Below, in pieces: positions 1 to 64,000 of a DNA stretch of 64,000 nucleotides. The position numbers and the translations under genes are program-made. The notes beneath the pieces are model-generated. The model did no database searches and was not told the DNA's origin. It saw only the letters and a list, made by a program, of their open reading frames with translations. The stretch lies in NCBI RefSeq assembly GCF_004010195.1, contig NC_057721.1:55421091-55485090 (forward strand), read 5' to 3'. How positions within the stretch are numbered: the first letter of the stretch is position 1; each line of letters opens with the position of its first letter. The stretch is from Chiloscyllium plagiosum (Eukaryota).

Positions 1-612
1 GGGGATAGGACAGTGTTGAGGTAGGTAGAGATGAGTTCAGTGGTGCAGGAGCATGCTGAGACAATGGGTCGGCCAGGGTGGTCAGGCTTGTGGATCTTGG
101 GAAGGAGGTAGAACTGGGCAGTGCGGGGTTCCCGGTCTATGAGGTTGGAAGCTGTGGGTGGGAGATCTCCTGAGGTGATGAGGTTCTGTATGGTCTGGGA
201 GATGATGGTTTGGTGATGGGGGTGGGGTCATGGTCGAGGGGACAGTAGGAAGAGGTGTCCTCGAGTTGACATTTGGCTTCAGCGTTGTAGAGGTCCGTGC
301 GCCAGACTACCACTGCGCCCCCCTTTATCCGCTGGCTCGATGGTGAGGTTGGGGTTGGAGCAGAGGGATTGGAAGGCTGCGCGTTGTGAGGGTGAGAGGT
401 TAGAGTGGGAGAGGGAGGTAGACAGTGTGAAGCGGTTAATGTCCCGGCGGCAGTTGGAAATGAAGAGGTCGAGGGCAGGTAATAGGCCAGCGCGGAGTGT
501 CCAGGTGGATGCAGTGTGTTGGAGGTGGGCGAAGGGGTCCTCAGAAGGTGGGCGGGAGTCCTGATTGTGAAAGTAAGCTCGGAGGCGGAGGCGACGAAAG
601 AATTGTTCGACT
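1..612 (-). mobile_element. Penelope-like retroelement (PLE) ORF fragment, frameshifted, runs off left edge
   Basis: Minus-strand frames give FFRRLRLRAYF...SNLSPSQRAAFQSLCSNPNLTIEPADKGG / AVVVWRTDLYNAEAKCQLEDTSSYCPLDHDPT, the typical PLE pre-RT region (PADKG motif). Confidence 0.8.
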
Positions 613-656
613 GGTTTACGGTTAACTTCAAGAACTTGCCTTGCTCGGTTTCCTTC

Positions 657-664
657 TGACGTCA
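657..664. promoter_or_regulatory. Perfect CRE palindrome TGACGTCA in CpG-enriched DNA upstream of TXNL4B
   Basis: Sequence ctTGACGTCAgg; function inferred only. Confidence 0.3.
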
Positions 665-1406
665 GGCTACAGGGGTGCTTCCAGGTATTTGATTTCAATG
701 AGACTAATACACAATAAATTAACAGACAAACGATGTCCAAGAGCAGAGGTTGCACAATAGACAATAACGCGTGAACCTCTGAATGAAAGAATGAAGTCCC
801 AGTTCGAATTTGGAATTTGGAACGCGGTGTAGAACCTTGCCCGGATCTCATTCAGAGAAACAGCAGCCGCCTCAAAGAAGGAAAGGTCACTGCGCCTGTT
901 CATCTCTTTCCCCACTCCCTGAGCATATCCTGTCTTAACATTTAAAACAAAACTTGCACTATACATTAAAAATGCAGATTTATATTTAAAGCACAGTTTT
1001 TAAAATTCTGAAATGACAGGTGATTTGTAAAACCATTTTTTATCAGCAACCGATCATAAAACACCTCCAGGGTAATATTAACAATAACATTGCATGTGTC
1101 CAATTTAATTTATTCGAGATGTTTTCAATTTTCACTCCTTGCTCACTCACAGAGTGCCTACAACTGGCATTATTTTGTGATGTCATTTATTATCGGATAA
1201 TATATAGCAAACTTTGAGGCTTTATTTAATCGCGCTGCTTGATTACCATCGAGAATTTCTTTGATAATTCTTGTTTGGTGTTTCAGGGGAAATATTTCGA
1301 AGTAGTCCTATGACAGTTTACATCCGGTTCGTGGCTGGCTTCTCCCGCCCATGAATTTACGTTTAACCATTTATTTCGATTCGCTTTTTCTCTAAACGTC
1401 GAGAAA

Positions 1407-1538
1407 ATGAGCTTCTTGCTGCCAAAGTTACAATCTAAGAAAGACGTTGACCACGTTATAAAGACCGTGGCAGAAAGGGTACTGGTTCTGCGTTTCGGCC
1501 GTGATCAGGACCCTGTGTGTTTACAACTGGATGAAATT
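1407..1538 (+). CDS. TXNL4B: Thioredoxin-like protein 4B (Dim2), coding exon 1
   Basis: ATG at 1407; MSFLLPKLQSKKDVDHVIKTVAERVLVLRFGRDQDPVCLQLDEI then GTAAGA donor at 1539; 132 nt, phase 0. Confidence 0.96.
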
Positions 1539-2369
1539 GTAAGAATTGTTACCAAAGCTTCTGCACTTATTTTGAATGATTACTTTCATCGTGTTTCACT
1601 GTTAGCAGGTAAAATACTTTAAACTATCAGCTTGGTTCAGTTGGTAGAACTCTTAATCATGGAAGTGTAAGTACAGTTTCTAGAATCAGGTGCTGTGTAA
1701 ATTAATTTTTCATTGTTATTTCAGAAGACTAGTCTGAAAGAAAATAGTACCATTCCTAAAAAGGCTGAAGACACTAAAGAGATTAAGTGTGTGTCGTGCT
1801 TCGTATTACTGTGGTGGTGCGCGCAGGTTGTGTTTGTTTACAACAGACGTTGCATTTAAAAATAGATAGTTAAGGGTCAAGTTTTGAGGTGATAAGGTGC
1901 TTGAGCTCAGGTTATTGCTGAAATAATTTGCTGCCAGTACAGTAAAGCCTTCTTTGTTTTTAGATGCTTTTACAACTTCACATATCCCAATCTCTACGAC
2001 CTTTTCCAGTCCAACTATTTACCCAGGTCTGTACCCCTACAGTTCTGACTTTTTTGTGCTTTTAATCTTGCTACCATTAATAGTGGTGCATTCAGTAACC
2101 CAAACACTAAGCTCTGCATTTTCCCCATACCTTTTTTTGTTCACCTCTTTTTAAATTACTCCTTAAAAGCCACCCTGTTGACCAAGCGTTTGGTCATCTG
2201 ACCTTATAGCTACTTATGTCCCTTGATTTCAAAAGGTGTTTGTTCTCTACTGTGACGAGCCTTGAGGTACTTTACTATGTGCTGCTGCGATATAAATATG
2301 TGTTCATTCAAAGATTGATCCATAATATGCTGCATAAGGACATCTCATTGAGTTTGCCAGAAGTTAACT

Positions 2370-2672
2370 AGTGGTGTGCCTCAGGGATCAGTGTTGGAAC
2401 CACAATTATTTACAATTTATATAGATGATTTGGAGTTGGGGACCACGTGTATGGTGTCAAAATTTGCCGATGACACTAAGATGAGTGGCAGACCAAAGTG
2501 TGCAGAGCACTGTGAAACTTTGCAGAGGAACATACATACATTGAGTGAGTAGGCAAAGGTCTGGCAGATGGAATATAATGTTAGTAAATGTGAAAGTCAT
2601 ACATTTTGGTAGGAGTAACAGCAAAATAGATTATTACTTCAATGGTAAAAAGTTGCAGCATGCTGATTTGCA
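2370..2672 (+). mobile_element. CR1 LINE RT fragment
   Basis: Translates as SGVPQGSVLEPQLFTIYIDDL...SKFADDTK...WQMEYNVSKC. Confidence 0.85.
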
Positions 2673-2674
2673 GA

Positions 2675-3058
2675 GGAGAAAGTGAGGACTGCAGGTGCTG
2701 GAGATCAGAGTTAAGAATGTAGTGGTGGAAAAGCTCAGCAGGTCAGGCAGCATCCGAGGAGCAGGAAAATCGACATTTCAGGCATAAGCCCTTCATCAGG
2801 AATGAGGCTTGTGGGTCGGGGCTGAGATAAATGGGAGGGGGTGGGGTTTTTGGGAAACGTAACTGAGAAAGCGATAGGTGGATGAAGGTGAGGGAGAAGG
2901 TGATAGGTCGGGGGGAGTGATGGACAGGTCCAGAGGGTGGTGCCAAGTTGAAACCTTGGGACTGGGATAATGTGGGGGAGGGGAAGTGAGGAAGCTATTG
3001 AAATCCACATTTATCCCGTGTGGTTGCAGGGTCCCAAGGCGGAATATAAGGTGTTCCT
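2675..3058 (-). mobile_element. PLE 3' end / pseudo-LTR with hammerhead-like motif
   Basis: Reverse complement of the same terminus seen at 39310-39603; contains CTGATGA-stem-GAAA-GTC on minus strand at 2767-2803. Confidence 0.75.
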
Positions 3059-3497
3059 AAGCCGGAAGGTGGGTAGGCTGTCCTGACCGCTGTCACCCTG
3101 GGCAGGCTGTCCTAGAGGTGGTTGAGAAGGTGTGTCAGGGCAGACCGAGAACTGGAAGGGGCATGGGGTGGACAGAGAACCGGAAGGTGGGTAGGGGCGG
3201 GCTGTCTTAGAGTGGTCGGAAGGTGGGAGGCATGGGCGCTTGCTGGGTCTGTATTGTCTGCACTTTTGTATGTAACAGTACTGTCTAATGTACAACTGTC
3301 ATTGCTGTTGTCTCTTTATATCTTTGTGAAACTGGGATTTGAGGTTTGTCCTCATGTCCCTGTAAACTGTTTGAATGGTAGGGTTTGGGGCCTGGCTTTG
3401 CTGCTCCTCTCCCTTGTAAAATTGCTGTCTCTTGTATGCAGCTGTAAATGTAACTGTTTGTTGTAAACTGTTTTTGTAATTTAATAAAAAAATATAT
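3059..3497 (+). mobile_element. L1/Tx1-like 3' UTR fragment with AATAAA and A-rich tail, nested in the PLE
   Basis: GT-rich 3' UTR, AATAAAAAAA at ~3483, flanked by imperfect repeats atataaggtgttcct (3044-3058) / atataagttgtttct (3498-3512). Confidence 0.5.
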
Positions 3498-4102
3498 ATA
3501 TAAGTTGTTTCTCCTCCCATAATTTAAACTAATTGGGTGAATTCGAATTTGCTTTTGTATCCAGGTAACCCATCTAATCTAATTGTTCGACCAAATGTTA
3601 CATTTTAAATTTTCCAGTACTCTCTTTATGTTCCCTGAAACTAGTTTCTATGAAAAGTTCTGACTTGAGATACCTTCTTGATCTTTGCCAATACAACAAC
3701 AATCGCTGAAATATATGTTATGATAAGAAGTGTATTTTTTTTCTTTGTTAATTCAGCAGGTTATTAATGTCTGGTTAATCCCATTGTTGTTGTCTTTATT
3801 TTAACATTAAGAAACAGGTAATGGCTATTAATTGTCTGAACATATACTGTGTATATATGCTTATGGCACTCCTATAATGCTGATGTGGAATAAAGAGTAA
3901 GACTAAGGAAGTCCATAAACAGTCACCACAAAGAACAAGATTTATGAAACAAATTTCAATCTCTTCAAACTTGATCCAATTTGTCCAAACCTATTGTTTA
4001 AATTCCAGTGAATATGTTTACATTAGTTTTCCTTCTGAAGCAAAATAATTATATTGATTAAGTTCTCAATATAAAGTTTTTTTTCATCTTTTTTTTCACT
4101 AG

Positions 4103-4254
4103 CTTTCAAAAACTGCTCATGACCTGAGTAAAATGGCAGCTGTTTACCTGGTGGATGTTGACAGTGTCCCTATTTACACTCGCTACTTTGACATCAGTTA
4201 CATTCCTTCCACAGTTTTTTTCTTTAATGGCCAACATATGAAAGTGGATTATGG
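4103..4254 (+). CDS. TXNL4B: TXNL4B coding exon 2
   Basis: Pyrimidine tract + TAG acceptor; LSKTAHDLSKMAAVYLVDVDSVPIYTRYFDISYIPSTVFFFNGQHMKVDY(G); GTAAGA donor; 152 nt. Confidence 0.96.
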
Positions 4255-4289
4255 GTAAGATATTTTGCTTTATAAAACATTTCTGATTC

Positions 4290-6317
4290 AGTATATGGAT
4301 GTATCTACTAGAGAAGTTGCAAAACTAGACCTACTCTTGGGAAATAAGGCAGGGCAGGTGACTGAGGTGTCAGTGGGGGAGCACTTTGGGGCCAGCGACC
4401 ATAATTCTATTTGTTTTAAAATAGTGATGGAAAAGGATAGACCTGATCTAAAAGTTGAGGTTCTAAATTGGAGAAAGGTCAATTTTGACGGTATTAGGCA
4501 AGAACTTTCGAAAGCTGATTGGAGGCAGATGTTCGCAGGTAAAGGGANNNNNNNNNNNNNNNNNNNNNNNNNNNNNNNNNNNNNNNNNNNNNNNNNNNNN
4601 NNNNNNNNNNNNNNNNNNNNNNNNNNNNNNNNNNNNNNNNNNNNNNNNNNNNNNNNNNNNNNNNNNNNNNNNNNNNNNNNNNNNNNNNNNNNNNNNNNNN
4701 NNNNNNNNNNNNNNNNNNNNNNNNNNNNNNNNNNNNNNNNNNNNNNNNNNNNNNNNNNNNNNNNNNNNNNNNNNNNNNNNNNNNNNNNNNNNNNNNNNNN
4801 NNNNNNNNNNNNNNNNNNNNNNNNNNNNNNNNNNNNNNNNNNNNNNNNNNNNNNNNNNNNNNNNNNNNNNNNNNNNNNNNNNNNNNNNNNNNNNNNNNNN
4901 NNNNNNNNNNNNNNNNNNNNNNNNNNNNNNNNNNNNNNNNNNNNNNNNNNNNNNNNNNNNNNNNNNNNNNNNNNNNNNNNNNNNNNNNNNNNNNNNNNNN
5001 NNNNNNNNNNNNNNNNNNNNNNNNNNNNNNNNNNNNNNNNNNNNNNNNNNNNNNNNNNNNNNNNNNNNNNNNNNNNNNNNNNNNNNNNNNNNNNNNNNNN
5101 NNNNNNNNNNNNNNNNNNNNNNNNNNNNNNNNNNNNNNNNNNNNNNNNNNNNNNNNNNNNNNNNNNNNNNNNNNNNNNNNNNNNNNNNNNNNNNNNNNNN
5201 NNNNNNNNNNNNNNNNNNNNNNNNNNNNNNNNNNNNNNNNNNNNNNNNNNNNNNNNNNNNNNNNNNNNNNNNNNNNNNNNNNNNNNNNNNNNNNNNNNNN
5301 NNNNNNNNNNNNNNNNNNNNNNNNNNNNNNNNNNNNNNNNNNNNNNNNNNNNNNNNNNNNNNNNNNNNNNNNNNNNNNNNNNNNNNNNNNNNNNNNNNNN
5401 NNNNNNNNNNNNNNNNNNNNNNNNNNNNNNNNNNNNNNNNNNNNNNNNNNNNNNNNNNNNNNNNNNNNNNNNNNNNNNNNNNNNNNNNNNNNNNNNNNNN
5501 AAGTGGCAGATGGCGTTTAATGCAGATAAATGCTAGGTGCTGCATTTTGGGAAAGCAAATCTTAGCAGGACTTATACACTTAATGGTAAGGTCCTAGGGA
5601 GTGTTGCTGAACAAAGAGACCTTGGAGTGCAGGTTCATAGCTCCTTGAAAGTGGAGTCGCAGGTAGATAGGATAGTGAAGAAGGCGTTTGGTATGCTTTC
5701 CTTTATTGGTCAGAGTATTGAGTACAGGAATTGGGAGGTCATGTTGCGGCTACAGGACATTAGTTAGGCCACTGTTGGAATACTGCGTGCAATCCTGGTC
5801 TTCCTATCGGAAAGATGTTGTGAAACTTGAAAGGGTTGAGAAAAGATTTACAAGGATGTTGCCAGTGTTGGAGGATGTGAGCTACAGGGAGAGGCTGAAC
5901 AGGCCGGGGCTGTTTTCCCTGGAGGGTCGGAGGCTGAGTGGTGACCTTATAGAGGTTTACACAAAATTGAGGGGTATGGATAGGATAAATACGCTAAGTC
6001 TTTTCTCTGGGGTCAGGGGGTCCAGAACTAGAGGGCATAAGTTTAGGGTGAGAGGGGAAACGTATAAAAGAGACCTAAGGGGCAACTTTTTCATGCAGAG
6101 AGTGGTATGTGTATGGAATGAGCTGCCAGAGGATGTGGTAGAGGCTGGTACAATTGCAACATTTAAGAGGCATTTGGATGAGTAAATGAATAGGAAGGGT
6201 TTGGAGGGATATGGGCCAGGTGCTGGCAGGTGGGACTAGATTGGGTTGGGATATCTGGTCGCCATGGATGGGTTGGACCGAAGGGTCTGTTTCCATGTGT
6301 ACATCTCTATGACTCTA
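4290..6317 (+). mobile_element. CR1 LINE, 5'-truncated, spanning an assembly gap
   Basis: LDLLLGN...EHFGASDHNSI (endonuclease end), KWQMAFNADKC, LEYCVQSW, WNELP; ends ctctatgactctat. Confidence 0.9.
4548..5500. other. Assembly gap (N run)
   Basis: N characters. Confidence 1.
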
Positions 6318-6935
6318 TTCGTAAATATCTTGTTCAATGTGGAGTGAAGAAACACTTTCTCTTTGCCATATCTGATAGGGGTAGCAATCGCTTAAAATTA
6401 GGCTATATTCAGCAGTTTTTTTCAATTGAAAATGACTGCTTCAAATCTTTCCTATTTAGTTGTTAGCTACTCCACAATCCATAATTCTGCTGAAGCTTAT
6501 ATTTTACCTTTTAGCTGTTAAATCATATCTTAAGCTGTCACTATTTCTGCAGTATTTAATGTCTGCCTCACTACCACCTTTTGATTCTCGTCTCAAATAA
6601 AACTTCTTTTTTCTCCAATCCCAGTTAACCTCATGTCTCCATTGCTTTATTTGCCAGTTACCTTAAATGTGTACCCCACCTTTCTCAATCTTTACAATAG
6701 TGGAAACTGTCCAGAATTACTGCTTCAGAAGTTTCCCCACTACCAAAGTTAAACTTACTGACATGCAGTTGCTAGATTTATTTCTACACCTGTTTTTAAA
6801 CTAGTGTATAGCATTTGCAATTCTGAAGTCATCTGGCACTGCCTCCACCCTGGCATCTGAAGAGGACTAAAAAAATGTTAGTGCCTCTGATTTCCAGTCT
6901 ACCTTGCTTCTGTATTTGGGTTATTCTAGTGACTT

Positions 6936-7195
6936 GGAGAACTGCAGTGAGGACTGCAGATGCTGGAGATCAGAGTTGAAGAGTGTAGTGCTGGAAAAGC
7001 ACAGCCGGTCAGGTAGCATCAGAGAAGCAGGAGAGTCTACGTTTTGAGCAAAAGCTCTTCATGTGGAATGAAGACCCCTATTCTCAATGAAGAGCTTATG
7101 CTCAAAATGTCAGCTCCCATTCCTGATGAGCTTATGCTCTAAACGTCAATTCTCCTGCTCCTCGGATGCTTCCTGACCAGCTATGTCTTCGACTC
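6936..7195. mobile_element. Fold-back PLE-derived mini-element with 15-bp TSD
   Basis: Inverted pLTR arms; flanks ttattctagtgactt (6921-6935) and ttattctagtgcctt (7196-7210). Confidence 0.75.
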
Positions 7196-7535
7196 TTATT
7201 CTAGTGCCTTATCAACTTTAATTGCAGAGCCATTTTGTAAAATTCTCTACAGTCTGAAATATTTCCCATCTCTGAACCACATTGTGTCTTACCTAGACAA
7301 CATATTTTTCCTTGGTAAAACTAGATGAAAAGTATTGATTTAGTACGGCAGCCCTGAACCTCCAAATGTAAATTTCCAAGTTAATCCCAACTGTTCCCAA
7401 CATAGCGCAATCCTCCTTTGTGTCCTCTCTCTTATTTATAAAGTATATTAGTGTAAATTATTCAATTCCATTGGAATTTTGAAAGTAAAATTGTGAACAT
7501 TGGCAAAAACGTGTTTCCATTCTGTTTTGGTTTAG

Positions 7536-7701
7536 GTCTCCAGATCATACGAAGTTTATTGGATGTTTCAAAACAAAGCAAGACTTCATAGATTTAATTG
7601 AAGTAATATTCCGTGGAGCAATGCGAGGAAAGCTAATAGTACACAGCCCTATTGATCCGAGGAATGTCCCAAAGTATGACCTTCTTTATCATGGCATCTA
7701 A
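7536..7701 (+). CDS. TXNL4B: TXNL4B coding exon 3 (to stop)
   Basis: TTTAG acceptor; [54 protein letters not shown]; total 132+152+166=450 nt = 149 aa + stop. Confidence 0.96.
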
Positions 7702-8097
7702 ATGGACTGGCAGTATGCTGTGTTTTGCAAATATTTAAACAGAATGCAATATCAAGTCATCAACTGTTCTTCATTTGTTAAAGAATATTGAGATTTGATG
7801 CAAAATGGATAGTCCACAACATTAATCGGCAAGAAATTTCTTGTAAGAACTTTGCAAGAATCGCGGTGAATGGACTCAACATGACAAGTTGTTCTTCTAT
7901 TGCTTAAAATTTCAGTATCCTGCAGCTGCAAATCTCAGCTCATTGGCAGGTCTGCCATCATAAACTTGCCTTAAAGATTAGCTTTGGAAAATTAGTTCAT
8001 TTGACTGAGAACTGGTGTTTTCCCAATTAGCACTTGATAGGAATTCACTAAACAGGAGTTTTTCCAGGCTGTGTTTTTTTTTAAATTATATCTAAGA

Positions 8098-8103
8098 AAT
8101 AAA
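8098..8103 (+). terminator. Candidate polyadenylation signal for TXNL4B
   Basis: AATAAA about 400 nt downstream of the stop codon. Confidence 0.4.
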
Positions 8104-8944
8104 CACTAGACATGGAAAACGCTACTGGAAAAGGAAGTAATAGTTAAAACAGGCAAAGGAGAAATAGGAGCAATATGGTTTCTGCATGATTACACATCAT
8201 TCTTGTACCAAGGTAATAGATTTCTAATCCATTTATACACTCGTGCTCCTTGGAGTTCATTGGTGAATTTGTTTTTAATCTCCAAATTTTACTATAGTGT
8301 AGAAGTGCTTACTTCTGGTACAGGAATTTGAATCCAAATCCAGTTCATATACAGTTCTAATGGATAGACAAAGTTCATCACAAAGTAAATCACCCTTACT
8401 GATTGTGGTTTCTGCCCTCAACCTTATTTTTCTGTCCTAAATAAGGTTGCTCCTACAGATTTGGTTCGCAATGGAACAGTAATTTTGTGATGCATTGAGA
8501 ACATAACTATTCAAGTCAAAACCTACTGTTTCCAAATTATTTAATCAACAAAAGCATTATGTTCTACTAATCTTGTCCTCACACCTGGTTCTGTATGACA
8601 CCTGCATCTTTTCTATCAGAGTCATGAACAATAAGTTGGTGCTTTCTTCAGACTGTAGATGGGGCAAGGTGTAAAGCCCCTTATCACTGAGCCAGCTGAT
8701 ATCAGTTAACTCAGCATACACCTGAAACTTTGTCAGACATTCAGTAATGGGAACAATGTACTTTGCTCACCTTGCATGTGTTTTATGTGTATTCTGTATA
8801 ATTTTGATTTGTATGGTGGCTCTTCTAACCAACTTCACATTTGAAGGATAAAGTAAAATATTGCAAACATTAGAATAATTGTAGATTGATTCCTGATTAA
8901 AGGGTTTCCAAAAGAGACAGAGCCTGGGATTTGGTAATACCAAC

Positions 8945-9620
8945 ATCATCAGGACTTATACTATTAATGGTAGTGGGTAGTGTTCTAGAACAGAGACCTA
9001 GGAGTTCAGGTACATAATTCTTTGAATTTTGCATCACAGGTAGACAGGATGGTTAAGACGTTTAGTATACTTGCCTTCATTGCTCAGATGTGAGCATAGG
9101 AGTAGTGTACAGAACATTGGTGAGGCCACTTCTGGAGTAGTGGGTGCAGTTCTGGTCACCCTGTTATTGGAAGGATATTATTAAACTGCTGAGGGTTCAG
9201 AAAAGATTTACTAGATGTTACTGGGAATAGAAGGTTTGAGTTACAAGAAGAGGCTGGATCAGCTGGAACTTTTTCGCTGGAACATAGCAGATTGAGGAGT
9301 GACCTTAGAGGTTTATAAAATCACAACAGATATAGATACTGTGAAAGGCAGGTGTCTGTTCCCAAGCGTAGGGAATTTCAAGACAAGGGGTCTTTAAGGT
9401 GAGTGGAGAAAGATTTTTAAAAAAGGGGGCTTTTTTTTTTAAAAGCAATGATTTATGTGTGGAATGAACTGCCAGAGAAAGTAGCAAATGAAGGTACAAT
9501 TACAACATTTAAGACATTTGGATAATTATATAAGCAGCATTTGGAGGAATGTAGGCCTAGCACAGTTGAGTGGGACTAGTTTAGTTTCGGATAATGGTCA
9601 ACATGGACTGGTTGGACTAG
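8945..9620 (+). mobile_element. CR1 LINE 3' fragment, decayed
   Basis: Similar to CR1 3' end at 5560-6300 (aggacttata...gggactagtttagtt). Confidence 0.8.
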
Positions 9621-11384
9621 ATAGTCATAGTCATTCAGCACAGAAACAGACTAAGTACTCCCACTAAGGGTTGATAAAGGATGGAAACAATTTTTCACAC
9701 ATTTAGAGATGCATCATTTCTTAAAACACTTAAATATTTAAGAATTAATGTGGTTACAGTTTGAGTCTATCATTTTTGACCACAGCACACACCTTTAAAG
9801 AGGTATAGTCTTTGTATGTCTAACTTTTTTTCCTAGAGATGCTGAGCTATACATACAAATGATCAAATTTACATGTGAAAAATTTTTTAGTGTCATTGAA
9901 TGACAAACTTACAATCGCATTGGTGCTGTCAGCATATGAACCAATCAAAATGCTATCAAAGTGGTGTAATCAGACTATAGTGATGCCATTCAGAGAACAA
10001 CATATCAAGTAGATTGAGAGGGTATAGGGGTTAGACCGAGGAAGGAATTTTGTAGCATAGCAGGTCAACAACTGAAAGCACAGTTGCTAATGGTAGGGCC
10101 ACTTTGTTTTATCATTGATCCACTGTATTAAGAAAATGGTTAAATTCAATGTTAAAATCACTGGATTTTAAATATTTTCTAAGCTTTTAAAGCAACAACA
10201 GAATTGTAAAAATTTACAATGGCTTCATCAACTCCACTGACAGATTTTCTGTTGCCATTATTGGGGACTGTGGAGAGTCACAGGTAGTCTTACAAGTTAA
10301 GACTTATCTAGTATAATTATTTTAGTTTGGATTCTGAGAAGGGACACTTGTAGTTTTTTAAAAAATTAACTATAATTATGATAAGTAAAATTTACTAACT
10401 TGAACAAAGGAAAGAGGCAGTAACAGGGAAGTGTGGTTTCCTACATAGCCGATTTTATTATACAGGTAAGTCACCAACAGTGTACACATTCAATAGTATC
10501 TCATGATCATTTGGTTCAAGTTACAGAACAAATAGCTATGATTTTAGAATTTTTTTTCTAAATTCACATTTTGTGTTAAATAAAAACATTTAGTTGGAAG
10601 CAACAATCTATGTTTCTTCCTAGAACATGCCCTTCGGCCCACAATGTTTGGCCGAGCATTTATCTTAATCTAAGATCAATCTAACCGACACACGCCTCAA
10701 TATACTACCATTCATGTGCTTGTCCAGCAGTTGCTTAAAAGTCCCTAATGTCTTTGACTCTACTACTACCACCACCACCGGCAGTGGTAGTCTTTAAGTT
10801 ATAAATCAGGAGCCAAACCCAGAACTTGCCCTTATTCAATTACAAGCAGCATCTACTGGTGTTGTCATTTTAATGACTTTTTCCCTTCCTTGGCAAGCAC
10901 AGATACGGGAGGAAATGAATTTTCCATTTACAGAATAGGAACATTGCTGACAAGACAAATTTATTCATGTTTCCATTACCTATTTGCCCCTTAAAGAGAT
11001 TTCTTGGATTATAACTGCCAGTGTTGTGATGTTGATTCCTTAATGCATTTAGTTTGTGCCGGAGTCAAAATTCTGATGCACCCAAAGATCTGATGATAGA
11101 TCTAATTCAGATGGTATATTTCCACACACCTGTTCCCCTTGTCCTTCTCTGGTAAAAGTTTCAGACTTGGGGAATGCTGCTGAAGATGCCCTAGTGACTT
11201 ATTGCTCTAATTACTTTACAGTGGGGGTGTAGTACATTGAGAAGGAGTAGAACAGCAGAACCAAGTCCAAGCTACTCTTCAAATAATATCCATTATCCAG
11301 AAACATGGTGTATAGTAACCATGTGCATGAATCATGAGATTTTCACCTTCCTCCATCAGAAACGGAGGCCAATTATTTCTTAGT

Positions 11385-11860
11385 CATAGAATCAGATATT
11401 GCAGTCCAACCACTGATCCCAAATTAAACTAGTTCCACATGCCCGTGCTGGCCCATATCCTTCCAAACATTTCCTATTCATGTACTAATCCTTTAAACAT
11501 TGGAACTGTACCTGCCACTTCATTTCCACACATGAACCAAAAAAACCTGTTTAAAAATGTTTCTTACCTTAAAAGCATGCCAGGTCTTGAACTTCTTACC
11601 TGAGGGAAAAAGACACTTGCCATTCACCTTATTTATGCCCCTCATGATGTTAGAAATCTCTAAAAGGTTTAAATCTTCTCAGCCACTTATGCTGCAGTGA
11701 AAAAATCCCAGCCTATCCTTATAATTCAAACCAACATCCTGGTAAATTTTTTTGAACCCTCTCCATTTCTATAACTATATGATCAGAATTGGAACTACTC
11801 CAAAGAGTGGCCTCACCAACATGCTAAATTACTTCAACATAACATTCCAATGCCTATACG
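11385..11860 (-). mobile_element. CR1 LINE 3' fragment, decayed
   Basis: Reverse complement of CR1 3' end starting at tail agtcataga. Confidence 0.7.
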
Positions 11861-12688
11861 CAAAAGGTGATCACACTAGGATCTCATGATTCTTTTATAA
11901 TATAAAATCCATTAAGTGTTCATTTTGTAGTAATCAGTCAAAACAGAGATTGGTCAAATTTTATTCCAGTCAAAATTAAGCTACAGCATAAAGGCAATGA
12001 ATGTAATACAGACCATTCTAAATAAACTGTCCAGTTGGTCAGAATTATTGTGGCCTATGACACTATTGAGATACCTTTTTTCTCAAAGTGGTCGAATGTG
12101 TATCACGCCACGTAACTGACATACTATAAAAGGTCAGAACAAAAAATTCTCGAAGTTCACATGAAACCAAACTATAACAATCCGGTGGCGGCTAACTGAA
12201 TACAGAGTTAGTGGCACTCAAACACATGGTTGTATTTCGAAAGTACAGTTAAGAATCCGTTGAACATTCACACAAGTGGCAAAATAGAAAGCTTTAATTT
12301 CGTTGTAGAGGGGAAGTGTTGAAAGATACCGAAAATTCGAAGTTTTACAGCAATTCCCCCCTACTACCCCGGCTCCTGTATATAGGAACAGGTCAAAGAT
12401 ATCTACATGAACAATCGAGTGACCAGGAAGAACACTACAAAAAAAAATCACGTCTCCCGAATGTACTTTCACCGTAAAGTAAAAATCTTCATTGGATAGT
12501 TTGGAATTTAGCCTGGGCACATGTTTACAACTTTGCGTGGCATCCTTAAAGCAATCAAATAGCTAGATAGCCCATAATATACTCGAGAAAACATCAATAG
12601 AGAAACACGTTTCTGTTTAGAGTGCTTGGTATTCATGACTTCAAGTTACCAAATATTGTTGATGTATTTGACAAAATTCGGGAAACTA

Positions 12689-13720
12689 CTACATCTTTCC
12701 TTGTTTTCTATAGCTTTTCTTACTTAAACTTCTTGTAAGAATTGGCGAGCGAATGATGCGATTAGCTTTCTGCATATTTGAAACTTTCTTCAAGTGCTTG
12801 AAAATGGAGTGAAAGCAGGTCATCGGTGCCAAGTGAGGTTTTTCAGTACCGGCGGAAACCTGCGCGCAGCCCATCCTCAGGGAGGGGACAGGCTTGTCCA
12901 GAGGTTTGGGACTCAGTAACCAATTACGGCAGTGCTTTTCAATCCAATCCCGACCAATTTGCCCAACGTTTTGGTGATCTGCATCATGAACGGAATTTAT
13001 GAAGGCCACAGCGTATACTTTACTCATGACATCTCGACGCTCATTCAGGAGATTAACAAATATCAACCCGCCATAGCCATGCGCTATGAAAGCTACACTA
13101 TTATCCGGACACTTTGATATAAACTGGTCCCAAATGTAGATGGTGTACGCTTCCACACTTTCAACACCCCCGATTAGTGTCTGTTCAAGCTTTAATTCTC
13201 TTTCATCGGAATCAGGTTGCTTTTTCTTTTCAGCGTCATCGTCTTGGTTAACAGCCATGAAGTCATTAGAATTTAACACGATTACTTCATACCGCTCACT
13301 CAAAGCTTTCTTAATAAAAGGGATTTGAGTGCCGGTGTCCAGGCAGTCATGTAGAATCAATTGCTGGGACCAGGTGCCAGCCCTCATCACTCCACGGTCT
13401 TGCATCAGAACAATCAATTTGGAAGGATTGCTCAAAGCCCGTTCACTCATGAAACAGAAACTTCTGCCGCCATTAACGGGAATATAGACTCGTTTCAGCC
13501 GACATTCTTTCTCCAAGAGTTCGTAGACATACTCGGCCAAAGTTGTTCCAAAGGCTTTGTACCATTGGTGGTTCCAGCTGGTTGCATAACTATGCTGTTT
13601 AAAGACAAATGGCTCGTTTGTTTCAGTATGCCTCAGCTGTCCTTTTTCATTGAAATAGTATTTGAACTTTTTCAATTTTTCAGTACTTTCTAATTGCTGA
13701 TGAATCGCTGGTTCTTCCAT
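12689..13720 (-). CDS. FAM172B: FAM172B/ARB2B-like Arb2-domain protein, CDS in one exon, 343 aa
   Basis: Uninterrupted ORF with FAM172 motifs YYFNEKGQLRH, EPFVF, GVMRAGTWSQQLI, GTQIPFIKKAL, YEVIVLN, FIAHGYGG, SAGT. First ATG at 13720; CTAG acceptor at 13740-13743; in-frame TGA at 13748-13750. The position beside SENP7 matches human FAM172BP (recalled). Confidence 0.88.
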   Translation of the reverse strand: MEEPAIHQQLESTEKLKKFKYYFNEKGQLRHTETNEPFVFKQHSYATSWNHQWYKAFGTTLAEYVYELLEKECRLKRVYIPVNGGRSFCFMSERALSNPSKLIVLMQDRGVMRAGTWSQQLILHDCLDTGTQIPFIKKALSERYEVIVLNSNDFMAVNQDDDAEKKKQPDSDERELKLEQTLIGGVESVEAYTIYIWDQFISKCPDNSVAFIAHGYGGLIFVNLLNERRDVMSKVYAVAFINSVHDADHQNVGQIGRDWIEKHCRNWLLSPKPLDKPVPSLRMGCAQVSAGTEKPHLAPMTCFHSIFKHLKKVSNMQKANRIIRSPILTRSLSKKSYRKQGKM

Positions 13721-15233
13721 TTTCTTAAACAAATTCAACCTAGTATTTCAAATTACCCAATAATTCAGTAGATAGTCTACATTAAACAAAATATACTGTT
13801 AATTTCTGCATTTCTACAATACGGATCAGTTTCGGGGTGATATATACCGTGGTCCATTTGCTTATATCATTAGTTTAGCAATTGTTTAATTAGTTACTGA
13901 AAATGTGACGGTTTTAAAGTTCTTCAATAACTAATAAGTGAAAGTGTGTTTGAGTTTAGATAAGTCACCAATTAAGTTTTTACTTAAATGAATATATTAA
14001 CTTGTCCTCCTTTCAAAGATTTCAGACTCAGGTGTTGCCATTTATTCAATTCTTCAGGAGCAAATTAAATGCAAAATTAAGGACATTTTGATCTAACACT
14101 CATTAATGCTACTAAAACAATTAGTCAAATAATAAATTCAGCTGAACTTAAATAGATTTTTTTTAACTTAAATTTATATTAATACGCAGTAGACAGACAT
14201 TGATGGTGCAGTGATAGTGTCCTTACTCCCAGATTAAAATATGTAGGTTCAAATCTTGTATGCCTCCAAGTTTGTAGGTTGCTTTTTTTTAAAAAACAAA
14301 ACTGAGTACTTACTTGCTCCCCTCTTTTTCTACTGTTTCTACTAATTTCTATCTGAAATTCATTTTGTATTGAAATTTGAGTGTAAAATGTAATGTAATT
14401 CATCAAAATTAGTTGCATGTAATAACTAGTCCATTATAACTATTAACATTTTTGTCAATCACATTACCCTTTTAGATGTCTAAAGCAATGGGGTTATTAG
14501 AGTTGCTTTTGCCCAACTAAAAGAAGAAAATCCCCAAGCCTTGGGTGGCCCACATCTTTAACTGAATTCCTGGGCAATGGGAGCTGTGTGAACTTTGTCA
14601 GATTGTTGAACTCATTTAAAAAATGATTCCTTACCACTGCACAGCTTGTTGTGTGAGCAATCTGGTAGATTTACTATCCACTTTTCTGGTCACGATCAAC
14701 AGACTCTGCTTGGTCTAATACAGCAGAAGAAAATTGCTTTCTAGTCTAACAAGAAGAGATCATTATCTTAAACAAGATATTTATCTTATGGTTATTAATT
14801 GCATATTACACTGATGTAATATCCATTGTTACAGGGACAATGAGGAAGATAAAGATGGCAATTATTCCTCTTCCAAGATCTGAAGATCATCTATCTGTAT
14901 GACATTGTACTAACAATGAAATAGGAGCGGAAGTAGACCATTTGGCCTCTATAGTTTGCTGTGATTCAATAAGATCATTGATGACCTGTTTGAGTTTTGA
15001 ATTCAGAATTTTGAATGGGGAGAATATTCTGGGAATTTGACCAAGTGACAGTGAAGAAATGGTGACTTATTTCCAAATCAAGATGAGGAGTGTCTTGGGT
15101 TACTTGCAGATATCATGTTCCCAAATCTGCTGTCCTTATCCTTCTAGATGGTAGTGGTTATGAATTTGGAAGGTGGTGTTTAACAAGCATTCCTGAATTT
15201 CTGCAGTGTATCTTATTGGTATATTGTTCTAAT

Positions 15234-15372
15234 AGATGAAAGTGAGGACTGCAGATGCTGGAGATTAGAGTCGAGAGTGTAGTATTGGAAAAGCACAGCA
15301 GGTTAGGCAGCATCTGAGGAGCAGCAAAGTTGATGTTTCAAACAAAAGCTCTTTATCAGGAAGCCTTTCATC
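15234..15372 (-). mobile_element. PLE pLTR fragment with 13-bp TSD
   Basis: aagtgaggactgcagatgctggag terminus; flanks atattgttctaat (15221-15233) / atattgtcctaat (15373-15385). Confidence 0.75.
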
Positions 15373-15616
15373 ATATTGTCCTAATCCTGAGTGTCAGTGG
15401 TGGAGGGAGTGAACGTTTGTGGATGTGATGCCAATCAAGTTTTGTTCTGGAGAGTTTTAAATTAAGGAATGTATTTTTAAAAAAAGCTATCAGACTCTAT
15501 GGTTGAATGGTGTGATTATCCTATGAAGAGAGATTGGGCAAACTGGGCTGGTATTCTCTTAAGTTTCAAAGAATGATGGGGATCTTACTGAAATCCACAA
15601 AATACTTAAAAGATGT

Positions 15617-16187
15617 TGCGACTGTATGGAAATTAGTTAGGCCACTTTGGAATACTGCATTCAATTTTGGTCATCCCTGCTACAGTAAGGATGTTGTGAA
15701 ACTTGAAAGGTTTCAGAAAAGATTTGAAAGGATGTTGCCAGGGTTGGAGGGTTTGGGTCGTAGAGAAAAGCTGAATAGACTGGGACCATTTTCTCTGGAG
15801 CGTCGGAGGCTGAGGGGTGACCTTTATGAAGGTTTGTAAAATCATGAAGGGCATGGATATCGTAAATAGTCAAGGTCTTTCCCCTGGGGTGGGGGAGTCC
15901 AAAACTAGAGGGCTAGGTTTAAAGTGAGAGGGGAAAGATTTAAAAGATATCTAAGAGGTTTTCATGTAGAGAGTGGTGCATGTATGGCATGAGCTGCCAA
16001 AGGAAATGGTAGAGGCTGGTACAATTACAACATTTAAAAAGCATCTAGATGGATATGTTACAGGAAGGGTTTCGAGGATATGGGCCAAATGCTGGCAAAT
16101 GGGATGATTTATTTAGGATATCTAGTCAGCATGTACAAGCTGGACCAAAGGGTCTGTTTTCATGTTGTAAATCTCTATGACTCTATG
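15617..16187 (+). mobile_element. CR1 LINE 3' fragment inserted in an older CR1-like remnant (~15520-16480)
   Basis: KDVVKLERFQKRF...; ends ctctatgactctatga. Confidence 0.85.
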
Positions 16188-16489
16188 AATATATAAGGTA
16201 GGTGCAGGTAAGGTTTTTTCCTGGTGCTGAGTTTTGAACGAGGGTGCACCATTTAAAAATAAGGGGAATGTCATTTAGGACTGAGGTGAGAAGTTATTTT
16301 ACTCAAAGTGAGGTGAATCTTTGGAATTTTCTATCACAACACTATGGTGGTTCAATCTTTGAGTATATTTAAAGTAGAAGTTGCTTTATGTTTATCAATG
16401 GTATGAAAGGTTATACGGACAGGTGTGGCTAAAAGGCAATGGTTGGTTCAATCAGCTGTGATTGTATTACATAGTGAACAAGCTTGATC

Positions 16490-16805
16490 ATAGAATCCCT
16501 ACCCTGGAAAGAGGCCATTTGGTCGATGAGTCTGCACTGACCCTCCAAACCACCCTATCCCCCTAACTCTGTATCTCCCATGGCTAATCCATCTCGTCTT
16601 CACATTCCCAGACAGTACGGGTAATTTACCATGGCGAATCCACCTAAAGTGAACATCTTTGGGCTGTGGGGGGAAACCAGAGTACCCGTTGGAAACCCAT
16701 GTAGACACTGGGAAAATGTACAAACTTGACATAGACAGTTGCCCAAAGCTGGATCTGAATCCTGGTGTTTTGAAGCAGCAGTGTGAACCACTGAGCCACC
16801 ATGCC
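16490..16805 (-). mobile_element. tRNA-derived SINE (HE1-like)
   Basis: Minus strand begins ggcatggtggctcagtggtt (A box); body matches 36808-37100 and 59035-59362; CR1-like tail. Confidence 0.75.
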
Positions 16806-16859
16806 TCTCTGAACTCCCTGATGGGCTGATGGCCTACCCATTCCTATCTTACTTGCAGT

Positions 16860-18450
16860 ATGTTTCCTAGCCCTGGCCTCCAACCTGTTCTTATTGCCAC
16901 AGTATGTATATGGTTAGTTCAAGTCAATGGTAGCTCCAAAGATATTGATAGTAGGAGATTCAGTGATAATAATGCTATTGAATGTCAAGGGGTAGTGGTT
17001 AGACTACCTGTAATTGAAGATGGTCATTGCCTAGCATTTGTGGACACAAATATTACTTGTCAGCCCTAACTTGGCTATTGTCCAGACCTTGCTGCATTTG
17101 GATGGCTTCAGTATTTGAGGAGTGATGAATGATGCTAAACGTGCAATCATTAGTGAACATCCCCAATTCTAATTTCTTAGAAGGAAGGTAATTGAAGCAG
17201 CTGAAGATGGTGGGCCTAGGAGACTATTCTAAGGAATTCTTGCAGAAATGACCTGGAGCTGAGAGATTGATCTCTAACAACCACAAGCATCTTTCTTTAT
17301 GCTAGGTATGACTCCAGCCAGCAAATAATTTTTCCCCGATTCCTATTGACTCTAATTTTGCTGGGGTTCCTTGATGCCACATTCAGACAAATGTGTCCCT
17401 AGTGTCAAGGGCAGTCACTGTCACATCACTTCTGAAATTCAGCACTTTTCTACATGTTTGATCCAAGATTGTAATGAGGTCAGGAGCTTACTGACCCTGG
17501 CAGAATTCAATGTGAAGTAAATGCTTCTGATGATGCCCTTGATGACACCTTCTATCGCTTTACTCATTATTGAATAGACTGAAGGGGTGATAACTGACTG
17601 AGTCGGATTTGTCCTATGTTTTTTGTACAGTACATAACTAGGACAGTTCGCATTTTTGGGTATGTGCCAGTATTGGCTATGGGCATGACTAGTTCTGGAG
17701 CTCACATCTTCAGTACGATTGCCAGAACGTTGACAGGACTTATTGCCTTTGCAGTATGAGTGCCTAGAACCATTTCTTGATATCACTTGGAATAAATTGA
17801 GTTGCCTGAAGACTGGCATCTTTTAAATGAGGCCAAGTTCAATTATCCACTTGGCATTTCTGGCTGAAGATTGCTGTAGCTGTGTCTTTTGTACCGATGT
17901 ACTGGGCTCCGCATCATCGAGGATAGGGATACTTGTGCACTCCCCTCCACAGAGTCCACCACCATTCAGAACTGGATGTGGCAGGATTTAAGAGGTTAAA
18001 TCTGCTCTGTTTGGTTGTAGAACTGCTTATCACTTGTTACCTATAATGTTTGGAGGTATTCCTGTTTTGTAGCTTCACCAGGTGTATATCTAATTTTTTG
18101 GTATGTCTAATGTTCCTCTTGGTATGTCTTCTGCACACTTCATTGGACCAGACTTGATGGTAATGGTAGAGTTGAAGATGTGCTGGGCCGTGAAGTTGCT
18201 GTTTGTGTCAGTACAACTCGGCTGCTGTTGGCTCACGGTTCCTCACGGATGCCAATCCTGTGTTGCTTGATCTGTTTTGAAGTTCATTTATCAGTGGTAC
18301 TACCACACATGATAGGGGGCATCCTCATTGTGAAGACGGGACTATCTGTGGTAATTAAATTGGTGAGAATGAAGTCAAATATGATTTTTCTCTTTTGCTG
18401 ACTCCTTCACCACCTCCTGCCAAACCCATTCGAGCAGCCAAGTTCTTTTG
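16860..18450 (-). mobile_element. Old, heavily decayed non-LTR retrotransposon (RT region)
   Basis: Frameshifted remnants resembling LKMxAPEL...CPxYxxKHRTNP...SIMSKAIEGVI around 17540-17720. Confidence 0.6.
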
Positions 18451-18649
18451 GACCATTACCTCCCTCTTTTGATTTTATCAAGAGTAGCATATCAGTAGAT
18501 TACATGTGATTTAGCTAGTGCTAACCACACAAACGTTCATGGAATACAGACGTTAGTCTGTGATACTTATGTAAAAGAGAAGCATAACGGATACATGTAA
18601 TTTTTAATAACGTAGTTATTTTATTTAAAAAGAGGGACTGCAGTAAAAC

Positions 18650-19220
18650 TACAGGCAATGGCATGTTTCTGTCCGGACTGCATACTGTTTCCCCTTCATC
18701 GTGAAGGCGGAGAGAAACTTTTTTTCCCCAACATTTTTGTCCGCCAACTTGGAGGGACTTATTTTTTTGGGGGGAAGCCTTAATCTTTGCTCCTCCCCTT
18801 CCGGCGTGATGAAGATTCCTTCCTTCCTGAGAGAGAGCGACAGAGTGAGTGAGTGACGGGAGAGGTTGATTGTTGGTCTTTTTGGCGTTGCTTCATTTTC
18901 AGTGACGGAGGGCTGGCTGGGGGGCCGCACGGCCTAGGCCTTGCTCTGGGCCTGACTGTAGGCCGCGGGCCGGTTGTAGTCAGGTCGGTCCTGACCTGTC
19001 CTGGGGCCTGCTCTCTCTCTCTCTCTCTGTGTGTCTGTGTACCCGCGGCCTGTGGATGTTTGCTCTGACCGTTACCGAGTTTCCTGCCCGATGACGGATT
19101 GAAAGCAGTGAGCCCGCTCTGTTTGTGCTTTCGTTTTCTTCCTCTTGCTTTTTTAATTTTCGCCTCATAATTCCCCCGTCTAGATCCCAGCCGCTTGCTC
19201 TTCAGGTGAGTGCGGATCTC
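18650..19220. promoter_or_regulatory. CpG island / SENP7 promoter and first exon; probably bidirectional with FAM172B
   Basis: Locally high GC and CpG in an AT-rich background; strong donor CAG|GTGAGT at 19205/19206. Confidence 0.75.
18830..19205 (+). other. SENP7: SENP7 non-coding exon 1 (5' boundary uncertain)
   Basis: Ends at consensus donor CAG|GTGAGT inside the CpG island. Confidence 0.6.
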
Positions 19221-19569
19221 CTTGTTGTTGAATTTTTTTGGATCAAGTTCAGGTGTTGTTGCTAGTTGACTGTCAACTGTATTTTGTTTTTGGTTTATTT
19301 TCTTGTTATGCGAATGTAAATCTTTCATGGGGTTGGGGGGGGGGGGGGATGTTAAGCATCCGTTTCTGCAAATCCATAAAATATAACCTACTCAATCTTT
19401 AGTAACACGTAAACCTCCGATTTCTGCAATTTTATCAAATACAATCAGCTCTTCATCCTTAACGCTTAAACCTCTGATTTTCATTCACTCACTCGTAAAT
19501 CAGCATTACCTTGTTGGAAAAAAAGATGCGAAGTTTTTTTTGAATTAGGAAATTCACACTTGTCTTTTG

Positions 19570-20025
19570 TTTACCAAGATGTTGCTGGGTATGGCAGGTT
19601 TGAACTATAAAGAAAGGCTGGATAGGCTGAGGCTTTTTTTCACTGGAGCATAGGAGGTTGAGCAGTGACCTGATAGACGTTTATAAAGCAACCAGACATA
19701 TAGATAGTTGATGGTAATTGTCTCTAAGATGGGGAATTTCAAGACGAAGCGGCACATTTTTAAGGTGACAAGAAAGAGATTTTAAAAAATACGTCACAGG
19801 CAATTTTTTTTAACGCAGAGGGTGGTTTGTGTGTGGAATGAACATCCTGAGGAAGTGGTGGATGTGAGTACAATTACAGCGTTTAAAAGACATTTGGATG
19901 GATACATGATAGGAAAAATTTGGGACGATATGGGCCAGGAGCAGGCAGGTGGGACTAGTTTAGTTTAGGATTGTGCTTGACATGGACTGGTTGGAGTGAA
20001 AGATTTGTTTCTGTGTTGTATGACT
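19570..20025 (+). mobile_element. CR1 LINE 3' fragment
   Basis: ttaccaagatgttgc...gggactagtttagt matches other CR1 3' ends. Confidence 0.8.
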
Positions 20026-20239
20026 GATTTTGTTTAGTATTGTGTATATAAACAAATTCTCTGGAAATGACTATTGTTTGGTGTTGATGCTGCGCTAACT
20101 TAAGAACTTTGTTCAGGTTTTCCACAGATTAAAATGACTGACATCTAGCACTAATTTTGATCTTAAAAAAAACTGTAGTCCCTCTGTAGTACTGCTCACT
20201 GTGAGTCAAGATGTTTTTCGGATTAGTTTCTCCTGATCT

Positions 20240-21745
20240 ACGAATACATTAAGGCCAAAGGGGTAACTAAGGAAAGATAAAGATTGGCAAGGCTGTTTAT
20301 GTATGGAACCATAGGAGATGGGGGAGATACTAATGAGTATTTTGCAACAGTGTTTACTGTGGAGAAGGATATGGAAGATAGAAAATGGGAAATAAATAGT
20401 GACAACTTGAAAAATATCCATATTACGAAGGGGAGATGCTGGATGTCATAAAATACATAAAGGTCGCTAAGTCCCCAGGATATGATCAGGTGTACCCTAG
20501 AACTCTGGGAAGTGATTGCTGGTCCCCTTGCTGAGATATTTGAATCATCGATAGCCACAGGTGAGGCAAGGACTGGTTAGGGCTAGTCAACATGGCTTTG
20601 TGCATGGGAAATCATGTCTCACAAACTTGGTTGAGTTTTTTGAAGAAGTAACAAAGAGGATTGATGAAGGCAGAATGGTGGACATGATCTATATGGACTT
20701 CAGCAAGCTGTTTGACAAGATTCCCCATGGGAGACTGGTTAACAAGGTTAGATCTCATGGAATACAGGAAGAGCTAGCCATTTGGATACAAAACTGGTTC
20801 AAATGTAAAAGACAAAGGATGGTGGTGGGTTGTTTTTCGGACTGGAGGCCTGTGACCAGTGGAATGCCACAAGGATCGGTGCTGAGTCCACTACTTTTCA
20901 TTGTTTATATAAATGATTTGGATGTGAGCAGAAGAGGTATAGTTAGTAAGTTTGCAAATTAGACCAAAATTGGAAGTGCAATGGACAGCGAAGAATGTTA
21001 CCTTAGATTACAACAGGATCTTGATTAGATGGGCCAATGGGCTGAGAAGTGGCAGATGGAGTTTAATTCAGATAAATGCGAGGTGCTGCATTTTGGGAAA
21101 GCAAATCTTAGCAGGACTTATACACTTAATGTCAGAGTATTGAGTACAGGAGTTGGGAGGTCATGTTGCGGCTGCACAGGACATTGGTTAGGCCACTATT
21201 GGAATAGTGTGTGCAATACTGGTCTCTTTCCTATTGGAAAGATGTTGTAAAACTTGAAAGGGTTCAGAAAAGATTTACAAGGATGTTGCCAGTGTTGGAG
21301 GATTTGAGCTTTAGGGAGAGGCTGAATAGATTGGGGCTATTTTCCCTGGAGCTTCCTGAGGCTGAGGAGTGACCTCCTAGACCTTTGTAAAATCATGAGG
21401 GGCATGGATAGGGTGAATAGACAAGGTATTTTTCCCTGGGGTGGGATAGTCCAAAATTAGAGCGTATAAGTTTATGATGATTTGAGATGTGGAAGGGATC
21501 TAAGGGGCAACTTTTTGATGCTGAGCATGTTGCATGTGTGGATTGAGCTGCCAGAGGAAGTGGTGGAGGCTGGTACAATTACAACATTTAAAAGGCAAGT
21601 GGACTGGTATTTGAATAAGAAGGGTTTAGAGAGATGTGGGCCAAATGCTGGCAAATGTGACTAGAATTTTTTCGGCTATCTGGTCAGCATGGGCGAATTG
21701 GACCACAGTGTCTATTTCCGTGCTGTATATCCCCATGACTCTATG
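20240..21745 (+). mobile_element. CR1 LINE with internal deletions
   Basis: SQHGFVHGKSCLTNLVEFFEEVT...YMDFSKLFDKIPH...SGMPQGSVL...SKFAN; tail atgactctatga. Confidence 0.92.
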
Positions 21746-23937
21746 ATCAATATGAAACTGAATTTGGGTTGAAAAAGGCATACGAATAAAATCTGTTAAT
21801 ATTTTGCTTGTGGTTAAAAACAAACTGGTTTTATAGGAGGAGTGATCAGAAATATAAAACCCCGAACATGCTATTATAGAAGTAAAATATTGCAGGTGCT
21901 GGAAGCCTGAAATGAAAATACATAACAGAAATTGTGCAGAGTAAGTGGGCGCGAATTTGGTGGTAGCAAGGTGGCTTTCAGCAGCCTTTGTCCCAACCTG
22001 ACACACAATTCCTTGAGAGGCATCTCTGGACTGGATAGCATTTGAGAGGCTTCAGAGAACCATGCAGCTTCAGTTTAATCCCTCAGCTGCCAGTCTGTTT
22101 TCGGAGCAAAGTCGATGACTGATCAAATTTGTTTCATTTTTGGGGTTTCTTGTTGATCGATTTAATATTCAGAATATATCATGGCCAGGTATCGTACCAG
22201 ATCAACTCCTTGGAAGGCACTGTACCACTATTGCTTAGCATCCTCTGCCACCAGTAAATTGTGTTGATAATTGGTGTCATATTGCTTATTACTGAAACTA
22301 ATTGACAATTCTGCAAGCAGATGAGATTCCTGCGTTAAGCCCTTACCGCCTCCAGTTAACTGGGAGCGGTTTCTTTATTTGCCAGCAACCTGATGTGGAT
22401 ACTCCTGCCTACTTCTCTTGGATCTCCATTATTGTGTCCACTCTTGTGTCAATTTTTTGTGTTAACTATGTTTCTCTTCAAATATTGCACTTTGCAATTT
22501 GAGTTGTATTCCGTTCACCCATCTAAATGTTAAACAATTTGATTAAAAAAAATTATCTGCATGTCCTCCTATTATTACAAATCAAAATGTTGTGCTAGAT
22601 TTAGTGCAATTTTGGAAGAACAAAGTATAAAAATGTTCTGTTGTGTTTTTAATCAATCTTTATTGTTTGCTAAAAACCCATTGATTGATTGTTTTGCAGT
22701 TTGTACTGAATATGGTAACACAAAATTCATAAACATTATTTTAAGTCCCCACAGTAAATACAACAGTCCACGAAAATTAAACTTATGATATGAAACAGTT
22801 CTTTGTTTTGTTTTGCATGTACAACTTGATAGTGTTTTTTTTTGTTAAGCATGACCTTTGTGTTTTCAGTAACATTCCTTTAAAGTTAATGAGTTGAATA
22901 ACAGATCACCAGACTTCAAAATACATTTGTGGTAGCTGTTGAAATAGTCCTTGATTCTCAATATTTACAGTTTTTGTGTAAAGAATTATGAAAGGCAGTA
23001 TTTGATATATCACTAAACTTTCACACTTAAAGTACATTTTCCATATAAGTGCTTCAGTGCATATTTCAGAATAAATCCATCTTTCACTGTTATTGATGGC
23101 CACAGATTGCGACCCTTATATTTGCACCAACTATTTGGGCATTCTTATTTTGGGAGGAAAAACCTTCACTTAATACTTGGTGGATATATAAGGTTATGCT
23201 AAAGTTTTTTAGTTTTTCCTCTCTTTTGAACCACATGCCATTTTCCAACAGGGTGAATCTGTCAAACTCAATGTGGGCTTGTGGGAAAAGCTGTTAAAAT
23301 ACTGAGAGAACTTGGGTAGCTTACTCTGAAAGGTTTTTACACACTTTACAATCTGAGAAATAATGCCTAATTTGGTGTTAGGAGAGTTTCTGGAAACCAT
23401 TGGCACGAAGGATGATTTTTCTTCAAACACTAATTGTTTTGATATTGCAGTAAAACAACAAGCATCTATCGAAGTATAACTTAAAACATTATTGGAAATA
23501 GTTTGCAGCATCTGTGGAGAGAGATAAATTGAATTAACAGATTAATCACCTTTCTCCATTTAATTTGCTCATTAAAGGTGTTTTTCCAAATCATGGAATT
23601 TCTTGCTGTTTTCCATACATGTTCAGCATTGTGAAAGAGATTGCATTATAATTCTTAAATGATTGCTTTTATATTTTTGCATAAAGAGATTTATAGCTTC
23701 TATTCATCATTCTCTACGTAAGATGTTAGTGACAAATCACTTCACTTTAATATCCATATTGTACACCTGTCCTGCAGCTGGGTGTACAACTTTATGCTGA
23801 GACCTTAAATTTCTCAGATTTGGCAATTCATTTATTTTTAAATTTAGCAGATGATTTACAATCTTCATTTTGTTTGATTTGGACTGAAGCTCAGATTTTG
23901 TTTTTGCACGCATAGTTAAGAAAAAAAGAGCTGTTTT

Positions 23938-24163
23938 TGTAGTGATTGTAACCGTGATCCACGTGAACCTAACAGAATGAGTTCCCTACTTGGGGCTGTT
24001 AGCCTGGTCCAATCAGGGAGCCCTGGCTGACAGATCTAAACAGGAGTGAGGTTCTGCTCACTGAGAGCTTACTCTGGGCAAGCCAGACCAGTTTCAGATG
24101 CTATGCGCATGTAAATTCAGGGTGACTTGGAGATGTGATACCAGCCTCCATGAAGTTATTTCA
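23938..24163 (+). repeat. Gypsy 5' LTR
   Basis: TG...CA ends (TGTAGTGATTGTAAC...TTATTTCA); shares ccaatcagggagccctggctgacaga and aagccagaccagt with the 3' LTR. Confidence 0.8.
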
Positions 24164-27100
24164 GTGGTGATGAGGGGAAAAGAAAATGCTCTTGAAGAAA
24201 TTTGCTAATCACAGTCATCTTAGGGTAAGTATTTCTGGCAGTATGGCATTATTTGGTAAGCTTGTCTTGTTCGATCCTGCTTTCAAAGTTTGGGCCCAAT
24301 ATATGGAAAGAAATGTTAGGACATTGGGGCAGATGAGAAGCAATGAGCAATTCGCTTGACAGCTTGTGCATGTGCAACTTTTCAGTTATTAGGAGTCAAA
24401 CATTTCCTGAAGAAACCAGAAAATAAAGCCCTTCCAGAGTTAACTGATTTAGTTAAGGAATATTATGACCACAAGCCTTCTCTAATTCTGAGATGCTATC
24501 GGTTTTATTTGGCAGTTTGAGAAGCAGGGGAATGTGTTGGAATTTTTGACGAGGTTAAGACGACTGGCAGAGGCATGTGACTTTGGTTTAACTTTTCATG
24601 AGATGTTGAGAGACCATTTGGTAAGTGAAATTAATGATGTAACCCTGCAAAAGTGTCTACTAACTGAAGCCCAACTGGACTTCAAACAGGCACTACAACT
24701 AGCCTTATCATTGATAACGCAACAAGTGGAGGATATGACTTGCAGGGTATTCCCAAGCTTGGGGGAGCACCACTTGAGTACAGCCTCACTCAGGATATAC
24801 CCTAAACAAAGGGACATGAGGTCAGCCCACAGCAAAACCCCAAATAAAAGCTAAGCCTCAACCATCCGGTTAAAATTTTCTTTAGGATCCAGGCTGGCAA
24901 GCCATTGTAGTTGCTGCTGATATGCGGGCTCACGGCAGCAGAAGAGTTCCACTAGGCCTGAATTGAGTAAGAGGACTCACAGTTTGGTATCCAGGAGAGT
25001 GCATATCCTGGAAAGCCCACCTACGTCTGGCTTGGAACAATTAAACTGCTTAGCAACATAAAAATTATAACCAATCAGTTTAAAAGTCTAGTTAAATGGT
25101 CATCCGGTTCTCATGGCGGTCAGTACAAGTGCGGCTGTATTAGCAATTGCAGAATCAGTCTTAAACAAAATGTGCTCTGGACTGCAACCCTTGCATAAAT
25201 CAGCTAGACTGAGAATCCGTAGCATGGAACCTTTTACACATTAAGGGTGCAACTTTTGCTCCACTCTGGTTCGAGAAGCAGCTGGTTCAGTTACCACTGA
25301 TTGTAATAAAAAGGCTCTGGCTCAAGCCTGTTCGTGTGAAATTGATTGGAAAAGATTGACCTTGATTGTCTCAACATTTTTTGGCTAGAAAAAGGCTGTC
25401 TGAGTGAAATTCTAACTAATTACCTGGAAGTCTTTCAGGAAGTTCTAGGGACTATTAAAGGGGCCAAGGCGATCTTGCGCCTTGACCAGGAAGCAATCCC
25501 ATGATTCTGCAAGGCCCGCCCAGTGCCATTTGCCTTGTGTGCAAAAGTAGAGGCAGAAATTAGGGTGAAAAACGAAGGAATCAGCAAACCAGTCCAGTTT
25601 GGGAAATGGCCAGCACCGTTCATAACAACTGTGAAGCCTGATGGGTAGGTTCGCCTTTGTGTGGATTTTAAATAAGCAGTAAACTGCTTTTCGCAGCTGG
25701 ACAAATACCCAGTTCTTCACATAAAGGACTTATATGCACAGTTGACGGGAGTATTGTCCTTCAGGAAGCTGGATATGAGCCATGTGTACCTACAATTGTG
25801 GTTAGATGAGGATTCCCAGAAGTATGCTACAGTTAATACCCATAAGGGTTCTTACCCTAAATGGCAGTATATTAAAAATTGGTATCAGCCTGTGCCATTT
25901 TTCAGCAGACATTGCCAAACATTTTACAAGGTCTACCCCAGTCACCACTTAATTGGATGACATGCTAATAACAGGGACAACCAATAAAGAGGACTTGGAG
26001 AACTTGGACATAGATGTTTCTCCAAGGTGGGCATTATGCCTTGGAAGGGGAAAATGTGTGTTCCAGGCACCCTAAGTGTCCTACTTGGGCTACAGTCGAC
26101 AAGACCTGGATAGATGCTTTGGAAGATAAATTGAGGGCGATCAGAGGTGCCCTGGCTCCCACATATGTACTGGAGCTTAGGTCTTTTGGATTGGTGAATT
26201 ATTATGGAAAGCTCATATGCAACCTGGCCTCCATCCTGACACCCTTGCATCCCCTATTGGAAAAGGGACTGCCTTGGAAATGATCTCGTCGCCAAGATGT
26301 AGCTTTTAGGGAAGTGAAGAAACAGCTATCATCTACCAAGGTTTTGGTACACTGATCACAATTGAGATCAAGTGCTGACGTGTGTTGCCTTCCCGCACTG
26401 TATTGGGGTAGTGTTTGCTCATAGATGGCTCAGTGGAGAGCAGCACCCAATGGCATAAGATTCCGGAGCAGTGTGCAAGTATGCCTAGATAGAGAAAGAA
26501 GGTTTGGCTGTCATCTTTGCTGTGTGAAAGTTCCACCAATACCCTTTTTCTGACTTAGATTTGTAATTGTAATATACTATAAACCCCTGCTACGGCCACT
26601 CTGAGGACAAGCCCATGCCGTCCATAGCTTCAAGTCAAATTCAACGTTTGGCTCTCATTCTAAGTGCATACAATTTCAAGTTGGAGCATTGGCTGGGAGG
26701 CCAAGTAGCAAATGCAGGTGCCTTAAGCAGCCTCCTGTTGGCAGATATGCCACTAGTGGTGCCACTATTGGAAGAGTCTGTCTGGTTTTAAACTTTCTGG
26801 ACACCCTTCTGGTCACCACTGACAATATCCGACTGTGGATATAAAAAGATCTGGCCTGACAAAACTAAAGCAACTGGTAGTGGTTAGGGAAACAAAAGGG
26901 CCAGTCAACAGCCAGAATTGAAACATTTCTGGATCTGGCGAGACCAGATCACCATAGAGCAAGATATCTTATTTGGATGTGTGATTGTCCTGAGTAAAGG
27001 TTGCCAGACCCTGAACTCCACCAGGCTCATCTGAGGTGTCTAAAATGAAGATGTTGGCAAGAAGTTATGTCTGGTGGCCAGGATGGATTCAGATATAGCT

Positions 27101-28283
27101 GTGTTAGTGGGGCAGTGCTCAGAATGCTAATAAGGTCACAAATTAACACCAGCAGCTCCTTCATGCGTGGGAATGGCAGGGTAAACCCTGGACTCGGTTA
27201 CAAGTTGACTATGCCAGCCCTTTTTCATGGGTTCAATGTTGTTAGTCATTGTGGGCACTCAGTGTTTGGACTTACGTAGGGTTCGTGAATCAAACATGTA
27301 TGATTGATAGAAAAGCTGCGAGCATCTTTTGCAATGCATGGATTCCTCCCAGAAGTGTTGGTCCCAAACAATGGGCCATCATTTACCAGCAGGGGATTTG
27401 AGTATTTCCTAAAGTCAAATTGCATTTGACATAAAAGGACAGCTCCATATGATCCATCATCCAATGGTCTGACAGAAAGAAGTCTAAACTTTGAAGGCAG
27501 GCTTAATCAAACAGGAAATGGGACAGTTTGTTATCTAGTAAAGGCTGTTTCTTTATCAGGCAACTTGAGGGATGGATCCAGCAGTATTGTGAATGGGAAG
27601 AAGATTCCACAGCAGTTTAAATCTGATCTCTGCAAGGTCTGGGCAGTAGGGTGTGAAACAACAGCATCCAGAATGCTAATGCCAGACATAAGATCCTCGA
27701 AGCGAGAGAGAGAGTTTACTTCAGGGGATGAAGTTGAAGTTTGGTGCCAAAATTACACGAATGGCTCTGCATGGGTAAGAGGCATGGCCGATGTGAGGTC
27801 AGGTCTCATGGTATACAAAGTTCTGAACCCAGACCACATGAAAGCTGCAAACGTGCATATGGGATAGAAGCAAAAGATTTCTGGCCCCTCAGAACAGCCA
27901 GAAAGGCTGTCCGAGCTCATGTGTTCTCCCCCTCTGTCTAGTATCTGAGAAATATCTGAGTTTGAGATGGACTGCAGATATTGCAGCCTTGGTGCCATTA
28001 ACACCGGAAGAAGAGGATTAATTTCTTAAATGTTCAAGCTGCAAAAGGCGAGCTATGGTCTGGTAGAGCCTACCCATATCCCAGGTGGAATCAGAGGAAC
28101 TGGACCTGGTGCAAAAATGCCTCAGAAACGCTACAAGAAAAAGAACAGGCCAATGTTCTGGACTTGGAGGGGAAGGAATGTATTGATTGTAACAAGGTCA
28201 GCCAAGTGGATTTCAGAATATGACTTCCCTGATTGGGGCTGCCAATCAGGGAGCCCTGGCTGACAGAGATAAACAGGAGTGTC

Positions 28284-29390
28284 TGGGGAAAAAATAAGCA
28301 CTACCGCACTTAGGTGGTAGTGTGGGGGTTAAAAATAAATAAATAAATAAACAGGGGATTCTTCCTGGTGGTGGAATAAAAAGAAAAAAAAAAGAAAAGC
28401 AGGTGTGCTTGCACTTTGATGTGAAGGGCAGTGTTTGTCACTAAAAAAAAATAAATAAACAGGAGTGGCACTGCCCTTTGATGTGAAGGGCAGTGCTTGT
28501 CACTGGCCACCTGGGTGTTTTCCTGTCTTCCTGGTGGTGGAAATTGAATAAAGATTCGTGCACTTTGTAAAATAAAAGAGAAAAAAAAAGCAGAAGTGTC
28601 TGGGGAAAAAATAAGCACTACCGCACTTAGGTGGTAGTGTGGGGGTTAAATTTTAAAAAAAAAAAGGGAATTGTGGGGGTTTAAAAAAAGAGAGAAAGAA
28701 AAAACAAATAAACAGGAGTGTCACAGACTCCCAGCCCAACTGCTTGTTCTGTGGCGCTGTGGAGTCCATGGACCATGTATATATTGGGTGTGGGCGTTTG
28801 CACTCCCTTTTTGATTTTCTTAAAAACCTTCTCCTCTGTTTTTGGCTGCACTTCAGTCCCACGCTCCTGATCTTTGGGCACCCGGTATGGAGGAGGGAGG
28901 GCGGATCTGAAGACCTTCTCGTGGGTCTGCTCCTGGGCCTGGCCAAACTGCCCATCAACAGATCGAGGCAGCGGGCCATGGAGGGGGTCGTTAGGGCCGA
29001 CTGCCTGCCCCTCTTTCGCGGTTAAGTTAGGGCCCGGGTGTCCTTGGAGAAGGAGCACGCGGTGTCCACCAACACCCTGGAGTTGTTCAGGGAGAGGTGG
29101 GTGCCGCAGGGAATGGAGTGCATTATTTCTCCCTCCAACTCTATTTTGATTTAATCCCTACCCTCCCCTTCACTGTTTTGATCACGCAGCACTGCCCTTT
29201 GATGTGAAGGGCAGTGTTTGTCACTGACCACCCGGGTGTTTTCCTATCTTCCTGCTGGTGGAAATTGAATAAAGATTCGTGCACTTTGTGTCTTTCACTG
29301 TGTCTCACACGTATTCACATGCCATGGCTGCTGGGGAACAATAAGCACTACTGCACTTAGGTGGTAGTGTGGGGGTTAAATTAAAAAAAT
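28284..29390 (+). mobile_element. Tandem array of ~7 5'-truncated Tx1/L1-clade insertions separated by copies of one target sequence
   Basis: Each unit is a piece of the 29155-29390 3' UTR plus an A-rich tail, bounded by ATAAACAGGAGTGTC or variants. Confidence 0.8.
28723..29154 (+). pseudogene. Tx1-like ORF2 C-terminus (CCHC zinc knuckle), one internal stop
   Basis: CLFCGAVESMDHVYIGC...LLLGLAKLPINRSR...FRG*VRARVSLEKEH...FRERW...ILI*. Confidence 0.8.
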
Positions 29391-29459
29391 ATAAACAGGA
29401 GTGTCAGAGCTCTACTCATTCTGAGAGCCTGCTCTGAGGAAGCCAGACCAGTGTTAAGT

Positions 29460-30355
29460 GGTGACCAACGTTCAGGGATCTATATACATGGTTGCTGAGA
29501 TCTCTCTGTTTATCCACACTACAAAGAATCTTACCATTAGCCTAGTACTCTTTTTATTCCTTTGTTGCTCCTTCCAAAATGAATCACCTCACACTTTTCT
29601 GCATTAAACTCCATTTGCTAACTCTCAGCCCAGCTCTGCTGCAGCTTTCAGCACAATCCACAATTCCACTGACCTTGGTGTCATCTGCAAATTTACTAAC
29701 CCATCCTTCTATGCTCTCATAAAGGTCATTTATAAAAATGGCAGCAGTGGCCTCAAAACAGATCCTTGCGGTACACCACAAGTAACTGAAATCCAGGAGG
29801 AACCACCACCCTCTGTCTTCTTTCAGCGAGCCAATTTCTGATCCAAAGTGCTAAATCACCTTCAATCCCATACCTCGGTATTTTATGCACTAGCCTACAC
29901 TGGGAACTGTATCAAACACATTGCTGAAATCCATATGCACCACATCAACCGCTATTTGGTCACCTTCTCTAAGAACTCAATAAGGTTTGTGAGGTACGCC
30001 CTACTCTTCATGAAACCGTGTTGACTACCCCAATCAACTTATTCATCTCTAGATGATTGTAAATCCTATCTCTTATAACCTTTTCCACCACTTTACCCGC
30101 AATCAAAGTAAGGCTCACTGGTCTATAGTTGCCTCTATTCCCCTTCTTGAACAAAGGGACAGCATTTGCTATCCTCTAGACTTCTGGCACTATTCCTGTA
30201 GACAATGGCGACATAAATATCAAAGCCAAAGGCTCTGCAATCTCTTCCCTGACTTCTCAGCAAATCCAAGGATAAATCCCATCTGGCCTAGGGACTTAAT
30301 TATTTTCACATTTTCCAGAATTGCTAACACTTCCTCCTTGTGAACCTCGATCCTG
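29460..30355 (-). mobile_element. CR1 LINE fragment
   Basis: IFINDLYESIEGWVSKFADDTKVSGIVD on minus strand. Confidence 0.85.
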
Positions 30356-32377
30356 TTTAGTCTATTTGTGTAGGTTGTTTTATTTTCAGGTTAGTTTACT
30401 GAAATATCTCAACAACAACTCATCTTTATAGAGCATGTTGAGCATGGACAATTTTCCCAAGGTGGTTTTGAAGATGAGACACAAGAATGGATATTGACCC
30501 AAAGAAAGTCATGCTCAGGCTAACGTTTAATTAAATGGGTAGTTTTTAAGGAATATCTAAAAGAAGTTTTATTTCTCAAAAAAAAACCCATCCTGTTTCC
30601 TTCTGAAAATGTCAATTGTCTTTGCTCCCAGTACTCTCACATGCAGTAAGTTTCAAGTAAGAAATGCATTTTCCTGAATTCCCTTTCAGTTGGAAAGTAA
30701 TGCATTGTGATCCCAGTCAGAAAAGATCTTATTAGATTCTGACTAGTTTTTAATTAAGACTTTTTAATAAAAGTTTATAAATTTTGTGCTGTTTGCATAG
30801 ATTTCTTGGGAAGGGGTAATGGAAAAGGTATCTAATATGGCCTTGAATACTTTGTATAGAAAAACAAATATTTTTCTCACCAAAGTATTGCCATTTGTGA
30901 GAACTCTCTCTGCAACCCATTCAGTTGTTCCATGGGGATTCTTGAGTGCCCATGACATGGTATCAAATACTAACTAACTTCTGGGAATTATGTATTATTC
31001 AGTAATGTTCAGGATGAATAACATATCACCTAGGAGAATTTCATTAAGAGAAAAGTAAGAACAATTATCCTCAAGACCTAGGGGATTTGTTTACCCACAA
31101 TTGACATCAGGTGAAAACTTCACATATTCAGCTAGTAACAGCTCATGAAATATTGAGTTAATGACTTAAGCATGTTTGTGACATTGCTACTTCTATAATT
31201 GTTCTTCATGCACAGATTTATGTGGTAATTTTTATTCAATAGCTCCTTGATACATTGCAGGAAATAAATCCAAATGCTGTCTTGTTTACAGTTTGATAGT
31301 TGAAGCATTGGTTCATTAATGAATTGTTTTATTTTGTTGACTGTGTATTGCTTTTGGATTTCTCTCTGTTACTATCACATAATTGACTATTACATCAAGC
31401 GTAAAGGGTGTTGCAAGTTTCACTTTGAGTGTATCTTCGCTACTTCCTATCCAATTGCTATTGAATCATTTTCTATCTGTCAGGTAATCCTGTGCCACCT
31501 CCCACAGTCTATTTAATCAGACACATTAAATCTAATGTGCCATTATGTAATAAGACTAGAGTCATAGGATCTTGTGCAGTGGTAGTGTCCCTACCCCGGA
31601 ACCAGGAGGCCCAAGTCTCACCTGTTCCAGAGTTGTGTAATAATATCCCTGAACAGGTTAATTTAAAAAAAAGTCTCACAAAGCTAGAATCATAGAATGG
31701 TTACAACAGAAGGAAGGCCATTCAGCCTTTCGTATCACAAAAAGAGCTACTCAACTGGTCACACTCCCTTAGCTTTTCCTTGTAACCCTGCATACATTTT
31801 CTCTTCAGATAATTATCCGATTTCCTTTGAATTGAATCTGTTTCTGTGAAGCTGTATGCTGCATTGTATTGCATGTTGTGATTCTCTTTTCCTATATGCT
31901 TAGTAATTTTTAAAAATGAATTCAAGCCGATTTAATTCATGATTGTCTTATTATTTACAAACATTGAGGTACGTATCACATTCTCATTTTCTGTTTAAAA
32001 CCTTCAATTATGTTTTTGTCAATATTGACCTCTTGGCTGGCTAACGTACTCTCTCTTCAGATATTTAATGTATGTTAAACTTTGTGAAGTACCTTCTGGA
32101 AAAATCACTTATTACCTCTATTCAATAATATATTTAGGCAGATTATTTATTGAACACATTCTTTGTGTTAAATAATGCTTTATTTATCCATAGGTTAATT
32201 TCATATTGCACGTTCTTTTGAGACATTTTAAGGCTTTCACTGTAACAAAATAACAGGCCATTTATATTTTCTGTGATATTTTAGTTTACAAATACTGACA
32301 AAAATGCTTGTAATCTTTGACATTCAAACACTTGTGTAAATTGTATTCTTGTACATAGTGATCCTACTGCTGCCCAA

Positions 32378-32437
32378 ATGGATAGACGTAGGGCATCAAC
32401 TCAACCTGCTGGCCAGGATGGACCAGGGACATTAAAG
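32378..32437 (+). CDS. SENP7: SENP7 (SUMO-specific protease 7), first coding exon (exon starts 32359)
   Basis: TAG acceptor; MDRRRASTQPAGQDGPGTLK; AAG|GTATC donor, phase 0. Confidence 0.72.
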
Positions 32438-33594
32438 GTATCAACTTCAATTTCTTCATTTGGTTCTGTAAGTTAGACTTCACTATGAAGTCTTCTTTTG
32501 CTTCTTTGGTTTATTCTGCCAAGCTTTCCTGGTGAAGGCACTGAATGATTATAGAATCCTTTTTTTTTAATGCTGTTAAGATGTCAATTGTTCACTAATT
32601 GAGTTTTATGTAATATTCATTTTAGAGAGCTGTGAAGACAAATCTAAGTTGCGTTTCTGAGGCAATCATCAATTAGAAAAATTAAATGTAACCAGGTTAC
32701 ACTTTTTCCAAGTATAATTTATCTATGATTGGCAAAACTAATGTAAAATAGTCAAGAAGTTTGAACACAAACAGTACAAATTTAGGTTTGTGATCTTTTG
32801 TGCTGGTATTTTGCTTAAATAAAAATCATTTTGTTGGAAGCCAACTTTGATCATTAAAATTGGTCACATTGCCAGATGAATCAAGTGAGTGTTTGCTAAT
32901 TAGGTCCATTTGTAGCACTTCCAAGAAGGTTCTTAGAATTGAGCTGTTTTGATTTCGGATACAAAAACACTGGGCACTGTTTAAAAATTTTTTGGCTGAT
33001 TACTGTGTACATTAATGATTTCCACGAATGATTCTTTATTTTTTAAAAACATTTTCAATTACAGGGAATATTCTTTGTTTCACCTTTTGAGTTGTTTCAC
33101 AATAAATGTGTTTCTTTATTATGTCACTTCACCACCTTTTAATAAAGTCAGATTTCTCAGAGCTGTACAGCATGAAAACAGATCATGCTGACCAGGTATC
33201 CTAAATAAACCAAGCTCCATATCACTCAACTACAGGTACAATTGCAAATACTGAGATGGCAATGGTGGACCCTCCTCTTCGCTCTCAAATCTCCCCTCCA
33301 CCCCTCACCAAGACGTTGCAATGATTTTCAAGCCTTGGAGTGGATTCTCAGTGGGAAAGGGTTTGTGAAGCATTACCCTAGACTTGGGATTTTCCTTCCT
33401 GGGCATCTCTACCTCACTCTCCCCACCTCCTTTTGAGTTGCTGCTGAAAACCTGCACATTTGATCAAGTTTTAGGCCATGTGTTAATTGTCTTATGTGGC
33501 TCTGTGTCAAATTTCATTTAATAGCTCTCTTGGAAGGTAGTTTGGGGCACTTCACCTATTTTAAAACTGCTGTATAAGTACAAGCATTTTGTTG

Positions 33595-34285
33595 TTATAT
33601 TTAGAATATCCTTTATTGTCACATGTACTCAAATACAGGAGTACAGTGAAAAGTTTTACAATGTCTCCTCTGATGGCGTCATCTTAGGTATAAGTGCATA
33701 AGTACAAATCTTAGATACAAGGAGTAAAAAGAAAAGGAATTGCATTACTTTAGTGTTGAAAGAATAAGTTCAAAATAAGACATAGTCAAAGAATTGACAT
33801 TACAGTCAGATTAAAAAATTTCAAATAAACATTACATTGCACCAGCTCAGCACAGGCGGCATCCACGTGTTGACCGACTGCCTGCACCAGACCTCCGCTC
33901 CAAGCCTCCAGTCTGCTCTGTACTCGCTCTCAGCTGTGCCAAGATAAGTTCCAGGACTGCATCCCCTGCACCAGCTGATGCTCCAGGCATGCTTTCCCCA
34001 CGCCAGCCTCCACCTGGGACTCACTTCTCATGCCAGCCTCTGTCCCAGCACTGCTTTCCCTGTGCCGGCTGCCACCCCGGGACTGCTTCCCATGTACCGA
34101 CCTTTGCCCCGGAACTGCTTTCCCCGAGTTGGCTGCTGCTCCACGATTAGCCTATGGAGCTTGTCAGCTCCTCCATTCCCCCAATGCAGAAAATGGGGGG
34201 AGGTGGAGGGGAATAAAAGAAAAAAGAACAGATGGAGCAGATGAGCTCCAGTTGAAGCATCTTATTCTGCTGCCATCTTGCCGAC
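33595..34285 (-). mobile_element. Interspersed element with a LINE-type 3' tail related to the Rex/Babar tail at 50565
   Basis: tttattgtcacatgtac...gtacagtgaaaagtttt resembles 50574-50610; GC-rich internally repetitive body. Confidence 0.45.
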
Positions 34286-35945
34286 AGGTCAATTTATATC
34301 AAAGAACTAAGGAATTCAAGTTGGTGCTTTTGTTACCCCTCCTAACTCCCCAGGAAGATACTCTCCTTCTGAATTTATGTTTAAAGTAGGCAATTCTTTT
34401 TAACAATAACAATTGAATTTTAAGGGTTTGAGATTTTTTTTGGAAGTGAAACCTTGTGTAGGATTCCTTCAGAATTGCTTTATCTTTCTATTTTGTAAAG
34501 AGCCGTGAGATCAAGATTACCCTTCCTTTAGTAATTTCTTTTCACTTTGGCATCCATCATCTCTGACCATCTTATTTTGCTTTTGTTCTGTGTTGTGTTA
34601 TCTCACATCAAGTCAGATTTTTCAGGATTATAGAAAGCAAGCAGTGATCTAGCAATCTTACCATAAGTCTAGCAATGCTGACGTTAAGTTTAAATCCTAC
34701 CATTGAAACTGAGAAATTATACTTGATAGTTAGCATCAGTAGAAGTAAGGATCACAAAAACTTTTGCATTTTTGTAAAAACTCAACTGCATGGTTAACTG
34801 TAGAGACAATTGGATGGGCAATAAAACTGTTTTATCAGTATCTCCCATACCCCAAGGACCAAATAAATGACATTGCTTATGTAAAACTAGTGAGAAATGC
34901 TTAAACCATGGATGGTTTGGAACCAGTATGACCACCCTGCTACCACCACCACCCACCTTTTGTGGATGCTTCTTTTGGTCATGTTGTGATGGAAAATTGT
35001 CATCTCTGTGCATTAGTTTGCTGCTCATAGATGATGGTCCGTGTCAACTCCATTGTTCCTTATCTCAACTTAGTTCAACATTTTTACAATTATGTGGCAA
35101 AATTCAAACTTTCTACATTGTGAAGAGCTGTAAATATGCTTGTGAAAATTATACTTTATAAAGAGTGATTCAGAGTTTAAAATTGCAGAAGAGGCCCTTC
35201 CTGGCCTGATTCATTATTGTGATTGTTGATGTTACTAATTTCTCATACAGTGACATCTTGCTTTAATACATCAAGATTTCATGATGATTATGGCAGCAAT
35301 GTTTTCAGCATCTGCCACCATTATTGACCGTTTCAGAGTTGTGATTTCTGGAGTTGGTAGCACATTTGCAGTTCGATATCCAGAAGTTGCTTGGCTGTAT
35401 TCCCATGCTAATTCAAGGGTGTATCATTGATGTTTCCTTCAATATCATTTAATCAGAAGTAATTGAACTGATGAGAACTTCCATTGCTGTATTATTCATA
35501 TCTCACTGTAAAGACCTTTGGAAAAAGTTATATTGTTAAATGAAGAGTAATTGAGTTTTTAACTGAGTACTAAATTAATAATTACTACTAGGGAGCATCA
35601 CTCTAGCCATGAAAGGTCAAATTTATATTCAGGTTGCTGATTATTTCAATTTGCTTCATGAAGTCCAGCCTGTCATGCTGTAAAATATTGATCTGTCTGG
35701 GTACCCATACAAACTCCCTTTAAATGTGCTTATCTAGATTGCACTGCAAAATGATTTTATTTCTTTAACTACACTGAATTGCAAAGTATTTATTTTTACT
35801 TTCATTTAGAATGTCTATTTCTTTAAATTCCAAATTAATGGATATTTTTATATTAAAGCTTGTACTAATTTGATGAAGTGTCTTGGCATTCTAATTCTTT
35901 TTGAAAATTTTATTTCAACATTGAATGATTTTCTTCTGTTTCTAG

Positions 35946-36065
35946 TCTGGGGACAAATTTAAAATTCCAAAGAAGAAAAAAGTCACAGAGAAGGACAATG
36001 TAGAGACTCATTCTCCTCTATCCCGACTTACTGATTCCAGAATTGAAAATTTAAGACCGTCGCAT
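35946..36065 (+). CDS. SENP7: SENP7 coding exon
   Basis: Strong acceptor; SGDKFKIPKKKKVTEKDNVETHSPLSRLTDSRIENLRPSH (SPLS motif as recalled in SENP7); GTGAGT donor; phase 0-0. Confidence 0.82.
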
Positions 36066-36807
36066 GTGAGTTGAAGTAAAAAGACTTTATGTATCTTGTC
36101 TAAGTTTCTGATCTTAATGCTTTCTTTGTTCTTTCATGGTAGATACTGGCATAACCAGCGTTTTATTGTCCACTGTAATTGCTCTTGAAGATGGTGAAAC
36201 TGGGTGTTATTTCAGAGATCAAAAAAATCAACTAGTTGTTGTGTATCTGGAATTACTTATGTAGTCTAAGGATGAATAGTTTATTTTCCTAAAGATGATT
36301 AATACACTATTAGTTTTTAAAGACAATCTAATAGTTACATGCTCACAATTACTGATAAGTGCATTTACACCAGATTTATTTAATTTGAATTCACAATCTC
36401 CAGAATATTGGTTGCTAAACCAGGAACAATGCTGTCATATCCAATGTGAGCATAGAGACTGAATGTTCACCATAGCTATGGGACTTTGGGCGGCCCAACA
36501 GCCATTAGCTCAATCTTGTTTTTAACTTGATAATCATGCATTTGTTTTGTAGCTGAAATCATTACATTGTGATTATGAGAGGGAAGCTTTCATTTCTCTA
36601 TCTTTCACTGTCTTTTTCTTCCATAAGGCTCAACTGTGGACAACTACACGATAGCATTATCACATGGTTAATACCAACTCAGTTGGCTTAAAAAAAAACA
36701 AGTAGTAAGCATGAGCCTAACTTACAAATGTAGTTCACTGCATAATTTGGTGCACTTAAAAATTCAGTAGTTTAACTCCATGAGACTGCCAAAAGATTTA
36801 AGCAAGT

Positions 36808-37100
36808 TAGATTTGAATTAGATTACCTACAGTGTGGAAACAGGCCCTTCGGCCCAACAAGTCCACACCGACCCGCCGAAGCGTAACCCACCCAGACCCA
36901 TTCTCCTACATTTACCCCTTACCTAACACTACGGGCAATTTAGCCTGGCCAATTCACCTAACCTGCACATTTTTGGATTGTGGGAGGAAACCGGAGCACC
37001 CGGAGGAAACCCACGCAGTCACGGGGAGAATGTGCAAACTCCACACAGTCAGTCGCCTGAGGCGGGAATTGAACCCGGGTCTCTGGCGCTGTGAGGCTGC
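36808..37100 (-). mobile_element. tRNA-derived SINE (HE1-like), young copy
   Basis: B box GGTTCAATTCC on minus strand, CpGs retained, tail ttagattacctacagtgtggaaacagg. Confidence 0.85.
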
Positions 37101-38816
37101 TAGGAGTTGTTAGGATGGTACACAATAGTTGAAAAAACAATTTTTGGATGGGTGCTCAGTGTTGCTGACAGTTTGGAAATCATTACTTGAAGAGATATTA
37201 GAAGGCGAAACTCAGCACACTTACAAGTTATTTGGATAAACACGTGAAGTGTTGCAATTTATACAGCTGTGGACCAAAAGCTGGAAAGTGCCGTTGGATA
37301 TATAACTCTTTTTGAGCCAATGCAGAAATGATAGGTCAAATGGCTTCCTTCTGTGCAATAAAATTTCTAACTTACCTGACCCTGTTAAACATTCGTCTGT
37401 CTGAGGGCTCTTTCCTGTACACCCTTCCTCTCCTTCCTACCACTATGAATATTTTACCATTTTGTACACAATTTTTGTGTACCGTTTTTATTCCTTCTTC
37501 TGAAGTGTGTTGATATATTTTTCTGTTTGTTTCCCTGAAGCTGCTTTCAATCCTGTTTCAAAAGTAATTATTTATTTTATGGCCAGCTATCATGCAGGTT
37601 ATGCTTTCCAGTAGCAAGCATGTTTTCAGGTGGGCGGTAATGTAAAAGCAAAATGCTCCAAATTCTGCATATCTGACACAAGAATAGGAAATACTGAGTT
37701 GTTGTCAAAGTATTTTGAGAAAGAAACCCAGTTATTGTTTTAGATGTGAATCAGAATTTATCACGAAAGATCACAGACCTGAAACAATAACTCATTTGTC
37801 TGCTGAGAATTTCTGTGGAAATAAGAGTTGGCTTCAGACAGTTAGAATACAGATTAGTTTCGCAACGTATATTGTTGAAAGGACAATAAAAATATTTTAG
37901 ACATTGTTTGTGGAAGTATTCTAACCAGTATAATGTGTTATAATCTGTTATACGTAATGCACAGCAATCTATAAAGACACTAAGCAATTATTAGACTCTT
38001 GTGTTTAGTGAGACTGTAACTTGTTCACAACTTAATGTAAAGAACTTCACAGAACACAGTCCAGCTCTGCTTCTGAATTCCAAAGGTGAACTGAAACGTA
38101 GGCCTTTGTTGTGGAAGTAAAATTCACAAGATTCACCCTGAAGTAAGAAGGTGTAGTGGACAACAGGATCTTGATCAGGTGGGCCAATGGGCTGAGAAGT
38201 GGCAGATGGAGTTTAATTCAGATAAATGCGAGGTGCTGCATTTTGGGAAAGCAAATCTTAGCAGGACTTATACACTTAATGGTAAGGTCCTAGAGAGTGT
38301 TGAACAAAGAGACCTTGGAGTGCAGGTTCATAGCTCCTTGAAAGTGGAGTTGCAGGTAGATAGCATAGTGAAGAAGGTATTTGGTGTGCTTTCCTTTATT
38401 GGTCAGAGTATTGACGACAGGAGTTGGGAGGTCATGTTGTGGCCCTCCGCTACATCGATGACTGTATCGGCGCCGCCTCGTGCTCCCACGAGGAGGTTGA
38501 ACAGTTCATCCACTTCACCAACACCTTCCACCTCAACCTCAAATTCACCTGGACAGTCTCAGATTCCTCCCTCCCCTTCCTCGACCTTTCTATTTCTATC
38601 TCAGGCGACCGAATCAACACGGACATCTACTACAAACCAACCGACTCCCACAGCTACCTGGACTACACCTCCCCCCATCCTGCCCCCTGTAAAAACGCCA
38701 ACCCATTCTCCCAATTCCTTCGACTCCGCCGCATCTACTCCCAGGAGGACCAGTTCCAAAAACGCACAACCCAGATGGCCTCCTTCTTCAAGGACCACAA
38801 TTTCCCCCCCGACGTG

Positions 38817-39309
38817 NNNNNNNNNNNNNNNNNNNNNNNNNNNNNNNNNNNNNNNNNNNNNNNNNNNNNNNNNNNNNNNNNNNNNNNNNNNNNNNNNNNN
38901 NNNNNNNNNNNNNNNNNNNNNNNNNNNNNNNNNNNNNNNNNNNNNNNNNNNNNNNNNNNNNNNNNNNNNNNNNNNNNNNNNNNNNNNNNNNNNNNNNNNN
39001 NNNNNNNNNNNNNNNNNNNNNNNNNNNNNNNNNNNNNNNNNNNNNNNNNNNNNNNNNNNNNNNNNNNNNNNNNNNNNNNNNNNNNNNNNNNNNNNNNNNN
39101 NNNNNNNNNNNNNNNNNNNNNNNNNNNNNNNNNNNNNNNNNNNNNNNNNNNNNNNNNNNNNNNNNNNNNNNNNNNNNNNNNNNNNNNNNNNNNNNNNNNN
39201 NNNNNNNNNNNNNNNNNNNNNNNNNNNNNNNNNNNNNNNNNNNNNNNNNNNNNNNNNNNNNNNNNNNNNNNNNNNNNNNNNNNNNNNNNNNNNNNNNNNN
39301 NNNNNNNNN
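38817..39309. other. Assembly gap (N run)
   Basis: N characters. Confidence 1.
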
Positions 39310-39474
39310 CACTGCCTTCCTAACCTGCAATCTTCTTCCCGACCTCTCCGCCCCCACCCCAGTCTGACCTATCACCCTCACCTTGACCTCTTTCCACCTA
39401 TCACATTTCCGACGTCCCTCCCCCAAGTCCCTCCTCCCTACCTTTTATCTTAGCCTGCTGGACAAACTTTCCTC

Positions 39475-39510
39475 ATTCCTGAAGAAGGGCTTATGCCCGA
39501 AACGTCGATT
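39475..39510 (+). ncRNA. Minimal type I hammerhead ribozyme motif in PLE terminus
   Basis: attc-CTGAAGA-a-GGGC ttat GCCC-GAAA-c-GTC-gatt. Confidence 0.65.
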
Positions 39511-40513
39511 CTCCTGTTCCCTGGATGCTGCCAGACCTGCTGCGCTTTTCCAGCAACACATTTTCAGCTCTGATCTCCAGCATCTGCAGACCTCACTTTC
39601 TCCCAGGACATTGGTTAGACCACTTGGAATATTGTGTGCAGTTCTGGTCTTTTTCCTATAGGAAAGATGTTGTGAAACTTGAAAGGGTTCAGAAAAGATC
39701 TACAAGGATGTTGCCAGGGTTGGAGGATTTGAGCTATAAGGAGAGGCTGAACAGGCCGGGGCTGTTTTTCTTGGAGCATCAGAGGCTGAGGGGTGACCTT
39801 CTAGAGGTTTACAAAATTATGAGATGCATAGATAGGATAAATAGTCTTTTCCCTGGGGTGGGGGTGTCCTGATAGAGGGCATAGGTTTAGGGTGCGAGGG
39901 GAAAGATATTAAACAGACCTAACGGGCAACTTTTTCACACAGAGGATGGTATGTATATGGAATGAGCTGCCAGTGGAAGTGGTGGAGGCTGGTACAATTG
40001 CAATATTTAAAAGACATTTGGATGGGTATATGAATAGGAAGGGTTTGGACGGATATGGGCCAGGTGCTGACAGGTGGGACTAGATTGGGTTGGGATATCT
40101 GGTCGGCATGGACGGGTTGGACTGAAGGGTCTGTTTCCATGCTGTACATCTCTATGACTCTATGTGACTTTGGAGCAGAATTAGGCCATTTGGTCCTTTG
40201 TGACAACCTCCCAATATTCAATAACATCATGGATGATCTGGTGTGGTTGTATCCCCACTTTGTTGCCTGGTCCCTTATAACCCTTGACTATCTTCTCCAC
40301 AAACTGTTCCTTGAATAAGTTCAATGACCTGCAGTCTAGCACCCCTGGGGCACAGAATTCCACTTACTTACACCCCTTTGGGAGATAATGAAAGTAGGTA
40401 CCGTAGATTAATATTGTTTCTCTTCAGTAAATATCCTGGATATATATTCACGGGTTTTTATGTTATAATGGATTAACTTTGTTTAAAACATTAGATTTTG
40501 GGTCTGTTTTCAG

Positions 40514-40635
40514 AAGCGCTGGCCATTCTCTTATAATACTTTCAATAAAACAAGAAATCGAGACTCGATTGCTTATAGTCAACGGAGGAAATGCCATTCA
40601 AAGCACAACTTCCAAGGAGATGATGTTCAATTGAA
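40514..40635 (+). CDS. SENP7: SENP7 coding exon
   Basis: ttttCAG acceptor; KRWPFSYNTFNKTRNRDSIAYSQRRKCHSKHNFQGDDVQL; GTAAGA donor; phase 0-2 fits neighbours. Confidence 0.72.
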
Positions 40636-41782
40636 GTAAGAATATGATCAATTGTCCTTTTTTTTTAATAAATGTGTTTATCCTGGTATCTTTGTTTCCC
40701 TTTATTTTGTAGTCATAATCATTCTTTGTTTTATAAGGTTAAATTGATATTGAAACAATCCACTATATTTGTCACTGAGTCTGCTTAAATGCCAGCAGAA
40801 AATAATTTCACCATGAAATGGTTGGAAGGTATCACTTTTCTATCTTCCTTAAGCTGCCCGTTGTCAAAAATGTGTTTACTATCTGAACTGTAGTTAATCT
40901 CAATTTGATAATTGCCTATGCTAGAAGTTAATCGTAATATTTACTTTTCTATGCTTTGTTGCTAAATGCTACCTCTTGTCCACTGAGGTAATCTTCTAAT
41001 TTATTGTTGTATAATATTTCCACAGCTCTTTTTATTATTTTATTTTTAGCCTTTGACATGTCATTAATTTATCTTTTCATTTGCCTTGATTGTCATTTCA
41101 GCACTAATGCCATTTCTGTCTTTCATTAGCTCTGTCGCCTCCCTGCGGTAATCAGAAGGCTTTGCTCTATTTTATGTTTGCTTTATTTGTTAAGATTGTC
41201 TCCAATAACTAACATTCAATTGGAGCCAGCTACGCTGATTTAATGAGAAAGCATCAGTAGTATTTTGAGGCAGTGCAATTCTCTTCAAGAGTAGATAATA
41301 CCAGGTGCTTCAACAGCAGGTACCCAGCTTTTGATCTGGATGAGGTTAAAATAATCAATCTGACTGCAGGCAAGCAATCTGCTTTGAATATTGTTGACAT
41401 TGATGGACTACCTTTAACATTTGGCAATGGTTTGTGGCCTGAATGTGCAAGTTACAAATTCAGTTTTTTTGTAAACACCTTTTTAAAAATGAGTTTTGAA
41501 CTGATGTCTCTGAAACTCTATTCTAAACCTTCCTACAGCAGAAGGAGGACATTTGACAGCAAGAGGCTCATGTATTGCAAAACTGGAATAGATGTTCCAT
41601 AATACATGATCCTGCTGTACTTCACCTAATAATATTGGACCTTTTATAAAATAGTAACTCCTCCTTTATTGCTATACGAAATCATAAATTTCTACAAATG
41701 CGTTTTTTCTCTTTTTTTCTTCTCCAATGGTATTTTCATTAATTCCTTTTTAAACACTTGTGTTTGTGTTGCACTTTGCCAG

Positions 41783-41998
41783 GGAAGCCAGAATTGTACT
41801 CAGAGATGTGCTGATGACAGATTCAGGAAGACAACATTTGCTGCACGTAAAAAAGCAAGACTATAGTAATGTCGAAAGTACTGACACTTCACATGCAAAA
41901 AAACATCACACATCAACAACCAGTGAACTAAAAGATAATTGTTACGTGGAAACCAAAACATCTCACCAAGATAGTCAGTCCAACATTTTATCCAGCAG
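41783..41998 (+). CDS. SENP7: SENP7 coding exon with HP1-box-like motif
   Basis: EARIVLRDVLMTDSGRQH resembles mammalian SENP7 PRVILTNVLGTELGRKY (recalled); CAG|GTGGG donor; phase 2-2, 216 nt. Confidence 0.82.
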
Positions 41999-43479
41999 GT
42001 GGGTTCTTGAGCTATGCTTCAACCAGCTGCTGCATGCACGAATGCATCAGTTTTGCTTCTCTCTTTGTGAAGTCTCCAAAGACATCACCTTGTGCGCTGA
42101 TGAGTTTTCTGTGGACTATTCTTTGTTTAATAAAGTTTCTGTGTATATAATTGCCATCCTCTGCATTTGTCTTCAATGCACTTAGAATAGGTGCTTTGCC
42201 CCTTGGATATCACCCAGGATGATGTGCAGGCGATTAACTCCTGAAGTGATTTGTTCTTCACCAGTTTCGTAACTTCATTAAAACGGTGATACTGATTTTT
42301 TTTTTCCAGCCACATAGTCATCAACAGAATTTTTTGGAAACAACAAAAAATGCTGGAAATCACAGCGGGTCAGGCAGCATCCGTGGAGAGACAGCAAGCT
42401 AATGTTTTAGTCTAGATTACTCTTTATCCAGAGCTCCAGCAGAATGTTTTGCTTTTCTCCCAGTTGGAAGATTTCTGTTTGATTTTGGTTTGAAGTTGAG
42501 TGATTCTATTAGGTCTCAATTTGACAAATTCTCCTTGTTGACATGTTCGTTTTATTTGCTGGATTGTTTTTCCATGCTGTTTTTGCCTGTACCACACCAC
42601 AAATTCTGCATGCCTTTGGAGATTTAGTTGAGGATAGGATTTCTTTTTACCTTAGACATCTCTATCAAAGTTCATTCAACTGATAATACAACCAATCTGT
42701 AAATAATGTTAGAATAATAATCTTGAACTCCATTTTCTTTCACATTTAAGATTTTTGGCCAGGTTTTTTCTGTTTGCATTAAAATATATTTGTATAATCA
42801 ATTCTCATGGGAATTCCGGAGAGATCCTTTTGGATGTTATGGTTGCAAGCTGTCACCACTAGCTGATCTACCTATCTTGTAATCTATCTTGTGTCCTTTT
42901 ACCCAGTGAGCAATGTCACTGGAGAACAAATGTTATCTTGGTCGTTTTCGGTTCTGCAAGAGGGAAAAGATTTTCCAGCACAAGGGCATAGCAAGCATTC
43001 ATAGGTCTGATCCAAGGTTAGTTATGGGTGTCTTAGCTGTAATAAGGGCTTTGGATTCTTTAACACAACACAACAATACGACTTTTACCTTGAAATCACA
43101 AAAGATATGTGTACGACTATTTTAAAAACTAACGTTCAATGGTGCTTATATTATGGTGTATCTTCAAGGGTAGTTTTGTACGGCACTTTGGTAAAGTGTC
43201 CATTGCAAATTTGATCTTCAGCTGAAAGTACCCTGGCATTTGTTTTTAAAAAAAAAGTCAATGGTACTGCTCCAGTTAGAAATTCAGTATTGGAATTTGC
43301 TGGCAAGGCCTCAAGTCTTCTGCTTCTGAAAGGTATTGTTTATCTTGATAAATAGCACCCATCTTTGGGTGTACTCTTGGCTACTGCCTCTGATTTTAAG
43401 TTGGAATTAAATTCTGGCCATTGGAAGAGTTCACAAAAACAGAAGAAAAATGTGCGGGAGTAGGCAGTGTAACCTGTCA

Positions 43480-44590
43480 AGCTTGCTCCACCAATCAACT
43501 TAATCCCCCATAACAACCACCCTATTACTGTCACTCATCTCCTGAATCACCTTCCCAATCCTTTCTTGACTTAATCTTGACTTCTCTTGGGCTTCGACTT
43601 GCTTTCCCTGCCAGGTCCAAATATCCTTTGATTCCCTTAGAGACCAAACATCTGACCACCTAACCTTAAATATATTCCAAGCTGTAGCATCCACAACCGT
43701 CTGGGTAGACATTCTTAACACTTTGACTGAAATAACTTGTCCTCATTTTGGTCCCAAATGATCAATCTCTAAATGGAGATGAAGCTATGTATTTTAGATT
43801 TTATGACTGGGGAAGTGATCTCTCCACATCTACTCTGTCAAGCCCCTTCAGAATCTTTTATGCTTCAATGAGCTGAACTCTCATCCTTCTGAAGCTCAGA
43901 AGAATATAAGCCCGATATACTCAGCCTCTCATCATGGAACAGCCCATTTTTCCCAGGGATCAGTTTATTAAGCCTTCACTATACAGCCTCCAATGCAAGA
44001 ATATACTTCTATAAATATGGAAACCATACCTGCATAATATTCCAAATACCAAAGCTTTGGATAATTGTATGACAACTTATTTATTCCTGTACATCAGTTC
44101 CCTTGTAATAAAGGCAAACATGCTGTTTGTCTTCCTAATTAATTATGTGCTGTTCCTGCATACTAATTTTATATGTTCCTTGCTCTTTGAACGTTCAGAA
44201 ATTTCACATCTTGTAAAAATATTCTGTTTTACTGTTCTTAACACCAAACTAAATAATTTCACATTTTACTACATTACACTCCATCTACTATCTTGTTCTC
44301 CACTCATTTCACTTGTCTTTATCTCTTTAGGAGTTGTGACCTTTTCATCTAGGTTTGTATCATTAGTAAAATTAGTTTCTGCCTCCTCTTGTTATCTAAG
44401 TCATTAATGGAAGCCATAAATTGTTGGGCTCTCAGCACTGATCCATGTGCCAATCTGCTAGACTCAACCAACCAACTTAAATGTGCATAATTTCTACAGA
44501 CTCTGCTTTCCATCCATTAACTGCTTTTTTATACATTCCACTGCATTACCTTCAACTCAAAGAGCCCTTAGCTTGCCTATTTCTTTGGGA
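43480..44590 (-). mobile_element. Old CR1/L2-like LINE remnant
   Basis: Degenerate similarity to CR1 3' half; no intact ORF. Confidence 0.5.
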
Positions 44591-47500
44591 ATTCTTGAAT
44601 TTCTTTTATAACTTTATGGAATATCAACAAACTATTTTGTGAAGGTACAATACAGTGGCTGCAAGAACAAATCAAATACTTGGAATACTGCCATGAGTAA
44701 CTCCCCAAAGCTTGCCTATCATCTATACGTCAGGAGTATGATTGAATACTCCCCACATGCCCTCCGCTTCATCCAGGACAAAAACACCTGCATGATTAGT
44801 CCAACTTCCACTCCCTCTATTGTCAATACTCAGTAGCAGTAGTATGTACTATCTACAAGAAGCACTGCAGAAATTTGCCAAGAGTCCTTGTGGCTCACCT
44901 TCCAAGCCCATGACCACTTCCATTTAGAAAGCTAGTGGATATATGGAAACTGTACCTCCTTTAAGTTCCCCTCCAAGCCATTCACCATCCTGACTTTGGA
45001 AATATGTTGCAGAGAATTGTGCATTTTACTGCACCAATTATGGTGCTTTGTAAACTTGGTTTTAACATAGTACAGTAATAGTACATAAGAAACCAATATG
45101 GTTCCAGAGGGTAGTCAGTATCTGGAATTAGTTTCCCTAGAATTGTGGAGGCTGGATCACTGAAGGTATTTGAAGAGGATGTAGACAGGTTTTGGAAGTA
45201 TCAGGGAGTTGATGGTTATGCTAAAGTGGTACAAAAGCAGATTTGAGTCCAAGGTGAGATCAGCCTGAATACTAAGGCAGGCATGGAGGGGCTGAATGAT
45301 CAATTCCTGTTTCTATTTCTTTTGTTCTTGTGTCCAGTTTTGCAAGGACTTGATGCCGTACTGTACCTGCCAAATGCTATCTTAATAGCAAAGGCATTCG
45401 CTTTAACTATATTGTGGAATTTAGCTTTCTGTCCATGTTTCGAATAAAGCTGATACAAAGTCAGGAGCAGTTGTCCTGGCAGAATTTGAATGGATGAACA
45501 AGTGTAGCTGAATAGCACTGTAGATAACACCTTTTTTTTGCTTTGATAATTACGACAGATTGAGGGGGTGAGGGATTTGGCTGCACTCCACTTAACAACT
45601 TTCTGTCAGCCAAGCACAATAATTTTTAACATTTACTGTTATCTCACAGCTATCACAATTAAATTAGAACATAATTAGCTAGAACAAAATGAAGGAGCCA
45701 ATTCTAAGGTTTTCTTGAGTGAAAGAAATTTTATTACATTCTAACCCTGAGGGGAAAAAACATAACTTTAAACTTGTATACAAACATAAATAATAAGTTT
45801 GAAAAGGGTATTGGTTCCAACCAGCAACATAAAAGCAGATCCAGTTTTAAATTTGAGACCTTGACTTGTGAAGGCACAACACAGTAGTTACAAGAGCAGG
45901 TCAGATGCTTAGGAATACTGCAGTGAGTAACTCCCCTCTTAACGACTCAAAGCCTATCATCAATAAGATACAAGTGTGAAAGTGAGACCTGTATCCACTG
46001 TTATTTGGCTGTTGTCCAGTTTGATCAACTATCATGAAATTTGTAGAATCCTGGCATTTTTAATTAATTGTTCTATTTTCAACCTACATTTTTCACTAGT
46101 TGCTCCTTTTGAGACATCAAGGGAGTGAGAGCAAGCCTTTATGGTTCTGTGTGTATTCATCTGTTTTCCTTTCTGTGCTCTGCCAAGCAGGCTCATTTAG
46201 CTGCAACACCCTGAGCAGGTAACCTCTCATCTCCTAATATGTGAACATATGCCAGTGCAAATTAAATGGAAAATGTGAAGTTTTGATATAGATTTTAATT
46301 CTGTTTTGATTGCCTTTGGGAGGAAATGGTCATTTCAGTACAGTTGGTTTGGTTCCATCCATATGATTCCTTGGACATGGTTATGGGGAGAGGACAGGAA
46401 GATGGAGTTGAGAAATACATCAGCCAGCACTGCCTGGGAAGGTAGTGGATGTTAGAAACTTTAGAACCTTTTAAAAAAAAAAATGTTTGGATGACTACTT
46501 CAAATAACATCAGGATATGGGACAAGTGCAGGAAGTTGGGATTAGTGCACTTTTAGTGATAGTTATGTTGAAGGGCCTTTTCTGCACTGTATGAATCTGA
46601 GTGTATACGAATCTATGATAGAATGGTGGAGCAGACTCGATGGACTGGCCTAATTCTGCCCGTAAATCTTTTAGTATTATGGTAATGGCTGGGAAACCTC
46701 AGCCTTGTTTAACAGTCTTTCATTTTGAGTCTTTCTCAAGTCGTTGTCGCCTTGTCAATAAATTTGCAACAACTTAAATCCAAATAATATTAACAATTCT
46801 GTTTTTTGGTATCCTTGTAGCTCAGGTTATTGGAAATGATATATGTACAATAATAAATAGACTTTTCTTTCTTGCGTCCTACTTTAGCTTCTCTATGCCC
46901 TGCTTTTAGTTCCCTCTGGGAATCCAAAGATGACAATGGCAAGGTAGCATTAAGGCCACTGATCAACTAGAATCATATTGAATGGAAAGCAGGTTCGAGA
47001 GACAATATGATTTGGTCCTCCTTCTCTCATTCTTAAGTGTGTAATATGTTGCTGAATGATCTAGTGAACGGACTTTGGTCAAAGGAAAACCATATCCAAG
47101 TCGGTGATTTGTTTTTCTGGTATGGAAATTAAACCCGTGCTGTTTGCATCACTTTGCATCACAAACTATGAAGGTCCCATCTTCTTAACATTTCCCTTTG
47201 TGGTGCCCTGCGGGTTAAACCACCATCAATACTCACTCCCGCTCCTTTAGGGAAGGAAACTGCCATCGTTACCTTGTCTGATTTGACTCTTGGCGATGAG
47301 CAGTAAGTGATACCCATATCCCATGAATGAATAAAAACAAACCTAGCAATTTCACTTCCAGGCCACAAGGTGGCACTTTTGTCAAATCGAAAACTAAGGG
47401 TTGTTTCTGTAAAGATGGGGCTCTGGTAGCTTTACTCTCCATCTAATGCGTAGTATTTAACATTGGTGCAAGATATTAAGATGAGAAGCCTTCCATTCTT

Positions 47501-48739
47501 AGGGCATTGCTCTTGAAACATTTTATTCTTCCAAAAATCTGTAGCTGCACTTGAGCTGGTTTGATATTCTCGCATAAAAGCACAAATAATCTGAGCCCTT
47601 TCTTGCCCTGCAGAACATATTATTGTTAAATCTTGAGTGCTGAGAATTCTTGTAATGGATGTTTCAAGTGTTACAGTATTCTTAGGTTATATCAGTGGCA
47701 TTCTGTAACCAAATGAGTCGAAGTTGAAGGTTCAGGACCTCTTCCAAAATGTAGGTAGATTAACAGGTTTAAAGCTTCAACGTAATTGTGAGACATTGCT
47801 ACAATGTCAAATGTCATGATCTTCAGGTAAAACTTGAAGCCTGTTCAAATAGGCTAAAGACTCATACTTCACTCCTTTTAAAACTGGTGGAGGGAGTTGA
47901 GTGTTGAAATACAATGCAAACTGTTAAACCAATTGTTCGTCGAACCAGATTTTGTTGTGTGTAAGTTGTCATAGATGTCTACATAGCAAAACAAGAATTG
48001 AAATGCTTCCTAGAAGGGTTTGGAGCATGACTTTGTCTTTATTTGAATCAAGGGAATAAAATGATTTTACTCTTTTTTTTTAATGCTTTCAGCACTTCAT
48101 CACATAAAATTAAATCTGTGTGGAATATGATATTCAAAACCCTCCGTTGTTTCACCCTTTCCCATCTCTGTAACTGTCTCCATCATTACATCTCTCCAAC
48201 ATTGACTTTCTCTAACTATGGCCTCATACTTTCCCCACTTGCTTGGCTCCACCATTTTGGTGACCTTGCGTTTAGCCACTGAAACCACAAACTCTGGAAT
48301 TCCTTCTCTTAATCTCTTTGTATCTCCTCTTTCTCCTTCACTTAACACCTACCGCTTTAATCATTCTTTAGTTATCTAACAGCTCCTCCTTGGCTTTTGG
48401 CTGATTTTGATTTCTGTGAAGCACCTTAGAACATTGATAATGCTAAAGGCGTTTTATAAATGCAAGTTACTATATGTTGCACCTGAAAGAAGTTTAAATA
48501 ATACAGTTATGTGTTATCCTAATCTTTGCTTTCCATGTAACTGATTACTTCAAATATACTTTAATAAAGATTTGTTTCACTCTGTACCCCTTTATTCGAC
48601 AGCTTTATGCTCACATCCCACAGAAGAAAATATAAAAATAACTTTTAGATTTTAAGAGCTTGTCGATACCATCTAGTGGTGTGAATTAGTTACTTCAAGG
48701 CAAAGAGAATTTTGGATGTTTTGCTGTCCTGTGTGTTAT

Positions 48740-48948
48740 AGATTAGATTAGGTTAGATTAGATTACTTACAGTGTGGAAACAGGCCCTTCGGCCCAACAA
48801 ATCCACACCGACCTGCCGAAGCGCAACCCACCCATACTCCTACATTTACCCCTCTAACCTAACACTACGGGCAATTTAGCATTGCCAATTCACCTGACCT
48901 GCACATCTTTGGACTGTGGGAGGAAACCGGAGCACCTGGAGGAAACCC
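48740..48948 (-). mobile_element. HE1-like SINE, 5'-truncated, (TTAGA)n tail
   Basis: Near-identical to 36808-37010. Confidence 0.85.
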
Positions 48949-49880
48949 GTTATAGTTACAGAACTAATTACATTTTTCATCTGAAGTGCTGTGTGCCAAT
49001 GTCTCTGTCTCCCCTCAATCAGCGGAAACCTCTTCTTTCTTCGAACTGTCATGTTTAAATTTGATTATCTTAGTTTTTGGCTAAAGTTCCTAGTACAGAT
49101 TACCCATTTCTATTAAATATTATGATTATTTTTATCAATTTTATTCTTTTTGAGAATTCCCTCTTGCCCTTGATTTGTTCAGTTTTACTGCCATCTTTTG
49201 TGTGACCTCCTGGTGCAATAACTCAGGCATGCTAGATATAAAATCGATACAATAACAGGACGTGGGAGATTACTCAAATCCATGCGTGCATCTGTAAGTT
49301 TGTTCCCTAGTTGCTGCACCAGGTGGTAGGATCTAAATGTTCAATGTCATCCGTTAAGGCTTGGACCAGTTACTGGAGTGTATATGTCCTCATGCCTCAC
49401 CCTGGATTAGGGTGAGATGTTTAGTCAGTGATGGGATAACATATGAGAACTGGTTTATGTGTTGCATCAGGTTGTCTTTCATGCTTTCCACAGCTTGCTT
49501 CTGTATCCTTCAATAGTTCTATCTTTCCCATTCTTGCTGGTATCTGTGGTTGTAAGCACATTGTAAATGGGGCATGATTGATTGTTCCCATATCTCAACC
49601 CTGCCATATGGTATTACAGTATCTCCCATAACCCATGTATGTGACAGGTATTGGCTCTTTTGCCCACTATATAGTCTCTATTAAAGCCACATCTTGCCTC
49701 TCTGCTACATATATCAGATTGGTATATTCTACTTAAAACGTTTTAACACTACATCTGTACTAATACTTATATTTACCCCTGGCTCTAACCCATATAGTAG
49801 GATGCTGTTCTACCTCATGTAATACATTCTCTAGTGAACCCAATGTTGTCTGTTTTATGAAATGTCTTAATGGGTATTGT

Positions 49881-50203
49881 AGGAGAAAATAAGGACTGCA
49901 GATACTGGAGATCAGAGTCGAGAGTGTGGTGCTGGAAAAGCGCAGCAGGTTAGGCAGCATCCGAGGAGCAGGAGAATTGATATTTCAGGCATAAGCCCTT
50001 CATCCTGTACTTCGGAATACATGAAAATAAATAAATCAATAAAGGAAATCTTGGAAAAAAGAACAAAGATCCAGGACAGATAGTTGAGTACGGATCAAGA
50101 CCTGACATGGGTAATTCATTCCTGAGGAAGGTCTTATGCCCATAATGCTGATTCTCCTGCTCCTCAGATACTGCCTGACCTGCTGTCCTTTTCCAGCATC
50201 ATG
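49881..50203. mobile_element. Fold-back PLE mini-element carrying captured local DNA, 15-bp TSD
   Basis: TSD cttaatgggtattgt (49866-49880) / cttaatgggtgttgt (50204-50218); inverted pLTR arms. Confidence 0.8.
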
Positions 50204-50564
50204 CTTAATGGGTGTTGTCTCTGGTATAACTCAGCATTGCCAGACTAATACTGATCAACAGGTCATCTATAATACATTCACCTTCAGTTTTGTATACATG
50301 TTTAGCACCCGAGCTGGTAGCAGTACAGAGGTAACTCGCCCTTAATAAATATGTCTCAGATCATTCCCTCATCTGATTGAGGATCCACGATTTGAAAGAT
50401 TCATTCTTCATTTGAAAGATTTTCCTGCATCTTGATTAAGTTATTAATAGATTAGGCATCATTCTCTAGTGCTGTGGTCAAATTCTGAATTACCTATGTC
50501 AGGTCTTGATCCGTACTGAACGATCTGTCCTGGATCGTTATCCTTTTTTTCCAAGCTTTCCTTC

Positions 50565-52970
50565 ATTGATTTGTTTATTGTCGTGTACACCGAAGTAGTG
50601 AAAAGTTTTGTTTATGAGCAGTACAAGCAGATCACAGTAAACATTACGTACAGAACTAAAGACTTAGACGGAGGCATTGGACAGGGCATATAAGAGAGAT
50701 CAGAATTATTTGAGGGTAGAGTGTCCATTCAGTACTATTATAATGACCAGAAAGAAGCTGCCCCTAAACCTACTGGTGCATGTGTTCAGGCTTTTGGAAG
50801 AGGTTGTAGATCACTACCGGGTGCGAAGGGTCTTTGGCAATGTTTCCGCGGCAGCAAGTTGTGTAACTGGAGTCCAGGGATGGAAGTTTGGCTTCCACAA
50901 TGGCCTGGGCACGTCATCCTCTGTAGTTTCCTACAACCCTGGATATGCTAGGCTGTTATGCACCTGGACAGTATGCTGTCAATTGTGCATCTGTAGAAGT
51001 TGGTGAGGGTCCTTACGGACATGCCAAGTTTCCGGAGCAGCCTGAGGAAGAAGAGGCATTGTTGTAACACCTTGATGTCACAACTACGTGGGAAGACCAG
51101 GACAGATTGCCAGTTGTCATCACTCCAAGGAACATGACGCTCTTTACCCTCTCGACATATATTTTGTTGATGTAGATGGGGGCATGTTCTACTTCTTTCT
51201 TACTAAAGTCAGTGATCAGTTATTTAGTTCTACCGATGTTGAGAGAGAGGTTCTCATAGCACCACATCACCAAACCCTCCATCTCTCTTCTGTATTTTGA
51301 TTTGTTGTTAGATATCCATCCTCTTGTGGTGGTGCCATCAGTGAACTTATGGATGGCGTTCATTCAGAATTTGGCAACAAAATCATGGGTGTACATAGAG
51401 TACAGTAGGGGGCTGAGGTCACATCCTTGGGGGACTCCAATGTTGAGTGTTATTGTGAAGGAGGTGCAGTTACCTATCTTCACTGATTGTGGCCTGTGGG
51501 TCAGAAAGCTGAGCATCCAGTTGCTGAGAGTGGAGCCGAGACCAAGGTCATGGAGTTTTGTGATCAGTCTGGAGGGGACAATGGTGTTGACTACAGCTCC
51601 GCCTTCAATCATCAGGAGTCTGATATAGGTGACCTTATTGTCCAGATGCTCCAGGGATGAGTATAGGGCTAGAGATATGGCATCCACAGTGGACCTGTTA
51701 TGTCAGTAGGCAAATTGTCAAGGATTGAGGCCGTCTGGAAGACTGGAGTTATTGTGGGCTATCACCAGCTTCTCAAAGCAGTTCATGATTATGGAAGTCA
51801 GAGCCACTGAGCAGTCGTCATTCAAGCACATTGCATGTGCTTTCTTAGGTATGGGGGTGGTTTTGTTAAAGCAGATGAGGACTATAGATTGTAGGAAGGA
51901 GAGTTTGAAGATGTTGGTGAATGCCTCCGCCAGTTAGTCAGCACAGGATCTGAGTGCTTGACTGGGGACATTGTCTGGGCTCGTCGCCCAGAAAAACCGA
52001 TCTGACGTATGCAGTGGTGACCGAGGGAACAGGTGTATCTGGGGCTGTCGTAGCAGGTGTCGTTGCGCCACTGGCATCCTGCTCAAACTAAGCATAGAAA
52101 ATATTGAGCGCATCAGGGAGGGATGGGTCTTTGTCTGTTATCCTGCTCTGCTTCCATTTGTATCCATAATGTTGATTAGGACGGTCACAGGTGGCAGGCA
52201 TCTGTTTGGTAGGTATGGGCCTCTAACCTGTCTGGTACTGCCTCTTGGCATCCCTGATGGCTTTGCAGAGACCATATCTGGATTTCTTGTATTGATCTGG
52301 GTAATCTGACTTGAATACTGCACATCTAGCCTTCAATAGGAAGTGGATTTCCAGTTTCATCAAAGGTTTACAGTTGGAGAACAGTCAGATTGACTTCTTT
52401 GGTACGCAGGAAGTGAAAGTGAGGACTGCAGATGCTGAAGATTGGAGTCGAGAGTGTGGGGATGGAAAAGCACAGCAGATCAGGCAGCATCCAAGGAGCA
52501 GGAAAATTGACGTTTTGAGCAAAAGTTTGCCTGAAACGTCGATTTCCCTGCTCCTTGGAAGCTGCCTGACGTGCTGTGCTTTTCCAACACCACAGTCTCG
52601 ACTTTTTTGATACGCAGTCCTCCATGCATTTGTGAATAATGTCCTTGATGGTGGTGTACTTGTATAGTACTTGAATACGGTCCAGTGCACTGAATCTAAG
52701 CAGTCCAAGGGACTGTCTTCCACATCCTCGGGCAAGCATTGTCCTTTTGTGGAGGGTTCTCCCATTTTAGCTTCTACGTGGAAACTGGGAGGTGGCACGT
52801 GGCACTGTAATCTGATTTTCTGAAATGTGGGCAGGGGGTGGAGTAGTAGGCGCCTTTGGTTGTGCAGTAGTGGTCCAGAATGTTCGATCCTGTGATGAGG
52901 GAGGAATGTGTTGGTGGTACTTTGGCAGCACCCTTGAGGTTGGCTTATTTGAAGTCACCAGCCACAATGA
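50565..52970 (-). mobile_element. Rex1/Babar-type LINE, decayed
   Basis: [24 protein letters not shown]...[17 protein letters not shown]...[12 protein letters not shown]...[19 protein letters not shown]. Confidence 0.8.
52410..52605. mobile_element. Fold-back PLE mini-element with TSD, nested in the Rex/Babar LINE
   Basis: Near-perfect palindrome centred ~52525; flanks tttggtacgcag (52398-52409) / tttgatacgcag (52606-52617). Confidence 0.8.
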
Positions 52971-53977
52971 ATAGGGTCTCTGGGAATTTTGTCTCTAGAG
53001 TGTCAGTTGAGACCCTTTTAAGTTCTTTAATCTGAACCTTTTGGTCTACTGTAGCCAAATCAATTATATTTACTATTGAGGTCCTTGTGTTGAATGCTGA
53101 AGTGATATTGTTGACCCAAATAATTTTCAGTCAACCTTCCTCCTGGACTGGGAACCAATTTCTACCATTAAAGCAAGGTGCCAGTGTTGTCGCTTGTTTA
53201 ACCAAAGCTGTATAAAGTGCTCCAGTTTGACCCAAATACCATCAGGTAAACCGATATTAGAAATGTTTAGAACAATAATACACCATGAGCTGGTACCCAT
53301 TAGCATGCAAGATCTAATCGTTGTTAATTTGCATAGGTCAACTTTGTAGTAATCTAAAATTCACATGAGTTAAATTCAGGAATTTAACAAATGAGTCAAT
53401 CTCTCCAAAGAGTCTGTTATTTATCAGTTTGTCAAATGTCTGGTTGCTTTTACTCTTTCTATTATGCTCATTGTTCTGTTGAATGGTGTATTCTTATTAT
53501 TTGTGGTTTAGTTTAGTCAAATCTGTACTGTGGGTGTTTGTTGAATGGTACTCCTTGTTCCTGCTGCTGAGAACAGCAATGCTAAAAGAATTGCATGCCA
53601 GACAACATTCTCTAAATTTAACGATCGTCACCAGTTGATGAGGATTAGTTCTGCAAAACAAAATGAATAAATATTTAGTAAACTGCTTCAGTTGTGACAA
53701 GTGTTTCCAAAGCCCCTTTTCCTTTTACCTTCGAGCAAGCACATGCATCACTGTTCATAATTACCTTCTATGGTCCCACTTACCTAGGTGCAAACTTTAA
53801 CACTCACACTGGGTGCCCTTGGCCTATTCTGCTTTCACTTCGACCTTTCTGTCACACAAACAGCTGACCTTATAATCTGTTGTACCTCGTGCAGCTGCTT
53901 GTACTGCTTTCTCAAATCATTTAACCTTTGCAGGTGTGTTCTGCTTCATTGTTACCAGTTGCAACATTCCCTGGCAA

Positions 53978-54250
53978 TCACCTCGCCTTTCTATTATCAC
54001 TCCCACTGAAGTTAACCCAATTCCTTTTCTGGGTCTTGCCCTCAGTCACATTAGGATACTGACAGGCCCACCCATCTCTTGTATAGCATTTAGCTAATGC
54101 TTTCTTTAGTGTTCTATTCACGTGTTCTCTGATGTCTGAGCTGTCTGGGTAGTAGAGGATGTGAATTTTGTTTCTCAGTAATTTACAAGCATCATAAAAT
54201 GCAGACAGCGTAAGCAAACTTAAGTAGGTGATTTGGTGTCCCTCGACCTG
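53978..54250 (-). mobile_element. Retroviral-type integrase remnant
   Basis: HILYYPDSSDIREHVNRTLKKALAK...NWV resembles the integrase HxPYHPQSSGxVERxNRTLK motif. Confidence 0.5.
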
Positions 54251-54362
54251 CTGCAGGGCTGCTGTGAAGTTCTTGTAGAATTCTGTAAGGCAGTAGATAG
54301 TAGTGGTGATCATTTCCCCCTTCTGTTCTTTATGATCCATCCACCAACCTCTCTGTTTCCTG

Positions 54363-54398
54363 GGGATTCCCTTTGGGATTCCCTTTGGGATTCCCTTT
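54363..54398 (+). repeat. 12-bp tandem repeat x3 (GGGATTCCCTTT)
   Basis: Read directly. Confidence 0.9.
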
Positions 54399-55581
54399 TT
54401 TCAGCATCCTCTTAATCACTTTTGGTTGTTATTCTGCTATAAACCTGGTGATGGAGCCCTCCAACACCTCTCAAAGTTTAGTCTTTCCCAGTTCCATTAA
54501 CCTCATCCTACCTGACTGACATGAATAACTTATTTTACATGCCTGCACTTTCCTATCTTTCTGATTAGTGCGGCTTTGGTCTCACTGTCTCGTGAGTTGT
54601 GCCTGAGGGGTCTGCCCTGTCTGCACAGCTCTTTGATTCTGACTCTAGTTACCTGATCCTCTCCTCTCCTGTCCTGCCAGCCCAGTTCTATGTTCGCATC
54701 CAGCGCCTCTTATCCTGAGTTCTCCTTCAGATTCTTTATATTGCATCCACAGCTGTCCAGCCAACTCTATGCTGTAACTTTTGGTATAAAATGAAAACCA
54801 AGATAGCAGTGCTACCTTGAGTATGATACAAGATCCTGACGACTATGCCAAACTGTTTTAATGATAGAGGATTCCAGTGGAAGAGATAAAGGTAGTTTAC
54901 TTCATGCACACGTGTAGAGAAGCTTTAACACTGGTCAGAGCTTGCTTTGCCAAATTACAGAATTCGTTCAAGCTTTATACAGATTACAGCATACATATTA
55001 CAAGTACAGTTACAGTTTCCACACATCAACATCTGTGTTACTTTTTCCCCACAATATTGTGGGCATTGTCTTTTCCAACCCAAGGAAATTTAACATTCCT
55101 TCGTGATTAAATTAAGTCTTAACTCAGACAGTAGATAAAACTGAAATAAGTAAAATGTGAAGTTGTTGTAATTCTCAGGGAAATTTGACATTCCTTAGTG
55201 ATTATATTAGCTTCTTGAGGCCATTGATGATTGGGATGTTTAGAACTTTATTCTGATGTTCTTTTGCTGTTTTCTGACAAAAAAATAAAGTTACACTACA
55301 TTGAACAAGGTATCATTTTTCAAATGATTTGACTTTTATTGTTGGTTCCCATGTACTTTGTTAGCTTGCTTGTTACTAACTAAAATGGCTAAAGCTTTTT
55401 GTTAATTTAATCATTACTTGCAGTTTAAGAATTTGAATCTCACCCCAACACAATCAAACTAGAAACTTAAACCTCTTGCAGTATGTTTTTTGCTCCTGTT
55501 CATCTCTGAACTGTCAACAAATTTCCCTTCCATTCTGACACACACTACTATGTACACACAGTTATGTGGCTCTCAATAGTT

Positions 55582-55972
55582 AGTCATAGAGATGTACAGC
55601 ATGGAAACAGACCCTTCGGTCCAACCTGTCCATGCCGACCAGATATCCCAACCCAATCTAGTCCCACCTGCCAGCACCTGGCCCATATCCCTCCAAACCC
55701 TTCCTATTCATATACCCATCCAAATGCCTTTTAAATGTTGCAATTGTACTAGCCTCCACCACTTCCTCTGGCAGCTCATTCCATACAAGTACCACCCTCT
55801 GCGTGAAAAAGTTGCCCCTTAGGTCTGTTTAATATCTTTCCCCTCGCACCCTAAACCTATGCCCTCTAGTTCTGGACTCCCATACCCCAGTGAAAAGACC
55901 TTGTCTGTTTACCGTATCCATGCCCCTCATAATTTTGTAAACCTCTATAAGGTCACCCCTCAGCCTCCGACG
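55582..55972 (-). mobile_element. CR1 LINE 3' fragment, young
   Basis: Reverse complement nearly identical to 5930-6317. Confidence 0.9.
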
Positions 55973-56497
55973 CTTCGGTGCAAGTTCTTTTTTTATCTGT
56001 TAAACTCAAACTATGTTGATTCTGTTTCCATGTTTGTTCCCAACAATCGTCTTTTCACCTCCATAGTTGGCACTCCTCTTGCCTTTGGTGACTTTGATCT
56101 TCTTAAAATATTATAATGCTATATGATTAATAATACTCCTTCCCAAATGGCAGCCAAGCTCCTGCAGAAGCTACGTTAATTCCCATCTTGCTGTGATAAT
56201 TTTCTTTTAATTCCCACAATTTATTATCCAAATATTGAGCAGTCCAGTCTATTTGGCTATTTTTTCCCCATTGTTTGATTTAATGCTACTACTTTCCCTT
56301 GAATTTTTTTCTGTTTCAGCTAAAGCTGTTTCCTCTTCATTATTTTCTTCCCCTACTTTGAATCAAGTACTTTGACTTTTCCTGTGCAATTTCTTCTGTG
56401 GAATCTTGTTTTTTTTTTAAAAGATTTCATGTATGGGCCAGGCCAGCATTCTTTGCTCATCCTTAATTAACAGAGGGCAATTAAAGTTGAAACTTTA

Positions 56498-56583
56498 TTG
56501 CTGGAACAGCACAGCAGGTCAGGCAGCATCCAGGGAACAGGAGATTCGACGTTTCGGGCACAGGCCCTTCTTCAGGAATGAGC
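56498..56583 (-). mobile_element. PLE pLTR fragment with the best-preserved hammerhead motif (56544-56579)
   Basis: Minus strand: ATTC-CTGAAGA-a-GGGC ctgt GCCC-GAAA-c-GTC-GAAT. Confidence 0.75.
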
Positions 56584-57787
56584 AGAGGGAAGAAATGTAT
56601 TTCTAAAGCTGTCTTAAATCATTTCAATAAGTTGTTGGAAATGGAATCTCCATTCAAAATGCTCACTTTGTACCCAAAATAATTTTCAAGCACAATTGAA
56701 TGGCTCTGTATTATATGCAACTGTTATTTCACAAAAGTAGAAAGCGTACTGCCACTTTACTTTCCTTTATCTTGCATTAATATTAATTCTATTTAAAAAA
56801 ATACAAAATAATTGATTAGCAGATCTATAGCCAATTGGATGATTGCCATTGTAGTGATACTTAAAAATGAAGTAACAATGTATTTATTGACCCAAATGAT
56901 GATGTTAGTTAATGGCTTTTGCCGCTGATTTTCTAAGAAAAAAACTGCCAACAAAAGTAAATGATCTCTGTGGAGGTTCTTTATCATTTCCCAATGACAT
57001 CTGTAGCCACTCAATGAGATCTATTGATGTGCAGTAACAGAAATGATAGCAAGTGAGCACCTTATCACATCAAAGAATTCATATGCAGTGAGCCAAAAAA
57101 AATTACTTTATTCTTTGATTAGGGAGAAGAAATCATTTAATTAAGATAGAAGATAAAACCAAAATAAATAAAATGTGAAGTTGTTACAATTCACTGGGAA
57201 TTTAATTATCCTTCAATATTAAATTAGCTTCTTCAGGCCATTGTTGGTGGAATGTTTAGCACTTCATTCTGATGTTGTTTTACTGTTTTCTAATAAAAAG
57301 TGAAGTTAAACTACATTAAAGAAGGTATCATTTTTCAAAGGATTTTACAGCGAGACTAAGAGTTTAAGTTCTTATTAACTCAGCTAATATTCAATTCATT
57401 GTGGTCTGGTGAATGTTTACGCGAAACATCCTTTCATGTAGAAGAAGCATTGAATCACTGATTGTAACTCCTGGATTATTGCATTAATGTGTGCTTGCAT
57501 GCCCACTAGAGGTTTCTGTCTTTTTTGCAGGAGCAATGATGATGAAAGCTGTTTTTGTAAAATTATCTCTTCCAGTATTTAACAATGGTGATGACCAGCC
57601 TTTCCTCTAAGGTGCAAGGCAACTTGCTTGTTTCTACACTCGCCACACATTAGCTGTCCTTTTAAATTACTTGTAGTCGTGTAAAAAGTTGAAACGGCCA
57701 TGATTCCTAAACAGATCAGCCACAGACCATGTTGATTAGGAGTTGATATATTTTGCATGAGTAATTGTATCAACTTCTCTGTTTCAG

Positions 57788-57903
57788 GGGAGTGCAGTCT
57801 GAGAAGAGATTAGAATGTAGTATCTCAGAACAGAGTGAAAACGTAACCAGACCGAAGGAAAGTAGTACATCGCCCGGAAGAATATCTGGGAAAGATGATA
57901 AAG
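57788..57903 (+). CDS. SENP7: SENP7 coding exon
   Basis: tgtttCAG acceptor; GVQSEKRLECSISEQSENVTRPKESSTSPGRISGKDDK; AAG|GTATG; phase 2-1 fits. Confidence 0.72.
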
Positions 57904-59034
57904 GTATGTAGGGTTTATTAGCCAATATTTTGATGCACAAATTCCAATTGTTTGTATTGTACTTTTTTCTTTTGAAAGAGAGGACTATGTTACCAGAAGT
58001 GTTATTAATGCCAAAATACCATCCTAAAAATTAGTACCAATTTAAAGACTAATAATTTGGGAAGGCTCTATACATAGCTAATTCTTTATCAGTTGTTTAT
58101 CTAATGAATGTAGAACTTGCAGCTTTGAATTTATCCCTGCAAATGGTACAGAAATTGACTGTGGTTGGTAATGAGGAAGAAACCTGTAGACTGTAGGAAG
58201 ATATTGATGGACTGGTCAGGTGGGCAGAAAAACAAAATGGATTTCAGTCTGGGGCAACTTAAGGCATTTATGGAGAGAAAACAAGGCAAGACAACTGTAA
58301 ATGAGCAGGGAGACCAGGGGTGGGAGGTGAAGGTGAGCTGCTCCTTCAACCTATCTTCCTTAGAAAGAAAGTCCGCATTAAAGTGATGGATCTAAAAGAA
58401 GTCATTGCTATAGCCATAACCTGCGGTTGGTTTTGGCATTTGGTGAGCCTCTATTAAAAGGATTAGCTCAGAAGTGCCTGAGAACATGGCGTGTGAGATA
58501 TCCGGCCCACTTTGTGCCTCATGCCAAAATATATGTACAAGGGCATGTGATATTCACTCCACGGTCCCTTTAGCTACTAGTTAAGTGTAAAAGGAAGTTT
58601 TGAAGGTACAGCATTGTTGGACTATTTTCCCAAGCCTTTGTCTGTTATATAGAAACCTCATTGGATCTGTATTTTTAGGTTCAGAAGTCATTTTGCGAAT
58701 TTGATTCTGAAAGTTACGCAGTGGATGAGATCAGAACATCAGTTGCAAAATTGTGGTGCCTCTGTTTTGATACAGCCTTTGTTAGCTTAAGGTTATTCTC
58801 CTGCACCAGTGCAATTTGGTGTTTTGAAAGTGAGCTGCTTATGTGACCTCTCTTCGATGCAACTCTAATGTTGCATTTTTTTGACATGATTTCCCTGTGG
58901 ATGGTCTCCTGGTGCTTAGTTAGGTTAGCACGTTATAGTTAGGTAGAAGTAAAGTATTGAGGATGCAGGAGATATGAAATAAAAACTCACTGTTGGAGAA
59001 CAGGTCTTGCAAAATCTGTGGAGGGAGCAGGAGT

Positions 59035-59362
59035 TCATAGAATCATAGAATCCCTACAGTGTGAAAACAGGCCATTCAGCCCAACAAGTCCACACCAACC
59101 TTCTGAAGAACAACTCACCCGGACCCACTCCCCCACCCCATCACTCTACATTTATAATGCACCTAAGCTACACATCCCTGAACACTATAGGGAATTTAGC
59201 ATGGCCAACTCATCTAAACTGCACATCATTGGAGGAATCTCCCGCAGGCATGGGGAGAAAATGTGCAAACTCCACACAGACAGTCACCCGAGTCTGGAAT
59301 TGAACCCGTGTCCCTGGTGCTATGAGGCAGAAGAGCTGACCACTCAGTCACTCTTCCACCCA
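59035..59362 (-). mobile_element. HE1-like SINE
   Basis: Matches 16490-16805 and 36808-37100; tail catagaatcatagaat. Confidence 0.75.
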
Positions 59363-61118
59363 TAGAGTTAGCTGTTCAAGTTTGGAATGTCTTCACAACT
59401 GAAAGGGGATGGAAAATGTTGGCTTTTTGTATGTTGTTGACAGAGCAAAAAGAAAAGCGAGTGGAACAGAAGGAGGTGGTCAGAGCAAAAGACAAAGGGA
59501 GTACTTATGGTGGTGATGGTGAGATTGAGATTTAATAAAAGTAAATTATAAGTGGCGAAAGCAGAAATTGGGTTTGCTGTATGGAGAACGGAGTCAACAA
59601 GACACTGGTAGGGTGGGGCAGTTAATGAGGATGACGAATGTCGTGGACTTTCCAACTGCTTTCTAATTCAATAAACCATCTCTGTCCATGCTAAAATGTC
59701 TGTCTTGGGAATGCTGCAGTGTCCCAGCAGAGCTCAATACAAGCTAGAGGAACTGCGCTTCATTTCCCACTTAGGCACTTTACACTCTTCAAGATTTAAC
59801 ATTGAGTTCACCACTGTAGACACTTGAGCTCTGTCCTCTTTTTATTTTGATTAAAAGCACTTCCTTTGTCTTTTGCACTGGGTACTGTCACCATCTGTTC
59901 ATCCACATCATCTCCTCCTTTGTCAACAACAGAAAAGCCACCATTTTCCAGTCCCTTTCAATTCTCAAACAGTAACTGCCAGACCTGCTGAGTTTCTCCA
60001 TCACATTTGTTTTATAGCTAGGTGTTTGCAATCATCAGGGAGAAGGATGTGTGTATTATTTCCAAAAAATTAAAATTCAAACCTTGACCCACTGATGAAT
60101 GAATAGTTTATAAATTCATGTTGCCATTCAAAAGTCTTTTAGATTGTGTGCCACTTAAGTTACAGTAAGATAGTTTCTGCTAATTTCAGATGAAGTTAAT
60201 TGAAGTGCCCACAGTGGAAAGGAAGTTCAATTTCTGGTTACTATTCAAGTGGAGGGATGCCTAGCTCCTCATCAGCTCATTGAGAGGTATCAGGTTAACA
60301 ACAGAAGTGACTTGCCTGTTCAGGCCATGCCTTAGAGCCTGGTCCTGCGGTAACCATGCCTGTCTGCATGCCTTCTGTGAAGATATTCCAATAGCCAGAT
60401 AGTCATTTCTGCAATGTAGACTGAAGTTGAATGTTGCACCTCAATGCAGCTGACTTCAAGGGAATTGCTGGGAAATTGAAAACCATTCTCACCCAGGCAT
60501 CTTGGCAGCCCTATCTACCTAAATTTCTTCGGTCTGTCAGCATGACTTTGGGGCCTTTTGAATTATTGAAACTGCTGACGTAGGCTATAAATGGTGTATT
60601 ATAAAAAGGTTACGTCCTGGACTACATCATTACTGCCATGCTGAATGGGATTTTTCCCTGATTTCCCCTAATGCATTTGGTGCAGTCCAGACTCTGATGT
60701 CTGACAAGAAAAATCGTTGACTGGTAAGAAGGTAAATCTGAAGACGACCAAGGGTAATCCGAATTTCTGTGCTATGACCTCTGCCATCTCAAAATAGAAC
60801 CATGCCTACCATGTAACAAGCTGTTCTGCTCATGGAAAGCTGTTTTGCAATCTTTCAAACGCTTTGACCTACGCTTTGTAGATTTTATATTTCATTTTTC
60901 AACAAAAATCTAGCAAGTAACTGGTTTTGATCAGCTATCTTTGGTGACATCTTGTTAGTTCTGGAAGCTTTTGAACTCATGATGTCTAGTATGTCTGTGG
61001 AATGGATGCAATTGATTTATATAAATATTTGAAAAGCATGACTGAATTCTGTTTTTTTTTGAAGTTAAGTAGAAATGCTATAGGTAGAAAACTGTGAAGT
61101 ATTGACTTTTGTTTTCAG

Positions 61119-61291
61119 GTATTTATGCAATAGAACAGACAGAAAAAAGAGGCCAGTTGTGTGAACAGAATAAAATAAATAAAGGCACATCAACAGAATC
61201 ACCTCTTTCAAGCCCTAAGAAGAAAAGATTATGTGCTAACCTTCAGGATCATTCTAACCAAAAAGACGTTAATAGTGCTGCACCATTGCAG
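61119..61291 (+). CDS. SENP7: SENP7 coding exon with NLS-like PKKKR; gene continues beyond window
   Basis: ttttCAG acceptor; GIYAIEQTEK...SPLSSPKKKRLC...AAPLQ; CAG|GTTAGT; phase 1-0 fits. Confidence 0.75.
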
Positions 61292-61375
61292 GTTAGTCAA
61301 AATGTTTTTGACAGTTATTTTATGTCTGTCATCTTTTTAAAAACATGTACAATTGTGTAGGTTTGATTAAAACAA

Positions 61376-61810
61376 TGTCATAGAGTTATACAGCTCAAAA
61401 ACAGACCTTTCAGTCCAACTTGTCTGTGCTGACTAGACGTCCTAATCTGACCTAGTCCCATTTGCCAGCATTTGACCCATATCCCTGTAAACCTTCCTAT
61501 TCACATACACATCCAGATGGTTTTTAAGTGTTGTAGTTGTACCAGCCTCCACCACTATCTCTGGTAGCTTGTTCCATATAGTCACCACCCTCTGTTTGAA
61601 AAAGTTACCCCTCACGTCCTTTTGGATTTGCTCACTCTAGAAAAAAGACTTTAGTTATTCACCCTATCCATGCCCCTCATGATTTTATAAACTTCTGTAA
61701 TGTCACTCCTCATCATCCGATGCTGTAGGGGGAAAAAATCTCCGGCCTGTTCTGCCTCCCCCTATAATTCAAACCCTTCAATCATGGCAACATCCTTGTG
61801 AATCTTTTCT
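61376..61810 (-). mobile_element. CR1 LINE 3' fragment
   Basis: Reverse complement of CR1 3' end starting gtcatagag. Confidence 0.8.
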
Positions 61811-62302
61811 CTTAGTCAGGTGACCCATTAAAGTAAAATACTGTAGATAATGAAAATGTGAAATCAACCCAGAATCTGATAGCATCTGGGAAGAGGGAAA
61901 CTGAATTAATACTTCAAATTAGGGGACTTTATCAAACCTAAGAAGGGAAATGGAAAGCCATGAAGGGGAACAAGCTAAGAAACAAACTTAAGTCCCATCA
62001 AAGAGAAGATCTGTACTACTTCAAGATCAACATTCCTGGAAATGAAGCAGCAGTGAGTTAAACAATGAGGCAAAAACAAAATATTGTGGTTGCTGGACAC
62101 CTGAAGACCTTAACCTGAAAAGTTAACTCTTCCTTTCTCCGCATGTTATGTCAGATCTGCTCAGTATTTCTAGTGTTTTGTAGCTTTATTTTAATTGACA
62201 AATATATATTAGGAAACTTAATAAAGGTTAACTAATTTTATTCAGCAAAAACAACTGTCATCTATATTACCTTTTCAAATAGCAAAGAATTCAAAGCAAT
62301 TT

Positions 62303-62625
62303 AGGGAAGTGATGGCCTAGTGATATTCTCACTAGACTGTTTATCTAGAGACCCAGCTAATGTTCTGGGGACCTGGGTTCGAATCCTGCCATGATGGATG
62401 GTGGGATTTGAATCCAATAAAATCTGGAATAAAGAGTCTAATGATGACCAAGAAATTATTGTCGATTGTCAAGGAAATACCTATCTGGTTCACTAATGTC
62501 CTTTATGGAAGGAAACTGCCATCCTGACCTGGTCTGGCCTACACATGACTCCAGATCCACAGCTATATGGTTGATTCTGAACTGTCCTCTGGGCAATTAG
62601 GGATGAGTAATAAATGCTGATGTCA
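62303..62625 (+). mobile_element. tRNA-derived SINE of a second family (possibly Deu/SacSINE1-like); related minus-strand copy ~63530-63865
   Basis: A box TGGCCTAGTG and B box GGTTCGAATCC; ggaaggaaactgccatc block also at ~47251. Confidence 0.6.
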
Positions 62626-63299
62626 TCTGTGAATTAATTTTTTAAAAGGTTTGACCCAAGCATGAGTGTTAGAGCAGATGGCAAAAAGTGTTGTTGGTAG
62701 GATAAGGCAAGTTCCAAACTGTAGAAGTAAGATGGCTGAAGGCTTAATCACCACATTGATAAAGTTAAACTTTGGGGCCAAGACTGGTGTGGGATATGTA
62801 ACAGAAATAATGGGTTATGGATGCATTTGAATTTGAATTTGGGGATGACCTTGGAGAAATTTTACAAACATACTTCTAAATTCTTTTGCACTAATCATAA
62901 CTCTTTTTCCACACCTAGAACTCTCTCTTTCCCTACTGTGCATATATTTAAAATTGAAGTAAATATTTATATCACCAGAATGGCCCCTGTGCATGCTCAG
63001 ACACAGCCTGTGACATCAGCTAGCCACATCAGGTTGCAGGAGATGTTTTTGTGCTCATGTTTCCATGTTTGATGTCACCAGGCTGATGTGAGAAGCCTTC
63101 TGAGGCTGGAGCAGAGGTGGAGGATTGGGCTGGTGAATCCAAGCTTGTGGTGTCTGTGGAGTAAGTGACCTTGGCTGTTGGTCAGTCACTGCACTAGTCC
63201 TACACAAATACATCCAATTGCTGCACTGCTCAGGAAGGGGTCCTTCCTGGAGCTTGGATGATATGTTTGAGGCCAAGGCTGCTGCTACACCCATTGTTT

Positions 63300-63332
63300 T
63301 TCTCTCTCTCTCTTTTTCTCTCTCTCTCTCTC
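63300..63332 (+). repeat. (TC)n microsatellite, interrupted
   Basis: Read directly. Confidence 0.9.
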
Positions 63333-64000
63333 GCTTCACCTGATGGTATTTGCAATTGACAAAAAAGGAAAATTTCTGATTTGAAAGTTTAAACTATATG
63401 CTGGCTATGAAGGTAGTTAATAGTGCTTTTAGTCATTCTTTTCAATAATAACCTTAATGTGAAATCCTATTGTAATTATTAATGAGCGGTTTAAAGACAG
63501 GAGCACTTTATAGTTTTGGATTTTTTAAATTCTTTCATGAGATATGGACGTTATTGGCTAGACCAAGGTTGCACATCCTTAATTTCCCAGAGGGCAGTTG
63601 AGTCAATACTTTGTTTGTAGGTCTGGAGTCACATTTAGATCAGACCAAATAAGGATGGCAGTTTCTTTCACCAAAGGACATTAGTGAATCAGCTTTTTTT
63701 CCAAACAATGGTTTCACAGTTACCATTAGACCCTTAAGATTTTTTTAAAAAATTGCATTTAAAGTTTACCATCTGCCTTGGTGGGTTACAAACCTGGGTC
63801 CCAAGAACATTGACTGGATCTCCTGGATTAATAGTCTAGTGATAATACCACTAAACCATTGGCTCCCCGATGGCATTCTCTTCCTTACTGAACAGTGATG
63901 CTGGGCCTTTGAACATATTCAAAGCTAATTTAAACTGAGGATCAGTGAATTTGCAGGAAATTGGAATTGGGGACACAATTGAATCATCCAATGTCAGAGA

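Follow-up and report, generated by a model that had tools for sequence, protein, structure and literature searches.

A Tx1-clade LINE repeatedly inserted at one site of a Gypsy-type LTR in the genome of Chiloscyllium plagiosum

Target preference and tandem insertion have both been described for Tx1 elements and their passengers. The accessible text of Kojima 2015 (PMC4494074) calls a Tx1 element target-specific if one kind of sequence is found in more than 20% of its flanks. It names two crocodilian Tx1 elements, Tx1-8_Crp and Tx1-4_AMi, which insert preferentially into LTR retrotransposons, and it reports that tandem SINEU-3 insertions sandwich a target-site duplication (TSD). The 5' end of one SINEU-2 subfamily is extended by sequence of the Mariner element that it targets, and this subfamily was proposed to be transcribed from its flank. 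The transcription of target-specific LINEs and of snRNA- or target-headed retroposons was left open in that text. Keno and tandem insertions of Utopia are treated in the accessible part of PMC4640811.

The LINE analysed here resembles Tx1-8_Crp and Tx1-4_AMi in its LTR preference; their position within the LTR element is not given in the accessible text of PMC4494074. Compared by description only, the head of Tx1-4_AMi is U1-derived, whereas that of the present LINE comes from the target LTR. Tx1L of Xenopus laevis (ORF2 is YTX2_XENLA, P0018), which lies in the DNA transposon Tx1D, also targets another transposon. Tx1L is stringent according to the accessible part of PMC1950540, whereas the present LINE is off-site in about half of its insertions, has an LTR as target and has a shorter endonuclease hairpin loop. 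In Tx1-Mar with SINEU, as far as the text of PMC4494074 could be consulted, an autonomous Tx1 and a non-coding passenger have a common target preference and their tandem insertions share a TSD. The same is found here, with the differences that the target is a putative LTR core promoter and that the heads of the LINE and of its 1.7-kb passenger are apparently target-derived, not U1- or U2-snRNA-derived. Two further systems are analogies only and belong to other clades with other targets (telomeres; Pol III genes). In the telomeric head-to-tail arrays of HeT-A/TART the upstream 3' UTR serves the downstream element (PMC5537684), and the non-LTR element TRE5-A, whose ORF1 protein interacts with TBP, is positioned by the promoter complex (PMC5911963), both as stated in the accessible parts of these papers.

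A sequence-only reading of this locus had proposed the LTR as a new target for Tx1 elements. This proposal is anticipated by the crocodilian elements and by the TSD shared between tandem SINEU-3 copies. The targeting is of a known kind, and the LTR-derived heads of the LINE and its passenger appear to set the system apart. Neither a Tx1 element sited at the TATA box of an LTR nor one whose head is LTR-derived turned up in the literature searched; such an element may be recorded in Repbase or Dfam, in subscription papers or in the PMC4494074 supplements.

The window is the whole 64,000-nucleotide stretch that was analysed (G000:C12:55421091-55485090, within a 3.56-Gb assembly). It contains a decayed Gypsy-type element whose 3' LTR is split by an array of seven Tx1-clade LINE pieces lying between copies of a 15-bp site. 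The features are listed below in window positions.

3060-3490, plus strand: passenger (family 2), 5'-truncated copy, not at an LTR site
23938-24163, plus strand: 5' LTR of the decayed Gypsy-type element, TG...TTCA ends read from the sequence, site empty (about 24036-24050)
24164-28178, plus strand: Gypsy internal region, broken by many stops and frameshifts; it opens with a PBS-like stretch, then gag-, protease-, RT-, RNase H- and integrase-like remains in order (by eye)
28166-28178, plus strand: purine tract of the Gypsy element
28179-28268, plus strand: 3' LTR upstream of the site, U3-like, CCAAT at 28242-28246
28269-28283, plus strand: target copy 1, exact, overlapping the TATA-like box
28284-28346, plus strand: piece 1, last 50 nt of the LINE (7021-7071, 3' hairpin) and A tail, from mapping and identity to piece 5
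28347-28394, plus strand: target variant 2, piece 2 (LINE 6935-6952, 3' side cut short) and A tail
28395-28454, plus strand: weak target variant 3, piece 3 (LINE 6881-6913, 3' side cut short) and A tail
28455-28585, plus strand: target variant 4 (one mismatch), piece 4 (from LINE 6877, 3' side cut short) and A tail
28586-28707, plus strand: target variant 5, piece 5 (LINE 7021-7071), weak variant 6, very short piece 6, A tails
28708-28722, plus strand: target copy 7, exact
28723-29390, plus strand: piece 7, LINE 6417-7071, with ORF2 C-terminus including CCHC, 3' UTR, hairpin and short A tail
29391-29405, plus strand: target copy 8, exact
29406-29460, plus strand: 3' LTR downstream of the site, R-like

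The LTR pair and the layout of the Gypsy element were seen, and the domain order of its remains was judged by eye; the protease (E=0.029) and RVT_1 (E=0.0028) matches were both under the Pfam cut-off. The U5 end of the 3' LTR was not found. In the stretch 29456-30420 this LTR breaks off about 55 nt into its downstream part and gives way to an unrelated minus-strand repeat. In most LTR copies the site starts with TATAAA and has CCAAT about 27 nt upstream; TCACTCT lies about 29 nt downstream of the site, and AATAAA further on. By the promoter consensus, these motifs are putative TATA-like, CCAAT and initiator elements. In the window 3' LTR the first T of TATAAA is replaced by G. The LINE target site would on this labelling be the TATA-like box of the LTR, a point absent from the earlier account.

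The 15-mer target was found exactly at 28269, 28708 and 29391. Variants were located at 28347 (three mismatches), 28455 (one) and 28586 (three), and weak gapped ones near 28395 and 28663. With up to three mismatches allowed, the window holds nine matches (2.45 expected; none of 100 shuffles reached nine), and six of the nine fall inside the 1.1-kb array. The exact copies and intervening variants described before are confirmed by this search. So is the common orientation of the pieces, which all map in sense on a natural full-length LINE copy of 7071 positions, piece 6 being too short for mapping. In pieces 2-4 the A tail begins before the true LINE 3' end is reached. The longest piece (piece 7) does encode an ORF2 C-terminus with a C-x2-C-x7-H-x4-C motif, with one in-frame stop. 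A 3' hairpin is predicted in piece 1 (z=-4.4) and in piece 7 (z=-2.1). Pieces 1 and 5, described as near-identical, have no difference across 47 nt, and the starts of pieces 3 and 4 differ by 4 nt. The claim that each piece has its own 5' truncation fails for these two pairs.

Misassembly, which had been named as a way to refute the array, is unlikely, because contigs of separate read runs match array stretches and junctions. Contigs of run X5 at single-copy depth (7-11) showed 0 differences over 28185-28270, 28422-28494, 28544-28629 and 28659-28723, and the right junction (29365-29541) was covered by contigs of runs X2 and X6. These contigs are among the 24 listed of about 35,000 records; they skip 28326-28404, none spans the whole array, and one of the sequenced samples could be the assembly's own source.

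Natural copies of the LINE are about 7.0-7.5 kb long and consist of a 5' UTR that contains a TG run and GC-rich repeats, followed by an ORF1 region, ORF2, the 3' hairpin and an A tail. ORF2 matches APE (E=1e-6) and RT (E=1e-32) and has a C-terminal CCHC motif. Its identity to Xenopus Tx1 ORF2 is 61% over 97% of 501 aa in the RT region, and 53% over 753 aa. In an RT tree of 23 rows (midpoint root, composed without identified L1, Keno or crocodilian rows), the LINE pairs with a stingray protein and is grouped with sturgeon, Xenopus Tx1 and turtle (support 100/99). These comparisons support membership of the Tx1 clade, in agreement with the sequence-only reading. A zinc-knuckle motif (C-x2-C-x4-H-x4-C) was seen in the putative ORF1 region of 7 of 11 copies, and Pfam zf-CCHC matched under the cut-off in one of four pieces; every copy examined is broken. 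No intact copy was present among the loci fetched. Two copies seemed to have open frames of 2042 and 2083 aa, and these frames were rejected as products of assembly gaps. Such gaps interrupt many long LINE copies in the window and in the fetched loci, so that the full-length and array counts are lower bounds. The insertions carry the marks of target-primed reverse transcription (TPRT), namely an A-rich tail, 5' truncation and a short TSD (10-18 bp). In a single-cell RNA run, 461 reads were found, mostly in one orientation, in which the LINE 3' end is followed by long stretches of A. Their alleles are those of the family, so they derive from other copies than those of the window, and priming on genomic A tails may be their source. 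This run was compared with the window stretch, which has no full-length head, and therefore says nothing on start sites.

To measure the target preference, 102 loci were picked by LINE-internal similarity (28 via the 3' UTR, 39 via the ORF2 C-terminus and 35 via RT), leaving out the window self-hits, L025 (duplicate of L006) and L112 (wrong side fetched). First-look candidates numbered 2553 for the LINE 3' end and 2460 for the LTR, and the best 40-150 were scored per search. The 5' side of a copy or array is the fair test, since read-through can carry downstream LTR sequence along. The 5' flank was LTR U3 plus site in 37 loci, other sequence in 43 and unresolved in 22. The LTR site makes up 46% of the 80 resolved 5' flanks (CI 35-58%), so the expectation that most flanks would be this LTR was not borne out. 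An automated flank walker undercounts LTR sites; judged by eye, L103, L067 and L230 seem to be missed LTRs. The LINE starts 10-17 nt past the U3 anchor in 28 of the 37 LTR-site loci, and its orientation was sense in 50 of 50 junction records (some loci counted twice). As background, four non-adjacent U3 matches occurred in 213 kb of flank. The share of 37/80 exceeds the 20% by which Kojima 2015 defines a target-specific Tx1; the stringent type, in which nearly all insertions are on target (Tx1L, R1Bm), differs from this LINE with 43 of 80 elsewhere. The LINE has a strong preference for the LTR site, not a strict specificity.

We also looked from the side of the target. Among 29 LTRs picked on U3 alone, two had this LINE at the site, one an older relative, one the passenger and one an A tail only, and 24 had no LINE match. 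Divergence from the column majority was 3.3% for the LINE (56 copies) and 13% for the occupied LTRs (27 LTRs), which indicates that the LINE colonised old LTRs. The locus L170 (G000:C22:12692085-12695178) holds a more diverged LINE relative at the same LTR site, which suggests that the site preference predates the young LINE family. In L171 and in L203:300-740 (oriented), a different SINE-like repeat lies just upstream of the site, at the preceding AGAT.

These data bear on the idea that the pattern came from local slippage or misassembly, or from a single LINE-LTR association that the LTR element or transduction then propagated. In its favour, transduction of downstream LTR sequence does occur, some arrays contain plain local tandem repeats (L053, L211 and a U3 repeat in L024), and L006 and L025 are near-identical duplicates. 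However, independent runs contain the array junctions, and the divergence of the LINE is a quarter of that of the occupied LTRs. The points of 5' truncation also vary immediately behind U3, a pattern that 3' transduction cannot produce. Of the 29 U3-picked LTRs, 2 carry this LINE at the site and 24 show no LINE match. This explanation is largely refuted and we regard it as very improbable.

The sequence-only reading had assumed that the endonuclease reads the 15-mer strictly and that the seven pieces are seven independent insertions. The fixed position and orientation at the LTR agree with this, and the endonuclease of Tx1L, the closest named relative, nicks almost only its own target in vitro (accessible part of PMC1950540). 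In contrast, more than half of the resolved 5' flanks are other places that do not resemble the site, occupied sites in many cases deviate from the window 15-mer at several positions, and the target-reading hairpin loop is three residues shorter than that of Tx1L. The off-site insertions had their own 10-18 bp duplications in 18 of 43 cases, mostly opening with TA(A/G)A-like words. Beyond these first bases they matched the site at 4.67 of 10 positions, versus a background of 4.37 ± 1.0, and most traced off-site insertions were at ordinary A-rich sites. Occupied LTR sites did not appear better conserved than empty ones in a per-column test, in which the empty set is biased to similar copies; accordingly no recognition code was found with it.

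The 15-mer itself is genuinely duplicated target sequence. Where a locus has its own variant of the site, that variant is found on both sides of single insertions, and together with the separate duplications of off-site insertions this excludes that the 15-mer is part of the LINE's own end. Such variants also recur before pieces with differing 5' ends in L009, L018, L024, L128 and L129, which demonstrates serial re-insertion; the view that the site is regenerated as a TSD and then reused is thereby upheld. Multi-piece arrays were found at 32 of 48 LTR loci and at 8 of 32 others (p=0.0005). In the arrays L021, L022 and L011 the repeated site is unlike the LTR 15-mer; the flanks of L011 and L022 are non-LTR, and L021 has no readable flank. 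A first insertion can perhaps make any site reusable, as in these three, possibly via its A tail.

Serial insertion does not account for all units. A 5' start shared with the neighbour was found in 58 of 202 array units, versus a mean of 7 and a maximum of 20 after shuffling, and 5 of 17 off-site insertions contain a target-like word. Both counts speak against seven separate insertions in the window. The model that joins strict reading of the 15-mer with seven independent insertions is quite unlikely. In L127, L130, L132 and L199 the donor site and R-U5 were apparently 3'-transduced. Arrays would then also grow by pairing of cDNA with a resident piece, by 3' transduction from donor arrays and by local duplication. 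A duplication of about 150 bp at L121 was considered as homology-assisted joining; the same block stands behind A tails at L289 and L290, so that it may be transduced and was not counted. The candidates left are L103 (about 35 bp) and the same-start units. Because read-through and re-duplication add units too, the seven pieces of the window are probably fewer than seven insertions; a plausible minimum is three events (one for piece 7, one for pieces 5 and 6, one for pieces 1-4), with seven as the maximum.

A second A-tailed family of about 1.7 kb is non-coding and has a 3' end unrelated to that of the LINE (for example L249:518-2185; 2048 first-look candidates). U3 plus site was found at 8 of 24 resolved 5' flanks in the 29 loci examined. 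This passenger shares arrays with the LINE, and its head-to-tail arrays are frequent. Its head contains no tRNA and gave no Rfam match at the gathering level, and thus lacks the hallmarks of a classical SINE. When four passenger heads were aligned, anchored, with the LTR downstream of the site, they beat shuffles in seven of eight tests at ≤4/2000; an unanchored local alignment was not significant. A 322-codon minus-strand open frame was rejected, as it is not kept in three other copies. The passenger is likely moved by this Tx1 LINE.

Among 33 segments between two target-like words, two were clearly foreign. A 3' UTR copy of a single-copy host gene, 267 nt long, is flanked by two target copies at L131:9079-9345 and adjoins an existing A tail; it is a single traced case. 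Its source (G000:C25:31494250-31494515) is a gene with a YccV-like domain, presumably FBXO21-like, and has no LINE, LTR or A tail. The second foreign insert, L033:2313 (45 nt), is a candidate for the same pattern.

These inserts help to weigh a model in which the nick is unspecific and a read-through RNA, carrying the donor target behind its A tail, pairs with the nicked strand and primes better at the LTR. The two-class site pattern and the mismatch tolerance fit such pairing, as do the target-like words in off-site insertions and the four apparent transductions. According to the accessible part of PMC7265360, accurate priming by R1Bm depends on downstream target sequence, and SART1Bm performs better in its presence. 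However, the host mRNA copy in L131 sits exactly at the site although its source has no target words, and L033:2313 fits the same pattern. The L131 case, being one case, favours a protein-borne choice over RNA-target pairing, and we consider the pairing model unlikely. The preference of the passenger for the LTR site, despite its unrelated 3' end, likewise speaks for a choice made by proteins.

The probable explanation, in our judgement, is that a Tx1-type LINE inserted repeatedly and in one direction at a 15-base site of an older Gypsy LTR, copying the site each time, with the choice likely made by LINE proteins and the seven pieces likely reflecting fewer than seven insertions. In this mechanism the endonuclease would nick TA(A/G)A-like words loosely, and a protein would draw the RNP to the LTR site, either through a context wider than the 15-mer or through a factor bound at the TATA box. 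Read-through RNA carrying the donor's site and the next piece would extend arrays. A new cDNA end may pair with the resident copy, so that the 5' part of the resident is re-duplicated, and local tandem duplication may add further units.

The 5' end of the LINE bears on its transcription. In 16 of the 17 copies that were picked via RT and extend to the 5' end, a head was seen by eye that corresponds to the LTR immediately downstream of the site, apart from an inserted TG run; part of the LTR-like head is lost in L110. The head is also present in copies at non-LTR sites and therefore belongs to the LINE itself. By sequence comparison, the LINE 5' end derives from the target LTR, which the sequence-only reading did not mention. 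A further 68 heads were found via an LTR-like anchor, which gives no frequency estimate, and four labels were set by eye. Of these, the LTR runs on from the site in 24, a LINE 3'-end piece precedes a shortened head in 42, and two are deleted forms. In L205:893-1004, L216:881-1004, L204:889-1004 (oriented) and about 40 others, the junction between the LINE's own 3'-end piece and the LTR-derived head lies at a fixed point. The resulting non-terminal repeat of this subfamily is reminiscent of TART. The 3'-end pieces start within positions 6864-6870 in 6 of 21 heads.

Such heads would place a full-length copy, once inserted at the site, under the CCAAT/TATA promoter of the LTR. The start of L271 lies almost exactly at the predicted start. 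Three apparently off-site copies are preceded by 230-460 nt of 3' sequence, which would follow if the donor RNAs had started further upstream. Several observations speak against transcription from the LTR promoter. In L211 the head starts some 7 nt further upstream than predicted, the heads of L127 and L132 differ in the spacer from their own downstream LTR, and the L249 passenger brings its own last letters of the site; all four carry sequence upstream of the predicted start. The GC-rich 5' UTR repeats, several hundred bases long, could be an internal promoter. From these sequence features, transcription of full-length copies from the LTR promoter appears about evenly balanced between yes and no. 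A broader reading is that the LINE is a promoter parasite, whose proteins home to the TATA box of dead Gypsy LTRs, whose RNA starts with the transcribed sequence of the LTR, and in which pairing of head and target rebuilds the LTR promoter before each full-length copy. We hold this reading tentatively, as a possibility somewhat short of even. If it is true, the LINE and its 1.7-kb passenger would need no promoter of their own and would live on thousands of relic LTRs.

In conclusion, LTR-preferring Tx1 LINEs are known already, and in its core this finding adds a clean new example to them. What makes it valuable is that the site is known to the base and comes with thousands of candidate copies, with insertions both on and off the site, with serial arrays, with a passenger RNA and, at the same spot, with a host retrocopy. 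How an APE-type LINE picks a site unlike its off-site insertions is testable here, and so is the transcription of target-specific LINEs and of snRNA- or target-headed retroposons. If promoter capture is true, the relics of one transposon class would supply another class with promoters, and the system would be a natural model for site-directed RNA insertion in vertebrates.
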